A DNA stretch of 64,000 nt. Source: Clostridia bacterium. Its GTDB lineage: Bacteria > Bacillota > Clostridia > Christensenellales > CAG-314. The position numbers and the translations under genes are program-made. The stretch covers positions 85,177 through 149,176 of the forward strand of contig JAQVMT010000002.1 in assembly GCA_028703495.1 (NCBI GenBank). Direction: 5' to 3'. Positions 1 through 64,000 of this stretch are shown one piece after another. The notes beneath the pieces are model-generated. The model made no database searches and was not told the DNA's origin. It saw nothing but the letters and a program-made list of their open reading frames with translations. How positions within the stretch are numbered: the stretch's first letter is position 1; the number at the start of each line of letters is the position of its first letter.

Positions 1-2
1 GT

Positions 3-110
3 GCTAACGGGTGTATTAAGTGTGGTAGAACGGATGGGTTTGATCCTAATTCTCAACCACTAGTACCACTTTGGTTTAAAAGATTACAAGAAAAGAAGAT
101 GGGGGTATAA
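3..110 (+). CDS. 3' end of a gene truncated by the window edge (...CIKCGRTDGFDPNSQPLVPLWFKRLQEKKMGV*)
   Basis: Frame 3 is open from the window edge to TAA at 108-110. The stop lies 2 nt before the ATG of the next ORF (113), suggesting co-transcription. Only 35 codons are visible; a CxxC pair hints at a zinc-ribbon tail. Confidence 0.3.
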   Translation, partial: ANGCIKCGRTDGFDPNSQPLVPLWFKRLQEKKMGV

Positions 111-112
111 AA

Positions 113-1069
113 ATGAGACAAGTAAAACTAATAATTGCTATTGTGCTGATTGCGATTTTGTCGCTGTCATTGGTGTCCTGCGTCCGTCCAAACGATGAGG
201 TATTGCAGATACTATATGGCGAAACAGACGGGGCAAGCCTTATGGCTACATCGCCTGACTTGATCGTGCTTCGTCCGAATAGGTTGTATGGCTTTGAAGC
301 TTTGGATGGGTACGACACACGGCTTAACGAAGAGGATGCCGTGCTACATCAAAATAGCTTTGACGACAGTCGATATTTGAAAGCGTACGAGAACAAGAAC
401 GTAAAATTTCACTGCATTGTCGAGGGAAGCATCAACGTCGCGAAGTACAGCCGTTTGTTGAAGCTTTTGATATATGTGAATGATAGCGGGGAAGAAATGA
501 CAATAGGCGAGTGGTTTGAGCTCTATAACCAGGCAAAAGCGCAGTTTGAGGAGTGCGAACTCACCTACAAAGACATAATGAAAAATAACTTCCCAGAAGA
601 AGGCAGTGTTGTTGTAGCTGAGTACTTCAGCGGTGTGAAGAATAATCCTATATGCGAGTACGAGTTTTTAGATGGATACGAGAATGAAAAGGCAGACTAT
701 AAAGCCAAGCTTGCGGCATACGTAGATGCGGTTAAGGATGCTTGCGGCGCGCTTGATCTGTATATAGAGATCGCGACCGAGTACGAGATAGGATTCTTGG
801 AGTCTAAGGGATATGACATTTGCAGTTCGAAGGCGTTCTATTCCAACCTCGATTACGCTGTCAATTACGAAAACCCTCACATAACGATTTGCTATATTGC
901 CGATGTGGATTACAATGGCTTAGTGTGTGTGGGAAAGCAGCTTTGGGGTTGCACAAACGAAATGTCGGAAGCCTCTTGGGTGTTTGGAAAATACATAGTA
1001 TCGCTGACATACGATAATTACACATTGGAAACCGATGCGGCAATAGATATGTCGTGGCGGTCGATATAG
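113..1069 (+). CDS. Putative lipoprotein of unknown function
   Basis: 318-aa ORF. The N-terminus MRQVKLIIAIVLIAILSLSLVSC has a hydrophobic signal sequence ending in a lipobox-like L-V-S-C. No family recognised by eye. Confidence 0.6.
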   Translation: MRQVKLIIAIVLIAILSLSLVSCVRPNDEVLQILYGETDGASLMATSPDLIVLRPNRLYGFEALDGYDTRLNEEDAVLHQNSFDDSRYLKAYENKNVKFHCIVEGSINVAKYSRLLKLLIYVNDSGEEMTIGEWFELYNQAKAQFEECELTYKDIMKNNFPEEGSVVVAEYFSGVKNNPICEYEFLDGYENEKADYKAKLAAYVDAVKDACGALDLYIEIATEYEIGFLESKGYDICSSKAFYSNLDYAVNYENPHITICYIADVDYNGLVCVGKQLWGCTNEMSEASWVFGKYIVSLTYDNYTLETDAAIDMSWRSI

Positions 1070-1523
1070 TTTTTCAACGCTTACTCGATACCGGTACATC
1101 AACGTCTTTTGGTGCTTGCTTATATATGTGGGTTGGTTATTCGAGGTTATCTCATACACGTGATGTGGTTAATCAAAGAAGTACCAAATTGTCCAATCTG
1201 TGCGCTAATTAGTATAGAAATTATTGCGTATCGGAGCGGTAGAGTTGTTTAAATGTCGGTTTATACTGCAATACAGGATTAATCGACATTTAATCGTGCC
1301 GTGATACGCCAAAAAGTCGAATTATTACTTCATTATAAAGCATTGTAATGCGCCAATGATCAGGAGCTGTGCGCATTTTGACGTGTCGTGATACGGTAGA
1401 AGCCGAATAAACAAACACTACAATGTGTTGTAATGTGCCTACGAAACGACATATGGAGCAAGAAAACTCCAAAAACGAAATACTGCGAATATTGTTTTTT
1501 TTCGGCAGATGGGGATTAACGCC

Positions 1524-1553
1524 TTGACAAGGTTGGAAGAAATAGTATATACT
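1524..1553 (+). promoter_or_regulatory. Candidate sigma-A promoter (TTGACA-N18-TATACT) in the long non-coding region upstream of the CofE-like gene
   Basis: TTGACA at 1524-1529 and TATACT at 1548-1553. It would give a leader of about 220 nt. Confidence 0.3.
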
Positions 1554-1775
1554 GACCGCTGTTGAAAAAATCGGAATCGGTATTCGGTTTTCGATTGGCA
1601 GTAGATAACGCTTATACAAAAAATCTAACCGACGGACTTGATGTTTTGCAACGGTCGTGCTTTTTCGACTGTTTGATGCAACATAAGGTGCGTGGGGTTT
1701 TATTTGTTTAAAATCCTATCCTCGTTCGGTAAAACTTATATAGGCGTTATGCGATTAAGCGTCAAGGAGGATACA

Positions 1776-2960
1776 ATGGCAGGTACTATCTCGAGAGGAA
1801 TCAAAGCCCCGATAATAACCAAGGGCGACGATATTGTAAAAATCGTGTGCGAAAGTGTGCTTTCGAGTGCGATGAAAGACGGTTTTCAATTAAAAGAAAA
1901 AGACGTGGTTGCGGTGACCGAAGCCGTAGTGGCGAGGGCTGACGGGAACTATGCGACCGTCGACAACATCGCTAAAGATATTCATGGTAAGTTTGGCGAC
2001 GAAGTAGCCGTAGTCTTTCCGATACTTAGCAGAAACAGATTTGCGGTTTGCTTAAAGGGTATAGCAAGAGGCGTTAAAAAGGTTATTTTAGTATTGAGTT
2101 ATCCCTCCGATGAGGTGGGTAATCATCTGTTTGATGCCGATCTTGTCGATGATAGCGGCGTAAATCCGTACAGTGACTGCCTTACTCTTGATGCATACAG
2201 AGCCATATTCGGCTATAATGTGCATGGCTTTACGGGTGTTGACTATGTAGAGTATTACAAATCGCTTATAGAGAGCGAAGGTGCGCAAGCTGTTGTGTTG
2301 TTTTCGAATAAAGCTCGTGTTGCTTTGGATTACACAAAAAATATTTTGTGTTGCGACATTCACACAAGAGAAAGGACCAAGCGCAGGCTGCTTGCCGTCT
2401 GTCCCGATGCTAATGTGTTGAAGCTTGACAATATTATGAACTTTTCGGTGGACGGAAGCGGATTCAATGCCGAGTACGGTTTATTGGGCTCGAATAAAGC
2501 TACGGAAAACAGCGTTAAACTATTTCCCAAGAATGCGGACGAAATAGCACACGGAATTCAAAAGGAATTGCTTAGAATTACCGGCGTTAAGGTTGAAGCT
2601 ATGGTATATGGCGACGGTGCTTTTAAGGATCCGGTGGGCAAGATTTGGGAGCTTGCGGATCCTGTTGTGGGTGTCGGATTTACCGAAGGGCTCAACGGCG
2701 TTCCCAATGAGTTGAAGCTGAAGTTTTTAGCGGATAACGATTACGGCGAATTGAGAGGTGACGAGCTCAAATGTGCCATTACAGATCGAATCAAGAACAA
2801 GAAGGGAAGTTTGAAAGGTAATATGGTCAGCGAAGGTACTACGCCCAGAAGATTGACCGATTTATTAGGCTCGCTTTGTGATCTTACTAGCGGAAGTGGC
2901 GACAAAGGTACGCCCATTGTTGTAATTCAAAACTATTTTAATGATTATTCGATAGACTGA
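1776..2960 (+). CDS. CofE-like protein (F420-0:gamma-glutamyl ligase family fold), function unknown in this context
   Basis: The ORF track starts at 1692, but the ATG at 1776 follows AAGGAGG (1765-1771). The N-terminus ...ITKGDDIVKIVCESV...LKEKDVVAVTEAVVARADGNY resembles the CofE N-terminal motif pattern (GDDl...dgDivvvs.KvvskaEGr). Confidence 0.55.
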   Translation: MAGTISRGIKAPIITKGDDIVKIVCESVLSSAMKDGFQLKEKDVVAVTEAVVARADGNYATVDNIAKDIHGKFGDEVAVVFPILSRNRFAVCLKGIARGVKKVILVLSYPSDEVGNHLFDADLVDDSGVNPYSDCLTLDAYRAIFGYNVHGFTGVDYVEYYKSLIESEGAQAVVLFSNKARVALDYTKNILCCDIHTRERTKRRLLAVCPDANVLKLDNIMNFSVDGSGFNAEYGLLGSNKATENSVKLFPKNADEIAHGIQKELLRITGVKVEAMVYGDGAFKDPVGKIWELADPVVGVGFTEGLNGVPNELKLKFLADNDYGELRGDELKCAITDRIKNKKGSLKGNMVSEGTTPRRLTDLLGSLCDLTSGSGDKGTPIVVIQNYFNDYSID

Positions 2961-3115
2961 TTTTTATTGTTGTGTTATAATATGATTGCTGTTTAGGTTT
3001 ACCGCGTCGCCCACATATCAAACGACGGCGCGGCAAATTGGACTGTACAGTCCGAAATCGCCCTCGATACGTGCATATTTTGCATATTGTTCAATAATTG
3101 ATTTTTGAGGATTTG

Positions 3116-3505
3116 ATGATGTTTTTAGAAAAAATGGAAGAAGCCGATGTGAAGCAACTCAATCCTTTGGTGCTTGCTTATGTCGGAGATGCCGTGATGA
3201 CTCTTTATGTACGGTGCAGACAGGCTAGAACTAGCGATGCCAAAGCTAACGCATTGCATGTAGGAGCGGCGAAGCTTATCAATGCGACAAATCAGGCACG
3301 TTTTTTGGAGCTTGTACACGAAAGACTTACCGAAACCGAAAGTGAGATTTTTCGGAGAGCCAGAAACTCAAAGCAGCATACCACCGCGAAGAATGCCAAG
3401 GTGGAGGACTATAAAAAAGCCAGTGGTTTAGAGGGCGTATTGGGGTATTTGTATTTAACGGGCGATTTCGAGCGGATTAATGACTTACTTGAAGGCTTTA
3501 TGTAA
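3116..3505 (+). CDS. mrnC: Mini-ribonuclease 3 (Mini-III, 23S rRNA maturation)
   Basis: QLNPLVLAYVGDAVMTLYVR matches the Mini-III N-terminal signature (LAYIGDA). It sits immediately upstream of rlmB and sigH as in Bacillus. Start chosen at the ATG 4 nt after GAGGA. Confidence 0.8.
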   Translation: MMFLEKMEEADVKQLNPLVLAYVGDAVMTLYVRCRQARTSDAKANALHVGAAKLINATNQARFLELVHERLTETESEIFRRARNSKQHTTAKNAKVEDYKKASGLEGVLGYLYLTGDFERINDLLEGFM

Positions 3506-3516
3506 AGGGGATATAA

Positions 3517-4230
3517 ATGAAAATACAGGGAAAGAACGCTGTAAGCGAAGCTATAAAAAGCGGTACTACGATAGACGTAGTATTTGCCGAAAAGGGTACC
3601 GCGCATCCGATTATTGCGATGTGCAGGGAAAAAGGCATTAAACTTAAGTTCGTTGACAAGTATTATTTGGATAAAGAAAGCTTTGACGGAAAGCATCAGG
3701 GCTTTATTGCGCACATATCCGAATTTGAGTATTCGGAGGTTGAGGATATTCTTGCGGTTGCCGAGGAAAGACAGGAGCCTCATTTTATCGTAATCCTAGA
3801 CGGCATTCTGGATCCGCACAATCTCGGAAGTATACTTCGGGTATGCGAATGTGCGGGTGTTCATGGAGTGATTATCGGAAAGGATCGCGCTGTTCCCGTT
3901 AACGAAACGGTCATAAAGACGTCTGCCGGGGCGACGAGCTATATGAAGGTTGCACGCGTTGTTAACATCAATAGGGTTATTAAGGAGCTGCAGCAAAAGA
4001 ACATTTGGGTTTACTGCGCGGACATGGACGGAGAGGATCTGTTTAAATCCGACTTGCGCGGTAATTTAGCTTTGGTAATCGGCGGTGAAGGTAATGGCGT
4101 TGGAAAGCTGATAAAGGACAGTTGCGACAAGGTAGTAAGTATAGGACTACACGGCAAGGTGGATTCGTTGAACGCGTCTGTTGCTTGCGGAGTCGTTGTA
4201 TACGAAGCTTTGCGCCAAAGAAAGTTGTAA
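3517..4230 (+). CDS. rlmB: 23S rRNA (guanosine-2'-O)-methyltransferase, SpoU/TrmH family (RlmB/YacO-like)
   Basis: SpoU-type motifs are present (ILDGILDPHNLGSILRVCECAGV, LVIGGEGNGV, SLNASVACGVVVYE). It has the conserved position between mrnC and sigH. Confidence 0.8.
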   Translation: MKIQGKNAVSEAIKSGTTIDVVFAEKGTAHPIIAMCREKGIKLKFVDKYYLDKESFDGKHQGFIAHISEFEYSEVEDILAVAEERQEPHFIVILDGILDPHNLGSILRVCECAGVHGVIIGKDRAVPVNETVIKTSAGATSYMKVARVVNINRVIKELQQKNIWVYCADMDGEDLFKSDLRGNLALVIGGEGNGVGKLIKDSCDKVVSIGLHGKVDSLNASVACGVVVYEALRQRKL

Positions 4231-4384
4231 TATTCCGCGGTTTGAGTTGCGTTTTAATTGCTTTGTCAAGATCTCAAGAATTAAAACCATGGTGTGATTA
4301 CGCTCAAAGAGGCTTCTAATATAACAAACTTGAAACAGATAAGTTATGTCAATGAATGTTTTAGACCGTCAGTCGGAGGTGTTT

Positions 4385-4945
4385 ATGATAAGTCGAGAGC
4401 TTTTGGAAAAAGCTAAGCAAAACGACGAAAGGGCTGTCGAGGAAGTCTTCGAATGTTTCAAGCCGTTGTTCAGAAAACTTACGCGAAGTTTTCATATATT
4501 GGGAAGTGACGACGATGATGTGATTCAGGAAGGAATGCTGGGGCTTTACCTTGCGATAACTTCTTACAACTTTGAGGAAACTGCTACGTTCGAGACTTTC
4601 GCAATAAAATGCATATACAGAAAGATATACAACGCCATAAGCAAAGCCAACTCCCAAAAAAACAGACCAATCAATAACTCGGTCAACATCGACGAAATAA
4701 GTGACCTAGTTTTTACGGGAAACGATCCGATGGACTTAATTTTGAAAAAAGAGCTTCAAGAACGGTTTTCCGACATTTTAGAGTTTAAGCTTAGCAAGAT
4801 CGAGAGTAACGTTACAAAGCTTTTTATGGAGGGCTACACCTATCAGGAAATTGCAGACAAATTGAATACCGAAGTTAAAGCCGTTGATAATGCTCTGTTT
4901 AGATCAAGAAAAAAGATACAAAAGAATCTAAGCGATACTTTGTAA
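4385..4945 (+). CDS. sigH: RNA polymerase sigma factor, SigH-like (sigma-70 family)
   Basis: DDDDVIQEGMLGLYLAITSYNFEETATFETFAIKCIYRKIYNAI and the C-terminal YQEIADKLNTEVKAVDNALFRSRKKI align by eye with B. subtilis SigH regions 2 and 4. Start at the ATG 4 nt after GGAGGT. Synteny is mrnC-rlmB-sigH. Confidence 0.75.
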   Translation: MISRELLEKAKQNDERAVEEVFECFKPLFRKLTRSFHILGSDDDDVIQEGMLGLYLAITSYNFEETATFETFAIKCIYRKIYNAISKANSQKNRPINNSVNIDEISDLVFTGNDPMDLILKKELQERFSDILEFKLSKIESNVTKLFMEGYTYQEIADKLNTEVKAVDNALFRSRKKIQKNLSDTL

Positions 4946-5176
4946 TTAATCTCGTGTTATTAATATATCGGAGTCGAACGTCGCAATATAAGGGTGCTAG
5001 AAGTATGGAATGTTTGCACATTGAGATTTAAAATGTATTTGTTCATGCTAAGGGAAAAGCAGTAGAGGGTTGATTCAAAGTCGATAAGAATTGAATTTTT
5101 AGCCCTGCTTTAGCGTATTCATGCAAAAAATGAATATGAGCAGAGTCGATTATAATCGAATTTCAAAGGGGGATAA

Positions 5177-6697
5177 ATGGCGTATCTTGCATTATATAGA
5201 AAATATCGTCCCAAAAGTTTTGACGAAGTGATCGGACAGGAGCATATAACGAGAACGCTCGTTAATCAAATCCGCAACGGAAGAATCGGACACGCATATC
5301 TGTTCACTGGAACGAGAGGAATCGGAAAAACCACAGTCGCGAGGATATTGGCGAGGGCGGTCAACTGTCAAAGCCCTGACGGAAAGCTTCCTTGCGGAAG
5401 GTGCGAGGTATGTAAAACGCTCGAAGCGGGAAATATCGATATTGTGGAGTTGGACGGCGCAAGCAACAACCGAGTGGACGAGGTTAGGGAGTTGAGAGAA
5501 AGCGTTGCCTATCCCGCAACCATTGGTAAATACAAGGTGTATATTATCGATGAGGTGCATATGCTTACGGGGAGTGCCTTTAACGCTCTTTTAAAAACGG
5601 TTGAGGAACCGCCCGAGTATGTGATTTTCATTCTTTGCACGACCGAAGCGCATAAGATACCGCAGACAATTTTAAGCCGCTGTATGAGGTTCGACTTTAG
5701 GCTTGTCAGCGTGGCGGACTTGGAAAAACTGATTGTCAAGCTGTTAGCGGATGTAGGAAAAGAAGCAGATGACACTGCTGTTCACCTGATTGCGTCGCTT
5801 GCAGAAGGAAGTGTAAGGGATGCGCTCAGCAATTTGGATAGGTGCCTACTCATCAGCGAGGGCAGATTAAAGTACGAGGATGCATTGCTTGCTTTGGGAG
5901 CTACAGATATTCGCACAATTTACGGTTTGGGTAGGGCAATATTGACCGGCGATGCCGTGAAGGTAGTAAAGGAAGCCGAGGAACTCAAAAGTATCGGTAA
6001 GAATTTCTCCACGCTTTCTAGAGAACTTGCCGCCTATTTCAGAAATTTGGCGTTAGTTCATTTAGATAAAAACGCAAATATAGTTTTGCAGTTGCCTTCG
6101 GAGCATTTCTCGATTTTACAGGAAGATGCTAAGCTCGCCGATACTCAAAAGAATCTAGATTGCGCCGAGCTCTTCGGAAAGGCGGAAGGAGAGCTGCGGT
6201 ACAGCATTTCTCCGTCGGTGACATTTGAAACGGCGGCGTTGAAGGCGTGTCTCGGTTATTCGCAGGCTGACGTCTTCTCGTTGGAAAAGCGCGTTAAGTA
6301 TTTGGAAAAGGCGGTCGGAGAAGGCGTAAAAAAAAACTTGATTGAAGCCGACCGGCCACAGACAATAGCCACGAAGGATGATCGCGAGGTCGAATACGAT
6401 GCGGTTTCGCTTTGGAGTAAGGTATTAAAGAGCGTTAAACAAGATGGCGGATTGATTTACGAAACGCTTAAAGAGATCAATGATGTAAGCTTTATTCGCG
6501 GAGTATTGACGCTAAGTTGTGGTCAAGTCGCATATACTATGCTCTCGACCGGCGATAATAATACAAGATTGATCAATGCGGTTAACGAGTATACCAAAGC
6601 AAAAGTTGAACTTGTTTGCGTTTCAGCCGTAGACAAGAAAGCGGACAGTATGAAAAAACTTGAAGTGTTGGCTGAAGGAAAGCTAACGGTTATTTAG
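5177..6697 (+). CDS. dnaX: DNA polymerase III subunit gamma/tau
   Basis: ALYRKYRPKSFDEVIGQEHI, Walker A GTRGIGKTT, the zinc module CQSPDGKLPCGRCEVC, DEVHML and SRC motifs. An A9 tract lies at 6328-6336 (see findings). Confidence 0.92.
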   Translation: MAYLALYRKYRPKSFDEVIGQEHITRTLVNQIRNGRIGHAYLFTGTRGIGKTTVARILARAVNCQSPDGKLPCGRCEVCKTLEAGNIDIVELDGASNNRVDEVRELRESVAYPATIGKYKVYIIDEVHMLTGSAFNALLKTVEEPPEYVIFILCTTEAHKIPQTILSRCMRFDFRLVSVADLEKLIVKLLADVGKEADDTAVHLIASLAEGSVRDALSNLDRCLLISEGRLKYEDALLALGATDIRTIYGLGRAILTGDAVKVVKEAEELKSIGKNFSTLSRELAAYFRNLALVHLDKNANIVLQLPSEHFSILQEDAKLADTQKNLDCAELFGKAEGELRYSISPSVTFETAALKACLGYSQADVFSLEKRVKYLEKAVGEGVKKNLIEADRPQTIATKDDREVEYDAVSLWSKVLKSVKQDGGLIYETLKEINDVSFIRGVLTLSCGQVAYTMLSTGDNNTRLINAVNEYTKAKVELVCVSAVDKKADSMKKLEVLAEGKLTVI

Positions 6698-6962
6698 TAG
6701 TAATACTGCGTGTTCGGTGGAAACTTGAAAGAATATAGCGACACACCATGCAACTGCATGCGCCTCTCTCTTAAGTCACGTACGAGAGAGTACGCTTCTG
6801 TCGTTCATCGGCAACGGCTGTCGCAATCTGCACCACTCTCTTCTTTCAAGAATTTTTATAAGGAATTAATACATATAAGCTTGAACATGTTCCTTACGAA
6901 GCCGATGGCAGGGATATAATGAATAATTTGTTACAATATAAACGGATTTTAGAGGTGAAATA

Positions 6963-7283
6963 ATGGCAAAAAATAATTTTGGCGGACCTAATATGAGTCA
7001 GTTGATGAAGCAGGCTACTCAAATGCAACAAAAGCTTGAAGAGGCTCAAAAGGAATTGAGCGAGATTGAGTGCGAGGGTGAGTCTGGCAACGGACTAGTA
7101 GTTGTAACTTTGAGCGGAAATAAAGAATTTCTGCGCATTAAAATTAGTCCTGATGCTCTTGACAAGGATGATGTCGAAATGCTTGAGGATTTGATTATCG
7201 CTGCATACAACGACGCTTCGGCGTGTGCGGATGAGGTCCAAGAGGAAATAATGCCAAAGGGTATGGGCAACGGGCTGTTTTAG
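6963..7283 (+). CDS. ybaB: Nucleoid-associated protein YbaB/EbfC
   Basis: 106 aa. MSQLMKQATQMQQKLEEAQKEL...GLVVVTLSGNKEFLRIKISPD is typical of the YbaB family. It is downstream of dnaX. Confidence 0.9.
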   Translation: MAKNNFGGPNMSQLMKQATQMQQKLEEAQKELSEIECEGESGNGLVVVTLSGNKEFLRIKISPDALDKDDVEMLEDLIIAAYNDASACADEVQEEIMPKGMGNGLF

Positions 7284-7504
7284 ACAAATCCTCCTTTTCT
7301 GCGCCATATTTTATTCCAAAGCATACTGAACCAGAAATAGCAGCGGAGAAGACTAGAATTAAATTCATCGTGTGATGCGGGCTATGTGTATCTTGCCTTG
7401 GTCGTGTATGTCAATATACGCTCCCTTCGGTCAAAGAGCTACCAGTTGCCCGCTTAGCGCGACTTTTTCCCAAGTAGTTTTTGTGACGGAGGTCATATAT
7501 TAAT

Positions 7505-8299
7505 ATGGATAACGGAATCGAACTGTATCTAATTGATTTAGACGGTACAGTTTATGTGGATGACAGCTTAATTGAGGGCGCGGTTGATGCTCTTGAAAGA
7601 ATACGCAGACACGGAAAGAAGCTGTGCTTTTTAACAAATAATTCCAGCAGAAGCAACTCGGAATATGTTGAGAAGCTCAAAAGGCTGGGTATAAGTGTTG
7701 ACAGTGACGAGGTGTACACCTCGGGCGAGGCAGCGGCTTACTTTTTGAAACATAGCTACGCTAACCGACGTATTTTTGTGGTAGGTACGACAGCTTTTAA
7801 GCAAGAGCTTATACAAAAGGGTATTGATGTTTGTGATTTTGACGGCGCTATGGACTGTGAAAAGCCCGATGCTGTTCTTTTGGGCTTTGACACGACGTTG
7901 ACCTATGACAAATTAGCTCGATTATGTGCCTACTTATTCAGAGGAGTTGACTTTATCGTTACGCATATGGACGATGTTTGTCCCGCAAAGCCATATTATA
8001 TTCCCGACGTCGGCAGCTTTGTCGAATTGATTTACAAAACCACTAAGGTTTTACCTAAATTTAACTGTGGAAAGCCAGAAGGTATTATGGCTGACGCAGT
8101 AAAAGCAAAATTTAATCTGCCGTCGAACAAGATTGCAATGGTCGGCGACAGGCTCAACACCGATATCGCGTTTGCTGTCAATAACGGATTTACTAGTATA
8201 TTGGTTCTAAGCGGCGAAACCGATACCGAGCTTTATGCAAAGTCGGGAATAAAAGCCGACATTGTTTTGCGTAGCATAGCCGAAATCGAAAGGAATTAA
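7505..8299 (+). CDS. HAD-IIA family sugar-phosphate phosphatase (NagD-like)
   Basis: DLDGTVY motif I, FLTNNSS motif II and GKP...MVGDRLNTDI motifs III/IV are characteristic of HAD subfamily IIA. Confidence 0.7.
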   Translation: MDNGIELYLIDLDGTVYVDDSLIEGAVDALERIRRHGKKLCFLTNNSSRSNSEYVEKLKRLGISVDSDEVYTSGEAAAYFLKHSYANRRIFVVGTTAFKQELIQKGIDVCDFDGAMDCEKPDAVLLGFDTTLTYDKLARLCAYLFRGVDFIVTHMDDVCPAKPYYIPDVGSFVELIYKTTKVLPKFNCGKPEGIMADAVKAKFNLPSNKIAMVGDRLNTDIAFAVNNGFTSILVLSGETDTELYAKSGIKADIVLRSIAEIERN

Positions 8300-8455
8300 A
8301 AAAATAATTAATATGCCCCTTCGAAATCATATACCGATATTTGACTAATCTAACTAGTGTTAGCCCATTCGACATTATCGGAAAAGTTTTATTGATGTTT
8401 GTTAGATCGGTACGCAATTTGTCTGAGGTAGGGCAGTGTTTAATGGAGGAGTATT

Positions 8456-9691
8456 ATGGAAGGACTTAAGGGAGCTTTGTTGTTCGGACAGTCGGGGGGG
8501 CCGACTGCGGTAATTAACGCAAGTGCGTTGGGCGTATTCGAGGAAGCTTTAAAAAACGGCGCTGTTACAAAGGTTTTCGGTGCTTGCCACGGCATAAAGG
8601 GAGTTTTAGACGACAAGCTTGTGGATATCGGCACAGAAGACGCATCGGAGCTTCGATTATTAATACAAACGCCATCGTCAGCGTTAGGCAGTGTGCGCTA
8701 CAAGCTAGCCAATCTCAACGATGACGACAGGGATTATAAAAGGATTCACGAGATTTTCGCAAAATACGATATCCGATTTTTCCTATATAACGGCGGTAAC
8801 GACAGTATGGATACCTGCAATAAAATCAGCAAGTATCTAAGCTCGGTTAATTATGCCTGCAATGTTGTCGGCGTCCCAAAGACAATCGACAACGATCTTT
8901 ACGGAACCGATCACTGCCCGGGTTACGGCTCCGCCGCTAAGTACATTGCGACAACCTGTATGGAGATTGCTTTGGATTCAAAGGTTTACGACAAGGGCAG
9001 TATTGCGGTTATAGAGATTATGGGAAGACATGCGGGTTGGCTCACTGCTGCTTCAGCTGTGGCAAGCTATCGCGGATTAGGTCCCGATTTGATTTATTTG
9101 CCCGAAACGCCCTTCGATGTTGAGTCTTTTTTGGACGAGGTTTACGACACATACAGACAAAAGGGCAATTGCATTGCCGCTGTCAGCGAGGGAATTTGCG
9201 ACGAAAGCGGTAAATATATCGCCGAATATGCCTTTGAGAACGCAGAAAGGGATAGCTTTAATCATATTCAGCTTGGCGGCGTAGGCAATTATTTGGGCGG
9301 AAGAATTAAGTCCAAAACAGGTGTGAAGGTACGCCCTATCGAGTTTAGTCTTATGCAAAGGTGCGCGGCGCACATTGCCAGTAAAACCGACGTAGAAGAA
9401 GCGTACGAAGCGGGAGCGCAGGCTGTACGCTCGGCTGTGGTCGGAAGTACGGACGTGATGATCGGATTCAGGCGTGCGGAAGGCGAAAACTACGTTTGCG
9501 AGTGTGTGGAGTTGCCCTTGAGTATTGTCGCAAATACGGAAAAAAAGGTGCCATTGGGATACATCACAGAAGGAAAACCATTTATAACCCCCGCATTTTT
9601 GGATTACGTCACACCTCTTATTCAGGGCGAGGTAAATATGAAATTCGAGGACGGTTTGCCACGCTTTGCCAAGTTGAATAAAAAACTATAA
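8456..9691 (+). CDS. pfp: 6-phosphofructokinase-family enzyme with pyrophosphate-dependent signatures (PPi-PFK)
   Basis: GQSGGPTAVINAS N-terminus. GGNDS (Asp rather than the Gly of ATP-PFK GGDGS) and PKTIDND (Lys rather than the Gly of ATP-PFK) are the residues classically associated with PPi use. Confidence 0.75.
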   Translation: MEGLKGALLFGQSGGPTAVINASALGVFEEALKNGAVTKVFGACHGIKGVLDDKLVDIGTEDASELRLLIQTPSSALGSVRYKLANLNDDDRDYKRIHEIFAKYDIRFFLYNGGNDSMDTCNKISKYLSSVNYACNVVGVPKTIDNDLYGTDHCPGYGSAAKYIATTCMEIALDSKVYDKGSIAVIEIMGRHAGWLTAASAVASYRGLGPDLIYLPETPFDVESFLDEVYDTYRQKGNCIAAVSEGICDESGKYIAEYAFENAERDSFNHIQLGGVGNYLGGRIKSKTGVKVRPIEFSLMQRCAAHIASKTDVEEAYEAGAQAVRSAVVGSTDVMIGFRRAEGENYVCECVELPLSIVANTEKKVPLGYITEGKPFITPAFLDYVTPLIQGEVNMKFEDGLPRFAKLNKKL

Positions 9692-9703
9692 GAGGGAACA
9701 AAA

Positions 9704-10006
9704 GTGAATAAATTGGTTTTTTCATTAATTACCATTTTGCTTATATTGGCGCTTGCCACATCGATATCGGTAGGACATGTTGCATATGCGGAGGAGTATC
9801 TTCCCGATGATCCTATCGATGAAGGCGACGTGCTTGGGGATAAAATTCAACATGAAGAAAGCGGTAACGACATTTGGGACTATGTGATAATCGGAGCAGT
9901 TTTTGCGGTCGTGATCGGGAGTATGTTTCTAACCAGATTTCTTTTGCGACACAAAAAGAAGTCGGAGCAGAGCGATTTGCAGTCCGAATCAAACGAAATT
10001 AAGTAG
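9704..10006 (+). CDS. Small secreted, C-terminally membrane-anchored protein, unknown function
   Basis: GTG start 4 nt after GAGGGAAC. It has an N-terminal signal-like helix (LVFSLITILLILALA), an acidic middle and a C-terminal TM helix (YVIIGAVFAVVIGSMFL) followed by a basic stop-transfer sequence. Confidence 0.4.
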   Translation: MNKLVFSLITILLILALATSISVGHVAYAEEYLPDDPIDEGDVLGDKIQHEESGNDIWDYVIIGAVFAVVIGSMFLTRFLLRHKKKSEQSDLQSESNEIK

Positions 10007-10056
10007 AGTTTAGCGAGCAATTGCGGTAATATTGCTTGCACAAGGAAAGATTAATT

Positions 10057-11751
10057 ATGGATTTTAAGAAACTGATAATAAACGAAATAAATTCCGACTG
10101 CATCGGCGCGGAGGAATTAAACACACTTCTTGTGGAGAACACCGATAAAGAGATGGGGGATTATGCATTGCCTTGCTTTAAATTGGCTAAACAGCTCCGC
10201 AAAAGCCCCGTTGCGATTGCCGAGGATATCTGCTCAAGTACCGCTACAGACGGTTTTATCAAGGAAGTTAGAGCAGTCAACGGATACGTGAACTTTTTCA
10301 TCGATGACAAAAAGCTCTGCGAGGATGTCATCGATGAGGTGGCTTCCGAAGGCGAGGATTACGGTCGAAGCAATCAAGGCAAGGGCAAAACCGTCTGCGT
10401 TGAGTACAGCAGCGTTAATATCGCAAAGCCCTTTCATATCGGGCATCTGGGAACGACAGCCATAGGCAGTGCGTTATATAAAATATACGACTTTTTAGGA
10501 TACAATATGGTCGGCATAAACCACTTAGGTGATTGGGGAACGCAATTCGGACGTATGATTGTTGCCTACAAACTGTGGGGCAATAAGGACGAAGTGGACA
10601 GAGAAGGCGTAAAAGCGTTGGCAAAGTATTACACTCGCTTCCATGTTGAAGTCGAGAATCATACCGAGCTTGCCGACGAGGCGCGTGAATGGTTTAAGAG
10701 AATCGAGCAGGGAGATGCGGAAGCTACGGCGTTATTCAATTATTTCAAGGAGATAACTTTAAAGGACGTCGGAGAGGTTTACGACAGATTGAATGTCAAG
10801 TTCGACAGTTGGCTGGGAGAAAGCTTTTACAGTGATAAGATACCCGCGGTTTTGGAGGATTTGAGAGCAAAGCACCTAACGAAAATCAGCGACGGTGCGG
10901 AGTTAGTGGACTTGTCGGATTATAATATGCCTCCCTGTTTGATTGTCAAGCAGGACGGAGCGACGCTGTACGCCACAAGGGACATAGCTGCTGCGCATTA
11001 CAGAAAAGAGACGTATAATTTCTTTAAATTGCTTTATGTCGTCGCATATCAGCAGAATCTCCACTTTAAGCAGTTTTTTAAGGTGTTGGAGCTTGAAGGG
11101 TGTGATTGGGTGAAGGATATGGTACACGTATCCTACGGTATGGTATCGCTTGCCGACGGTGCAATGAGTACCAGAAAAGGCAACGTTGTTTGGCTTGTGG
11201 ACGTATTAGACAAGGCGGTGGAAAAGGCAAAATCAATTATCGATGAAAAGAACCCGTCATTGCCAGATAAGGACGAGGTGGCAGAGGCGGTAGGCGTAGG
11301 AGCGGTAATTTTCTCCGCTGTCAGCAACGCAAGAATCAAAGATATTGTGTTCAGCTTCGATAGGGTTTTGAGCTTTGACGGTGAGACCTCGCCATATTTG
11401 CAGTATACGCATGCCCGTTGTTGCAGCCTTTTCGAAAAGGCACAAACCGCATACGATGGCATTACTCCCGATTATTCTTCTGTCAATAACGCTTCTGCTA
11501 AGGAGTTGGCAATCGCGATAAACTCATTTCCTGCCGTGATCGACGACGCAGCCCAAAAATACGAACCTTGTATTATCAGCAAGTACTTGATCGACGTTGC
11601 GCAGCTGTTCAATAGATTTTATATGGACAACCGAATAATCACTGAAAATGCCGCCCAAACAAAAGCACGGCTTCAGCTTGTTAAATGCACTAAAATTGTA
11701 TTGAGCAACGGACTCAAACTGCTGGGTATTTGTCCCGTTGAAAAAATGTAG
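10057..11751 (+). CDS. argS: Arginine--tRNA ligase
   Basis: Class I aaRS. SSVNIAKPFHIGHL is the HIGH-type motif, MSTRKG the KMSKS-like motif, and the C-terminal anticodon-binding domain ends ...VEKM. Start moved to MDFKK after AAGGAAAG. Confidence 0.9.
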   Translation: MDFKKLIINEINSDCIGAEELNTLLVENTDKEMGDYALPCFKLAKQLRKSPVAIAEDICSSTATDGFIKEVRAVNGYVNFFIDDKKLCEDVIDEVASEGEDYGRSNQGKGKTVCVEYSSVNIAKPFHIGHLGTTAIGSALYKIYDFLGYNMVGINHLGDWGTQFGRMIVAYKLWGNKDEVDREGVKALAKYYTRFHVEVENHTELADEAREWFKRIEQGDAEATALFNYFKEITLKDVGEVYDRLNVKFDSWLGESFYSDKIPAVLEDLRAKHLTKISDGAELVDLSDYNMPPCLIVKQDGATLYATRDIAAAHYRKETYNFFKLLYVVAYQQNLHFKQFFKVLELEGCDWVKDMVHVSYGMVSLADGAMSTRKGNVVWLVDVLDKAVEKAKSIIDEKNPSLPDKDEVAEAVGVGAVIFSAVSNARIKDIVFSFDRVLSFDGETSPYLQYTHARCCSLFEKAQTAYDGITPDYSSVNNASAKELAIAINSFPAVIDDAAQKYEPCIISKYLIDVAQLFNRFYMDNRIITENAAQTKARLQLVKCTKIVLSNGLKLLGICPVEKM

Positions 11752-11869
11752 CCGTTTTTTATTAAGCGCAATAGTATAGCAATATAAATTAAAATAGCGG
11801 CTTAATCATCGATTGAAATTTGTTATACTCGATGAAGTTATTAATTATGGCACTGCCCAAAAGATAAAG

Positions 11870-13015
11870 CTACACGCAATATTTCTTAACGATTTGCTTG
11901 AGCGCGACGGTTAGTCTTTTCACGTAAGCAGGCGGTGTAAGCCCGCTTAGCGAAATTCGGACAAGCCCTGTTTCTGCCGTTCCCAAATGCCTGTGAATCA
12001 ATGGAGCGCAATGTAATCCGCCGCGTACCTCGATGTCGTATTTTTTGTCGAGTATGTCCGCCACTACGTTGCTGTCTAAATTTCCTATGCTTATGCTGAC
12101 GATACCCGAGCGATTCATAGGAACGCTTTTTAATACTATGTCGGGCATAGTATTTATAAATTCCAACAAATAAGCTTGTATTTGCAGAATATTTTGCGAA
12201 AGCACCTTCCGATATGTAAGCCACCATTTTAAAGATTCGCCTAAGGCGACAATACCCGAGATATTGAGAGTGCCGCTCTCCAGTGCTTCGGGCAGTTCTT
12301 TTGGCTGGGTAAGCAGTTGGCTTTGGGTACCGGTTCCACCGAAGATAATCGGATTTACAGCGACTCCTTTTCTAACTAAAAGACAACCCAAGCCCGTAAG
12401 CCCCATAAGTCCTTTATGGGCGGGGATAGCCAAGAGGTCGACGTTGGCTTCGTCCATAGCCACAGGAAGGTGACCTGCGCTTTGTGCGGCATCTACGATG
12501 AAGCGAAGATTGTGTTCTTTGGTTATTTTTCCTATGCTTTCAATATCGTTTACCGCGCCCGTAACGTTGCTAACGTGTGTTAATACGACGATCGTGGTTT
12601 GTGGCAATATTGCTTGTTCCACGCTTTTTGGGTTAATTGAACCGTTTTCCTCGGGTTCCAACAGGGTCAAAGTGATGGTTCCTTTTTTTTCGGCTTCGCA
12701 TAGAGGTCGAAGCACGGAATTATGCTCCATAACCGAGCTTATGACGTGGCAGTCTTGAGTGATACTGCCGCTTATCGCGTAATTAAGTGCGTTTGTACAA
12801 CCTCCTGTAAAAACAGTAGTTCCTTCTGAAAGTCCCATACTGTCTGAAATGAGCTTTCGAATGTCGGCAATCAAGCAATTAAGACCGACTGCTCTTTCAT
12901 ATCCCCCTCGCGAGCTGTTGACGTTGACATACCTATGCAGATTAAACAACCCGTCGAATACCGCTTGCGGCTTAATACCGCTTGTTGCGGCGTTATCCAA
13001 ATATATTTTTTCCAT
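11870..13015 (-). CDS. Class V aminotransferase-fold PLP enzyme, SufS/CsdA-type cysteine desulfurase or selenocysteine lyase family
   Basis: IYLDNAATS N-terminus, PLP-lysine context AIPAHKGLMG, and C-terminal active-site Cys context RGGLHCAP (group II desulfurases). Start at ATG 13015, preceded by AAGGAG. Confidence 0.8.
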   Translation of the reverse strand: MEKIYLDNAATSGIKPQAVFDGLFNLHRYVNVNSSRGGYERAVGLNCLIADIRKLISDSMGLSEGTTVFTGGCTNALNYAISGSITQDCHVISSVMEHNSVLRPLCEAEKKGTITLTLLEPEENGSINPKSVEQAILPQTTIVVLTHVSNVTGAVNDIESIGKITKEHNLRFIVDAAQSAGHLPVAMDEANVDLLAIPAHKGLMGLTGLGCLLVRKGVAVNPIIFGGTGTQSQLLTQPKELPEALESGTLNISGIVALGESLKWWLTYRKVLSQNILQIQAYLLEFINTMPDIVLKSVPMNRSGIVSISIGNLDSNVVADILDKKYDIEVRGGLHCAPLIHRHLGTAETGLVRISLSGLTPPAYVKRLTVALKQIVKKYCV

Positions 13016-13622
13016 AATGCTCCTTAAACTTATTCGGTTCAAATATTGTAAATTTCATCGGCATGTATTTGGCCTGTTATCTAACAATTGCTCAACTTTA
13101 GCTCTGCTGTTTCCGTGTTTTTGTAAAGTCTTTCAATGATTATTCACTCGACAAAATGCATTCGAGAGCTACTTTATATTTTGTGTTCCCATTACTTTTA
13201 GGTGAGTAATCGGCAAGTATCCGCTTTGGTTCCTTCTGCCATATTTAACATCCATGCGTCGCGTAACCTTTTCGAAGGATATTCATAAAATACAACAGAG
13301 GTGTACTGTACGATGTCGTACAATATACTCTTTTATCGGGATAAGCAGCAGATGTATGAACGAAACGGCTATAATGCGTTAGGTAGGATGTACCCTATTA
13401 TCGGAATACTCAATCGCGCGAACATCCTTACGATTGCAGTTCTAACAAAAGCCAAATAGTCTTCTTTTTATTGTATGCCGAATAGGTGCTTTGGCTTTAC
13501 AAAAACAAAAAAATTGCAGATTGGACTACAGCGAATCGTTCCGATGACATTATGAAGTTTGATTTGCTGTCAATATAGCAAAAATGGCGAAAAACTTGTG
13601 ATATACTTTTGAGAGGAGTAAT

Positions 13623-13877
13623 ATGAATTATTGCATTGCAGTATTTTTATCGAGGTATGACGTTACGGCTTCCTTCGGAAAGCTTTACAGAAAGGGCATC
13701 AACTGTCGAATGATTGGCACGCCCGGAGGTGCAGGAGCAGGATGCGGAATCTGCATACAATTTAACTGCGCAGACAAGGAACTGGTTCGAACCGTTATCA
13801 GTAAGGAAAGCAGCACCTTTGCAGGCTTTTTCAACGTGTCGTTGGTAAACGGCAAGGTGTTGGTAACACGCGCATAA
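13623..13877 (+). CDS. DUF3343 (putative Se/S carrier-like) small protein
   Basis: 84 aa. IGTPGGAGAGCGICIQF matches the family hallmark (iPtP..is..CGlal.f). It is divergent from the class V PLP enzyme. RBS GAGAGGAG. Confidence 0.65.
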   Translation: MNYCIAVFLSRYDVTASFGKLYRKGINCRMIGTPGGAGAGCGICIQFNCADKELVRTVISKESSTFAGFFNVSLVNGKVLVTRA

Positions 13878-14114
13878 ATCGAATATATAGTACGTTTATG
13901 CAAGGCGCGTTAAGCGCGCGTTCAAACGAGCAAAGTAGGGTTGCATGTACACAGAATTCGGTTACATAAAGCGAACAACATGCTGCAAAGCGCGTGCTTA
14001 GCCACACGTTAGAAAGAATTGTAGGGTTCTTTAATGAATGCGCGAAATATCGTTTTTTCATTGTTCAACAAATAAGCATCGGGGTCGGAAATGTGCGTTT
14101 ATTATTGCAAAGGC

Positions 14115-14143
14115 TTGACAAAGGACTTTTATTCTGCTATTAT
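14115..14143 (+). promoter_or_regulatory. Candidate promoter for maf (TTGACA-N17-TATTAT)
   Basis: TTGACA at 14115-14120 and TATTAT at 14138-14143, about 35 nt upstream of the maf ATG. Confidence 0.4.
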
Positions 14144-14176
14144 TGGTATAAATTAACGTGGGAGAGTACGGTCTTT

Positions 14177-14767
14177 ATGAATATAGTACTTGCCTCCAAG
14201 TCGCCTAGGCGCGTGGAGCTATTGAGAACGCTGATAAAAGGCTTTGAGGTATGTCCGAGCGTGGCAGATGAAGTGATTACGTCATCTAATCCAGAAAGCG
14301 TTGTATGCGAGCTTGCGTTGAATAAAGCATCCGATGTTTTCCATTCTCATAATATGGGAGAGGATGTATTGATTATTGGCGCGGATACCATTGTGGTATC
14401 AGACGACAAAATAATCGGAAAGCCAAAGTCGCGTACGCACGCATTTGAGATGCTACGTGGCTTAAGCGGTCGCACTCACGAGGTATTTACGGGCGTTTGT
14501 TTATTAAAATCGGAGGCGGTAAATACTATAAGACGTTTGTTTTGTGTAAGAAGCGAGGTGTTATTTCGCACGTTAAGCGATGACGAAATCGAAAGATATA
14601 TAGACACGGGAAGTCCTTTTGATAAGGCGGGAGGCTATGGTATTCAAGATAGCGGATTTGTTGCGGATATTCGCGGTAGCTATACCAATGTAATGGGATT
14701 GCCGTTGGAGAGATTGAAGGAGGAGCTTGTTAATTGTGGAATCGATTTTAAGTCGACTCATGATTAA
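14177..14767 (+). CDS. maf: Maf-like nucleoside triphosphate pyrophosphatase (septum formation protein Maf)
   Basis: MNIVLASKSPRRVELL..., GADTIVV, GKP and KAGGYGIQ motifs. The ORF-track N-terminal extension (13994) has no homology logic. Confidence 0.85.
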   Translation: MNIVLASKSPRRVELLRTLIKGFEVCPSVADEVITSSNPESVVCELALNKASDVFHSHNMGEDVLIIGADTIVVSDDKIIGKPKSRTHAFEMLRGLSGRTHEVFTGVCLLKSEAVNTIRRLFCVRSEVLFRTLSDDEIERYIDTGSPFDKAGGYGIQDSGFVADIRGSYTNVMGLPLERLKEELVNCGIDFKSTHD

Positions 14768-14826
14768 ACTTGCTTTTAATTATGTGCTTGTCGAGTATAT
14801 GGCTTGCGCACCGAGGAGAGCGATAT

Positions 14827-15783
14827 ATGGCTTATGTGGAACTGGCGTTGGACATCGGCGCCGTCAACACTTATTTAGGATTTAGAAAAAACGATATAGC
14901 AAAAGCAGAAACGTCGGTTGTTGCTGTAAGCAGGGATAAAGGCGAAGTGCTTGCTGTTGGAAATGAAGCGGATAAGCTGTACAAGGAGAAGCCATATGAA
15001 ATAAAGTGCGTTTATCCTTTCAATGAAGGAACAGTTGTCGATTCCAAAATGGCTTTGGTATATTTACAGGGGATATTGGATAAATATGTGCGGAATAACG
15101 GTGTTGAGCCTCAAATTGCTGCCGTATGCTCGGTGTGCTGTGGGTGTGATGCCGATGTGCGAAAGAGTATTTGCGATGTGCTGGGAGAAGCAAAGATCGG
15201 ACCAATCAGCCTTATTGAAACACCGCTGTCTGCCTATAAAACTATACAACGGCAGTTTAACACGGGTGGCGGGATAATCGTTGATATTGGACACTCTAAA
15301 ACAGATATTGGACTTGTATATGACGGAAAAATGCTTAACGGCGCAACGCTGATGTTGGGATCAAAGCACATTGATATGGGCATAAGCATCATTGTTGAGG
15401 AACTGTTCGGCGCATCGATTTCTTTGGAAAAGGCAAGGTTTATTAAGGAGCATTGTGCCGGCTTGGTCCAAACCGACGGATCTGCAATTACTGTTGAGGG
15501 AAAAGACATAAAAACAGGAATGGAAAGAAGCGTTAAGGTTAAATCGTCGGATATTTACCCTGCAGTTTGCGATACAATAGGACATATTGCGCTGTGCGCA
15601 AATGCCGCGGTAAATTCAATTCCCGAGGACGCACGCGAAGCGGTGAGGAAACGAGGTGTTTTCCTCTGCGGGGGAGGCGCGAAGCTCGTTGGAATCGACA
15701 CTTTCATATCCGAGAGGCTGAATATGCCCGTAAGGATTCCGAAGAAATGTGATATGAGTACATTGTTTGGATTAATGCTGTAA
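14827..15783 (+). CDS. Divergent MreB/Mbl-family actin-like protein
   Basis: LDIGAVNT (phosphate 1), PFNEGTVVD, IVDIGHSKTDIGLV (phosphate 2) and LCGGGAKLVGIDTFISERLNMPV (adenosine) align by eye with MreB blocks but carry substitutions. It sits after maf, where mreB lies in Bacillus. Start at the ATG after GGAGAG. Confidence 0.6.
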   Translation: MAYVELALDIGAVNTYLGFRKNDIAKAETSVVAVSRDKGEVLAVGNEADKLYKEKPYEIKCVYPFNEGTVVDSKMALVYLQGILDKYVRNNGVEPQIAAVCSVCCGCDADVRKSICDVLGEAKIGPISLIETPLSAYKTIQRQFNTGGGIIVDIGHSKTDIGLVYDGKMLNGATLMLGSKHIDMGISIIVEELFGASISLEKARFIKEHCAGLVQTDGSAITVEGKDIKTGMERSVKVKSSDIYPAVCDTIGHIALCANAAVNSIPEDAREAVRKRGVFLCGGGAKLVGIDTFISERLNMPVRIPKKCDMSTLFGLML

Positions 15784-16013
15784 AAACGATTGATTTGTGT
15801 GCATTTGTTAGCTGAAGCCACTAGCTTTTTTATGCATCCAGGCGAATGTACCATTAGATTTTGGCGGGACTTAAGTGTGAACATGCACAAGTATTTGCTG
15901 TCGAATGATTTGGCACATATTTGGATATACAAGGTATGGTGTTGCCGAGGAAGTAAAGTAGTGATGTATCAAGTAATTGTTCATGGGTTACCTAAACCAC
16001 AATGAGGTTGGAA

Positions 16014-17489
16014 ATGAAAGGAAAGACGACCGAGGAATTTGATAATAGAATTAAAAAAGGATTTTGGGCGCTGATGTTGTTTGTCGCTTACGTTATCGTA
16101 ATGGCTATCTGCTACTTGGCGTTCTTTATGCATGCCAAAGAACTGTTGCTTTATACGGGTAATGTACCATTAAATTACGGGCATATTATTGGTTTCACGT
16201 TGTTGGTGATGCTTTTGTTCATCTTTTTTGGCATATACGTTTTTGCCGTTGCAAGGGATGTATTAGTATCACGCAGGAAAATATGTGCGCTGTTGAGTTG
16301 CTTAATAATCAGCTTCTCCTTAATGGTGTTGTTGATGAAAACCGTGGGCAGAAACGAGGTTTTGGGTAACAACAGCGTTTTTTTGGCACCTTTGGCACTT
16401 TGCACAATGTTGGTGGCATTGCTAATTGACAGGCGCTTAGCGTTGTTTTCAAATGTAATCGTCGTAATGATATTTTTCTTGGTCGAGAATCTTTTCGGCG
16501 AGCTATTCGATGCACTTGCTTTCTACCCTTTGGTTTGCGGTGTGTTGGTCGGAGTCGTCGCAAACTACAGAATCAACAAAGCGACTCGAAGAACAGATTA
16601 TGTTTTGATCGGATTATATACGGGGCTTTTGTCCGCGGCTGTAGCATTAACGGTTTACGCTTTATATAATAATGGTTTTGTAATCGAGCAGATGCTTTAC
16701 AGCGCGTTGTACGCTTTGTGCAGCGGCATATTGAGTACATTCCTCTTTTTCGTGCTTGTTCCACTGTTGGAGTGGGTATTTAACATTGTATCCGATATGC
16801 GGCTTGCTGAGTTGAACAGCTCCAACCAGCCCTTGTTGAAAAAGTTGATGAGAGAGGCACCGGGAACCTACCATCACTGCATTACAGTTGCTAATTATGC
16901 AGAGGCATGCGCAAGCGCGATAGGAGCCGATCCTTTCTTAGCCAGATGCGCGGGACTCTACCACGACATAGGAAAGCTCAAAGAGCCCGTCTATTTCGTG
17001 GAAAATCAAAACGATGTGAATCCTCACGATGATCTTACGCCCGAAGTAAGTGTTATGACCATCAAGCGGCACACTATGTACGGGTTGCAGATTGCAAACG
17101 AGTTTAGATTGCCAAAAGAGGTCAAACAAGCGATCGTCGAGCATCATGGTACGATGCCCATTTACTTCTTCTTGGCAAAAGCTCAAAAATTGACCGAGGG
17201 TAAGGTAAATGAGGGGGAGTACAGCTATAACGGAAGCACTCCTTCGAATAAAATTAGCGCAATTGTGATGATTGCGGATGCTTGCGAGGCTGCTCTTAAG
17301 TCACTTAAAAAGGAGGACAGCGGCGAAGCTATTAACATAGTTGATAAAATCGTAACGGACAGACTTAACAGAGGACAGTTTAATAGCTGCGACATAACAA
17401 TGAAGGAATTGGATACAATAAAAAAGACAATCATATCAACCTTTGTGGGAATCAAACACGAAAGGATTAAGTATCCGGGACAAAAATGA
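16014..17489 (+). CDS. 7TM-HD membrane phosphohydrolase (PgpH/YqfF-like, candidate c-di-AMP phosphodiesterase), short form
   Basis: Multiple N-terminal TM helices followed by an HD domain (HHCITVANYAE...GLYHDIGK...VEHHGT). It sits upstream of ybeY as yqfF does in Bacillus. Start at the second ATG, 8 nt after GAGG. Confidence 0.7.
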   Translation: MKGKTTEEFDNRIKKGFWALMLFVAYVIVMAICYLAFFMHAKELLLYTGNVPLNYGHIIGFTLLVMLLFIFFGIYVFAVARDVLVSRRKICALLSCLIISFSLMVLLMKTVGRNEVLGNNSVFLAPLALCTMLVALLIDRRLALFSNVIVVMIFFLVENLFGELFDALAFYPLVCGVLVGVVANYRINKATRRTDYVLIGLYTGLLSAAVALTVYALYNNGFVIEQMLYSALYALCSGILSTFLFFVLVPLLEWVFNIVSDMRLAELNSSNQPLLKKLMREAPGTYHHCITVANYAEACASAIGADPFLARCAGLYHDIGKLKEPVYFVENQNDVNPHDDLTPEVSVMTIKRHTMYGLQIANEFRLPKEVKQAIVEHHGTMPIYFFLAKAQKLTEGKVNEGEYSYNGSTPSNKISAIVMIADACEAALKSLKKEDSGEAINIVDKIVTDRLNRGQFNSCDITMKELDTIKKTIISTFVGIKHERIKYPGQK

Positions 17490-17557
17490 TGTTTATTCGT
17501 GCATATGGTATGCTATACGTTGCAAAGAATATTCGGCAGGAAAAGGGTTACAAATAA

Positions 17558-17669
17558 GGTTCGCATCATGACTACTTCAGAAAAATTATTAAAGGGGCTA
17601 ATGCTTGTATAATGGTGCGCATCATACTTATAAAGATATTTTACGATAGGAGCTAATGCTTGTATAAAT
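17558..17669 (+). repeat. Roughly 56-bp tandem duplication covering the ybeY translation-initiation region
   Basis: Unit 1 is 17558-17613 and unit 2 is 17614-17669. They share GGT(T/G)CGCATCAT at the 5' end and an identical 16-mer GCTAATGCTTGTATAA (17597-17612 and 17652-17667). Each unit ends in an ATG. Confidence 0.7.
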
Positions 17670-18129
17670 GATAATTAATTTTTACGGCTTCGGCAAAGAG
17701 AATAAAGAGAGTATCGGCGCGGTCTTAGAAAAGGCTTGCGCCTACACGGGACAGAACTCCGACTGTTTGGAACTGGGAATAAGAACAGCAGGGAGACAGG
17801 CTATAAGGGAGCTAAATAATACCACTCGCGGTGTGGATAAGGTCACCGATGTTTTGAGCTTTCCCGAAATTGAAGTCAAAGGGAAGATAACTCCTCAAAA
17901 ATACAAATTCGACGTGACTGAGAATGGTTGCGTCAACATCGGCGACATTGTGATCTGTATGGCGAGAATGAAGGAGCAGGCAAAGGAGTATATGCACAGC
18001 GAAGAGCGTGAGTTGTGTTTTTTGGCTTTGCACGGATTCCTACACTTGCTAGGATATGATCACATAGAACCTGCCGACGAAACAAAAATGCTTAAAGCGC
18101 AACGCGACATCTTGGGTGACCTTGTGTAG
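17668..18129 (+). CDS. ybeY: rRNA maturation endoribonuclease YbeY
   Basis: The zinc-binding motif HGFLHLLGYDH is present, with a size of 153 aa and a position between pgpH-like and era. Confidence 0.9.
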   Translation: MIINFYGFGKENKESIGAVLEKACAYTGQNSDCLELGIRTAGRQAIRELNNTTRGVDKVTDVLSFPEIEVKGKITPQKYKFDVTENGCVNIGDIVICMARMKEQAKEYMHSEERELCFLALHGFLHLLGYDHIEPADETKMLKAQRDILGDLV

Positions 18130-18386
18130 CTATTGCATGCCACACTGAACGTTGCCACCTTATACGGTTAATACTTACTAAAAATCGAATGGAAATGTCG
18201 GTTCTCACGATAAATCCTTGTGTAGCTTTACCGGTTGTAATTATGAGTTATTAAAAGAGACGGTTTAACTCATAATGTACATCCATCGAGTAAATTCTGC
18301 TTTCAGCAGTAATCGTGCGAAAAACGGCTTAATCTCGGATTCAGAGAGAAAGAATATCGAGTTATTAAAAGAAAAGGAAGGAAATA

Positions 18387-19286
18387 ATGATAAAATCGGG
18401 TTTTATTGCAATAGTCGGAAGAGCTAACGCGGGCAAATCTACGTTGCTCAACTGTTTGATCGAGCAGAAGGTGTCCATAGTCAGTCCAAAACCACAGACG
18501 ACGAGGAATAGAGTTTTAGGGATTTGGACGGAGGATGACTATCAAATGGTATTCGTAGATACCCCGGGAATTTTCAACCCCAAAAATAAGCTAGGCGATT
18601 ACATGTTAAAGAGCATCGACAATGCCACAAAAGACGTTGATTGCATACTTGCCGTAATCGATGGGCACGACGGAATTGATGAGAAGGAGCTGGACGTTGC
18701 GATAAAGTACGTTAGTACGGGGATTCCTGTGGTTGCGGTGGTTACCAAGCAGGATATTTCTCAAAAGGAAACGTTAATAAACGAGCTTGCAAAGCTGAAC
18801 GCAATTGAGGGGCTACAAAGTGTTTGGGTGGTTTCTGCACATAAAAATAAGAACGTTAAGGAATTGCGTGAGGAGCTGAAGAAGTACCTTAAAGACGACG
18901 TTATGTACTTTGAAAAGGACGATGTCACGGATAAATCACAAAGGTTTATGGTTTGTGAGATTATACGCGAAAAAATACTTTTAGGTACCGATGAGGAAAT
19001 TCCTCACGGCATCGGCGTTGAGCTCAATAAAATGGAGTATAATCCCAAAAGGGATATTTGGAGTATCGATGCGAATATCATAATTGAAAAAGCATCGCAC
19101 AAGCCAATAATTTTAGGAAAGCACGGCGCAAAAATCAAGGAGATCGGTAGCTATGCTCGTCAGTCTATGGAAAAGCTTTTAGGAACGAGAGTTTTTCTAC
19201 AGCTTTGGGTGAAGATTAAACCCGACTGGCGCAATAGTGACTTTATGCTTAAGGAAATAGGATACGACAAAAAGGATTGCCAATAG
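18387..19286 (+). CDS. era: GTPase Era
   Basis: G1 GRANAGKST, G3 DTPG, G4 TKQD, and a C-terminal KH domain (IIIEKASHKPIILGKHGAKIKEIG). Confidence 0.92.
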   Translation: MIKSGFIAIVGRANAGKSTLLNCLIEQKVSIVSPKPQTTRNRVLGIWTEDDYQMVFVDTPGIFNPKNKLGDYMLKSIDNATKDVDCILAVIDGHDGIDEKELDVAIKYVSTGIPVVAVVTKQDISQKETLINELAKLNAIEGLQSVWVVSAHKNKNVKELREELKKYLKDDVMYFEKDDVTDKSQRFMVCEIIREKILLGTDEEIPHGIGVELNKMEYNPKRDIWSIDANIIIEKASHKPIILGKHGAKIKEIGSYARQSMEKLLGTRVFLQLWVKIKPDWRNSDFMLKEIGYDKKDCQ

Positions 19287-19483
19287 GCAGCCGAATCGAT
19301 TTTTTCGATGTGGTTTTCACTTAGAGTACAGTCCGAACAATCGATTACATCTAATAAGGTAGTGCGAATATATATTTTGTAGGTTTTGTTCAATATTTAA
19401 GCTTCGTTTATAGAAAAAGTAATACTTTTTCTTCAATATTCCATACTAACAGAAAGGCTATGCCTTAACAAAGGAGTAACAGT

Positions 19484-19597
19484 ATGGACAACAGGAGAAA
19501 AAAGGAAGAAGCTTGGGCTATGTTCGTCGCTACGGGGCATCCCCGTTATTATAATTTATATTGCGAATACCGCAAGGAGGAATACGGAAAGCGGTAA
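19484..19597 (+). CDS. yqzL: YqzL-like small protein (37 aa; below the ORF-track cutoff)
   Basis: ATG at 19484, 7 nt after AAGGAG (19471-19476). The translation is MDNRRKKEEAWAMFVATGHPRYYNLYCEYRKEEYGKR*. The W..F..TG....Y.L..E pattern and the era-recO position match Bacillus yqzL. Confidence 0.5.
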   Translation: MDNRRKKEEAWAMFVATGHPRYYNLYCEYRKEEYGKR

Positions 19598-19617
19598 TTA
19601 TCGCAAAGGTAGTGCTT

Positions 19618-20301
19618 ATGCCTCTGATTATTACAAAAGCCATTGTTATAAAGGCGAAGGATTACGGCGAATACGACAAGTTGGTTACGCTGTTTTGTCC
19701 CGATTCGGGTAAGCTTACGGTAAAGGCAAGGGGAGTCTTGCGCGAAAAAGCTAAATTGAAGTTCGCAGTTATCCCCTTTAACTACGGCGAGTACGTTTTG
19801 GCGAGCAAAGGCGATTATCTAAGTCTTTCAAATTGTACGCAAATTAGGAGCTTTTACGCTCTAAACCGCAACTACGACGTTTTCAAATGCGCCTGTACTG
19901 CTCTTAAGGTGTTGGATGTAATATCAGGTGAAGGCAATCGTGAGGTATTCGAGGAAACCTTGAATTTTTTGACGGCGTTATGCGAGAGCGATGCTACCGA
20001 CGGGCTTCTGCTTAAATATATGACGGATATGCTTGAGCTTTTGGGCTTTTTGCCCGATTTAAGCGGATGCGTATGCGGCAAGAACCAAGGAAAGCTATAT
20101 TTCGACAGCTGTAACGGACTTACGTGTGAGTGTTGCAAGGGTGAAAGCGATACGCTTATCGCTCCAAAACAGCTTCGAATTATTAGCGATTCCTTACATA
20201 AGGGCTACGCAGAGGCGAAAATTGGAAATGAGGCACACGAGAGCTGCGTCAGGCTGATAAAGGACTTTTTCAACGCAAAAATAGATGGAGCGAATATTTA
20301 A
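19618..20301 (+). CDS. recO: DNA repair protein RecO
   Basis: The OB-fold N-terminus AIVIKAKDYGEYDKLVTLF and a Cys-rich zinc module (CVCG...CECC) are present, with a position after era and yqzL. Start moved to MPLIITKA. Confidence 0.85.
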   Translation: MPLIITKAIVIKAKDYGEYDKLVTLFCPDSGKLTVKARGVLREKAKLKFAVIPFNYGEYVLASKGDYLSLSNCTQIRSFYALNRNYDVFKCACTALKVLDVISGEGNREVFEETLNFLTALCESDATDGLLLKYMTDMLELLGFLPDLSGCVCGKNQGKLYFDSCNGLTCECCKGESDTLIAPKQLRIISDSLHKGYAEAKIGNEAHESCVRLIKDFFNAKIDGANI

Positions 20302-20525
20302 TTGATCTCGAAAGCTTCGATGCCCTAAACGATGCTCAAAGCTCAATAAAGAGATGCTTATTGAAAGATTGTTTATTTTGGCTACATGTGCGTATATCAA
20401 ATGGGATATTTTGATTCTTTCGTTAATTTTGTCAATTGCTTAAGCAAATTCCACTGTGGAACTTACTTTGGCAATTAACTTATATAAAATAATGTCAACT
20501 ATATGGAAAAATGTTTGCAAAACAT

Positions 20526-20554
20526 TTGACAAAAAACGCTCTATTTGTTAAAAT
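20526..20554 (+). promoter_or_regulatory. Candidate promoter for rpmF (TTGACA-N17-TAAAAT with upstream TG)
   Basis: TTGACA at 20526-20531, TGT then TAAAAT at 20549-20554, about 70 nt upstream of the rpmF ATG. Confidence 0.5.
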
Positions 20555-20627
20555 ACTTCTTGCGTGTGTTTAGAGTGAGTTTATATGCGTTACTCGATAC
20601 ACTTTGTAATTTACGGAGGTGAAACTG

Positions 20628-20816
20628 ATGGCAGAACCAAAAAGAAAAACTTCTAAACAAAGGAAGCACAAGAGAGTTGCCAATTGGAAACTTTCCGCTC
20701 CTACTCTTATGGAATGTCCGCAATGTCACGAGATGAAACAGACTCACAGAGTTTGCAAACATTGTGGATTTTACGACGGTAAGCAGATAGTAGAAGTTAA
20801 ACAGGAAAAAGAATAA
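20628..20816 (+). CDS. rpmF: 50S ribosomal protein L32 (zinc-ribbon C+ form)
   Basis: MAEPKRKTSKQRKHKR..., CPQC...CKHCG. ATG 7 nt after GGAGGT. Confidence 0.9.
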   Translation: MAEPKRKTSKQRKHKRVANWKLSAPTLMECPQCHEMKQTHRVCKHCGFYDGKQIVEVKQEKE

Positions 20817-20931
20817 TGGTTAGGCAGTAATGCCGAACGGTTGTCAAGATAAAATATCTTGGTGACTTCGGGCGGTCCGCTGGCGAAGATTGCGCCATGA
20901 ACGCTTAGTAAAAATGGAGGAAAAGTCAGAT

Positions 20932-21276
20932 ATGGATATTATCAATTCAATTGAAAAAGAAAGCTTGAGAGAAGATGTACCTCAATTTGAGGTCGGCGAT
21001 ACGGTTAAGGTTTTCTTCAAGGTTATCGAAGGTAATAAGGAAAGAGTGCAGGCTTATGAGGGAATTGTAATTGCAAGAAAGCACGGCGGTCTTCGTGAAA
21101 CCTTTACAGTTAGAAGAATTTCTTCGGGTATCGGCGTAGAGCGTGTGTTCCCTTTGCATAGTCCGAAAATCGAAAAGGTCGAGATCGTTCGCAAGGGCCG
21201 CGTAAGACGTGCCAAGCTTTATTATTTAAGAGATAGGACTGGTAAGGCTGCCAAGATTAAAGATAGAGTTAGATAA
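20932..21276 (+). CDS. rplS: 50S ribosomal protein L19
   Basis: [12 protein letters not shown]...[45 protein letters not shown] is the canonical L19 sequence. Start at MDIIN, 8 nt after GGAGGA. Confidence 0.92.
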
Positions 21277-21308
21277 GTATTATCTCAATATTTTATACTT
21301 TGATAAAT

Positions 21309-21335
21309 AGAGTAACTTCGGTTACTCTTTTTTTT
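21309..21335 (+). terminator. Rho-independent terminator after rplS
   Basis: Stem AGAGTAAC / GTTACTCT with a TTCG loop, followed by a T-run (21329-21335). Confidence 0.8.
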
Positions 21336-21656
21336 ACCGAAAATGAATGTGATATTACGATATCCGGATAGTATATCGAACAGGGCGTTTTTTAGTAAAA
21401 CTAGATTTACATTGCTTTTAGCGAAACTTCCGACAATGATTCGATGAACAACTTTTTGCACAAAGCAAAAGGAAATATCATATAATAAACCTATCGGAAG
21501 TGTACTCGATTATCGACATAATTACGCATTATTTGTACTGTTATAGATGATATTGCCGGATTATCGACGCGTATTTGTGTAAATTATCGTAAATAATCGT
21601 AAATGAATCGTATACTTCGCAAGGACTAGGATAGCGTAATCGGAAAAGGTGGTATT

Positions 21657-22982
21657 ATGATATTATTCGGTACTGATGGTGTCAGAGGAAAATACGGTGA
21701 TTTTATAAGTGAAAAGAATGCCTACAAACTCGGTTTCGCTTCAGCCTCGCTATTTGCACAGACTCGCCCCCTAATAATAATCGGACGTGACAGTCGGGTT
21801 CACAGCGAAAGCTTATTAGATGCATTTGCATACGGTGCATGCGAAGCAGGAGCGGAGATTATCAATATTGGGATTCTTCCAAGTAATGCCGTATCTTACG
21901 CTACGCGAGCTTTCGGCGGAGCATTGGGAGTGATGGTTACGGCAAGTCACAATGCCCCCGAATATAACGGCTTTAAATTCTTTAATAAATATGGTATTAA
22001 GCTATGTCAGCAAAAAGAGAGCGAAATATGTGTGCTTTTTGATAAAGCAGATGCGAATCGCTTCGTATATGCTTCTTTCCCTCCGGTCTCAACAGCTCGT
22101 GATATGTATGTTGAATATGTAATGAACGTAATCGGTTTCAATATGCATAACCTGCCGATTGATTTAGATTGTTGTTTCGGTTGCGCATGTCACGTTGCGG
22201 GAGAGATATATTACAAATGTAATGCCAAATATCGAGCTTTCAATAACGTATATGATGGTGAAAGGATTAATGTAAACTGCGGTGCAACATATAAGAGCTT
22301 TGCGCCTAGAACTGATAACAGTTTAGGTGAAACAGTCCTTGAGTTTGCATTCGATGGTGATGCGGATAGATTGGCGGTATTTGAACACGGACGTTTATTA
22401 AGCGGTGAACATTTGCTGTATTGCATTATCAAGTATTTCAACGAGCATGGAATGCTGAATAAGAGAATTGCGGTTGGAACTCACCTCACCAATGCGGGAC
22501 TAGAAAGAGCGTTTGCAAAATTACAGATAGTGCTTCTTAGAAGCGATGTAGGCGATAGAAACGTATTGGATCTGTTGCTCAAAAGCGGAGCGCAAGTCGG
22601 CGGTGAAAGTAGCGGACATTACATTCTTCCCCAATTCGCTATGGGAAGTGATGCAATAATCAATTCCTTGCTTATATCCAAGATTTATTCAGAAAAAGGA
22701 AGCTTATATGAATACTCAAAAGAGCTTATTCTTAATTCGACATTGAGTGAAAGTATCAATATATATGATTATTCTTCATCTAAAATCGACAGGGCAATAG
22801 TCAATACTTATATAACAATAGCAAAGAGTAAAATATTCGACGCGACACAGAATGAAAGGTTTTTGATTAGAAAAAGCGGAACCGAAGATCTGATAAGGCT
22901 ATATGTAGAAAGCAACAGTGACGATATAAAAGGCAAAATGGCATTCATTAAGAAAACTATATGTTCCAATATCACTGAATAG
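21657..22982 (+). CDS. glmM: Phosphoglucosamine mutase (alpha-D-phosphohexomutase family)
   Basis: FGTDGVRG N-terminus, active-site loop TASHNAPEYNGFKF, and the FDGDADR metal loop. It lies directly upstream of glmS. Confidence 0.85.
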   Translation: MILFGTDGVRGKYGDFISEKNAYKLGFASASLFAQTRPLIIIGRDSRVHSESLLDAFAYGACEAGAEIINIGILPSNAVSYATRAFGGALGVMVTASHNAPEYNGFKFFNKYGIKLCQQKESEICVLFDKADANRFVYASFPPVSTARDMYVEYVMNVIGFNMHNLPIDLDCCFGCACHVAGEIYYKCNAKYRAFNNVYDGERINVNCGATYKSFAPRTDNSLGETVLEFAFDGDADRLAVFEHGRLLSGEHLLYCIIKYFNEHGMLNKRIAVGTHLTNAGLERAFAKLQIVLLRSDVGDRNVLDLLLKSGAQVGGESSGHYILPQFAMGSDAIINSLLISKIYSEKGSLYEYSKELILNSTLSESINIYDYSSSKIDRAIVNTYITIAKSKIFDATQNERFLIRKSGTEDLIRLYVESNSDDIKGKMAFIKKTICSNITE

Positions 22983-22995
22983 GAGGTATAATGCA

Positions 22996-24867
22996 ATGTG
23001 CGGTATTTTCGGATACATAGGTCAAAAGCCCGCTGTTGACCAACTTTTACTCGGGCTAAAGGTGCTGGAATACAGAGGATATGACTCCGCGGGTATCGCC
23101 GTATTGAACGATAAAGGTAGCATTAATATACTAAAAAGAGAAGGCAAGATAATCAACCTGCTAAATGCGTTTAAATCTTTAGAAAAGAACAAGATTTATG
23201 CCTCTCAATGTGGAATCGGTCATACGCGCTGGGCTACACATGGAGGAGTAAGTTCTAATAACGCACATCCACACATTTCGTACGGAGGCAACTTCGCAAT
23301 TGTACATAACGGAATAATCGACAATTACCGCGAAATAAGAAATATGTTAACAAATGAACAACATATAGAATTCGTTTCGCAGACCGATAGTGAGGAAATT
23401 GCTCATCTTCTAGAATTAGAGTTTTCCAAAAGATATTCCGATATTATTCGCAGTGAATCAACCCAGCGCGAACGGCAAAAGGCAGTGTTAGACTGCATTA
23501 ACGTAGTTGCCGATATACTTAAAGGTTCCTTTGCAATAGGTGTTATATGCGCACTTACGCCAAATTGTATTTATGCATACAAGAATCTATCGCCTCTTGC
23601 TGTAGGAAGAAACAGTAGTGGCGAAATGTATATGTCAAGCGATCTTCCCACGCTATGCAATTTTTGCGAAACAGCATATGCTTTGAGCGATGGCGAAACT
23701 GCAATAATCTGTAAAAGAGTTGCGTTCTTTGATAAGGGAATCGAAATACAGAAAAAACCAATTCGACTCAACAAAGAAAAGAATACGGAACGAACATCCG
23801 ACTGCAAGCACTATATGGAGAAGGAAATACTCGAGATTCCTGATGCAATTCTTCGAACAAAAGATAAGCTTTCTTTAAATTATATGAGGGATACGCTTCC
23901 ATGGCTAACCAAAAAGCCTGAAACCATCTATTTTTTAGGTTGCGGAACGGCTTTTCATGCGTGTATATTCGCTTCTTATTATACTGAAAAAATCTGTAAA
24001 GTTTATTGTAAAGCAATTCTTGCAAGCGAGTTTATTTGTCAAGATGTCAAATTGAATGACAGTACTGTTTGCGTATTCATAACTCAAAGCGGTGAAACCG
24101 CCGACACTCTTCAAGCAATTAGAAAAGCCAAACAATTCGGAGTGCGAACTATAGCAATAACAAACGTCGCACTAAGTTCAATTTGCTCAATTTCAGATTC
24201 GGTGGTTCCCACAATGGCGGGAGTCGAGCTTGGAGTTGCATCGACCAAAGCGTATAACGCGCAGCTTTGCGCAGTAGTACTTCTTGCGGTTTACTTCGAT
24301 ATTTGTGATTGCATCGACTTTCGACACTCGAATTACGCCGAAATACAAAGCACTATTACAGACATAGCAAATCGTATAAATGCCTTAAATTCGGGAAAAT
24401 CGAAGATTGAGGAGATTGCAAAGACGCTTCGAAGAAGCGACCGTATTTTCTTTATTGGTAGAGGCTTCGATTATGTAACGGCACGTGAGGGCGCATTGAA
24501 GTTGAAAGAAATCTCATATTTGTACTGTGACGGCTTATGCGGAGGAGAACTCAAACACGGCACATTGGCACTAATAAGTAAAGATGTCTACGTAGTAGCA
24601 GTTGCCACGCAAACCGATTCAATGAAAAAAATGTATAATGCTGTGGCAGAGGTCAGAGCAAGGGGAGCAAAGTGTATATGTGTTAGCTGTTTTGAAAAAT
24701 TGAATGAGGTTAGCGACGTTTTTATTCCTATCGAGCACGTTGAAGAAACAATGAGTCCGATTTACTCAATCGTTCCGTTGCAGCAATTAGCATATCTTAC
24801 CGCGGTTTCGTTTAGCTTGGATCCCGACAAGCCTCGAAACTTAGCTAAATCGGTTACTGTTGAATAA
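22996..24867 (+). CDS. glmS: Glutamine--fructose-6-phosphate aminotransferase (isomerizing)
   Basis: MCGIFGYIG Ntn-amidotransferase start, two SIS domains, and the C-terminus ...PRNLAKSVTVE, which is canonical for GlmS. Confidence 0.93.
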   Translation: MCGIFGYIGQKPAVDQLLLGLKVLEYRGYDSAGIAVLNDKGSINILKREGKIINLLNAFKSLEKNKIYASQCGIGHTRWATHGGVSSNNAHPHISYGGNFAIVHNGIIDNYREIRNMLTNEQHIEFVSQTDSEEIAHLLELEFSKRYSDIIRSESTQRERQKAVLDCINVVADILKGSFAIGVICALTPNCIYAYKNLSPLAVGRNSSGEMYMSSDLPTLCNFCETAYALSDGETAIICKRVAFFDKGIEIQKKPIRLNKEKNTERTSDCKHYMEKEILEIPDAILRTKDKLSLNYMRDTLPWLTKKPETIYFLGCGTAFHACIFASYYTEKICKVYCKAILASEFICQDVKLNDSTVCVFITQSGETADTLQAIRKAKQFGVRTIAITNVALSSICSISDSVVPTMAGVELGVASTKAYNAQLCAVVLLAVYFDICDCIDFRHSNYAEIQSTITDIANRINALNSGKSKIEEIAKTLRRSDRIFFIGRGFDYVTAREGALKLKEISYLYCDGLCGGELKHGTLALISKDVYVVAVATQTDSMKKMYNAVAEVRARGAKCICVSCFEKLNEVSDVFIPIEHVEETMSPIYSIVPLQQLAYLTAVSFSLDPDKPRNLAKSVTVE

Positions 24868-24928
24868 TTAGAGATTCGGTAGATAGAATTAGTAATAAAA
24901 AGGCTTTCAAAATAGATATATCTTTAAA

Positions 24929-24957
24929 TTGACATCGCTCGATAGTTATGATATACT
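24929..24957 (+). promoter_or_regulatory. Candidate promoter for the membrane kinase-fusion gene (TTGACA-N17-TATACT)
   Basis: TTGACA at 24929-24934 and TATACT at 24952-24957, followed by a leader of about 60 nt with an imperfect hairpin (CGATTAATCGGGC...GCCCATAATCG) just before the GGGGAG RBS. Confidence 0.5.
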
Positions 24958-25019
24958 TTGAATCATCTAATGCAAAAGCGATTAATCGGGCGATATGCCC
25001 ATAATCGGGGAGATTTTTG

Positions 25020-26501
25020 ATGCCCATTATCTGGGGATATGCGATATCTGTTTCATATCTAATCTTGCTTTTCGGGTTAACTTGGGTTTTGGAGAAGAAA
25101 TTTAAAGTTTCTGTTGAGCACGGACGAAAGATTCTGCATACATTACTTGGTCTTGTATGGTTTATATTGGTGCGGTTTTTTGGTTCTTCGTTCCACTTGA
25201 TTGTATTACCAATCATTTTTGTATTTATTAATGTTGTTTCTTATAAAACCAAGCTAATATCGATTATGGAAAGGGGACAGGATAACCACCCCGGAACGAT
25301 ATATTTTGCGATTTCAACTGTTATACTGACTTCTTTGTGCGTTTTTGACAGTGGATTGACCTCTATTTGTGGAATGGCGGTTTTAATTCTGTCGATAGGC
25401 GATGGTTTTGCGGCAATTTTCGGAGGAATCAAGCGCGGAAATCGAACCATTTACCGCAAAAAAACTCTTTTCGGCTTTCTAGCCTGTTTCTTGGCTTGTT
25501 TTACAATATGTCTGGCTTATATGCGGTTTATTCAATTGCCCATTCTTTGGCTGATTGCTTTACCGTTAACGCTTGCCTTTATAGAATTGTTTTCAGACCG
25601 TGGATTGGATAATTTAACACTGCCTCTGTTTACGGTATTTTTAATAGATTCAGTGCAAATGCGGTTAGTGGGTAACTCGTGTGCGATTGCCTTGATATCC
25701 GGCTGCATCTTGATATTAATTATTTTGCTTGCCCGTAAGGGACTTACGCAAAATGGTGCGTTTGCAGCCTTTCTATTAATGTTTGGCTCCTCGTTGTCAG
25801 TAGGAATATTCGGAGTATTGGTATATATTATTCCATTCTTAGGTGCTTTGGTAATTAGCTTAATTGTAAGGCGAATTGCAATTCATCGAAACAAAGAGGA
25901 AAGAATTGATCGGCCGATTACCTACAATTCTCATAAACGAAACGCCATGCAAGTATTTTGCAATGGTGCAATTGCATATATTGCTCTGATTATTTATTAT
26001 TGTACAAACAATAATGTATACCTTATTACGGCAGCCATTGTGATAATCTCAAGTTTTTCGGACAGTGTTGCATCCGACATCGGCGTGTTCTCTAAGCGTT
26101 TACCCCTAGATATCGTAACCATGAAGAATACCGAAGTTGGACGCTCGGGAAGCGTAAGCCTTTTGGGTTGTGCTTCTTCGCTGTTTGCTTGTATTGTTAC
26201 ATCGATTGTCCTTAACGTCGTTTATTACTTAATTAACGGGGCGTTCTCTTGGCTTGTATTGGCTGTTGTGGGGGTTATCGCCTATTTCGGAGTATTTATC
26301 GACAGCATATTCGGAGCGACGATTCAGGCCAAATTTCGTTGTATAGAATGTGGAAAGATAGTCGAAAAAAGAATCCATTGCGGTCAAAAAGCCGAGCATG
26401 TGAAAGGCGCCGCGTTGTTGGGAAATAACGCAATCAACTTCCTAACGTCGCTTGTCGTTGCAATCATTTCCGTCATTATTTTATCTATCATTTTTAGTTA
26501 A
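25020..26501 (+). CDS. Polytopic membrane fusion protein: N-terminal polyprenol (phytol/dolichol) kinase-family domain plus C-terminal DUF92 (TMEM19/VTE6-family) domain
   Basis: The N-terminal half has EHGRKILH, SIGDGFAAIFGG...KKTLFGF and DRGLDNLTLP, as in the CTP-dependent polyprenol kinase / CDP-diglyceride synthase superfamily. The C-terminal half has RNAMQVFCNGA, SDSVASDIG, GRSGSVSLLG and DSIFGATIQ plus a CxxC...HCG insert and NNAINF, as in DUF92. Confidence 0.7.
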   Translation: MPIIWGYAISVSYLILLFGLTWVLEKKFKVSVEHGRKILHTLLGLVWFILVRFFGSSFHLIVLPIIFVFINVVSYKTKLISIMERGQDNHPGTIYFAISTVILTSLCVFDSGLTSICGMAVLILSIGDGFAAIFGGIKRGNRTIYRKKTLFGFLACFLACFTICLAYMRFIQLPILWLIALPLTLAFIELFSDRGLDNLTLPLFTVFLIDSVQMRLVGNSCAIALISGCILILIILLARKGLTQNGAFAAFLLMFGSSLSVGIFGVLVYIIPFLGALVISLIVRRIAIHRNKEERIDRPITYNSHKRNAMQVFCNGAIAYIALIIYYCTNNNVYLITAAIVIISSFSDSVASDIGVFSKRLPLDIVTMKNTEVGRSGSVSLLGCASSLFACIVTSIVLNVVYYLINGAFSWLVLAVVGVIAYFGVFIDSIFGATIQAKFRCIECGKIVEKRIHCGQKAEHVKGAALLGNNAINFLTSLVVAIISVIILSIIFS

Positions 26502-26624
26502 CCCTTACCGTCTAGGATTGGCGCTCAAAACCGAACGCGCAACCCTAATAAGTATGAAAAATCTCTACAAAATGCTTAACCATATTAAGAAGCATGTAGT
26601 ATTGATTTGATCCGGTTTTTTATT

Positions 26625-27323
26625 TCAAAAAACTCTGAACAATCCGATGACAACGCCCAAAATTGAAATTTCTTGGCTTTTGTCGATAATAATATCCGAA
26701 TACGCAGGATTTTCAGGGTGGAGGACAATGCGTTTGCTTTCCTTGATAAATCGTTTAACTGTTACTTCGCTACCTTCGATAAGAGCAACAACGATGTCGT
26801 TATTTTCGGGCGATGGATTGATTCTGACAACTATACGATCACCGTTATTAATACCCGCCATAATCATGCTGTCACCCTGTACGTTCAGCATAAAGATGTC
26901 CTTTTCGCCGAACATTTCACTGGGCAGTTCCACATAATCCTCAACGTTTTCTACCGCGAGGATAGGCAAACCTGCGCTGACCCTACCTAAAACAGGGATT
27001 TTACTCATTCCATAGCGATATGAATTGCCCTTTATCTTATATGAACGATTCTTAGACGGCATTTTTTCGAGGTATCCCATCTCGATTAACTCGTTTATGT
27101 AATTAAAAGCGGTAGCGGTGGAAGATAAACTCAGTTCCGAACAGATGTCGCGAACAGAAGGCGGAACACCGTGCTCGCCTGTGTATTTGCAAAGATAGTC
27201 AAAAACAGCCATACGAATACGGTTTTTTGTCTCGGCGTCTTTGATTCGCGTAGACCGTTTATTAGTTTTTTCGATGCCGTTATCAATAGGTTCCCCGTTA
27301 ATATCTGCATTATAATTATACAT
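26625..27323 (-). CDS. lexA: LexA repressor (S24 peptidase) with an N-terminal extension of about 25 aa
   Basis: Winged-helix region VPPSVRDICSELSLSSTATAFNYINELIEMGYLEK, cleavage-site region VSAGLPILAVEN, catalytic GDSM and VKRF (Ser/Lys dyad). ATG 5 nt after GAGGTGG. Confidence 0.88.
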   Translation of the reverse strand: MYNYNADINGEPIDNGIEKTNKRSTRIKDAETKNRIRMAVFDYLCKYTGEHGVPPSVRDICSELSLSSTATAFNYINELIEMGYLEKMPSKNRSYKIKGNSYRYGMSKIPVLGRVSAGLPILAVENVEDYVELPSEMFGEKDIFMLNVQGDSMIMAGINNGDRIVVRINPSPENNDIVVALIEGSEVTVKRFIKESKRIVLHPENPAYSDIIIDKSQEISILGVVIGLFRVF

Positions 27324-27715
27324 AATACCACCTCATATTCTATAAAATAATCAACAACCAAAACTCGTGTTGAATTAGCTTTGCATGTATTGCAATTAGT
27401 ATATTTTTATAGTGTAAATGCTATTCCGCCGCAAGTAGTCGTCTATTAGGAGCTTTGTTCATTTTTCATTACAATTCGAGCATCATTTTCGATATTATAC
27501 TATATTTCAAAAACAATTGCAAGCGAAAAACGAATGTTTTTTCTTTTGTTTGCAATTATTTCGTTAAGTTGATTGCCAAAGAAAGTTCCGCAGTGGAAAT
27601 TGTTGTGGAAGTTACCTTGTCAGGTTATTGTAGTGGAGGTTGGTGGTGGAAGTCGGCAATGCAACAATTTATCATCTCGTATGGCTATAAATGGCTTCGG
27701 AATTTATAGGTTTAC

Positions 27716-28975
27716 TCAATTTTTCGGACAGTTTTTCATGAAAGCCTTATATTTCAATAAACTCTCATCGGTAATTTTACAGGTTACTAAAATACCGTCG
27801 TCCGTGTATCCCGAATTGAAGTCGATGGAGTTGCTTTTTAAGTCAAACAACAACTTTTGATTGTAATAAGGGAATAAAAAACTTCTTTCATGAAGTTCCC
27901 CAAATAGCTTATTGTCGATTATTTTGATTAAGCCATCGACATTAGTGCCGTACAGCGCGGATACAAAAAGTCCGTTTTTATCGGGTAGTCCGCCACTATC
28001 CTCATCAAGAAGGTCAATTTTATTGTAAACGGTTACAATCGGAGAGGTGGCATGCAACTCCGCGAGTGTGGAAAGAGTAACGTCGATTTCATCTTGACAT
28101 TTTGGCGATGAAATGTCGCAAACGTTTAGAATCAGCGTGCAGTTGACCGCCTCCTCGAGCGTGCTTCTAAAAGCGGCAATAAGCCCCGTCGGAATATCTC
28201 TGATAAATCCTACGGTATCTATAACCAACACTGTATTTCCACTGGGGAGCAATAAAGAGCGAACTGTTGGATCAAGCGTAGCAAACAATTTGTTTTCACT
28301 TAGTACGTCTGCTCCCGTTAATGTATTTAGCAACCTAGACTTTCCTGAATTTGTATATCCGACCAAAGCAACGGTTTTTACTTGGTTCTTTTCGCGCTTT
28401 TTACGCATATTCTCGCGGTGTTGCGTCAACAAATCTATTTGATCGTTTAAAAGCCGTATTCTGTTTCTGATATATCGCCTATCGGTTTCCAGCTTTGTTT
28501 CACCGGGTCCGCGCGTACCTATTCCGCCGCCTTGTCTGGATAATTCTTGATTGGAACCTGCCAAACGCGGAAGCAAATACCTAAGCTGAGCTAATTCTAC
28601 TTGCAGCTTACCTTCAGCGGTTTTGGCATGTAATGCGAAAATATCCAGGATAAGCGCAGTTCTATCTATTACTTTACATGGCAAAAACTTTTGAATATTT
28701 CCGATTTGCGATGGTGAAAGCTCGTTTTCGAATACAACAACATCGATGTCCATCATCTCGATATAACCTTTGATTTCTTCGAGTTTTCCCTTGCCCACGA
28801 CCGTAGCGTTGTCAATCCTATCTCTATTTTGTATAATCGATTCTACCGTAATGCCTTGTGCTGTTTCAATAAGTCCTTTCAACTCGTTTATTACGGAAAG
28901 ATCGTCATCGCTGTTCTTTGTTTTTGCCCAAACAATTAATACTCTTTGCAGTTTTTCTTCGTTGGATTCCAACAT
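27716..28975 (-). CDS. hflX: GTPase HflX
   Basis: HflX N-terminal domain (ELKGLIETAQ...LILDIFALHAKTAEGKLQVELAQL), G1 GYTNSGKS, DTVGF and NKID. Confidence 0.9.
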   Translation of the reverse strand: MLESNEEKLQRVLIVWAKTKNSDDDLSVINELKGLIETAQGITVESIIQNRDRIDNATVVGKGKLEEIKGYIEMMDIDVVVFENELSPSQIGNIQKFLPCKVIDRTALILDIFALHAKTAEGKLQVELAQLRYLLPRLAGSNQELSRQGGGIGTRGPGETKLETDRRYIRNRIRLLNDQIDLLTQHRENMRKKREKNQVKTVALVGYTNSGKSRLLNTLTGADVLSENKLFATLDPTVRSLLLPSGNTVLVIDTVGFIRDIPTGLIAAFRSTLEEAVNCTLILNVCDISSPKCQDEIDVTLSTLAELHATSPIVTVYNKIDLLDEDSGGLPDKNGLFVSALYGTNVDGLIKIIDNKLFGELHERSFLFPYYNQKLLFDLKSNSIDFNSGYTDDGILVTCKITDESLLKYKAFMKNCPKN

Positions 28976-29124
28976 ATATTCTCCTTTTAATGTATTTTAC
29001 TAAAAATGATGCATATAGCATACCCTTGATTCAAAAAATAATTCTTTCTGTTTTAACTATAACTAAATAGGTAACAACATATATTATGTGCCAGGTAACA
29101 CAATATCGGAATAATTAGCAGTGA

Positions 29125-30213
29125 TTAATCATCTTCGTTATCTTTTGTTCGATCCTTATGGCGTAAGGTTACTTTATCAGAGGCATTTTTGCGTATATTT
29201 TCGGTAATAGCAGCGTAGTGCCTTTTAGTAGTATTTACATCGCGATGCCCTAAAACGTCTGCAACAATATAGATATCGCCGGTCTCCCGATATAATTCAG
29301 TACCGTAAGTGCTACGTAACTTATGAGGTGTGATATTTTTAAGTGGCGCCACAAGTTTGCTGTATTTTTTGACCATCAGCTCAACAGAGCGGACTGAAAT
29401 ACGAGTTTTGGTCTTTGATACAAATAAAGCACGTTCATTGAGTGGAATCGTCTTGTCCTTTGTCCGCGAATCAAAGTAAGCTTTAAGCGTGTCGGCAACC
29501 TCTTCGGAAAAGAAAAGAATAACCCGATTGCCGCCCTTGCGAGTAACAACAAATGATTTATTCGCAAAATCAATGTCATCTAGATTCAATCCGACACACT
29601 CGCTGATTCGTATTCCGGTGCCCAAGAGCAGTGTAACAATGGCAGTATCCCTAAGCTTATTGATCGCGTGATAAGCAGCCTGATGTTTAGTCAGTCCATT
29701 TCCTGATTCTACAGTATCAATGAGTGAGGGAATTTCTTCATTCTGCAGCCTGATAATCTCCTTATCGTGAATCTTCGGAGTATCAACGTTTGCAGCAACA
29801 TTGGATTTAAGCTTCTCCTTGCGGAAAAAGTATCTAAACAGCGCACGGACACTGGAAAGCTTCCTGGCCTTTCCTCTTTCAGAGTTGGAAAACTCGGTTT
29901 TTATTCCGTCTTGAATCTTTACATAATAAGCAATGTAGTTCAAAAACTGCTCTATGTCAAAGGATGTAACGTTGTCGAGATTTCTTAAGGTAAATTTTTT
30001 TGGGGGAACTGACTTAAAGTTGGGAATCCTCTCGTTAAGAAATTCAAAAAACAATCTTAAATCGTACGCGTAATTCAATCTTGTAAGCAAAGTCGTACGA
30101 TTTTGAATTCCCACAAAGAACTCCTTGCAGAACTCGGGCAGATCATTATATATTACCTCATTTAATCTTTCTTGGTTTACAAAATCCCTTTCCACAAAAT
30201 AGTCGTTAGGCAT
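29125..30213 (-). CDS. Tyrosine recombinase / phage-integrase-family site-specific recombinase
   Basis: SAM-like N-terminal domain plus a catalytic domain with RDTAIVTLLLGTGIRISE (Arg I), HKLRSTY, LGHRDVNTTKRHY (His-x-x-Arg ... Tyr). Start at MPNDY after GGAGG. No other phage or ICE genes are adjacent. Confidence 0.8.
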   Translation of the reverse strand: MPNDYFVERDFVNQERLNEVIYNDLPEFCKEFFVGIQNRTTLLTRLNYAYDLRLFFEFLNERIPNFKSVPPKKFTLRNLDNVTSFDIEQFLNYIAYYVKIQDGIKTEFSNSERGKARKLSSVRALFRYFFRKEKLKSNVAANVDTPKIHDKEIIRLQNEEIPSLIDTVESGNGLTKHQAAYHAINKLRDTAIVTLLLGTGIRISECVGLNLDDIDFANKSFVVTRKGGNRVILFFSEEVADTLKAYFDSRTKDKTIPLNERALFVSKTKTRISVRSVELMVKKYSKLVAPLKNITPHKLRSTYGTELYRETGDIYIVADVLGHRDVNTTKRHYAAITENIRKNASDKVTLRHKDRTKDNEDD

Positions 30214-30248
30214 GTTATAACAACCTCCTTGAATCCGCAAATCCTTTA

Positions 30249-30277
30249 ATTATATCGACAAGAAAATCTATACGCAA
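30249..30277 (-). promoter_or_regulatory. Candidate promoter of the recombinase gene (TTGCGT-N17-TATAAT on the minus strand)
   Basis: Reverse complement reads TTGCGT (30277-30272), 17 nt, TATAAT (30254-30249). The -35 overlaps a degenerate copy of the TATTCGCAAAAC motif. Confidence 0.4.
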
Positions 30278-30644
30278 AATGACACTGTTCACGCATAAAC
30301 GATATATCATCTTGTTCTCATATTTCTGATCATTGAACAAATCCACAGCAGGCAATCAAAAGCAGCTTCAAGCATGCGCACGCTTGCTTATTAGAGTTAG
30401 ATTGAGGACTTAGTTACTATGTATTATATTATTATACTTGAAGATTGTAAAGAGAATCGAACACATTTTATAGATATATTCGCAAAACTCCCATATGTTT
30501 AAAAAAGGAACAAAGACCTTTAGATTTATTCAATATATTTATATCATCACAAGAACCATTTACACAATAAGTTTGTTCAAAGCGATAAATATCCTAAATT
30601 ATCGCAAGCGTGCAACACAATTATAAATTATGCAAAAACGCCTC

Positions 30645-30680
30645 TATTTATTCGCAAAACTTGTGTTTTGCGAATAAATA
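30645..30680. repeat. Perfect 16-bp inverted repeat with a 4-nt loop (TATTTATTCGCAAAAC ttgt GTTTTGCGAATAAATA)
   Basis: Read directly: arms 30645-30660 and 30665-30680. On the minus strand a T-run (GCGTTTTTGC) follows after about 6 nt, so it could also act as a second terminator downstream of thiI. Confidence 0.8.
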
Positions 30681-30842
30681 AATGTGTGTATTTTTATACT
30701 TCTCTTCTCTCCGTTGCTTTTACTGCTAAAACTTGCTGTGTTTTTATTGAATGAATACCAACCTATTTATGTTAATTTCAATAAGCTTTATGCTATGTGT
30801 TAAATTTGTATTATGGTATTTAGATACTACTTCTGCACCGAA

Positions 30843-30884
30843 TAAAAAACGGATACGTTTTATATGTTTTAAGAACGTATCCGT
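30843..30884 (-). terminator. Rho-independent terminator downstream of thiI
   Basis: Arms ACGGATACGTT (30849-30859) and AACGTATCCGT (30874-30884). On the minus strand the hairpin is followed by TTTTTTATT (complement of 30841-30848). Confidence 0.7.
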
Positions 30885-30979
30885 ATAAATCTTTAAATAT
30901 TATAAATGGTTTGCGTTAACAAAAAAGTTATCGAATTATGAGTTTTGCTAAGCTTAGCTGCTCCTGTGATTAATTTATG

Positions 30980-32146
30980 TCATATCGTAACCGTTTCCAA
31001 TGTCGCTAAGGCTCGTTCGATTAGGCCCTTGCAATCCAGCTTTTGCTCTTCTCTTTCTACTACCCATAGCTTAGGCTTTGTTGCGGGACTTTTCGGGAGG
31101 AACACAGTGCAGCAATCCTCGTATGGCAGAATCGAGGTATCGAATGTCTTGATTCGTTTAGCAACTTCGATTATTTCGTCTTTATCGTATGCTATTAATG
31201 GTCTTAGCACCGGTACTTGTGCTATTTCGTTGGTACAGGTAATGCTTTCTATTGTTTGGCTTGCAACCTGTCCAAGGCTTTCTCCCGTTATGATAGCCTT
31301 GCAGTCCTCTTTGTCCGCAATAATGTTTGCAATTTTCATCATGAACCGCCTGAGTAGTGTTATCATATAATCTTCATTGCATTTCTCGTGTATTTCGGTT
31401 TGTATTTCGGTAACGGATATTATGTCCACCGTTAGGTTGATGGTATATCTTTTAAGTATTTTAGCCAATTCAAGCACTTTCAACCTTGCATTTTGACTGG
31501 TATAGGGATAACTGTGGAAATGTAAAGCTCTTATACTCATTCCCCGTTTAGCTATCAAATAACAAGCAACAGGACTGTCTATTCCGCCGGAAAGTAAAAG
31601 TACGCCCTTACCCGATGTGCCGACCGGCATACCGTTGACTGCGCGAATAACGTTGCTGTAAACCAATGTATTGCCTGTTTCCCGAACATCGACGTAGAGT
31701 ATATGTTCGGGATTGTGCAGATTAACAGATAATTTGGCGTTTCGACTTAGAATCCTTCCGCCGATTTCCGCCGCGATTTGCATTGAATTTAATCCAAATT
31801 TCTTGTCGGCGCGGTTTGCGTTTACTCGGAAAGTGCCACTAATATCTTCCATAAGTAGATTTGCAATCTCGTCGATTGCATCAATGTCGGTTTTTACCGC
31901 GTAGCCTATGCTATATGAATAAACGCCGAACACACATCTGACACGCTCTGCAATCTCATCTTCTCGATTGTGGTCGTACTTACTTAATAAATATCTTCCG
32001 GACGTCTTTTGCAAACTGAAGGTGAAGCCTTCGAGTGCGCGTTTTATGTTGGTTACAAGCGCGTTTTCAAAGAAGCCTCTGTTGTTTCCCTTTAGGTGTA
32101 TTTCCGAATATCGAATAATAATAATTTTGTCTTTATTGCTTTCCAT
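30980..32146 (-). CDS. thiI: tRNA 4-thiouridine(8) synthase / sulfurtransferase ThiI
   Basis: N-terminal ferredoxin-like and THUMP region (IIIRYSEIHLKGNNR), and the PP-loop LLSGGIDSPVA. It is downstream of a cysteine desulfurase, like the Bacillus nifZ-thiI pair. Confidence 0.9.
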   Translation of the reverse strand: MESNKDKIIIIRYSEIHLKGNNRGFFENALVTNIKRALEGFTFSLQKTSGRYLLSKYDHNREDEIAERVRCVFGVYSYSIGYAVKTDIDAIDEIANLLMEDISGTFRVNANRADKKFGLNSMQIAAEIGGRILSRNAKLSVNLHNPEHILYVDVRETGNTLVYSNVIRAVNGMPVGTSGKGVLLLSGGIDSPVACYLIAKRGMSIRALHFHSYPYTSQNARLKVLELAKILKRYTINLTVDIISVTEIQTEIHEKCNEDYMITLLRRFMMKIANIIADKEDCKAIITGESLGQVASQTIESITCTNEIAQVPVLRPLIAYDKDEIIEVAKRIKTFDTSILPYEDCCTVFLPKSPATKPKLWVVEREEQKLDCKGLIERALATLETVTI

Positions 32147-32263
32147 TGTGTTATCCTTATAATTATTTATTTACAATGTCCGTTGCCTTTCGTGCTTAAT
32201 CGCTTATATAAGTAAGCTAGTAACTGTTTGGGAGGCGGCACTTTTCGGTTATATCCGTTGTTT

Positions 32264-33409
32264 TCAGCGGTTCTTGCCTTTCAATACTTTTTGAAGAGCG
32301 CAGACTTCCTGTCTTAGTGCCATTGTCAACACTGAAACATCTTCTGCGGTATTGAATTTGCAGAAGCTAATTCGCACAAGTCCCTCGATATAATCCTTTG
32401 GTACTCCTATTTCTGCAAGAACTCTGTCGAATTTATTCTTTGAATTACATGCCGAACCGATTCCGACGATGATTCCATATTTATCCTCAAGAATATGCTG
32501 CAGAATCTCAGATTTTATGTCGCGGAAAAGCAAGCTTAGTATCGAAGGGCACCCTTCTTTACAAAGGTTGATACAATCTACTCCCTCCAGCCCCGAAAGA
32601 ATAGTACTTTTATACCTCGCGAACTCCTTGGAGTTTCGTTCAAGATCGCTATAAGCCAATTCCGTAGCTATTCCCAGCCCCATAATAGAGGGCACGTTTT
32701 CCGTGCCTGACCGCAGATTCGCTTGCTGTCCGCCGCCGAAAATAATGGGATTTAGATTAACGCCATCTTTTACAAATAGCGCACCGCATCCCTTTCCACC
32801 GTGTATTTTATGCGCGCTTATCGAATATAAATCAACCTGGGATTTATCCAAGCGGCAATCGATTCTGCCGTATGCCTGCACGCCGTCGGAAAAGAACAAA
32901 GCGTTTTTATTAATTGCTTTCACCGCTTTAGATAACGCGTAAACATCGTTGATCGCACCGCTTTCATTGTTTACGTGCATAATAGCAACCAATTGCGTTT
33001 TGTCGTTAACCGCCTTTTCCAAGGACGTCTGCTCGATATGTCCATCGCCTTCGACATCAACGTATCTGATATCGAAGCCCTTGCTTTTTAAGGAGTTAAT
33101 TGTGTTAAATACCGCGGGATGCTCAACCCTTGAGGTTACTATGTTTAACGTAGTATTGTTTTTGATACTACCTAAAATGGCTAAATTATCGGATTCCGTG
33201 CCTCCCGAAGTAAAAATTATGTTTCCATGAGCACCTAGTCGGTTCAAAACCTGATCTTTTACAGTTCTAATGCTTTGAGCCACCTCTATGGATCGCGATG
33301 TGTTTGATGAGGGATTGAAATACCGTTCGCAGTTATATTCCGCGATAGCCTCCATGACTTTTTGATCGGTTACTGTTGTTGCGGAATTATCAAAATAAAG
33401 AGTTTTCAT
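32264..33409 (-). CDS. iscS: Cysteine desulfurase, NifS/IscS (NifZ-like) class V PLP enzyme
   Basis: LYFDNSATT, PLP lysine in SISAHKIHGGKG, SGTENVP, and the active-site region GSACNS. It is paired with thiI. Confidence 0.85.
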   Translation of the reverse strand: MKTLYFDNSATTVTDQKVMEAIAEYNCERYFNPSSNTSRSIEVAQSIRTVKDQVLNRLGAHGNIIFTSGGTESDNLAILGSIKNNTTLNIVTSRVEHPAVFNTINSLKSKGFDIRYVDVEGDGHIEQTSLEKAVNDKTQLVAIMHVNNESGAINDVYALSKAVKAINKNALFFSDGVQAYGRIDCRLDKSQVDLYSISAHKIHGGKGCGALFVKDGVNLNPIIFGGGQQANLRSGTENVPSIMGLGIATELAYSDLERNSKEFARYKSTILSGLEGVDCINLCKEGCPSILSLLFRDIKSEILQHILEDKYGIIVGIGSACNSKNKFDRVLAEIGVPKDYIEGLVRISFCKFNTAEDVSVLTMALRQEVCALQKVLKGKNR

Positions 33410-33539
33410 TTCTTGCCTTTATGAGGTTTCTTTATTGTAGTTATACCTATTCGCATCTAATATACACTATTATTAGCTTTATAGCTTTACTACTTTCGTG
33501 TTATTTTATGGTTACCGGCAATAAAACCGGATTGGATTA

Positions 33540-35924
33540 TTAGTTTTCAGGATCTTTTAATGTAAGTATAGTAACGCCCGATTCGCCTTCTCCGTACACT
33601 CCCAATCGGAAGTCTTTTATGTTGCGGTTCTGTTTAAAATAAGAGTGAAGTCCTTTTCGGAGCGCGCCCGTTCCCATTCCGTGAATTACGCGCACCGACT
33701 CATAATTAGCCATAACTGCATTATCGATAAATGGTTCGACTTCAGCGATAGCCTGTTGTACCGTCAAGCCTAAAACGTTAATTTCGTACGGAACGATCTC
33801 CTTTTTAAGTCCAACCTTCAAAGTGGCTTTGGGTGCGATATCCTGTTTTTTGCCTCCATAATACTCATAAAGCTCATCTAGATTTACTGTCGTTCGCATT
33901 TTACCGACTCTGATGTTGACTTTGTTGGATTTTCCCAAGCCTTCGATGACAGCAACGGCATTAAGCTTTTTATAGAACACGTTATCACCCACATTCAAAC
34001 TTTCGGCTTTAACCTGATTTCCGTGAATAACCTCGTTTTCGACTGCTTGAGTTTCCTTTTCGACTTCTAATTTCATTTCGCCGATTTGCTTGACCAAAGA
34101 CCTTGCTTTAAATAGTTGCTTCTCCTCTATTTGAGAGTTATTTATCATGTCTCTAATTTGGTCGACGAGCTCTTTAGCTTGCAATTGAGCATCGTTAATA
34201 ATTCGTTTAGCTTCGATTTTACTGTTTTTGAGCAGTTGATCTCGCTGATCGCTAAGCTTTTTGTTTTGATCCTTGGACTTTTCCAATTCGATAGTTAGAT
34301 TTGTCTTGATGTCGTCAATCTCAACCTTGGCACGTTCAAACTTCTGTCTTATGACCTCTGCCTCTTGCAAAGCCTTATTGAAGGAAAGCTTTTCTTTGCT
34401 AATCTTGCCGCGTGCGCTCTCGACTATCTCCTCTCGAAGTCCCAAACGTTTGGCTATTTCGATTGCGTTTGAACTGCCGGGAACTCCCATCACTAGCTTA
34501 AACGTCGGCTCAAACGTGGTCGGATTGAACTCCATAGATGCATTTTCTATTCCCTTAGTAACCAAAGAATACTCATATAACCTGCTGTAATGCGTGGTAA
34601 TTATAGCTTTTGCACCGCTTTTCAAAATGTACTCTGTTATTGCAAGAGCCAATGCAGAGCCTTCATTGGGTTCGGTTCCTGCTCCCACTTCATCCAACAA
34701 TACCAAGGACTTATTTGTAACGCCTTCGCAGATTCTGCATATGTTTGAGATGTGACTGGAAAAGGTAGAAAGGTTTTGTTCGATACTCTGCTCGTCTCCG
34801 ATATCGATAAATACCCGATCGTAAAGCGATATTTCACTGTCGGAAGCGGGTAAAAACAAGCCGCATTCAACCATTAGCACGAACAATCCAACGGTTTTGA
34901 GAGAAACGGTTTTACCTCCCGTATTCGGGCCAGTGATTAATAGAACATTGAATTTTCCACCGAACTTGACGCTTACGGGAACCACTTTATTCTTGTCGAT
35001 CAACGGGTGTCGTGCGTTGTTAAGCTCGGTATAGCCGTTTGTGTTGATCTGCGGGCAAAGCGATTTGGTTGTACAAGCGTACTTTGCCTTAGAAAAAATG
35101 CAGTCCAATTCAGTGATAATTTGCTCGTTAATGCTCAATCTACCGGCAAAACCTGATATTTGCTCCGTAAAATTATATAATATCCTCTCTATTTCTTCCT
35201 TTTCTTCTACGTATAAGGTTTTCAGCTTATTATTAAGCTCGACGATAGCCATCGGCTCGATAAAAAGAGTTTGTCCTGACGAGGATTGGTCGTGTACAAT
35301 TCCGCTGATACTAGACTTATACTCCAGCTTAACAGGCAATACATATCTTCCCTCACGCATTGTAATAATCGAATCCTGAAGATATTTATGCGTGTCCTGC
35401 GAACGCAGATAGCTTTGCATTTTGCTCTTAATATCGTCATTGACCTTTCTTATTGCAGTTCTGATTTTGTAAAGCTCGTCCGAAGCTCTATCATTCATTT
35501 GATCCTCGGAAATAATACAAAACTCAATATCATCGGCAACTCCGTTATTTGCATAAATTTGTGTGTAAAGTTGAGGAATTAAAAAAATGCTTTCATCTAC
35601 GATTTTATTGAAATCCATATAAATGCACGCAGATAGTCTAAGAAAACGCTTTACGCACAGTAGCTCTTTCATTGACAATGTGGATAAAACCTTTGCCTTT
35701 GCGGCAATTTCCTCCACGCTGTCGAAATTAAACGATGGAGAGATAGAGTAGAAGTCTAAATACTTTACCGCTTCCTTTGTTAATCCCATTAAATATTCCA
35801 CCTGATCAAAGTCGGTTGTCGGGACGGTTTTGAGGACTGCGTCCTTTCCCGTCATACTATGCGCAAATTCGGCAACACGCTCTAATACCTTGTCTAATTC
35901 CAATTTTCTAATTAATCTTTCCAT
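33540..35924 (-). CDS. mutS2: Endonuclease MutS2 (MutS domain plus C-terminal Smr)
   Basis: Walker A ITGPNTGGKT, DEVGAGTEP, a long coiled-coil, and the C-terminal Smr (VRVIHGMGTGALRKGL). Confidence 0.92.
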   Translation of the reverse strand: MERLIRKLELDKVLERVAEFAHSMTGKDAVLKTVPTTDFDQVEYLMGLTKEAVKYLDFYSISPSFNFDSVEEIAAKAKVLSTLSMKELLCVKRFLRLSACIYMDFNKIVDESIFLIPQLYTQIYANNGVADDIEFCIISEDQMNDRASDELYKIRTAIRKVNDDIKSKMQSYLRSQDTHKYLQDSIITMREGRYVLPVKLEYKSSISGIVHDQSSSGQTLFIEPMAIVELNNKLKTLYVEEKEEIERILYNFTEQISGFAGRLSINEQIITELDCIFSKAKYACTTKSLCPQINTNGYTELNNARHPLIDKNKVVPVSVKFGGKFNVLLITGPNTGGKTVSLKTVGLFVLMVECGLFLPASDSEISLYDRVFIDIGDEQSIEQNLSTFSSHISNICRICEGVTNKSLVLLDEVGAGTEPNEGSALALAITEYILKSGAKAIITTHYSRLYEYSLVTKGIENASMEFNPTTFEPTFKLVMGVPGSSNAIEIAKRLGLREEIVESARGKISKEKLSFNKALQEAEVIRQKFERAKVEIDDIKTNLTIELEKSKDQNKKLSDQRDQLLKNSKIEAKRIINDAQLQAKELVDQIRDMINNSQIEEKQLFKARSLVKQIGEMKLEVEKETQAVENEVIHGNQVKAESLNVGDNVFYKKLNAVAVIEGLGKSNKVNIRVGKMRTTVNLDELYEYYGGKKQDIAPKATLKVGLKKEIVPYEINVLGLTVQQAIAEVEPFIDNAVMANYESVRVIHGMGTGALRKGLHSYFKQNRNIKDFRLGVYGEGESGVTILTLKDPEN

Positions 35925-36112
35925 TTCGCCTCCGAAATTTTTTCATAAGCAAACCGCCTTTAAATGTCGGTACTACCGAATATAAATCACTGTAACAAAA
36001 GTAGCCGATCTACTCGATAGAAATGACTTTCTTTCTTGCATCAACCTAATAGAGCAAGACTATCCGCAACTCGGATCGTTCATATGCGTCGGTGCATGAC
36101 TCAAAGTTAAAG

Positions 36113-38500
36113 TCAAACTCCTCGGTTGAAATGACCTGCGGTTGTATTTTTATCGGCTTGATTTCCGTTTGGGCACCCTTTATCTATCAAATACTCGTAG
36201 TATCCTACAACCGCCCCTATATCGTCCTTATCATCGCAACAGCTTATGTCAATAATACAATTACTAGTATAATCCAATCTTCCTATTAATGAGGTTTTAT
36301 CGCAATTGTAAAGCGTATATCGACATCTGTCGGTAACCGTTCGTCTAATTGCATATCGATTGCCGTATTTGTCATGGTAATAAATATCGCCGTCATACTT
36401 GCAGTTATTACACGCGCAATGGTAGTTAAGCTTGATCGGACAATGCGCAAGCTGCATATCCGATACGAATCCTTCGGCGTACATATAGCCGCGCTTACCG
36501 CTTATCGGTGTGCCGAAGTACTTCATTTCGTTCTCGTTAAGTTCGACCGAGTACGCGTATGCTTCGATCGGATACAACTCGTCGATAACATCGATTGTCC
36601 TTGAGTTGAAAACGTTCATTCCCGTTCCGAGAATTAGTTTAACGCCTGTTTGCGCTGCCAACTCTACTCCGTACGAATTATTGGCTACGACTCCCTTCGC
36701 ACCTTTTGATATTGCTTGCTTAAACATTTCCAACTCCGAATTAGTAGCCGATGCCGGTAAATAAAGATACCAATCAATATCCTCGGGAACAACGAATTTA
36801 GAATAATTCTCGGGTTTCACTACAGTATATTTTATATGCGAACCCTTTGATATGCTTACTATACGAGAGTCGGTAAGCTGTTTATCGTTTATAATCAGCA
36901 TTATTGAATTGTTAGCATCCTCTGTTGCTTCCACTGTTCTGATAACCTTATTAGTATCGGTTTCGCTCGAAAGGCAACAATTATAGCTTATCGGCTTATT
37001 GTTGTGTTTCATTTCACCATTATCGATGTTGCGCCGTTCGTACTCCTTTATTATCTCTTGCTCCAACTCATCCAACGCTCTTCTTCGCAATCCATTAAGA
37101 ATGGATTTAGGTACGTATCCGCCGTCACAATTAACTACTATGCGTTTAATAGTAAACGGAGTACCGCCTGTTTTTTCAATTTGTGTGCGGTAATACCCCT
37201 CGTCGAGGCAATTATCGGTCTGCTTGCTTGTGCAACCTTCCTCAACGCATATACTAGTCCCGCTTGTCGGCTCTGTCAGAGTAAGTCTACACATGTCGCC
37301 GATTTGTAGAAATGCTTCAATACCGATGGTTCTTTCCACCGCTTCGACGCCTTTTTCAAGCTCGCTATCCGTAGTGATATTTACCGCATCGCCAACATAT
37401 ACATTTCCCGTATAGCCGACAGCGGTCAAAAAACCGCTTTTATCCTCGGAAAGAGTTCTGCTGTAAACTGCGTTTGCTTCCTTGTCTTTTCCCATGAATC
37501 TGAAGCAATCACCCTTATGAAACCGCATAGAACTCTTCAATACTGCAATATTCTTAGCCTTATCGACCTCAATTATGGTACCGGCTCTTACTCCAATATG
37601 GTTAGGAACTGCGGTATATATTAAGCTATCGGATTCGGTGCGGTACAGGTAGCCGTCGGTAAAATCTCCTCTGTTAAAAATACGTTTTATATAGCCTGAT
37701 TCCTTAGCGATAACTCCATTTCTTAACGCTTTCGAGTAGCTTAAAGCTGTTTGTCCCGTGTAAGCGGGCTTGCGATTTCTGCCTTCGATTTTCATAACAT
37801 CGACACCGCAATTAGAGAACTCTCTAATTTTATCAAGCGTACAAAGGTCTCTCATCGACAAGAGATAACCTTTATTTATTTCCTTACCGAAGCGATCGAC
37901 GCAAGAATACAGTTGCCTACAAGGTTGGGCGCACATTCCTCTGTTTCCGCTCCTACCGCTTATCATCGACGACATGAGGCACTGTCCTGATGCGCTTACA
38001 CAAAGCGCGCCGTGAATGAATATTTCCGTTTTTAAATACGTTGCATCTACCATAGTTCTTATGTCGGAAAGAGATAATTCTCGGCTTAAGACAACTCCGT
38101 CAACGCCCAACCTCTCCAAAAATCTTGTCGAAAGTGAATTTGCTGTATTCATTTGAGTACTTGCAAACACTTCGATTCCCGTCAAGTTATCGATCGCGTA
38201 TTTAGCCAAAGCAATATCGGTAACTATAACGCCGTCGGATTTTGCTTTGTATATGCAATCCAGTAGACGGTAAGCATCGTGGAGCTCGCGGTCTTTTATA
38301 GCTATATTTACCGTAACATAGGTTTTAACGCCGAAAAGATGGCAGAATTTGACCCACTCACGCAGATCGTCAACCGTGCAATTATCAGCGTTAGCGCGCG
38401 CATTAAAACTACCAACGCCGAAATATACTGTATCGGTTCCGCAATTAACCGCTCTTATCAAACTCTCTCTACTGCCGGCAGGCGACAACAAAATAGGCAT
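36113..38500 (-). CDS. Long U32-family protein (peptidase U32 / DUF3656-type)
   Basis: The N-terminal U32 core has LLSPAGS...AVNCGTDTVYFG, IHGALCVSASGQCLMS and NRGMCAQPCR (the U32 Cys-rich signature). It is about 795 aa with an extended C-terminal region. Start at ATG 38500, 1 nt after the pheT stop codon. Confidence 0.8.
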   Translation of the reverse strand: MPILLSPAGSRESLIRAVNCGTDTVYFGVGSFNARANADNCTVDDLREWVKFCHLFGVKTYVTVNIAIKDRELHDAYRLLDCIYKAKSDGVIVTDIALAKYAIDNLTGIEVFASTQMNTANSLSTRFLERLGVDGVVLSRELSLSDIRTMVDATYLKTEIFIHGALCVSASGQCLMSSMISGRSGNRGMCAQPCRQLYSCVDRFGKEINKGYLLSMRDLCTLDKIREFSNCGVDVMKIEGRNRKPAYTGQTALSYSKALRNGVIAKESGYIKRIFNRGDFTDGYLYRTESDSLIYTAVPNHIGVRAGTIIEVDKAKNIAVLKSSMRFHKGDCFRFMGKDKEANAVYSRTLSEDKSGFLTAVGYTGNVYVGDAVNITTDSELEKGVEAVERTIGIEAFLQIGDMCRLTLTEPTSGTSICVEEGCTSKQTDNCLDEGYYRTQIEKTGGTPFTIKRIVVNCDGGYVPKSILNGLRRRALDELEQEIIKEYERRNIDNGEMKHNNKPISYNCCLSSETDTNKVIRTVEATEDANNSIMLIINDKQLTDSRIVSISKGSHIKYTVVKPENYSKFVVPEDIDWYLYLPASATNSELEMFKQAISKGAKGVVANNSYGVELAAQTGVKLILGTGMNVFNSRTIDVIDELYPIEAYAYSVELNENEMKYFGTPISGKRGYMYAEGFVSDMQLAHCPIKLNYHCACNNCKYDGDIYYHDKYGNRYAIRRTVTDRCRYTLYNCDKTSLIGRLDYTSNCIIDISCCDDKDDIGAVVGYYEYLIDKGCPNGNQADKNTTAGHFNRGV

Positions 38501-38501
38501 T

Positions 38502-40904
38502 TTAGTTATCTCTAAGCTTTGCGCCAAACTTTTTGCGCAACTCCTCTACAATCGAGTCTGAAACATTATCAATTTCGCTATCTTTCAATGTCGCATCGTA
38601 GCTGGTTAAGGTTATGCTAAAAGCGACACTTTTCTTATTGATGGCGCTCAGTCCACCTCCGTTGTAAATATCAAATAAATCTATGCTTTCGATCAGGGGA
38701 GAAATATCCTTAACCGTTTCGAGAATGTCGCCTACGCTGATTTTTGAATCAATAACAAATGCAAAATCGCGTTTGGACGAAGGATACTTCGAAATTCGAT
38801 GGAACTTGAAGCTATCTGCTGCTGAAAGTGCGATCAATCGGTCGAAGTTGAGCTCGCAAATCGAGACAGTGGAACGAATATCGAAATAGTCTAAAACCGT
38901 TGGATGCAGTTCGCCAAAGCTACCGATAACCTCTCCGTTGGCAAGGATAATGTCCGCACTCTTGCCCGGGTGCAAATAGCATAGCTCGCTCCTTTTTATT
39001 TTGTATGGCAACATAAAGTGAGCCAAAACCAAATCCACGGCTTTTTTAAGACAAAAGAAATTCGAATTCTCGCCCGTAATTGACATACAAAGCATAGTAA
39101 TTTCTTTCGGCTGTTCTATTAGTGGCAGGGACTTGGCAAAGAAGCACCTCCCGAACTCATACAGTGCAAAATCCTTGTTCTTCTTCGAAAGGTTGAAAGC
39201 AATCGTGTTAAGCATATTACATGCAAGCGTAGCGCGAAGGTATGCCATATCTTCGCCCAGAGGATTGTTTATTCGAATGAGGTTGTCCTTATATTTGTCG
39301 TTGAAAAGCATTTTTGTATACGCGTTTTTATTGCCGAATGAATACGTTATAATCTCATTATATCCTGCTCCCGCCAATATATCACGTACGGCAAACTGCT
39401 CTTTATGAGAAACGTTTATCCCCCCTACAGTAACCTTAACATTTTCCAACAAAGTTGATTGGATGTTGTCATAGCCGTAGACTCGAATTATTTCCTCGAT
39501 TATGTCGCAGTCTTTGTCAATATCCTGTCTGTAAGGAGGTACGATGCAATTAATCACACCATCGGTAATCGAAGTTCTTATATTTAAGCTCTCCAATATT
39601 TTGGACGAAAGGTTTTCGTCAATACTTATACCTAATATCTTACTTATTCGTGAATACTTAAAAGAAACCTGTCGTTCGGAATGTATCTCCTCGCCTATAG
39701 CGATTCTTCCCGCTGTAACAATGCCACAATTAAGCAGTTGTATTAGGTGAAGGGCTCTGCTTAATGCCATATCGGCAGTGTACGACTCAACTCCCTTTTC
39801 AAACCTTGCGGAGGAATCCGAACGCAATCCGAGTTTTTTTGCGGATTTTCTAATATTCTCTTTTTTAAATACCGCAGATTCGAACACAACCGTCGAAGTG
39901 GCTTGAGAAATACCGCTGTTCAATCCGCCCATAATTCCGGCAAGTCCGACAGGCTTGGATTTATCCGCAATCACTAGAATATCCTTATCCAGAACGTATT
40001 CCTTCTCGTCGAGCGGGATAATCTTTTCTCCCGATAAAGCACGTCTAACAATTATTGTTCTATCCTTAATGTTGTCATGGTCGAATGCGTGCATCGGCTG
40101 ACCCAATTCAAACAAAACGTAATTGGTTATATCTACTATATTGCTTATTCCGTGCAACCCGACTTTGAACAGCCTTCTAGTCATCCAAAGAGGCGAAGGC
40201 TTCACAGTAACGTCTGTTACACCTTGCATAAAGTAATTCGGACACAAGTCGGAATCTACAACCTCAACGGTTACCATGTTGGCTGTATTTTGAATACCAT
40301 TAACAATGTATGAGCAATCCAAAGGTTTGCACTTTTTACCCAATGCAACCGCGACCTCACGTGCAACTCCATAAATACTATTGCAGTCGGGTCTGTTGGC
40401 GGTTATATTGATATCCAATACCGCGTCATCAAAACCAAGCACGTTAATCATGCTTTCGCCGATCCTCTCGTTCGAGTCCAAAACTAAAACTCCATCGAAG
40501 GACGCGTTCGGGTATACGCTGTCGTTTGCGCCCAGCTCCTCGCCCCCGCAAAACATTCCTTTGGACTTGACTCCCCTCAACTCTCCATCTTTGATATGAG
40601 TTCCGTCGCTCAATACCGCTCCGTCCAACGCGACGGGTACTTTATCGCCAACTCGTATGTTTTTTGCGTTAGTGACAATCTGTAACTGCTTCTCGCCTAT
40701 GTCTACCTCGCAAACGCTGAGTTTATCGGCGTTGGGGTGCTTGTCGATGCTTAATATCTCACATACCACGACACCGGAGAATTTGTCGGAAAAATCTATT
40801 ATGTCTTCTACCTCAAAACCTATGGATACGAGTCTTTCCTCAAGTGTATTAATGTCAACGTCAATGTCGACGTAATCCTTTAACCAAGAAATAGGTGCTT
40901 TCAT
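38502..40904 (-). CDS. pheT: Phenylalanine--tRNA ligase beta subunit
   Basis: MKAPISWLKDYV start, tRNA-binding OB domain, B3/4, B5 and FDX-ACB domains, 800 aa. RBS AAGGAGGA. Confidence 0.93.
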   Translation of the reverse strand: MKAPISWLKDYVDIDVDINTLEERLVSIGFEVEDIIDFSDKFSGVVVCEILSIDKHPNADKLSVCEVDIGEKQLQIVTNAKNIRVGDKVPVALDGAVLSDGTHIKDGELRGVKSKGMFCGGEELGANDSVYPNASFDGVLVLDSNERIGESMINVLGFDDAVLDINITANRPDCNSIYGVAREVAVALGKKCKPLDCSYIVNGIQNTANMVTVEVVDSDLCPNYFMQGVTDVTVKPSPLWMTRRLFKVGLHGISNIVDITNYVLFELGQPMHAFDHDNIKDRTIIVRRALSGEKIIPLDEKEYVLDKDILVIADKSKPVGLAGIMGGLNSGISQATSTVVFESAVFKKENIRKSAKKLGLRSDSSARFEKGVESYTADMALSRALHLIQLLNCGIVTAGRIAIGEEIHSERQVSFKYSRISKILGISIDENLSSKILESLNIRTSITDGVINCIVPPYRQDIDKDCDIIEEIIRVYGYDNIQSTLLENVKVTVGGINVSHKEQFAVRDILAGAGYNEIITYSFGNKNAYTKMLFNDKYKDNLIRINNPLGEDMAYLRATLACNMLNTIAFNLSKKNKDFALYEFGRCFFAKSLPLIEQPKEITMLCMSITGENSNFFCLKKAVDLVLAHFMLPYKIKRSELCYLHPGKSADIILANGEVIGSFGELHPTVLDYFDIRSTVSICELNFDRLIALSAADSFKFHRISKYPSSKRDFAFVIDSKISVGDILETVKDISPLIESIDLFDIYNGGGLSAINKKSVAFSITLTSYDATLKDSEIDNVSDSIVEELRKKFGAKLRDN

Positions 40905-40917
40905 TATTCTATCCTCC

Positions 40918-41940
40918 TTATCCTACGATTTGCTGCAAAAATCTAATGTCGTTTTGGTACATAAGGCGTATATCGCTTATTCCATACTTAATCATTGTCA
41001 TCCTGTCTATGCCGAAGCCGAAAGCAAATCCCGAATAAATTTGCGAATCTATGCCACAATTATCTAAAACGAAGGGATTCACCATACCGGCTCCGAGTAC
41101 TTCGAGCCAGCCCGTTCCCTTACAAAGTCTGCATCCTTTTCCGCCGCAGTTGGAACAAGTTAAGTCGACCTCAACGCTCGGTTCTGTAAACGGGAAGAAG
41201 GATGGGCGCAGTCGAACCTTTGTGGAATCACTGAAAAACTTTTTGGAGAACGCTTCGATAGTTCCCTTTAAGTCGCAAAGAGTAACATTTTTATCTACAA
41301 CCAACCCTTCAATCTGATTAAAAATCGGCGAGTGAGTCGCATCGTCATCAACTCTGTAACACTTACCCGGACATATCATTTTAATCGGAGGACGGCTTTG
41401 CTCCATAACCCGTACTTGGTTGGGTGAGGTGTGAGTTCTGAGCAATATGCTTTCAGTAATATAGAATGTATCCTGCATATCCCTCGCCGGATGATCTAAG
41501 GGCGTGTTCAATGCTTGGAAGTTATAATAATCCGTTTCAACTTCGGGACCCTCTTTAACGACAAAGCCCATATCGGAAAAAATTTCCATGAGCTGCTTAT
41601 TAACCATAGAGAGGGGATGCAACGCACCTCTCTTTCCGTGCGTAAAATCGGCTGTTATATCAATGTATTCGCTTTCAATCTTCTCCTTGAGCTTTTGTTG
41701 CTTAACTGCTTCTTCCACCGCCGCAATCTTAGCTTCGATACGCTCTCTGGCAAGGTTTACAAGTTGTCCGACAAGAGGTTTCTCCTGAGGAGACAAGTCC
41801 TTCAGCCCTTTTAATAGCGCCGTCAACCTACCGTTTTTACCTAGGAACTTTACCTTTACACTTTGTATTTCATCTTGAGTCGGGTTGTTGTCGAGTTCAG
41901 TTAAGCACTCGTTTAAAATGATGTCAATCGTTTCTTTCAT
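40918..41940 (-). CDS. pheS: Phenylalanine--tRNA ligase alpha subunit
   Basis: HPARDMQDTFY, class II motifs (FRPSFFPFTEPS, GAGMV...FAFGFGIDR), 340 aa. RBS GAAGGAG. Confidence 0.93.
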   Translation of the reverse strand: MKETIDIILNECLTELDNNPTQDEIQSVKVKFLGKNGRLTALLKGLKDLSPQEKPLVGQLVNLARERIEAKIAAVEEAVKQQKLKEKIESEYIDITADFTHGKRGALHPLSMVNKQLMEIFSDMGFVVKEGPEVETDYYNFQALNTPLDHPARDMQDTFYITESILLRTHTSPNQVRVMEQSRPPIKMICPGKCYRVDDDATHSPIFNQIEGLVVDKNVTLCDLKGTIEAFSKKFFSDSTKVRLRPSFFPFTEPSVEVDLTCSNCGGKGCRLCKGTGWLEVLGAGMVNPFVLDNCGIDSQIYSGFAFGFGIDRMTMIKYGISDIRLMYQNDIRFLQQIVG

Positions 41941-41990
41941 TTTGCTCCTTCAAATTCCACTCGTATTGGCAATAAGCCGTGGATTATCTT

Positions 41991-42230
41991 AAAAAAATCC
42001 TAACGGAAACTCCGTTAGGACGATTGCTATCGTGGTACCACCTAAGTTCGTTGCTACGCAACCTTCATTGAAGTTTATTACGGAACCACCCGTTTTTGGC
42101 TACTTTTCTATCGTTCACCAAAAAAGCTCCAAAGTGAATATCTTCCCGCGCGCCTGTCTCTTTCACCAACCGAGACTCTCTGTTTAGGTAAATCGCAGTA
42201 TCTTATGCTTTTTCACAGCCTTTACAACGC
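41991..42230 (-). promoter_or_regulatory. T-box riboswitch leader (Phe specifier) with intrinsic terminator, controlling pheS-pheT (and probably the U32 gene)
   Basis: On the minus strand: the Stem I start AGAGAGTCTCGGTTGGTGAAAGAGAC; a specifier-loop context GGAAGATATTCAC with UUC followed by A; the T-box sequence AACTTAGGTGGTACCACG (complement of 42031-42048); and the terminator TCCTAACGGA-GTT-TCCGTTAGGA plus U7 (41991-42020). Confidence 0.85.
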
Positions 42231-42235
42231 AACGT

Positions 42236-42264
42236 ATTATATCACACCAAACACATTTTTGCAA
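42236..42264 (-). promoter_or_regulatory. Candidate promoter for the pheST T-box leader (TTGCAA-N17-TGaTATAAT)
   Basis: The minus strand reads TTGCAA (42264-42259), 17 nt, and an extended -10 TGATATAAT (-10 at 42241-42236). Confidence 0.55.
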
Positions 42265-42445
42265 GGTATTTAACTGTAATATTAAAAAAACTTTATGACA
42301 TATATTTAAAGTAAATTGCCAAATTAAGTTATAAAGAAGGAATTAGAAGTGGTAATCAACATGATATGTGTATAGCAATATGAAGAGAATGACAAATTAC
42401 TGTTAATCAAAAATTAAACTTTAGTTAAAAAATAAGTTTTTTTGC

Positions 42446-42474
42446 TTGACGTATTAAATGATTAATGCTACAAT
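42446..42474 (+). promoter_or_regulatory. Candidate promoter (TTGACG-N17-TACAAT) for the zinc-ribbon membrane protein gene
   Basis: TTGACG at 42446-42451 and TACAAT at 42469-42474, about 45 nt upstream of the ATG. Confidence 0.45.
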
Positions 42475-42521
42475 AATTCAGCGTGGTGTACGCGTAATAC
42501 ATATCTACTATGGAGGACAGA

Positions 42522-43571
42522 ATGAATAACAATCTATGGAAGTGCGAATGCGGTACTATTAATGAAACCGACACTTGCACAAATTGCAACAAACCAAGAC
42601 CTACTGTTGCTGCTCCATCTATGTCTGCTGAGGAAATGCTTAGGCAACAAATGATACAACAGCAGATGATCCAGCAACAAATGATGCAACAGCAAATGGC
42701 TCAGCAAGAGCAACTTAAGGCCGAAGCAGAACGCAGCAGACAGCGCGAGCTGGAGAGAGTTCAAGCCGAAGAAGTCGCCAAATACAGAGAAGAAAAGAAG
42801 AAGGGCGTTTTCTTTGATGCAATCAATCCTCTTGCAGGCAGTTGGATGGTTCTTGTTCTGGCTATCGCCGCATCACTTGCTGCCCTTGTTAATCTGGTTA
42901 ACATGTTTACAAACTTCGGATTTTTTAAATTTGGATATGGACTTGTAAGTGTTGCGCTATCCGCATTGGTATGCGCAGGATTTTGGGTTATATGGGCAGG
43001 TGCAAAAAAACGCAATTTATCCGCAAAGGGTATAGGATTAATAAAAGGTGCATTCACTACTTATCAAGTATTTGCTTATATAGTTCTTGCATTCGCTATG
43101 ATAGTTGTTTTCCTGGCTTCCTCGATAGCAGCAGGTACCGGCGGATTTCTCAACGATTTACTTAATACCGCAGAAGTTGATTTAGGATTCGATTTAAGTG
43201 GACTTATTGGCGCGGGAATTGCTATTTTGCTGGTTGTGTATATGATTGTTGCCGCTCTTGTTGTTTGTTACTTCGTTTTTGTAGGTCAAATCTTAAATGA
43301 TGCCAAAAACAGATTGAACGGAAAAATCATTGCGCAGAAGAAATTTATTGCTTCCGCAATTTTCCTTTTCTTAATGGTTCCATCGCAGATTCTGATTATG
43401 CTTAATGCAAGCGTAATTAATGTTATTGCGGGCCTGTCTGCAATTATATTGTATGGTTTCGGCGGAGTTGTATGCATTCTATACGGCAAAGCCTTGTTAA
43501 ATTACGGAACAGAAATAGATAGAATTGAAAAAATGACTTACGAAGACATTCAAAAGGAAAAAGTGCAATAA
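42522..43571 (+). CDS. Membrane protein with an N-terminal zinc ribbon, a Gln-rich repeat/coiled-coil and about 6 TM helices; unknown function
   Basis: WKCECGTINETDTCTNCNKP (CxC...CxxC); QQMIQQQMIQQQMMQQQMAQQEQ followed by a charged helix; then hydrophobic segments to the C-terminus. Start at the ATG 4 nt after GGAGGA. Confidence 0.6.
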   Translation: MNNNLWKCECGTINETDTCTNCNKPRPTVAAPSMSAEEMLRQQMIQQQMIQQQMMQQQMAQQEQLKAEAERSRQRELERVQAEEVAKYREEKKKGVFFDAINPLAGSWMVLVLAIAASLAALVNLVNMFTNFGFFKFGYGLVSVALSALVCAGFWVIWAGAKKRNLSAKGIGLIKGAFTTYQVFAYIVLAFAMIVVFLASSIAAGTGGFLNDLLNTAEVDLGFDLSGLIGAGIAILLVVYMIVAALVVCYFVFVGQILNDAKNRLNGKIIAQKKFIASAIFLFLMVPSQILIMLNASVINVIAGLSAIILYGFGGVVCILYGKALLNYGTEIDRIEKMTYEDIQKEKVQ

Positions 43572-43593
43572 TCTCTATTAAAGCAATACTATC

Positions 43594-43639
43594 GGCGGTA
43601 GCCTTTCGCGTAATGCGCGTTCAGGCTATCGCCTTTTTT
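43594..43639 (+). terminator. Rho-independent terminator
   Basis: Arms GGCGGTAGCCT (43594-43604) and AGGCTATCGCC (43623-43633, one G-U pair), followed by T6 (43634-43639). Confidence 0.7.
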
Positions 43640-43815
43640 ATTATTAATGTTATCCTCTCATATAAACTTATATTGTGATTAAAATATTCAAAAGTCACAC
43701 TTTATGCAACTCAACAGGCTAGCATTTTCGATTTGTTTTCACAAAAACTCGACGATAATTATTCATAATTCCAATGCGGTTGGTTTCACTATTTAACTCA
43801 AAATTTAAAACAGAA

Positions 43816-44286
43816 TCATTTAGTTTTATGCTTTTGTAATATGTTTTCGATCTTGCTTAAACAGTTATAAAGCTCCATCAACTCGCTTTCTTTATATATG
43901 TTCTCTAAAAGCAATTTAGCACCTCTATCAAACATTGCGTTGCTTTCCTCCATAAACGCCTTTCCTTTTTCAGTTAGCCTTACATAAATCACTTTCTTAG
44001 AATCTTCCTTGGTGAACTTCTCAATAAGTCCGTCAATTATCAAACTTTCCATCATTTGCGACAAGTTTGCATAGGACAAAGAACCGTAAAGCGACAAATA
44101 CTTCAACGAACATTCGCCCATATTATGGAGGATTGCCAAGATATTTCTAGGTGCCTGCTTCATTAGCATAAACCTAGAGCCTTGTATCTTACTCGTTTCC
44201 TGTATCGGCGTTAACATATTTGTATTTAATAGTATTACGGTCTTGTCTACCAACACGCCTAATCTTTTATAAAAATCCAACTCCAT
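43816..44286 (-). CDS. MarR-family transcriptional regulator
   Basis: 156 aa. The winged-helix region ILHNMGECSLKYLSLYGSLSYANLSQMMESLIIDGLIEKF...VIYVRLTEKGK is typical of MarR. Confidence 0.75.
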   Translation of the reverse strand: MELDFYKRLGVLVDKTVILLNTNMLTPIQETSKIQGSRFMLMKQAPRNILAILHNMGECSLKYLSLYGSLSYANLSQMMESLIIDGLIEKFTKEDSKKVIYVRLTEKGKAFMEESNAMFDRGAKLLLENIYKESELMELYNCLSKIENILQKHKTK

Positions 44287-44364
44287 AGATTCACCTTTCT
44301 ATTGTTTTGTAAGCTTTGCATGCTGCATTAATCGCAGCACTATCAAAGCGATTGCATATATCCA

Positions 44365-45786
44365 TTAACGATTGATATATTCGTTATACCTTTGTATTAA
44401 TCCTATACGGGACTTTGCGGAGGTTTTATCATATATCGATGTGATATATCTTTGAAGGACACGTCGCGATATAAAAAGTCTGTCGGCTATCGTCTGTAAG
44501 TCATCCTCTGTCAAAAGTAAGTTCTTCAGCACTTCGTTTTCACGATCTGTTAATCCACGAGATGCAGAGAAGTCATCAATACCATTCTCATAAGAGGTTT
44601 GTTTTGAAATAACTTGATTATCGATTTGTCGTATAAAATCTTTGCTTTGCACAAACACGCTACTGATATCGCGAAGTAAAATCAGCATAACAGCCACTGA
44701 AAGAATACAACTTGATATAAGTAGTATGACATTACCGAAACGTTCATATAGCAACATTGTCGGAATAGTTGCGAAGGCGACGGTAAAACTGCGTACTATT
44801 CTACCCATACTTGCCCACAATGTCGGCTTTTTGGATTCAGAGGCAATTAAGAAAAAGTTAATTGTTAAATACATAACGTAAAAGCCACTAAAAAGATATA
44901 TAAATCCGACTCCTAACCAATAGAATGAGGTTTCGGCAAAAATCGCGCTTGACAAAACCGAAAGAAAAACCGAACAAACAGTAGCGAGCGTAAGGTATTT
45001 GCCTTTCTTATAATCGGCAGTAAATCCTGCAATGACTAGACTTGCTGCATAAAACAACCGCGTAAAATTCGAAAGCACGTTTTGCCCCACTGCTTGAACA
45101 GGAACAACGATTCCATCCAATAATGCGCATATGACAGAGATTAAGGTGACTGCGGCAATCGTGACAAATACCGACCTCTTACTCAATGTTTTATCCGGTA
45201 GTACCGATGAATTAACTACATCTCTATTCTTAGTCGGATATATGTAAGATATAACAACAGCGGCAACGCAGACAGTCATGCAAATTAAATATACAAGATT
45301 TGATAACGGTAAACACTGAACGACGTACTGAAGCAATACCGCAAGTGCCATACCTATGCCGATGATACGTCCCATATATTTGTTGTTGAAAGCAATCGCA
45401 CAGTTTCGATAAGCAGAGCCTCCGATAACCCCGAGTAAATACAGCGTCAAAACAGCTCCTACCTCAAACAAAACGCCGTTGGTAGCGAATGCAAACGCGA
45501 AAGAAGTAGCAATCACCATAACTCCGATTAAAGAAAATGCAACGTTTCGCACTCTTATGTTGTGTATTAGCTTATCAAAAAGAGAAAAAGAGAGTAAACC
45601 GAGCGCGGTACTTAGCAAGCCAATTGAGTAGACGACAATGACACTGTATTTTCCCAAAACAGCTGCCGCGCAATCGTTTACCATAAACTCCGTTAGCTGG
45701 AAAGCGAAAAAACACACGCTAAAGTTTATTGCGCTAAATAAGGCGGGTTTCGGTATTGTCCTTAAACCTATAAACCCTTTATTCAT
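44365..45786 (-). CDS. Polytopic membrane protein with a C-terminal LuxR/GerE-type HTH (membrane-embedded one-component regulator)
   Basis: The N-terminal 380 aa or so is almost entirely hydrophobic helices (10-12 TM, transporter-like). The C-terminus LTDRENEVLKNLLLTEDDLQTIADRLFISRRVLQRYITSIYDKTSAKSRIGLI is a GerE/LuxR HTH. Start at the ATG 6 nt after GGAGGA. Confidence 0.7.
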   Translation of the reverse strand: MNKGFIGLRTIPKPALFSAINFSVCFFAFQLTEFMVNDCAAAVLGKYSVIVVYSIGLLSTALGLLSFSLFDKLIHNIRVRNVAFSLIGVMVIATSFAFAFATNGVLFEVGAVLTLYLLGVIGGSAYRNCAIAFNNKYMGRIIGIGMALAVLLQYVVQCLPLSNLVYLICMTVCVAAVVISYIYPTKNRDVVNSSVLPDKTLSKRSVFVTIAAVTLISVICALLDGIVVPVQAVGQNVLSNFTRLFYAASLVIAGFTADYKKGKYLTLATVCSVFLSVLSSAIFAETSFYWLGVGFIYLFSGFYVMYLTINFFLIASESKKPTLWASMGRIVRSFTVAFATIPTMLLYERFGNVILLISSCILSVAVMLILLRDISSVFVQSKDFIRQIDNQVISKQTSYENGIDDFSASRGLTDRENEVLKNLLLTEDDLQTIADRLFISRRVLQRYITSIYDKTSAKSRIGLIQRYNEYINR

Positions 45787-45903
45787 CGTTTTTCCTCCAT
45801 ACATAGCTTTATTAGGGATTCAAGCCAAAGGCTAACGTCTTTTTCGGCTTTATTATCTTGAAAGGAAATATATCGATACCGCATTCTAACCGATATAGAA
45901 TAA

Positions 45904-46326
45904 TCACTTGAATTCCCTGTTGCTCACGCACAACTCATTATAACCCGTTGTCGGGTCAAAGGCATCGGCAAACGATAAGTCGTTCAATGCCAAAATAACG
46001 ATTTCCGCAGTCGTATTGACGATACAACCCTCCACCAAATGACCTCCGATAACGCTTAAATCTTTCTTGGAAAGCGAAACGTGTATATGCGTACGTTTAA
46101 GCGATACCGTTCCAGTAACGGATACAATTTCCATATGCTCATCGATTCTCTGTATGTCGACGCCGGTTGCATCCCTTAAGCGGGCGGTTTTAACACAGCC
46201 AACGCCCGAAAGGATTGCTCCCGCAGTTATGCCTGCTTTGTTGGCAAAGTCGACAATGCCACCCATAAGATCATCGCCTTCTATGAGTCTAAATACATAA
46301 AACTCTCCGCTTGACTTACTTATCAC
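45904..46326 (-). CDS. PPC (DUF296) domain protein
   Basis: FRLIEGDDLMGGIVDFANKAGITAGAILSGVGCVKTARL...SLSKKDLSVIGGHLVEG matches the PPC/DUF296 pattern. The proposed GTG start at 46326 overlaps the upstream stop as GTGA, replacing the ORF-track ATG at 46377, which would overlap the upstream gene by 55 nt. Confidence 0.6.
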   Translation of the reverse strand: MISKSSGEFYVFRLIEGDDLMGGIVDFANKAGITAGAILSGVGCVKTARLRDATGVDIQRIDEHMEIVSVTGTVSLKRTHIHVSLSKKDLSVIGGHLVEGCIVNTTAEIVILALNDLSFADAFDPTTGYNELCVSNREFK

Positions 46327-46820
46327 TTGAAAATACCATCCGTGTTTGTTTCTGTTTCTAACGCAATAATGCACCAAATGGCTATTGACATAGCCAAAAC
46401 AGGCAATTCATCATTAGGTGAGGCATAATCAATCAAATAGCCGTCACCCCAACAAGTACGCTTTTTCTTGACTGCTGCAATTTCCTTACCGCCTTCCATT
46501 ATCGTAAATTCTTGCGCCCACACATCGCCTTCTACCGACCAATCGGTATGTTGTAAAGAATACTTTGGCTTGAAGATCGAAGGGTGACGCGATATCTCGC
46601 AGATCAGTTTATCCTTGACATATATAGCAAATTTGGGCTTGAAAGCAATCACACTGTATTGAATAAGCGCAACGTCTTTGCCATCTGCACCAATAATATG
46701 CATCTTTTTGCCCCAAGAAAACAACTCACCGCAAGCGTTGTATTTGCAGTTTGCCTCCTCATCGATAATGCTGAACTTTTCCGTCCAACTGAAAGTTTTT
46801 TGATTTACGAATAAACTCAT
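46323..46820 (-). CDS. LURP-one-related (LOR/DUF567, tubby C-terminal-like fold) protein
   Basis: MSLFVNQKTFSWTEKFSIIDEEAN...FSWGKKMHII...DG.DVA.I........KPKF.IY....EI......FKPKY......WSVEGDVWAQEF.I matches the bacterial LOR family pattern along its full length (165 aa). Confidence 0.75.
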   Translation of the reverse strand: MSLFVNQKTFSWTEKFSIIDEEANCKYNACGELFSWGKKMHIIGADGKDVALIQYSVIAFKPKFAIYVKDKLICEISRHPSIFKPKYSLQHTDWSVEGDVWAQEFTIMEGGKEIAAVKKKRTCWGDGYLIDYASPNDELPVLAMSIAIWCIIALETETNTDGIFK

Positions 46821-47103
46821 AGTACAATCATTTCTCCTTGGGTGCGCTAATAATTATTGTACAGGCTCTTTGTTCCTGAGTCAAAAGACATATTGCGCAT
46901 ACTTTTATAAGTGAAGCTTAGCATGAATTGTGTTACCATCTTCCACTACATATAACTATTATATTTTATCATATTAAGCGATCTTTTACAAGCAATTTTA
47001 CTGTTTTACGATTTTTTGCATACGTAAACAAAGCTATATATGTAATAGTAAATTGTCATACTAAGCACACCTGACTCTAAAAGAGTTTCAGCTTGGAATA
47101 TGC

Positions 47104-47132
47104 TTGACAATATGCCGAAGTTTATTTATAAT
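47104..47132 (+). promoter_or_regulatory. Consensus sigma-A promoter (TTGACA-N17-TATAAT)
   Basis: TTGACA at 47104-47109, a 17-nt spacer, and TATAAT at 47127-47132. It gives a structured leader of about 120 nt before the HAD gene. Confidence 0.6.
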
Positions 47133-47258
47133 ATATAAGTGCAAATGTAGCTTAATTGGTACTGTTAGATTATTGAATATTATAGACAATAAGCAAGATA
47201 CATTTGCATTGCATACACGGAAGATAAAAGTGAACGTCGTTCACTTGACGGAGGGAAT

Positions 47259-48038
47259 ATGTACGATAATTACGTTTTTGATTTATATGGAACGCTAATC
47301 GATGTATCGACTAACGAGCATAAGGAAGAGCTTTGGACAAAGATGGCAGAACTTATTAATTTTCATAAAGGAGAATGCAATCCTCTGTCTTTGAAAAAGC
47401 AGTATTTCGATACTTGTGAAGCTTTGTTGAAAAGATCATCAAATACTGGAAAGGTCCTCTATCCCGAGATTAAAATGGAGAAGGTTTTTACCAAACTCGT
47501 CGAATTTAACTGCGGGACCAAGCTTACTCCTTCGCAATCCATACTTATCTTGCAATTCTTCCGAATTCTTGCTACCGACTATATAAAGCTATATAACGGA
47601 GCCGATCGTTTACTTACTATGTTGAAGAACTTCGGTAAGAAAATCTATTTGCTTAGTAATGCTCAAAGAGGATTCACAATCGGAGAAATGGATATGTTGG
47701 GTATTACAAAATACTTCGACGGGATTATTTTATCATCCGACGTGGGTTGCATAAAGCCGGATAAGAGAATATATGAAGCTTTGATTTCGACCTATAATAT
47801 CGACGGAAAAAAGACGCTGTTTATTGGTAACGACTGGTTTTCTGATATTTACGGAGCAGGTCAATACGGATTCGATACAGTATACTTTCATTCCAATATT
47901 TCGCCCGAGGTCAAAGGCGAACTGAATACAACCTATAAAATCGCGGACGGCGACTATAATAAATTGATCGACGTGATTGCAGGTACAATCAAATCCAAGG
48001 ATAACAATCCCGATTTTGAAGGAAATATCTACTTTTAG
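47259..48038 (+). CDS. HAD-superfamily hydrolase (subfamily IA-like)
   Basis: Motif I FDLYGTLID, motif II LLSNA, and motifs III/IV K...GNDWFSDIYGA. RBS GGAGGG. Confidence 0.75.
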   Translation: MYDNYVFDLYGTLIDVSTNEHKEELWTKMAELINFHKGECNPLSLKKQYFDTCEALLKRSSNTGKVLYPEIKMEKVFTKLVEFNCGTKLTPSQSILILQFFRILATDYIKLYNGADRLLTMLKNFGKKIYLLSNAQRGFTIGEMDMLGITKYFDGIILSSDVGCIKPDKRIYEALISTYNIDGKKTLFIGNDWFSDIYGAGQYGFDTVYFHSNISPEVKGELNTTYKIADGDYNKLIDVIAGTIKSKDNNPDFEGNIYF

Positions 48039-48063
48039 TGCATCGCGTGTCAAGTTTTGTGAG

Positions 48064-48110
48064 GGCTTACATATATAATTTATGTGCGTAGTGATTCTTA
48101 TATGTAAGCC
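48064..48110. repeat. 12-bp perfect inverted repeat (GGCTTACATATA ... TATATGTAAGCC) with a 23-nt spacer between convergent genes
   Basis: Arms 48064-48075 and 48099-48110, read directly. There is no adjacent U-run on either strand, so a terminator role is uncertain. Confidence 0.7.
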
Positions 48111-48313
48111 ATCAAAGTATATTCGTATAATTAATGTATTATTTCAATCCGACAAAAGAAAACGCACATTTTTATTGCTTATATAAAGTTCTGTTTTGTG
48201 CTTGTGAACAAGCGGCTTAATTCGCATCCAAGCAAGGTGCGCTTATTGCTCTTATTAATAAGCAATGTCTTACGATCGATTGCTGCACAATATCAAATTA
48301 ACATTTAGCAACA

Positions 48314-48943
48314 TCAACCGACAGTTTCATCCAAGTATGTTGCCTTTATATCGGCAATATGGAGTAGCACCGCCAAAGGATATGTATAAAATGCGGTTGA
48401 TAAGGAATAACTGCCACCCTTGACTCTTGCGTCAAACCCTCCCATATGCCAATTAATAGCCAACGCTTCTGCTCCGTCTAACCGCATAAAATTATTGATC
48501 ATATACACCGACTTTTCGGAGTGCCCGAATGGAAACTTCTCATCGACGGTATAATACGGGACCTGTTTCCATTCTCCGTTTACTTTTATATTTCTTAATT
48601 CCTGCTTATAGTAATTAACCTTGCAAATATCGTGAAGCAAGCTAACAATGGCAACCGACTCCATTGTACAGTATCTGTTACGCAATGCATTGTCGGCTTT
48701 GGGCATAACATCTACAATCTCGATACCTTCATCGGCGAGTTCTCTTATAAGTCTGTCGTACACGTTGAGCGAATGGCGAACCAGTCCCCCTTCGCAATTA
48801 CTATGAAAGCGCATACTCGCAGGTGCAACGAAAAAATCTGACTTTTTCTCATCGCAAAGCCAATCCAAAAGCCCCTTGGCTCCCTCTCTAACTATATTTT
48901 CGGTGTAAATTTCTATAAATTCGTCTTTATCACTTATACTCAT
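48314..48943 (-). CDS. HD-domain metal-dependent phosphohydrolase
   Basis: RFHSNCEGGLVRHSLNV (His...His), SLLHDICK (HD) and LLHIADIKA. The ATG lies 1 nt after the stop of the upstream methyltransferase gene. Confidence 0.7.
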   Translation of the reverse strand: MSISDKDEFIEIYTENIVREGAKGLLDWLCDEKKSDFFVAPASMRFHSNCEGGLVRHSLNVYDRLIRELADEGIEIVDVMPKADNALRNRYCTMESVAIVSLLHDICKVNYYKQELRNIKVNGEWKQVPYYTVDEKFPFGHSEKSVYMINNFMRLDGAEALAINWHMGGFDARVKGGSYSLSTAFYTYPLAVLLHIADIKATYLDETVG

Positions 48944-48944
48944 A

Positions 48945-50063
48945 TTATCTCTTTCCTTGATAGTTTTTCAATTGCGTAAAGCTGTATAAACAACATTCAA
49001 TATTAGCGTTGAATAACTTGCGCTTTTTAACTGCTTTACGATTAAACAGCTTTTCAAACACCATACAAGGTGTCAAAAAAACGGCGTTGTAGTTATTTAA
49101 ACGCGCATACATTCTTCCGAGATCGGTATATAACGCATTCATATCGCCCGAAAGCCTTTCTCCGTAAGGTAGGTTCGACACCAAATAGCCACCGTCCACA
49201 GACTTATAATCCCGCATATCGGCGCGGGAAAATTGAATAGCGTTTTCCACACCTGCACGTTTCGCGTGCCTTAAACTCATCTTAACGCAATCGGCATCTA
49301 TGTCTCTACCTATTATCTCGGTTTTAGTCATCTTTATATTGCTTTTGGCTTGCTCGATGGCCCTAGCATAGTCCCGATCGGGAAAATTTTTCCACTTGTT
49401 AAATGCAAACCATCTATTAATATTCGGAGCAATATTATTGGCAATCATTGCAGCTTCGATAGGTATAGTTCCACTTCCACAAAAGCAATCGGCGAAAACG
49501 CCCTCCCCCTTGTATCCGCTAAGCAATACCAGAGCCGCTCCTAATGTTTCCTTCAACGGCGCAACTGCCGACAAATCTCGGTAGCCTCTCTTGTGAAGTC
49601 CTTCACCCGAGCTGTCTATGCTTATCGTTGCTACATTCTCATAAAGCGAACACTCAATCTTGTACTCTTCACCCGTCTCCGTAGGCTCAGTTGAATAAAT
49701 CTGTCTATGTTTTTCAACTATGGCTTTCTTGGTTATGCTTTGACAACTTCGAGCGGACATAAGCACACTCTTTACGCATTTGGATGTGACGGTAACCTTA
49801 GCGTTTTCATTAAGAAAATACTGCCATTCGATAGCTTTGACTCCTTCAAATAACTCATCGAAAGACATCGCAGTAAAGGAGCCCGCAACGATCATTACCC
49901 TCTCGGCAGTTCTCAAATTTACGTTGAGTCGTGCAAGATCAAAGTTGCCACCTTTAATCAAAAGGCGTCCGTTCTTTGCTTTTAAATCAACGTATCCTAG
50001 CTTTTCACACTCTCTTTTTGCTAAGCTTTCCAATCCGAAGGCAGTATTTACGGATATATCCAT
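48945..50063 (-). CDS. THUMP-domain class I SAM-dependent RNA methyltransferase (RlmL N-terminal / YpsC-like, COG0116)
   Basis: FGLESLAKRECEKLGY N-terminus, a THUMP region, DCFCGSGTIPIEAA (SAM motif I) and NLPYGERL (motif IV). Start taken at MDISVN (50063); the alternative upstream ATG at 50102 adds 13 aa. Confidence 0.8.
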   Translation of the reverse strand: MDISVNTAFGLESLAKRECEKLGYVDLKAKNGRLLIKGGNFDLARLNVNLRTAERVMIVAGSFTAMSFDELFEGVKAIEWQYFLNENAKVTVTSKCVKSVLMSARSCQSITKKAIVEKHRQIYSTEPTETGEEYKIECSLYENVATISIDSSGEGLHKRGYRDLSAVAPLKETLGAALVLLSGYKGEGVFADCFCGSGTIPIEAAMIANNIAPNINRWFAFNKWKNFPDRDYARAIEQAKSNIKMTKTEIIGRDIDADCVKMSLRHAKRAGVENAIQFSRADMRDYKSVDGGYLVSNLPYGERLSGDMNALYTDLGRMYARLNNYNAVFLTPCMVFEKLFNRKAVKKRKLFNANIECCLYSFTQLKNYQGKR

Positions 50064-50332
50064 CTTTTCTGTAACGCCCCAATGTTTTTTTGAGCGCGAC
50101 ACCTGCGCTCGTTAAGTACTATGACAGACATAAATCTGATAATTATGCGCTTTCAAGTGACTCACTCAAATCAATGCGTATGCAAGCAAGCAACATAAAA
50201 GTCGCTTATTTACACAAGCTGTTGGAATATCGGTCAACCGATTTATGCGATAAATAATACATCGCGCAGTTACGCTTGTTAATATGTTTTTCGACTTGCG
50301 CTTAAGGGTTATAATTATGCTTGTGTCGGTAG

Positions 50333-51007
50333 TTATTTTTTGGTGCAAACAAAAAGTCTGCGCATTAAGCCTTCCGGTTCGAAGTCGAACTTATACCTTA
50401 TTACTTTCTGCACATTGAAGTACTCGCCGAAAAGCCGTAACCACTCTTCCTCACTTTTTAATACGATACGTAAAATGCCGTTTATTGCATAGTGCTTGGG
50501 AGTTATTTCGACTGCGTTACGTTTCAATATCCACTCTATATCCACATCGGGATTAAGAGAAATCAGCACGCTTGCACCATCCGCCAAGACGCGATCTATT
50601 CTTTGCAGAGCGCGTTCGGTAACCTCCTCGGGTATTACGTCAAAAGTATTGCAGGAGAAAAATCCATCGAAGCTTCCCTCTGTTAAGCAATCAAGATAGG
50701 AATCGTCACCGTTAACTGCATTTATGTTATCGGCTACCCTCGCATCTGCGGCACAAAGGCGGGTACACTCTGTTCCGTTTGCGGCGGGTTCAAGAGCGGT
50801 TACTTTTGCGCCGAAGGACGCTAAGAATATAGAAGCCCAACCACTTCCGCTACCGAAATCAAGCACGTTTTCTCGTTTACTTAAGAGCTTAAGTTGCTCT
50901 TCAAGGGCTGCCGCACCCAAAGAAATCGAATCGTCGCTTTCATCAGAATTTTTTGTGTATGTATAGTATTTATTCCAAAAATCAAATGAGTCGTTATATT
51001 CCTTCAT
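50333..51007 (-). CDS. Class I SAM-dependent methyltransferase, substrate unknown
   Basis: VLDFGSGSGWASIFLASFGAKVTALE is SAM-binding motif I, and DGFFSCNTFD is the motif II/III region. Confidence 0.75.
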   Translation of the reverse strand: MKEYNDSFDFWNKYYTYTKNSDESDDSISLGAAALEEQLKLLSKRENVLDFGSGSGWASIFLASFGAKVTALEPAANGTECTRLCAADARVADNINAVNGDDSYLDCLTEGSFDGFFSCNTFDVIPEEVTERALQRIDRVLADGASVLISLNPDVDIEWILKRNAVEITPKHYAINGILRIVLKSEEEWLRLFGEYFNVQKVIRYKFDFEPEGLMRRLFVCTKK

Positions 51008-51207
51008 TGATTCACACCTCGTTAATTATTGTGTTATACGCGTATATTAACAACTGGTTACTTCATTTGCAACTTAGGGTTTGCAACAAATGATGTTTGT
51101 CTTGTTATGCTTCTGTTTGCTTGTTCGATTCTTTATCTGTTATACAATCGCAACGCAATGCCCGAGTTGTAATGGATTGTTCTCGAGCATTACAATCGGA
51201 TTTAATT

Positions 51208-51236
51208 AAACCGCAATAGAACGACTATTGCGGTTT
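51208..51236 (-). terminator. Hairpin terminator immediately downstream of ppdK
   Basis: 11-bp arms AAACCGCAATA (51208-51218) and TATTGCGGTTT (51226-51236). On the minus strand the stem ends in UUU followed by AAUUAAAU, a weak U-tract. Confidence 0.55.
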
Positions 51237-51245
51237 ATTGATCAA

Positions 51246-53876
51246 TTATCTAGGATTTTTTAAGTTAGCTTGCGCCGCCGCAAGTCTTGCGATAGGAACC
51301 CTGTATGGGGAACAACTGACATAATCTAGTCCCGTTCTATGACAGAAATCCACACTGCTCGGGTCGCCTCCGTGTTCTCCGCAGATACCAAGCTTCAACT
51401 TCGGTCTGGTTTGTCTGCCTAATTTACAAGCCAACGCAACTAATTTTCCTACGCCGTGTTGGTCGAGTCTTTGGAAAGGATCACTCTCGAAGATTTTCTT
51501 TGCATAGTATTCGCCGAGGAACTTGCCTGCATCATCTCTGCTGAAGCCGAAGGTCATTTGAGTTAAGTCATTTGTTCCGAAGCTAAAGAACTCTGCTACT
51601 TCAGCTATATCGTCGGCAGTCAACGCAGCCCTAGGTATTTCAATCATTGTGCCGATTAAAAAGTCGAACTTGAAATTCCTTTCCTGCATAACCTGACTTG
51701 CGGTCTTTTCAACTATCTCTCTAATAAACTTCAACTCTTTTACTTCGCCTACAAGAGGTATCATAATCTCGGGCGATACCTTTTGTCCTCTCTCCATGAC
51801 GTTTATTGCAGCTTCAATAACCGCTCTCGTCTGCATTTCTGCGATTTCGGGGAAGGTAATGGTAAGTCTGCATCCGCGGTGTCCCATCATAGGATTAAAT
51901 TCATGCAATGATTTAACAGTCTTGTCTAATTCGTCCTTGGTTATTCCCAAATCCTTGGCAAGCTCTGCAATTTCCTCATCGGTATGCGGTAAAAATTCGT
52001 GCAGAGGCGGATCCAAGAATCTGATTGTAACAGGTCTGCCCTCCATAGCCTCGAATATTCCTTCAAAATCGCTTCTTTGCATAGGCAATATTTTGTTCAA
52101 AGCAACCTTTCTTGCATCAACGTCTTTTGCTACGATCATTTCACGCACTGCCATGATTCTGTCTTTTTCAAAGAACATATGCTCGGTACGGCAAAGTCCG
52201 ATTCCCTCGGCTCCGAACCTAACAGCATTGGCGGCATCTTTAGGAGTATCGGCGTTGGTTCTTACCTTCAATGCCCTATACTTGTCCGCCCACTCCATAA
52301 TTTTTCCAAAATCGCCCGTTAAGGACGCTTCCACCGTCTTGATAGCCTCTCCGAATACGTTACCCGTGCTTCCGTCAAGGCTTATAATATCACCCTCGTG
52401 ATATTTGATGCCCTTAATCTCGAAATAGCCTTCATCCTCGAAGACTCTTAAATCCGAGCATCCGGCTACACAACAGGTTCCCATTCCTCTGGCAACTACT
52501 GCGGCATGAGAGGTCATTCCGCCTCTTGCGGTCAAAACACCTTGGCTTACGTTCATTCCCTCGATATCCTCGGGACTGGTTTCCAATCTGACAATAATTA
52601 CCTTTTCGCCCCTAGCGGCTGCTTCGACTGCCCTTTCGGCACTTAAATAAGCGCGACCTTGAGCTGCTCCCGGACTTGCAGGCAATCCCGTAGCAATAAC
52701 TTTACCGTCTTTCACCGCTTGTTTCAATACTTCGGAATCGAATTGCGGATGTAGCAAAGCATCCAACTGTTTGGGATCGATTCTCATAACGGCTTCCTTC
52801 TCTGTAATCATACCCTCGTCTACAAGGTCGATTGCAATTTTCAAAGCGGCAACAGCCGTGCGTTTTCCGTTTCTTGTCTGCAACATATAGAGCTTTCCGC
52901 GCTCGATAGTGAACTCCATATCCTGCATATCTTTGTAGTGATTTTCCAATATGGAGCAAATCCTTGTGAATTGCTCAAATACTTCGGGATTCTGTTCCTG
53001 TAAGTGAGAAATAGGGAAAGGAGTGCGGATACCTGCAACAACGTCCTCGCCTTGAGCATTCATCAAATACTCTCCGTATACGCCCTTATCGCCCGTGCTT
53101 GGATTTCTCGTGAAGGCAACACCCGTTCCGCTGGTTTCTCCCATGTTACCGAAAACCATAGACTGAACATTGACAGCCGTTCCCCAATCTCCGGGTATAT
53201 CGTTCATTCTTCTGTAATATATAGCTCTGGGATTATCCCAGCTTCTGAATACGGCGAGCACTGCAGCCATCAGCTGCTCCTTAGGCTCCTGCGGGAATTC
53301 TTCGCCTTTAACCTCAAGGTACAGTTTTTTAAATCTTTCGACAACATTTTTCAAATCCTCGGCATCTAACTCTGTGTCGAGTTTTACGCCCTTCTTTGCC
53401 TTAACATCGTCCAATATAGCTTCGAAATTTTTCTTTTCGACTTCCATAACGACATCGGAGAACATCTGAATAAAACGGCGATAACTGTCATATGCAAAAC
53501 GCTCGTTGCCCGTCAGCTTAGCAATACCTTTAACGGTTTGGTCATTCAAGCCTAAATTCAGTATAGTATCCATCATTCCCGGCATCGACGCCCTAGCACC
53601 CGATCTAACCGAAACCAAAAGAGGATTAGCTACGTCGCCGAGTTTCTTTCCTAATTTCTTTTCCGTCTTATCCAATGCTTCGAATATTTGAGCGGTAATT
53701 TCTTCACTCAACATCTTCTTATTATTATAGTAACTGTTGCAAGCCTCGGTCGTTACCGTAAATCCATCGGGAACAGGCAAACCCAAGTTCTTCATCTCCG
53801 CCAAATTGGCACCCTTGCCGCCCAGCAGCTCTCTCATAGAGCCGTTTCCTTCACTAAACAAATATACAAATTTCAC
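51246..53876 (-). CDS. ppdK: Pyruvate, phosphate dikinase
   Basis: 876 aa. GGKGANLAEM, the phosphohistidine region GGMTSHAAVVARG, and the PEP-utilising C-terminal domain (GLCRTEHMF, FSFGTNDLTQ, GICGEHGGDP). GTG start 7 nt after GGAGGA. Confidence 0.95.
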   Translation of the reverse strand: MKFVYLFSEGNGSMRELLGGKGANLAEMKNLGLPVPDGFTVTTEACNSYYNNKKMLSEEITAQIFEALDKTEKKLGKKLGDVANPLLVSVRSGARASMPGMMDTILNLGLNDQTVKGIAKLTGNERFAYDSYRRFIQMFSDVVMEVEKKNFEAILDDVKAKKGVKLDTELDAEDLKNVVERFKKLYLEVKGEEFPQEPKEQLMAAVLAVFRSWDNPRAIYYRRMNDIPGDWGTAVNVQSMVFGNMGETSGTGVAFTRNPSTGDKGVYGEYLMNAQGEDVVAGIRTPFPISHLQEQNPEVFEQFTRICSILENHYKDMQDMEFTIERGKLYMLQTRNGKRTAVAALKIAIDLVDEGMITEKEAVMRIDPKQLDALLHPQFDSEVLKQAVKDGKVIATGLPASPGAAQGRAYLSAERAVEAAARGEKVIIVRLETSPEDIEGMNVSQGVLTARGGMTSHAAVVARGMGTCCVAGCSDLRVFEDEGYFEIKGIKYHEGDIISLDGSTGNVFGEAIKTVEASLTGDFGKIMEWADKYRALKVRTNADTPKDAANAVRFGAEGIGLCRTEHMFFEKDRIMAVREMIVAKDVDARKVALNKILPMQRSDFEGIFEAMEGRPVTIRFLDPPLHEFLPHTDEEIAELAKDLGITKDELDKTVKSLHEFNPMMGHRGCRLTITFPEIAEMQTRAVIEAAINVMERGQKVSPEIMIPLVGEVKELKFIREIVEKTASQVMQERNFKFDFLIGTMIEIPRAALTADDIAEVAEFFSFGTNDLTQMTFGFSRDDAGKFLGEYYAKKIFESDPFQRLDQHGVGKLVALACKLGRQTRPKLKLGICGEHGGDPSSVDFCHRTGLDYVSCSPYRVPIARLAAAQANLKNPR

Positions 53877-54315
53877 AAACTTTTCCTCCTGTCTGTATGA
53901 AAACTTTATAGCAAATAATGTGAGTTAAACGTTAAACTTGCATCTAAAAAGCAATGCGCGCCTTTCAATCCGACCTGCATCGTCACCTAGACACTACCGA
54001 GACAAAACCATACTAATACTACTTGGCAAAGTCCCACGTCAACTTTAGTATTTTACACGAATTGACGTATTTTTGCAAATGTTTTTAATGGCAATATTGA
54101 CAATTTTATTACATTCTATTCATTTTGCATAATAATGCAGTATATATGTGCAAAAAAGCCGACAATTAAATGTGTCGTGTCAACGTCGTTTAATAACAAA
54201 ATAAGATAACGCACTTTCCGAAATCGTCGCAGATTTACCCTTTGAGTAAATATAATTCAGATACGCATTCGCATAAATCAGTAGCAAATGATCGTTTGCT
54301 GAACGAAAGTTAGAA

Positions 54316-55119
54316 CTATTGTCTGAAGCTTCTGACAGATACATCTCCGTACTGAATAACCTCTTCTTCTCCGTCCTCTCTTTTAATAATTAAAAAACCC
54401 TCGTCCGTAAGCCTGATCGCTTCTCCGTTCACGGTGTTGTTAGAACTCTTTACAACCCTTACTTTGTTGTAGAGTGTTTCGCAATAAAGCTTATACTCCT
54501 CTATCAAGTTGTAGTCGGGGTTAAACAGCCGCTTGAAAAACTCCGCAATCGTTTTGGCTGTAATGTCGGCAATATCGGCTTTCTCACCTTTTTCAATAAA
54601 TACGCTTGTCGCGATGTCGGAAATACTTTCTCCGTTGTCACCCGTGCCGAAATCGGCAGTATTAACGTTGATTCCAACGCCTATAATCAAACACTTAGGA
54701 ATTGTACCGCAATACACCATCTCGCTCATAATTCCGCAAATCTTCTTACCGTTGACCATCACGTCATTAGGCCATTTAACAACCGCGCCCACTCCATGCG
54801 CTTCCAACGCACTCCTCACGGCAAGCGACATAGTCAAAACACTCCCGAAAATCTGTTTAAAGTCGCTTTCGTCGTTCACTCCCATTGCCAAGGAGAAATA
54901 CGCACCGCCCTTGTTGCTGACAAATCCGCGGTTCTGCCTGCCCCTGCCGTACGACTGCTCTGCTGCGAAACAAAGTCCTGTCTTTCCCTTCTCCAAAAAT
55001 AACTGCTTTGCACGCGTGTTCGTAGAATCGGTAGTATTGTAAAATGTCAATGAAATTTTGACTTTGTTTTCTTCTAAACTTTTTTCTAACGTTTGTTTTG
55101 ATAATATATAGCCTTTCAT
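54316..55119 (-). CDS. birA: Biotin--[acetyl-CoA-carboxylase] ligase (group I, no N-terminal HTH evident)
   Basis: TDSTN, GRGRQNR..., KWPNDV..NGKKICGI and GVGINV motifs. The ATG at 55119 overlaps the recX stop as TAATG. Confidence 0.8.
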   Translation of the reverse strand: MKGYILSKQTLEKSLEENKVKISLTFYNTTDSTNTRAKQLFLEKGKTGLCFAAEQSYGRGRQNRGFVSNKGGAYFSLAMGVNDESDFKQIFGSVLTMSLAVRSALEAHGVGAVVKWPNDVMVNGKKICGIMSEMVYCGTIPKCLIIGVGINVNTADFGTGDNGESISDIATSVFIEKGEKADIADITAKTIAEFFKRLFNPDYNLIEEYKLYCETLYNKVRVVKSSNNTVNGEAIRLTDEGFLIIKREDGEEEVIQYGDVSVRSFRQ

Positions 55120-55748
55120 TAACAATCAAAATCCTCCGAATCATTATTTTTGTAATAATCCAAAACCTTTTTCACCAAATCGTAGCCGTAGCCCTTATAC
55201 AACAGCCGTCTGTTTAGTTTAAGCAGATTTTCGCGCGATACCTCCTTGTCCCTCAAAAACTTTTCCGCAATCGCCTTAGCCCCGCTTATCTGTTCGTCCT
55301 CGCTTATATCCGCCATCCCCTCACTTGCCACATCGTCGGCAATTCCTTTTTTGTTTAGCTCGGCAGATATCCTTCGCGTGCCGCATCTATTTTTATTTAG
55401 AGAAATGTATAACGATACATATTGACGGTCATCAATATAACCGCACTTCTCCAACTTCTCCACGGCATAGCTCACAGCTTGCTCTCCAAAGCCCTTTTCC
55501 GACAAATAGCTTTCAATTTGGGAACGAGTTTTCATCGTCTTCGAAAGAGGTAATAGTGCTTGGTTAAAAGCTAAATTCCTCTCATTTTCTCCGATAATGT
55601 AGTCCAGTTCTTCACGCGAAAGCTCGGCTCCTTTTTTAAGTCGGCAGGTATAGACGGTTTCCACAGAAATACTTGCGTAGAATTCGTCGTCCACAAATAG
55701 ATTGACTCTATCCTTTTTCTTAGCTTTTTCTATCTTTGTTATTATCAT
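55119..55748 (-). CDS. recX: Recombination regulator RecX
   Basis: 209 aa of three-helix repeats (RSQIESYLSEKGFGEQAVSYAVEKLEKCGYIDDRQY...). Its start overlaps the yigZ stop as ATGA. Confidence 0.8.
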   Translation of the reverse strand: MIITKIEKAKKKDRVNLFVDDEFYASISVETVYTCRLKKGAELSREELDYIIGENERNLAFNQALLPLSKTMKTRSQIESYLSEKGFGEQAVSYAVEKLEKCGYIDDRQYVSLYISLNKNRCGTRRISAELNKKGIADDVASEGMADISEDEQISGAKAIAEKFLRDKEVSRENLLKLNRRLLYKGYGYDLVKKVLDYYKNNDSEDFDC

Positions 55749-56398
55749 TTCTCATTAAAAATATTCTCGTCAAAAGGAATCAAAATATCTCCCTTTTGAT
55801 TTATATCCGCTCTACCATTGGTAATTTCGGTTATGTCGCATATTAGGGAGGACGATAATGCAGTCGGAAGCCTAAACCTAATGGTTATTGCAGAGTCGAA
55901 AACCGTTTCGATAATTTCCGCTCTTTTACCAATAAGCGATTGAACGGCTTTATACTGCGAGTAGTCGCAGATTACTTCGACTTGAGCGCAATCTCTGTAA
56001 CGCAAAACGGGAGCCTTGCTCAATACACTTGCGCACGCTCCCGAATAAGCCCTGACAAGTCCGCCTGCACCGAGTTTGATCCCGCCGAAGTAACGCGTCA
56101 CGACTACAACTAGGTTAGTCAATTCTTTCTTTAGTATAACGTCTAATATGGGTTTGCCTGCGGTTTGAGAGGGCTCTCCGTCGTCTGAAAACTTAACAAG
56201 TGCGCCTATAGCGTAGGCATAACAGTTATGCGTTGCATCGTAGTTTTTTTTACGTATGCTATCTATAAATGCAGTCGCATCTTCCACCGTGTCAACACCG
56301 CAAGCGTAACCGATAAAACGTGATTTATTGATAACGTTCTCCGCGCTGACTATCTCTCTCCCGATGGTAACAAACTCTTTCACCGTAGCCTCTTTCAA
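55745..56398 (-). CDS. yigZ: YigZ / IMPACT-family protein (UPF0029)
   Basis: KSRFIGYA, ATHNCYAY, DDGEPSQTAGKPIL and VVVTRYFGGIKLGAGGLVRAY are canonical for the family. Confidence 0.85.
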   Translation of the reverse strand: MKEATVKEFVTIGREIVSAENVINKSRFIGYACGVDTVEDATAFIDSIRKKNYDATHNCYAYAIGALVKFSDDGEPSQTAGKPILDVILKKELTNLVVVVTRYFGGIKLGAGGLVRAYSGACASVLSKAPVLRYRDCAQVEVICDYSQYKAVQSLIGKRAEIIETVFDSAITIRFRLPTALSSSLICDITEITNGRADINQKGDILIPFDENIFNEK

Positions 56399-56474
56399 AA
56401 TGTAAATTATCGGCGTTCAATCCACAACTAGACGCGAATTAGTATGCCTTAACCTTTCTGTTTACGATTATTTC

Positions 56475-57674
56475 CTACTTTACGTTTACCTTAATATGCA
56501 ATTTCTTACCCTTATGAAGAATAAATTCATGCGCAAGGCTCGAAATGTCAAAGTCGATACCGTCTACTTTGGTTTCGTTGATTCGGATTCCTCCGCCCTC
56601 AATAAGTCTGCGCGCTTCCCCTTTGCTTGCACATACACCCGCACTCACCAACAGCTCGGTTATTGAGTCGAACTTTAATACCTCTACAGAAGGCATATTA
56701 TCACCGTCGTTGGAGAATGCAGCAGCAGCCTGTTCCATAGCCTGTTTGGCTTTTTCCTCTCCGTGAATCAGCTTGGTAATCTCATATGCAAGTCTTATTT
56801 TGGCTTTGTTCATTCTCTCATCTTGGAAACGTGTAAGCTCCTCTATCTCCTCAATATCTAAGAAGGTCAAGAGCTTGAAGCACTTCTCCACGTCGTTATC
56901 GTCGATGTTTCTCCAATATTGATAAAACTCATAAACTGGGGTTTTACTCTCGTCCAGCCAAATGGCTCCCTTTTGGGTTTTGCCCATTTTTATGCCGTCC
57001 GACGTTGTAAGTAAAGCAAACGTCATAGCATATGCGGGCTTTTGTACCTTGCGTCTGATCAAATCCGCACCTGCGAGAATATTATTCCACTGGTCATCGC
57101 CGCCCAACTCCAATTGACAGCCGTATCTGTTGTAAAGCTCCAGAAAATCGTAAGCCTGCAACAGCATGTAATTGAACTCCAAAAAGCTCAAGCCCTTTTC
57201 CAAACGCTTCTTATAACACTCGGCAGTCAACATTTTGTTGACAGAAAAATACACGCCGATATCGCGGATAAATTCAACGTAGTTAAGGTTAAGCAACCAA
57301 TCGGCGTTGTCTGCAATAATCGCTTTTCCTTCGGAAAAATCAACAAAACGTGCCATTTGAGCTTTAAAGCACTCGACATTATGGTGGATGGTTTCCTTTG
57401 CCATCATACTGCGCATATCAGTTCTGCCGCTGGGATCACCGATCATTGCCGTACCGCCCCCGATAAGCGCGATCGGACGATGCCCCGCCCTCTGCATGTG
57501 CGCCATTGCCATAAGCTGCACATAATGCCCGATGTGCAGACTGTCTGCAGTCGGATCGAAGCCGATGTAAAAAGATACACTTTCGCTTTCGAGTAGCTTA
57601 TATAAATCCTCCTCGAATACAATCTGCTTTATAAATCCTCTCTCTTTTAAGGTATCCATTACATTTTTTGCCAT
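56475..57674 (-). CDS. tyrS: Tyrosine--tRNA ligase
   Basis: [13 protein letters not shown] (HIGH), KMGKT (KMSKS) and a C-terminal S4 domain. RBS GGAGGA. Confidence 0.93.
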
Positions 57675-57702
57675 TTCTTCTTATCCTCCAAAAATTTCTG
57701 TA

Positions 57703-57731
57703 ATTTTATCATTTATTAACCGACCTGTCAA
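57703..57731 (-). promoter_or_regulatory. Candidate tyrS promoter (TTGACA-N17-TAAAAT), no T-box leader
   Basis: The minus strand reads TTGACA (57731-57726), 17 nt, TAAAAT (57708-57703). Only about 25 nt separate it from the RBS. Confidence 0.5.
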
Positions 57732-57956
57732 ATGCTTTTATCCGATAATTAGTAATATTTAGTCGTAAAATCAATTTGATTCGGCATATTACGATTATAC
57801 TTCGAGTATTACCGTCTTTTATGCAATCGTCGTATAACCATGATTATGTGCAATAGTTCGACTCACTTATCGACATTGTTTTAATCTCGATTAAACAGTA
57901 ATAACGGCGCAAACGGTCACAGGCGCGCTTTTATCGAACGTATTATTAACCTAGTA

Positions 57957-58946
57957 CTAGAACACGCCGATCATCTTGAAAACCATCGCAATCAAGAAAA
58001 GCGTTGCGATACTAAATATGGTAGTCCACACCACTAATTGCGCCGCCAACTGCTCGTCCGAACCCATTTCCTTTGCCATTATCGCGCTTGTAACGGCGAC
58101 GGGAGATGCAAAAAGCGCAATCATTCCCGCATAGCTTTGCGACGACATATCGGGCATTATTAGCAAGGCCGCAGTCAATACAACGGCAGGCACTACCAAT
58201 ATTCGGCTTGCAGTACCTATGATAATCATCTTTTTCAAGCCGCTTACCGCACGGAAGCTGAATCCCGCACCCAATACTATCAAGCTCAGTGGTGAAGCAA
58301 TCTTGCCTATCGTCACTATAAACGTATATAGTGCGGTTGCATCTGTTAATCTGAACTTGACTCCGTTATTCACGAAAATACTTCGCAGTAAAAGTGCAGC
58401 CAAACCTGCAACTACACCGATTATCAATGGATTCGTCAGGATGTTGGTAAAGGTTTTTTTAATGGTATGCTCGCCCCTGTCTCCCTTGATAAAGACACTT
58501 AAGGATATTACAGCAAGGACATTAAATAACGGAATCGTAAATGCGGACAGCAACGCCGCAGAGGACGCTCCACCGTTTTCGCACAAAGCCGCCGCTACGG
58601 GTAATCCGATAATGGCAAAATTAGATCTGAAGACGCACTGTAAAATAACGCCCTTTTGCTTATCGTCTTTAACGCAAAGCTTAACGAATACAAAGCCTGC
58701 AATGAAAATAGCCAACGTTGCGCAAACGCAAAACAATACCAAGGTCCAGTCGATAACGTCTATACTATCTAGAGAATATATGTTGCAAAACAACAGTATC
58801 GGAATCAATACCCTAAAGCACAGTCTGTTGGCAACCGTGGTAAAAGGACGATCTATCAATTTTGCTATCTTCAAAACATAGCCGAACGCCATAAACAAAA
58901 CCACCGGTAATACGGCGTTTATGGCAAATATCAATACCTCGGACAA
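57957..58946 (-). CDS. AEC (auxin efflux carrier) family permease
   Basis: 329 aa with about 10 TM helices in two homologous halves separated by a short hydrophilic loop, as in AEC/malate-permease-type transporters. TTG start 9 nt after AGAAGG. Confidence 0.75.
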   Translation of the reverse strand: MSEVLIFAINAVLPVVLFMAFGYVLKIAKLIDRPFTTVANRLCFRVLIPILLFCNIYSLDSIDVIDWTLVLFCVCATLAIFIAGFVFVKLCVKDDKQKGVILQCVFRSNFAIIGLPVAAALCENGGASSAALLSAFTIPLFNVLAVISLSVFIKGDRGEHTIKKTFTNILTNPLIIGVVAGLAALLLRSIFVNNGVKFRLTDATALYTFIVTIGKIASPLSLIVLGAGFSFRAVSGLKKMIIIGTASRILVVPAVVLTAALLIMPDMSSQSYAGMIALFASPVAVTSAIMAKEMGSDEQLAAQLVVWTTIFSIATLFLIAMVFKMIGVF

Positions 58947-59581
58947 TTCAACATACCTTCTTTAGTTCAAGGGATACCGCACGTATAAATGAAGCTGCAT
59001 CAACGCAATTCAAAGAATATTTAAATGTCATTAAGCATAGTAAACACTTAGATAACATCGCAATCGGCGGCACTCCCGTATATTTTCTACACTTAGATGT
59101 TAACATAATCTTTACATAAAGTCAAGGTTAAGACTTGTCTATTCCAATATGTAAAAAATAACATATGGTAAAGCATTATAAGTATAAAAGAAAATTACAT
59201 GTTTCTCTGAAATATACGAGGTCATCTATCTGTGATAATTACCGAGTAGTGTGATAATGCCTTGATAAATTTATGAGGTGTTTATATCTGTAGCTTATTA
59301 GGATAGAATCTCCTTTATTAGTCATATGCTTAATATGACAGTAAAAAGCCAGAACGCAGACAATAAGGTTGAATAACTTGAACTACCGGTTCTTGGTAGT
59401 TTCTGCATAAGCAAAGCATGCCGAAAAGCAAGCTAGTTGCAATATGCGTTATGTGTGTAAATCCTCATTATAAAACCTTTTCGCTTTGCTATACATTAGG
59501 TTGCATAATCGTAACTTTTTTGCTAGAATATATGAAGTTGAATCACTATTTATGCTATTAGTGACTGTCCGGAGAAATAAT

Positions 59582-60256
59582 ATGCGAATGAGATTAAAAA
59601 AGCATTTAAACGAAAGATTCGAAAACGTAAGCAAATACATTGCTGCAAAAGAAGATAAAAGCTTTTATTCCGAAAGAAGTAGCGTTGTGTTGAGTCCTTT
59701 TGATATTTTTAACAACAATAATCCTACGTCTTTGGAAATAGGCTGTGGAAAGGGTGCTTTCGCTTTCAATTATGCACAGTTACACCCGAACATTAATCTG
59801 ATAGCTGTCGATATGATCAGCAATGTTATTATCGATGCGGTTGAAATGGTTGCCGACGAGGGCTTAATCAACGTTAAATTTATGGTAATAGCTGCCGAAA
59901 ATCTGCTTGCACACCTTGAGGAGCATACAATATCGGAAATAATCCTTAATTTTCCCTGCCCATACAAGAAAAACAGCTACTCAAACGCAAGATTGACTCA
60001 CCCGAGATTTCTCGAAATCTACAAAAAACTTCTCCTTCCTCAAGGCAAAATTATCCTGACTACTGATAAGGATAACTTTTTCGAATTCTCGGTAAATAGG
60101 TTGAGGGAGGAAGGCTTTTTTATCACAGAATTAACTACGGATCTGCCTAGAAATGAAAAGCTCGAAACCGAATATGAAAAGAATTTTCGTGATATGGGTA
60201 TACCTATTAAGCGCGTCGTAGCGTATTTTGATGGTTTATCGACATCTAAGCAATAG
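59582..60256 (+). CDS. trmB: tRNA (guanine-N7)-methyltransferase
   Basis: LEIGCGKGAF (SAM motif), ILNFPCPY, and the RLTHPRFLEIYKKLL.PQG.I.L.TD pattern of TrmB. Start at the ATG after GGAGAAATAAT. Confidence 0.85.
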   Translation: MRMRLKKHLNERFENVSKYIAAKEDKSFYSERSSVVLSPFDIFNNNNPTSLEIGCGKGAFAFNYAQLHPNINLIAVDMISNVIIDAVEMVADEGLINVKFMVIAAENLLAHLEEHTISEIILNFPCPYKKNSYSNARLTHPRFLEIYKKLLLPQGKIILTTDKDNFFEFSVNRLREEGFFITELTTDLPRNEKLETEYEKNFRDMGIPIKRVVAYFDGLSTSKQ

Positions 60257-60509
60257 TAGATTTTGTTTTTGCGTAGAAGCGTATCCGAATTTAACGAGCT
60301 TTACTGCTATAATTTGTTTTTTAGCGCATTTTGTTCTTTGACTATTTAAAGATGTCTTACGATAATGAATCCTTTATTTTTTTGCGGTCCATTCTTTGAC
60401 GGTATAAGCAAATCGGGGCAACCATGCTTGGCTAACCCCGATAATAAAATATCTATATTCATTGACTGTCTATTTGATATAAAAGCAAATTATATAATTA
60501 GTCGGAAAA

Positions 60510-62060
60510 TCAAACCAAATAATGTTTTGTCGTGATTCCGGATAGAACAAACCATACGGGAACAGACAATATGGAACAAATCGGCAAAAGCATCCACTCG
60601 AAAAAGTCCTTTGCTACGGAAAAGTCAGGCTTAATCAACAGCAAATTCATCACGAACAATATAAGTAGCGCAACCACAAAAATTATTACGCAAGTAATAG
60701 CCAACACTGCAGTTCTCCCTTTTACCGGAGCCCTCTTGTTCGGTGATACGATTACGGCAATCAGCGATACAATAGGCAATGCACAAAACGCCAGTCCTAT
60801 GTAAAGCAAAGCGTTCACGCTTCCACCCCAGTTGCAAAAATAATTAAGTGCAAACAGAACCGCAAGTTCTATAAAGACAAACGACGTAGTAAGCAAGGAT
60901 ACAACCATATTTTGTTTTCTTACCGTTATTTCGGTTTTGGGAGGAGCGCCGATGTGCTTATACAGCTTTACCTTTATTCTGCGCGAAGCAAACTCTCTTT
61001 CCAACTCCGAAAGATTCATTTCCATAACACGCTTTGAAAAAATGCCCTCGTATTCACGATCGGATGTAAGCAAAGCAGTGTCCGTGTCGGACTCTTCCAC
61101 TGAATCCTCTGCCTTGATCGCTTCCTTCGGCGCAAGTATAGCTTCTTCATCCGAAGCGTATGGTTGTATTGTAAAAGCTTCCTTGCGCTCATAGTCGGTA
61201 ACCGATTTCTTTCCCATAAATAGCTCGTTCATAGCTTCCTCATGAGATAATTGATCGGTTTGTTCAACAGCCTTTCGCTCGGTTTTCTCTAAATAATCCG
61301 ACTTAACTGTCGGAGCTTTATTGCCGGAAAACATATACTTTACGTCCATGTAGTTGGTAGGCATCGGACGATCGGCGCGCTTGTCCTTAGAAACGCTATA
61401 AATGGCTTCATAATGCTTTTCCTGTTCGGGATTCATTCTATTGGCATCGCTCTGATCGAATAGGGATATTTGTTCGGCAGATTGCTTCTTAGGCTGTAGT
61501 TCACTCTTTGAATCGTTCTTAGTTCTTGATTCGATGACGCCAGATTCGGCTTCAGATAGTAATTTATCCAAATCCTCATCGCTGTTTCTTAGCTTACGCG
61601 ATTCCGCTTGAGCCAGAAGTGCTTCTATGTCGTCATCTTCGTTCATAACGTCCTCACTAATCAATCGATCGTAAGGACTTGCGCTGCGCTTAGACGATAT
61701 TTCAATCTTCTGGAAATCCTCATAGGTAGACGAGTTTACGATACTGCCTTCCTTCTTATCGGGAATATCCAACTTGTTCATCGTCAAAAAGTCGCAAATT
61801 TGCCGAGTTCCACTTTCGGTCAGCTTGTAGTATCTTCGCCGTCCTCCTCGAGATTCTTCTCCCCAAAAAGCCTCAAGGAGTTTTTTGCTTTCCAGTTTCT
61901 TTAAATATGTATATAGCGTGGCGGTTTTTATTATGCATTTATTATCGGTTTGTTTGAGTATCTCATCGGAAATTTCCGCGCTGTATTTGTCGCTTTCCAA
62001 TAAAGCATATAAAATCATACGCTCGACATTTCCATCAAACAATGAATAAACTTTGTTCAT
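60510..62060 (-). CDS. PadR-type winged-helix domain fused to a long acidic linker and a C-terminal 4-TM membrane anchor
   Basis: The N-terminus ERMILYALLESDKYSAEISDEI...TATLYTYLKKLESKKLLEAFWGEESRGGRRRYYKLTESG is a PadR fold pattern. Residues 110-380 or so are charged and low-complexity. The C-terminal 130 aa or so has 4 hydrophobic helices. Strong RBS AAGGAGGGG. Confidence 0.7.
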   Translation of the reverse strand: MNKVYSLFDGNVERMILYALLESDKYSAEISDEILKQTDNKCIIKTATLYTYLKKLESKKLLEAFWGEESRGGRRRYYKLTESGTRQICDFLTMNKLDIPDKKEGSIVNSSTYEDFQKIEISSKRSASPYDRLISEDVMNEDDDIEALLAQAESRKLRNSDEDLDKLLSEAESGVIESRTKNDSKSELQPKKQSAEQISLFDQSDANRMNPEQEKHYEAIYSVSKDKRADRPMPTNYMDVKYMFSGNKAPTVKSDYLEKTERKAVEQTDQLSHEEAMNELFMGKKSVTDYERKEAFTIQPYASDEEAILAPKEAIKAEDSVEESDTDTALLTSDREYEGIFSKRVMEMNLSELEREFASRRIKVKLYKHIGAPPKTEITVRKQNMVVSLLTTSFVFIELAVLFALNYFCNWGGSVNALLYIGLAFCALPIVSLIAVIVSPNKRAPVKGRTAVLAITCVIIFVVALLILFVMNLLLIKPDFSVAKDFFEWMLLPICSILSVPVWFVLSGITTKHYLV

Positions 62061-62417
62061 TGTCCCCTCCTTCTTAAGTGATTTATCCGATCGATTCGTA
62101 GCTTTTACTATCGCACACCATTTATAAATTGTCTAAGACGAACTCGACAATCGTTAAATTATTGCGATTGAATACTACTGTTATTTTTAGGCACGTTAAA
62201 CAATTCGTAAATCGTGCGCGCAAAACCATATTCGCTTGTTTAATTATACATATAATGCAAAACAATGTCAATTAATTAACTACTATGCGTAACATATTAG
62301 TCTTATTTTCTTTTGTTTTACTCTATTCTTTATTTCTAGATCGAATAACTGTTATAATTTCTTATATGAAGTAATTAACACAGTCTAACAATAGTATGAT
62401 GTGAAGCTACGATTTAA

Positions 62418-62446
62418 TTGTCAGGTAAAAGAAAATATGCTATAAT
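62418..62446 (+). promoter_or_regulatory. Candidate rarA promoter (TTGTCA-N17-TATAAT)
   Basis: TTGTCA at 62418-62423 and TATAAT at 62441-62446, about 50 nt upstream of the ATG. Confidence 0.55.
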
Positions 62447-62497
62447 ACAATTAACCGAATGAGAGCAAAATAATTTAGGATAATGTGACGGATATAT

Positions 62498-63808
62498 ATG
62501 GAACAGACGACATTTTGGGACAACAATATTAGACAAAGCGTGCCTTTAGCGGAGCGTATGCGACCGCAGGTGCTTCGCGATTTCGTCGGACAAAAGCATT
62601 TAATTTCGGACGATTCCTTTTTAGTGCGTTTAATTCGCGTCGACAGAGTGGGAAGCTGTATATTTTGGGGATGTGCCGGAACCGGAAAAACCACGTTGGC
62701 AAACATCATTGCAAATTCTACGCAGGGACGTTTTGTAAAACTAAACGCTGTAAGTAGCGGAGTTGCGGACGCCAAAAAGGTTATTGATGATGCTGCAAAG
62801 GAGCTTAGGTTCAGCGGTAAAAAAACATATCTACTTTTAGATGAGTGTCACAGATGGAGCAAAGCGCAGAGTGATTGCGTGCTTCAAGCAATCGAGAACG
62901 GCACCATCATTTTCATAGGAAGCACTACCGAAAACCCATATGTGAGTATGACTCCTGCTATCGTTTCACGTTGCAGAGTATTTGAGTTTTTGCCCCTTAA
63001 TGACGATGAAATAAAAATAGCCTTGTCTAAAGCTGTTTACAGTCCGAACGGGTTTGCCGACTTGAAAATCACAGTTACCGATGATGCTATCGACTTAATT
63101 GCACAAGCGGCTGCAGGGGATTTAAGAAGCGCGTTCAACGCTTTAGAGCTTGCGGTTTTGACAACGCAGGAAAATGCAGATAATACTATAGTAGTAAACC
63201 GCGATGTCGCCATTAACTGCGGTCTTAAGAAGGCATTAAGCATCGACAAAAATGACTACTATGACATGATTTCGGCTTTTATCAAAAGTATGAGGGGTAG
63301 CGATGCCGATGGTGCGTTGTTTTGGTTTGCAAGATTGCTCGAAGCAGGTTGTGATCCGTTGCTACTTGCCCGAAGAATGGTTATACTTGCCAGTGAGGAC
63401 ATTGGAAACGCGGATCCTCTAGCAAGCATAGTCGCCACAAACGCCCTTGTGGCTTACACTCACATCGGAATGCCTGAAGGAAGAATCATACTAGGAAATG
63501 CAGTCGTATACCTGTGCAATTGTCCAAAAAGCAACGCGGCATATATGGCTATCGATAGTGCTATCGCTTGCGCAGTGGATAATCCTTCGCTTGCCGTTCC
63601 AAACCACTTGGCGGATCACAGCTACAAGAGAAACAGTGAGGACGATAGGGAAAGCGGCTATCTATACCCGCACTCCTTCGGCGGATATGTGAAACAACAG
63701 TATCTACCCGACAAACTCAAGGACGAGGTGTTTTATACACCTATTACGGACAGTGAAAAGGAAAGATACAAAAAGATACGAAACACTGATAATGCATCTA
63801 TAAAATAG
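62498..63808 (+). CDS. rarA: Replication-associated recombination protein A (AAA+ ATPase RarA/MgsA)
   Basis: PLAERMRPQ.L.DFVGQKHL, Walker A GCAGTGKTT, LLLDECHRW, the sensor ATTENP-type (GSTTENPY), GDLRSA, and the MgsA C-terminal region (YYDMISAFIKSMRGSDADGALFW, GYLYPH). Confidence 0.92.
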   Translation: MEQTTFWDNNIRQSVPLAERMRPQVLRDFVGQKHLISDDSFLVRLIRVDRVGSCIFWGCAGTGKTTLANIIANSTQGRFVKLNAVSSGVADAKKVIDDAAKELRFSGKKTYLLLDECHRWSKAQSDCVLQAIENGTIIFIGSTTENPYVSMTPAIVSRCRVFEFLPLNDDEIKIALSKAVYSPNGFADLKITVTDDAIDLIAQAAAGDLRSAFNALELAVLTTQENADNTIVVNRDVAINCGLKKALSIDKNDYYDMISAFIKSMRGSDADGALFWFARLLEAGCDPLLLARRMVILASEDIGNADPLASIVATNALVAYTHIGMPEGRIILGNAVVYLCNCPKSNAAYMAIDSAIACAVDNPSLAVPNHLADHSYKRNSEDDRESGYLYPHSFGGYVKQQYLPDKLKDEVFYTPITDSEKERYKKIRNTDNASIK

Positions 63809-64000
63809 TATGTCATTATCAAAGCGACATCTTTTTATCATGATGTCGAGTGGATTTTGAGGAATGGTTTTTATGCAAATAATTCAGACTGTTGTGTAAG
63901 TACTCTATGCAATGAAGAAAACACTAGTAGATTATTAAGCTATGTGTGTGATTTAGTTTGAATATTCGAAAAAATAAGCAAGTGAGCGACTAACAGTTAT

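Follow-up and report, generated by a model that had tools for sequence, protein, structure and literature searches.

A run of nine adenines at the gamma/tau junction of a Clostridia dnaX gene is a candidate transcriptional slippage site of the Thermus thermophilus type

The plus strand of the 64-kb stretch of Clostridia DNA analysed here (the window) carries at 5177..6697 a dnaX gene whose zero frame, according to the list of open reading frames and to profile matches, encodes a full-length, tau-type DnaX of 506 aa. The protein is identical to MDD4290889.1, and its match to NCBIfam NF004046 (460 bits, against a cutoff of 400) identifies the host gene as dnaX. The clamp-loader core (domains I-III; 5183..6253, plus strand), the part common to both of the products considered below, was delimited with TIGR02397 and Pfam. 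The TIGR02397 dnaX_nterm model gives a full-length profile match to aa 3-357, the Pfam DNA_pol3_delta2, AAA, lid and gamma3 domains all match, with domain III at aa 240-359, and aa 1-298 align to E. coli gamma/tau structures, for example 1jr3 and 1xxi. The tau-specific C-terminal domain lies at 6392..6691 (plus strand), where the zero frame is matched (E=1e-22) by a profile made from the C-terminal portion of alignment A1; this match was located at 4216-4515 of the Logan assembly contig L001 and carried over to window coordinates by adding 2176.

Between these two parts of the gene lies a homopolymer of nine adenines (A9; 6328-6336, plus strand), the proposed slippage site, which falls in dnaX codons 384-387 (GTA AAA AAA AAC) and is followed by CTTGATTGA. 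Two in-frame slippery heptamers, A_AAA_AAA and A_AAA_AAC, are embedded in it, and A_AAA_AAG is not present. A TGA at 6339-6341 (plus strand) closes the +1 frame and another at 6343-6345 (plus strand) closes the -1 frame. In simulated transcripts the first of these stops ends messages with eight A's (...VKKT, 387 aa) or eleven A's (...VKKKT, 388 aa), and the second ends messages with ten A's (...VKKKLD, 389 aa, which is also what ribosomes shifted to the -1 frame would make) or seven A's (...VKKLD, 388 aa), while a message with twelve A's encodes tau with one extra lysine. The position of the run, its codons and the two near stops, all described in an earlier note on this DNA, were confirmed by direct reading and by script, with products of 387-389 aa. 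The same note had put the site just after the clamp-loader core, and this also holds: the end of the core falls at about aa 357-373, the run starts 27 codons past where the dnaX N-terminal equivalog model stops and ahead of the tau C-terminal domain, and Pfam, TIGR02397 and the C-terminal profile agree in placing it at the junction of domain III and the tau domain. Past the run, the zero frame stays open for another 119 codons and enters the tau domain, and the feature described by Antonov et al. in 2013, a zero frame that ends at the run, is absent from the window dnaX. Codon alignment with three relatives (L083, L118 and L119) assigns the run and both out-of-frame stops to a lineage-specific linker, VKKNLIEAD (6326..6352, plus strand). 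A tetramer resembling a Shine-Dalgarno (SD) motif, GGAG, occurs 7 nt before the run (6317..6320, plus strand), where it forms part of the Gly-Glu codons GGA GAA and is probably incidental.

We consider it fairly probable that this A9 is a device for partitioning DnaX between gamma and tau by transcriptional slippage, of the type known from Thermus thermophilus. RNA polymerase copying nine A's would let the nascent RNA slip on its template, which would give rise to dnaX mRNAs with an A-run of variable length. Messages with nine (or twelve) A's would be the only source of the C-terminal domain and would yield full-length tau, that is, the core together with that domain, which in the bacteria that have been studied tethers the replicative polymerase and the helicase. 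Messages with eight, ten or eleven A's would instead be read in the other two frames up to a stop within 1-3 codons, and the resulting gamma-like proteins would keep the whole core and lack the tethering domain. Slippage of ribosomes to the -1 frame on A_AAA_AAA or A_AAA_AAC may add to the same short product. Transcriptional and ribosomal slippage yield identical proteins, and sequence alone cannot separate the two. Slippage in the window organism, its efficiency and a use for the short product are what we infer here, and the organism probably makes both gamma and tau. According to Baranov et al. (PMC1088944), slippage on 9A may be suppressed in some AT-rich bacteria.

It is unlikely that the run is incidental, a Lys-Lys-Asn stretch that happens to be written AAA AAA AAC after GTA in a fast-evolving, indel-prone linker, whose short products would be tolerated noise. 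Out-of-frame stops are fairly common in DNA of 41% GC, which suits such an explanation: both frames are closed within 10 codons at 27% of positions in the window sequence. A closure as fast as the one seen here is found at 2.65% of random codons in the long open reading frames of the window, however, and this chance probability of 0.0265 counts against an accident. The run itself is also statistically odd. It is the sole homopolymer of at least nine in the 64-kb window and the sole A or T run of at least nine within its 52.7 kb of long open reading frames, and since the lysine codons of the window are balanced (AAA:AAG = 659:594) it is not a by-product of codon bias. The absence of other such runs from the coding sequence agrees with the finding in PMC1088944 that 9A and 9T are selected against in coding regions, and the one exception falls exactly at the dnaX junction, where runs are concentrated across bacteria. 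Among 80 species-representative dnaX loci drawn without bias from the matches listed in a scan of GTDB, a sample and not a census, six A-runs of at least nine occur in 15.5 kb of junction sequence and four in about 300 kb elsewhere. The expected number at the junction being 0.12, this is a concentration of about 50-fold (Poisson P = 3.7e-9), a statistic that is post hoc.

There are four independent cases in which the run is in frame with tau: the window, a second Clostridia locus (L048), Fibrobacter (L072) and a member of the Desulfobacteraceae (L077). Among them the run occupies three codon phases, and in none of the four does either alternative frame stay open for more than 1-3 codons; gene by gene, the chance of such closure is 0.06, 0.23, 0.006 and 0.09, respectively. 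A need to close both frames arises only where transcripts of several lengths are produced. An A9 that was not under selection would also spoil a considerable fraction of the transcripts of a gene that replication cannot do without.

An incidental origin would also suit what is seen in the relatives of the window lineage. The nearest ones, L083/P0004, L118/P0006 and L119/P0005 (48-50% identity), have no A-run, and in the codon alignment the A9 sits in a window-specific insertion that is missing from all three, in a linker that is poorly conserved. A search with the full-length DnaX protein found no relative above about 55% identity, and when metagenomes were scanned with the lineage-specific C-terminal domain, no relative turned up; L001, the one further contig that has the gene, is 100% identical and so adds no information. 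The earlier note had tied its proposal to conservation of the run among close relatives, a test that the available sequences do not let it pass, since the databases contain no relative closer than about 50-55% identity and the nearest ones lack the run. The absence of the run from these relatives, together with the lineage-specific insertion, suggests that the A9, if it is a functional device, was probably gained independently in this lineage. A neighbor-joining tree, which carries no bootstrap values, places the window outside a neighbouring clade with a reversed A9 arrangement (described next) and groups it with the relatives that have no run. Inheritance from that clade, one of whose members (L005) has a nearly identical local sequence, was considered and set aside, which is a leaning given that the tree is not bootstrapped; about 17 extra residues before the window run and the private linker insertion also speak against it.

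In this neighbouring clade of gut and rumen Clostridia (L005, L082 and L085-L117), the zero frame encodes gamma, and tau is reached only by a shift to -1. All 31 clade loci that span the junction have exactly A9 and the tau C-terminal domain in the -1 frame, with flanks that vary, and 29 of these 31 were found through the C-terminal domain, a search that is blind to the run; the sequences of the clade are, however, related by descent. BLASTP of the L005 -1 frame against the window C-terminus was too weak (E=0.11), and a profile HMM was used in its place to locate the C-terminal domain in the clade -1 frames. In about 115 of 120 clusters the dnaX reading frames of the clade end in x-x-[V/A/T/S/I/L]-K-K-N-stop; within each species cluster the same 370-aa reading frames are seen on dozens of independent contigs, and an A9 device in dnaX is present in hundreds of Clostridia assemblies. 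These genes are annotated as truncated or split, appearing as 370-aa 'gamma/tau' proteins and orphan reading frames of 91-123 aa, so that analyses of annotation, essential genes and completeness in gut MAGs mis-describe them. Since the clade can obtain its essential tau only by slipping on A9, the run is an efficient slip site in organisms related to that of the window.

A -1 programmed ribosomal frameshift like that of E. coli is an improbable account of the window site. It would take place on A_AAA_AAA or A_AAA_AAC in an mRNA of uniform length, and would end at the TGA at 6343-6345 with a gamma of 389 aa. Several features agree with it: the two heptamers are in-frame and of the X_XXY_YYZ form, the -1 frame meets its stop after 2-3 codons, and GGAG stands 7 nt upstream of the run, while in E. 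coli the dnaX shift takes place on A_AAA_AAG, with an SD before it and a stem-loop after it (PMC5009743). Neither stimulator, however, has good support in the window. The 64 nt downstream of the run fold no better than shuffled sequences (z=+0.41), the 153-nt region around it is likewise no more structured than its shuffles (z=-0.2), and RNAalifold finds 0 conserved pairs across 22 clade junctions. An SD-like motif precedes the run in 4 of 26 distinct clade junctions and is absent from the other 22. The earlier note had compared GGAG to the stimulatory SD of E. coli; being a pair of Gly-Glu codons, not conserved at the clade junctions and not accompanied by a stem-loop, the tetramer lends that comparison no clear support. 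The best spacing of an SD for -1 stimulation, studied by Larsen and colleagues in 1994, is reportedly about 10-14 nt. The lack of a conserved stem-loop or SD accompanying the run favours slippage of RNA polymerase over an E. coli-type frameshift. In addition, E. coli ribosomes shift far more readily on A_AAA_AAG than on A_AAA_AAA or A_AAA_AAC (PMC5009743), and a -1 frameshift needs only seven A's and one closed frame, yet nine A's are invariant in the 31 clade loci and both alternative frames are closed in the four independent in-frame cases. Other signals were sought with negative results: Rfam gave no match over window positions 4800-7400, a scan for promoters and terminators around dnaX gave nothing above shuffled background, and no tRNA genes were found in the 64-kb window, where the tRNA-Lys repertoire had been sought for its bearing on the shiftiness of AAA and AAG.

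Very improbable, finally, is an assembly or homopolymer-length artefact or a tract that is phase-variable through replication slippage, with A8, A10 or a mixed population in the real genome: the DNA comes from a MAG, some sequencing chemistries tend to misread homopolymers and one clade contig of low coverage (L120, about 2.4x) reads A10 where its relatives read A9, but exactly A9 keeps the tau C-terminal domain in frame (profile E=1e-22), the NCBI MAG and the Logan assembly agree, though probably as the same population (L001 has the same A9 and is 100% identical over 4668 nt, and is thus not independent support), and tau is essential, which makes on/off switching implausible.

The suggestion that dnaX holds a tau/gamma recoding site here thus keeps its ground in the architecture of the gene, the layout shared with Thermus, the recurrence of the run in other lineages and its obligatory use in the neighbouring clade, and is on weaker ground with the SD-like GGAG and with conservation among close relatives. 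Whether such a site is unusual for a Firmicute, as had been claimed, depends on the yardstick. It is unusual against the literature, in which only tau is described for B. subtilis, S. aureus and S. pyogenes and reviews credit most bacteria, the Firmicutes tested among them, with tau alone; it is not against the sequence data, given the many Clostridia assemblies with A9. We hypothesise, tentatively and at somewhat less than even chances, that a whole uncultured gut and rumen radiation of Clostridia requires a clamp-loader subunit like gamma and acquired it more than once, through different decoding devices. These would be the in-frame A9 (the window and L048), an A9 that never varies and leaves tau in the -1 frame (the large clade), an RF2-like +1 frameshift cassette not described before (an SD-like motif followed after 3-5 nt by CCC_TAA) that puts tau in the +1 frame, and an outright split of dnaX into two cistrons. 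The radiation consists of Christensenellales-like MAGs with a common SpoU-sigma-dnaX-ybaB synteny. If this reading is true, the tau-only view of Gram-positive replisomes, drawn from Firmicute models, would not hold for much of the phylum. Most work on gamma has been done in E. coli, where for years it was contested whether the replisome even contains it, and its long-debated role could then be tested in a second, very different replisome. Taken together, the A9 of the window and the assemblies whose tau depends on A9 would imply that some replisomes in a phylum with PolC-using models call for DnaX in both a short and a long form, and that slippage of the polymerase routinely serves to set the ratio of the two.

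Among known systems, Caulobacter crescentus resembles our proposal for the window in having a short and a long DnaX from one gene, but its gamma arises post-translationally, by proteolysis of tau, and involves no slippery sequence. The 'reversed' two-ORF dnaX genes that Antonov et al. (2013) describe in Chlorobi, Bacteroidetes and Verrucomicrobia, mostly with A10 (PMC3711429), share with the neighbouring Clostridia clade a poly-A run at the gamma/tau junction, gamma in the zero frame and tau by a -1 shift. The clade differs in having A9, and its phylum is absent from the nine species of Fig. S3 and the three Chlorobi named in the text of that paper, the part of a survey of 17 genes in 12 genera that our comparison covers. 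The window gene is not of this reversed type, as its tau is in frame. E. coli and other enterobacteria share with the window the gene, a site after domain III, an A-rich heptamer of the slippery form and a -1-frame stop right after the shift, and their gamma, which is tau without its C-terminal domains, is the product proposed for the window. Whereas in E. coli A_AAA_AAG is preceded at about 10 nt by an SD and followed by a stem-loop, the window has a full A9, no stem-loop, no conserved SD and a +1 frame that is closed as well. The closest counterpart is Thermus thermophilus, whose dnaX, as described in PMC1088944, PMC5009743 and Fig. S3 of PMC3711429, has an in-frame A9 with near stops in both non-zero frames and makes about 50% gamma, by programmed transcriptional slippage (Larsen et al. 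2000, as cited in PMC1088944 and PMC5009743). In both genes nine A's on the sense strand follow the core, tau occupies one reading frame and both other frames are closed; in Thermus a run whose length differs from nine by anything but a multiple of three leads to gamma, and the layout of the window is the same. The two differ in the base after the run (C in the window, G in Thermus), in their hosts, Deinococcus-Thermus in one case and in the other a Clostridium whose Firmicute model relatives use PolC, and in that function is proven in Thermus and presumed in the window. Judged by this likeness, the window dnaX is a credible member of a known recoding class, notable for its Firmicute host.

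The identity of the window gene as dnaX is secure. Its 506-aa product (5177-6697 in the ORF list, plus strand) scores 460 bits against NCBIfam NF004046, whose curated cutoff is 400; residues 3-357 match the dnaX N-terminal equivalog TIGR02397 end to end, Pfam recognizes the AAA+ module, the lid and domain III (residues 240-359), and the E. coli gamma/tau structures align to residues 1-298. The A9 run (6328-6336, plus strand) lies in codons 384-387, GTA AAA AAA AAC, with CTTGATTGA as the next bases. It starts 27 codons past the conserved clamp-loader module and precedes the tau-specific C-terminal domain; a family profile finds that domain at 6392-6691, in the zero frame (E=1e-22). Simulated mRNAs with nine A's encode full-length tau of 506 aa and those with twelve encode tau with one extra Lys (507 aa); A10, A8, A7 and A11 mRNAs end after 389 (...VKKKLD), 387 (...VKKT), 388 (...VKKLD) and 388 aa (...VKKKT). 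Direct reading and these simulated transcripts bear out the anatomy given in the earlier note, that is, the run, its codons, the two out-of-frame stops, the short products and a GGAG at 6317-6320 (plus strand). The spacer between dnaX and ybaB (6698-6962) measures 265 nt, compared with 13-101 nt in L118, L119 and L083, the nearest relatives; Rfam gives no match in it, no promoter or terminator stands out convincingly from background, and a 69-aa ORF within it (6710-6919) matches no family.

In Thermus thermophilus, RNA polymerase slips on nine A's in dnaX: tau is translated from messages carrying 9 or 9+3n A's, and every other length runs into a stop close by, yielding gamma at about 50% (PMC1088944, PMC5009743). 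We lean towards reading the window A9 as a gamma/tau device of this type. The run would generate dnaX messages of mixed length, those in frame yielding tau and the remainder a gamma-like protein of 387-389 aa that would keep domains I-III and lose the C-terminal tethering domain. A truncated product is very likely to be made in appreciable amounts, and selection for it is fairly likely.

Evidence that such a run can work in this part of the bacterial tree comes from a large neighbouring clade of gut and rumen Clostridia. The closest N-terminal sequence to the window among the matches listed in the genome sample (L005, 53%) carries a run at 2601-2609 within the junction GAAGACGTAAAAAAAAACTGA; its zero frame ends ...GEDVKKN-stop, and it is the -1 frame that encodes its tau C-terminal domain (profile E=4.9e-16). 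Locus L082 (run at 2074-2082) has the same layout with other flanking bases and another stop codon (E=9.4e-14). A search with its protein, P0089, returned 120 clusters at 71-100% identity, about 115 of which measure 366-380 aa and terminate in x-x-[V/A/T/S/I/L]-K-K-N, occasionally with a few extra residues. The residue preceding KK is freely variable and every option fits an NNA codon, the mark of selection that acts on the A-run itself rather than on the amino acids it encodes. When junctions were retrieved from metagenomes with the clade's tau C-terminal domain alone, blind to the run, exactly nine A's, with the C-terminal part offset by -1 from the N-terminal part, were found in 31 of 31 loci (29 junction-spanning loci retrieved in this way, within L085-L117, with the run near 1550 in most, plus L005 and L082). 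The flanks vary, both before the run (GT, GC, TC or TT) and after it (CTGA, CTAA, CTCCAAATGA, CTTAATTTGA or CGAAATTTGA), as does the length of the short upstream linker. The zero frame stops 0-2 codons past the run (...KKN-stop), the two non-tau frames closing after 0-2 and 1-10 codons, and the tau frame runs on without a stop for 77-119 codons (111-119 except in L092). Tau is essential in the bacteria in which it has been studied. Since tau of this clade can be obtained only by slipping on A9, the transcription or translation machinery in Clostridia allied to the window organism must slip efficiently on such a run. In public annotations these genes appear as a 370-aa gamma/tau protein and an orphan ORF of 91-123 aa. 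One rare low-coverage variant of the clade, P0204 (locus L120, about 2.4x), carries A10 at 1392-1401 with tau in frame (480 aa, ...DAKKKLNK...), which is either a natural one-base role reversal, as anticipated in PMC5009743, or a homopolymer error.

The strongest alternative, which we still consider unlikely, is that the window run is incidental and its products are noise. The weakest point of the Thermus-type reading lies in the comparison with relatives. A neighbour-joining tree of the N-terminal 365 residues, drawn with no bootstrap values, groups the window with P0004/L083, P0005/L119, P0006/L118, P0007 and P0011, relatives that share its SpoU-sigma-dnaX-ybaB synteny, and places it outside the reversed-A9 clade. 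The DNA of these relatives (48-50% identity) has no A-run at the junction, and a linker insertion of about 8-11 codons (VKKNLIEAD) private to the window carries both the A9 and the two out-of-frame stops; searches of the protein database and the metagenome collection found no closer relative. An independent gain is thus the likeliest origin of the window A9, and purifying selection on it is not demonstrable; Baranov et al. (PMC1088944) noted that truncating Thermus-type sites are hard to validate by comparison, and reported selection against 9A/9T in the coding regions of many bacteria. Against an incidental origin, the dnaX A9 is the only homopolymer of at least 9 in the 64-kb window and the only A or T run of that length in its 52.7 kb of long ORFs (at least 200 aa). 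It is not a by-product of codon bias, because lysine codon usage is balanced (AAA 659, AAG 594), and a random codon in these ORFs has a 2.65% chance of a -1 stop within 3 codons together with a +1 stop within 2. The next-longest homopolymers are T8 runs at 1495-1502, 12683-12690, 21328-21335 and 56244-56251. A contig labelled as a 'Corallococcus sp.' MAG (L002, JAMPEJ010000001.1) has a dnaX of Clostridia type, which groups with the relatives of the window and shares their type of C-terminal domain; mislabelling or contamination of this MAG is probable.

A mainly ribosomal -1 frameshift, as in E. coli, where gamma arises on A_AAA_AAG with an upstream SD and a downstream stem-loop as stimulators (PMC5009743), appears doubtful. 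Folding was no better than for shuffled sequence in the 153 nt around the window site (z=-0.2) and in the 64 nt downstream of the run (z=+0.41), and RNAalifold predicted zero base pairs across 22 clade junctions. The GGAG that the earlier note had compared to a stimulatory SD is probably no more than the Gly-Glu codons, and just 4 of 26 distinct clade junctions have an SD-like tetramer in the 25 nt preceding the run. In the sequences compared, the sole conserved element is the complete run of nine A's. Polymerase slippage is thus favoured as the main mechanism, because all nine A's are kept in the clade when a ribosomal heptamer would need 7, because the variants present, A_AAA_AAA and A_AAA_AAC, are far less shift-prone than A_AAA_AAG in E. 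coli (PMC5009743), and because both frames are closed: a pure -1 frameshift requires closure of the -1 frame alone, and double closure is what a transcript pool lacking one A or gaining one or two would need. A ribosomal contribution may exist, since the resulting proteins would be identical either way. That the run is an artefact is highly improbable; for the clade A9, assembly error is excluded by the recurrence of its 90% clusters on dozens of independently assembled contigs (P0156 on 53, P0167 on 48).

L014, a further Clostridia MAG sharing the SpoU-sigma-dnaX-ybaB synteny, has relatives that show two additional dnaX architectures. About 35 protein clusters have Pro as the last residue before the stop, and in three loci the gamma ORF closes with GGAG or GGTG, 3-5 nt and CCC TAA, the tau C-terminal domain continuing in the +1 frame: L014 (2630-2660, GGAGagtgCCC TAA, E=3e-13), L121 (1835-1865, GGAGagtatCCC TAA, E=4e-12; its protein, P0295, read on 24 contigs) and L125 (1835-1865, GGTGaatCCC TAA, E=4e-9). 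In L125 the +1 frame opens just two codons before CCC, so any shift would have to occur at CCC_TAA, reading CCT AAN. An SD-like motif lies a few nucleotides ahead of a P-site codon prone to shifting, after which comes a stop: these sites resemble the RF2 cassette and are candidates for a conserved RF2-like +1 programmed frameshift, of which we found no description for dnaX in the literature searched. In L123/L124 (1844-1860) and L126/L127 (1847-1865) the gamma-like ORF ends ...SKLK-TAG or ...SKINK-TAA, upstream stops block the C-terminal domain ORF in the +1 or -1 frame, and this ORF has its own GTG or ATG 8-12 nt past the stop; here dnaX appears to be split into two cistrons, not recoded. Both architectures add weight to the view that a need for a gamma-like product is widespread in this group of bacteria.

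Among the matches listed in a DnaX alignment scan of species-representative genomes (80 loci), A-runs of at least 9 are strongly concentrated at the junction (15 codons before to 50 codons after the N-terminal profile end), with 6 in 15.5 kb where 0.12 were expected (Poisson P = 3.7e-9), none in 86 kb of N-terminal dnaX and 4, A or T counted, in the remaining 215 kb. The carriers among these matches are L005 and L048 (Clostridia), L058 (Gemmata), L072 (Fibrobacter) and L077 (Desulfobacteraceae). The in-frame cases differ in the codon position at which the run starts, yet both alternative frames end almost immediately: position 3 in the window (A9, stops 1-2 codons past the run), 2 in L048 (A9, 2636 and 2729, 1-3 codons), 3 in L072 (A10, 2655, 1-2 codons) and 1 in L077 (A10, 2680, 1-3 codons), the per-gene chance of both frames stopping within 4 codons being 0.06, 0.23, 0.006 and 0.09, respectively. 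Closure is looser in L058 (2724, 7-9 codons). The runs of L048, L072, L077 and L058 are candidates for Thermus-type sites, for which we found no literature report in their phyla. In Trichlorobacter dnaX (L081), an A10 at 1820-1829 lies well downstream of the junction, about 38 codons from the ORF end, with a -1 stop after 2 codons.

The site had been called unusual for a Firmicute. This stands with regard to the replication literature, which treats Firmicutes as tau-only (B. subtilis, S. aureus and S. pyogenes make full-length DnaX only) and in which full-text searching turned up no account of poly-A recoding within a Clostridial dnaX; it does not stand against the sequence data, where gamma/tau devices appear to be built into the dnaX of many Clostridia. 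The mechanism itself is not new, and what stands out is the host. Antonov et al. (PMC3711429), who reported dnaX genes of the -1 type only, described 'reversed' ones in Chlorobi, Bacteroidetes and Verrucomicrobia, with a poly-A, mostly A10, between the gamma ORF and a -1-frame tau continuation; the gut and rumen clade shares this layout, but it has A9 and belongs to the Firmicutes.
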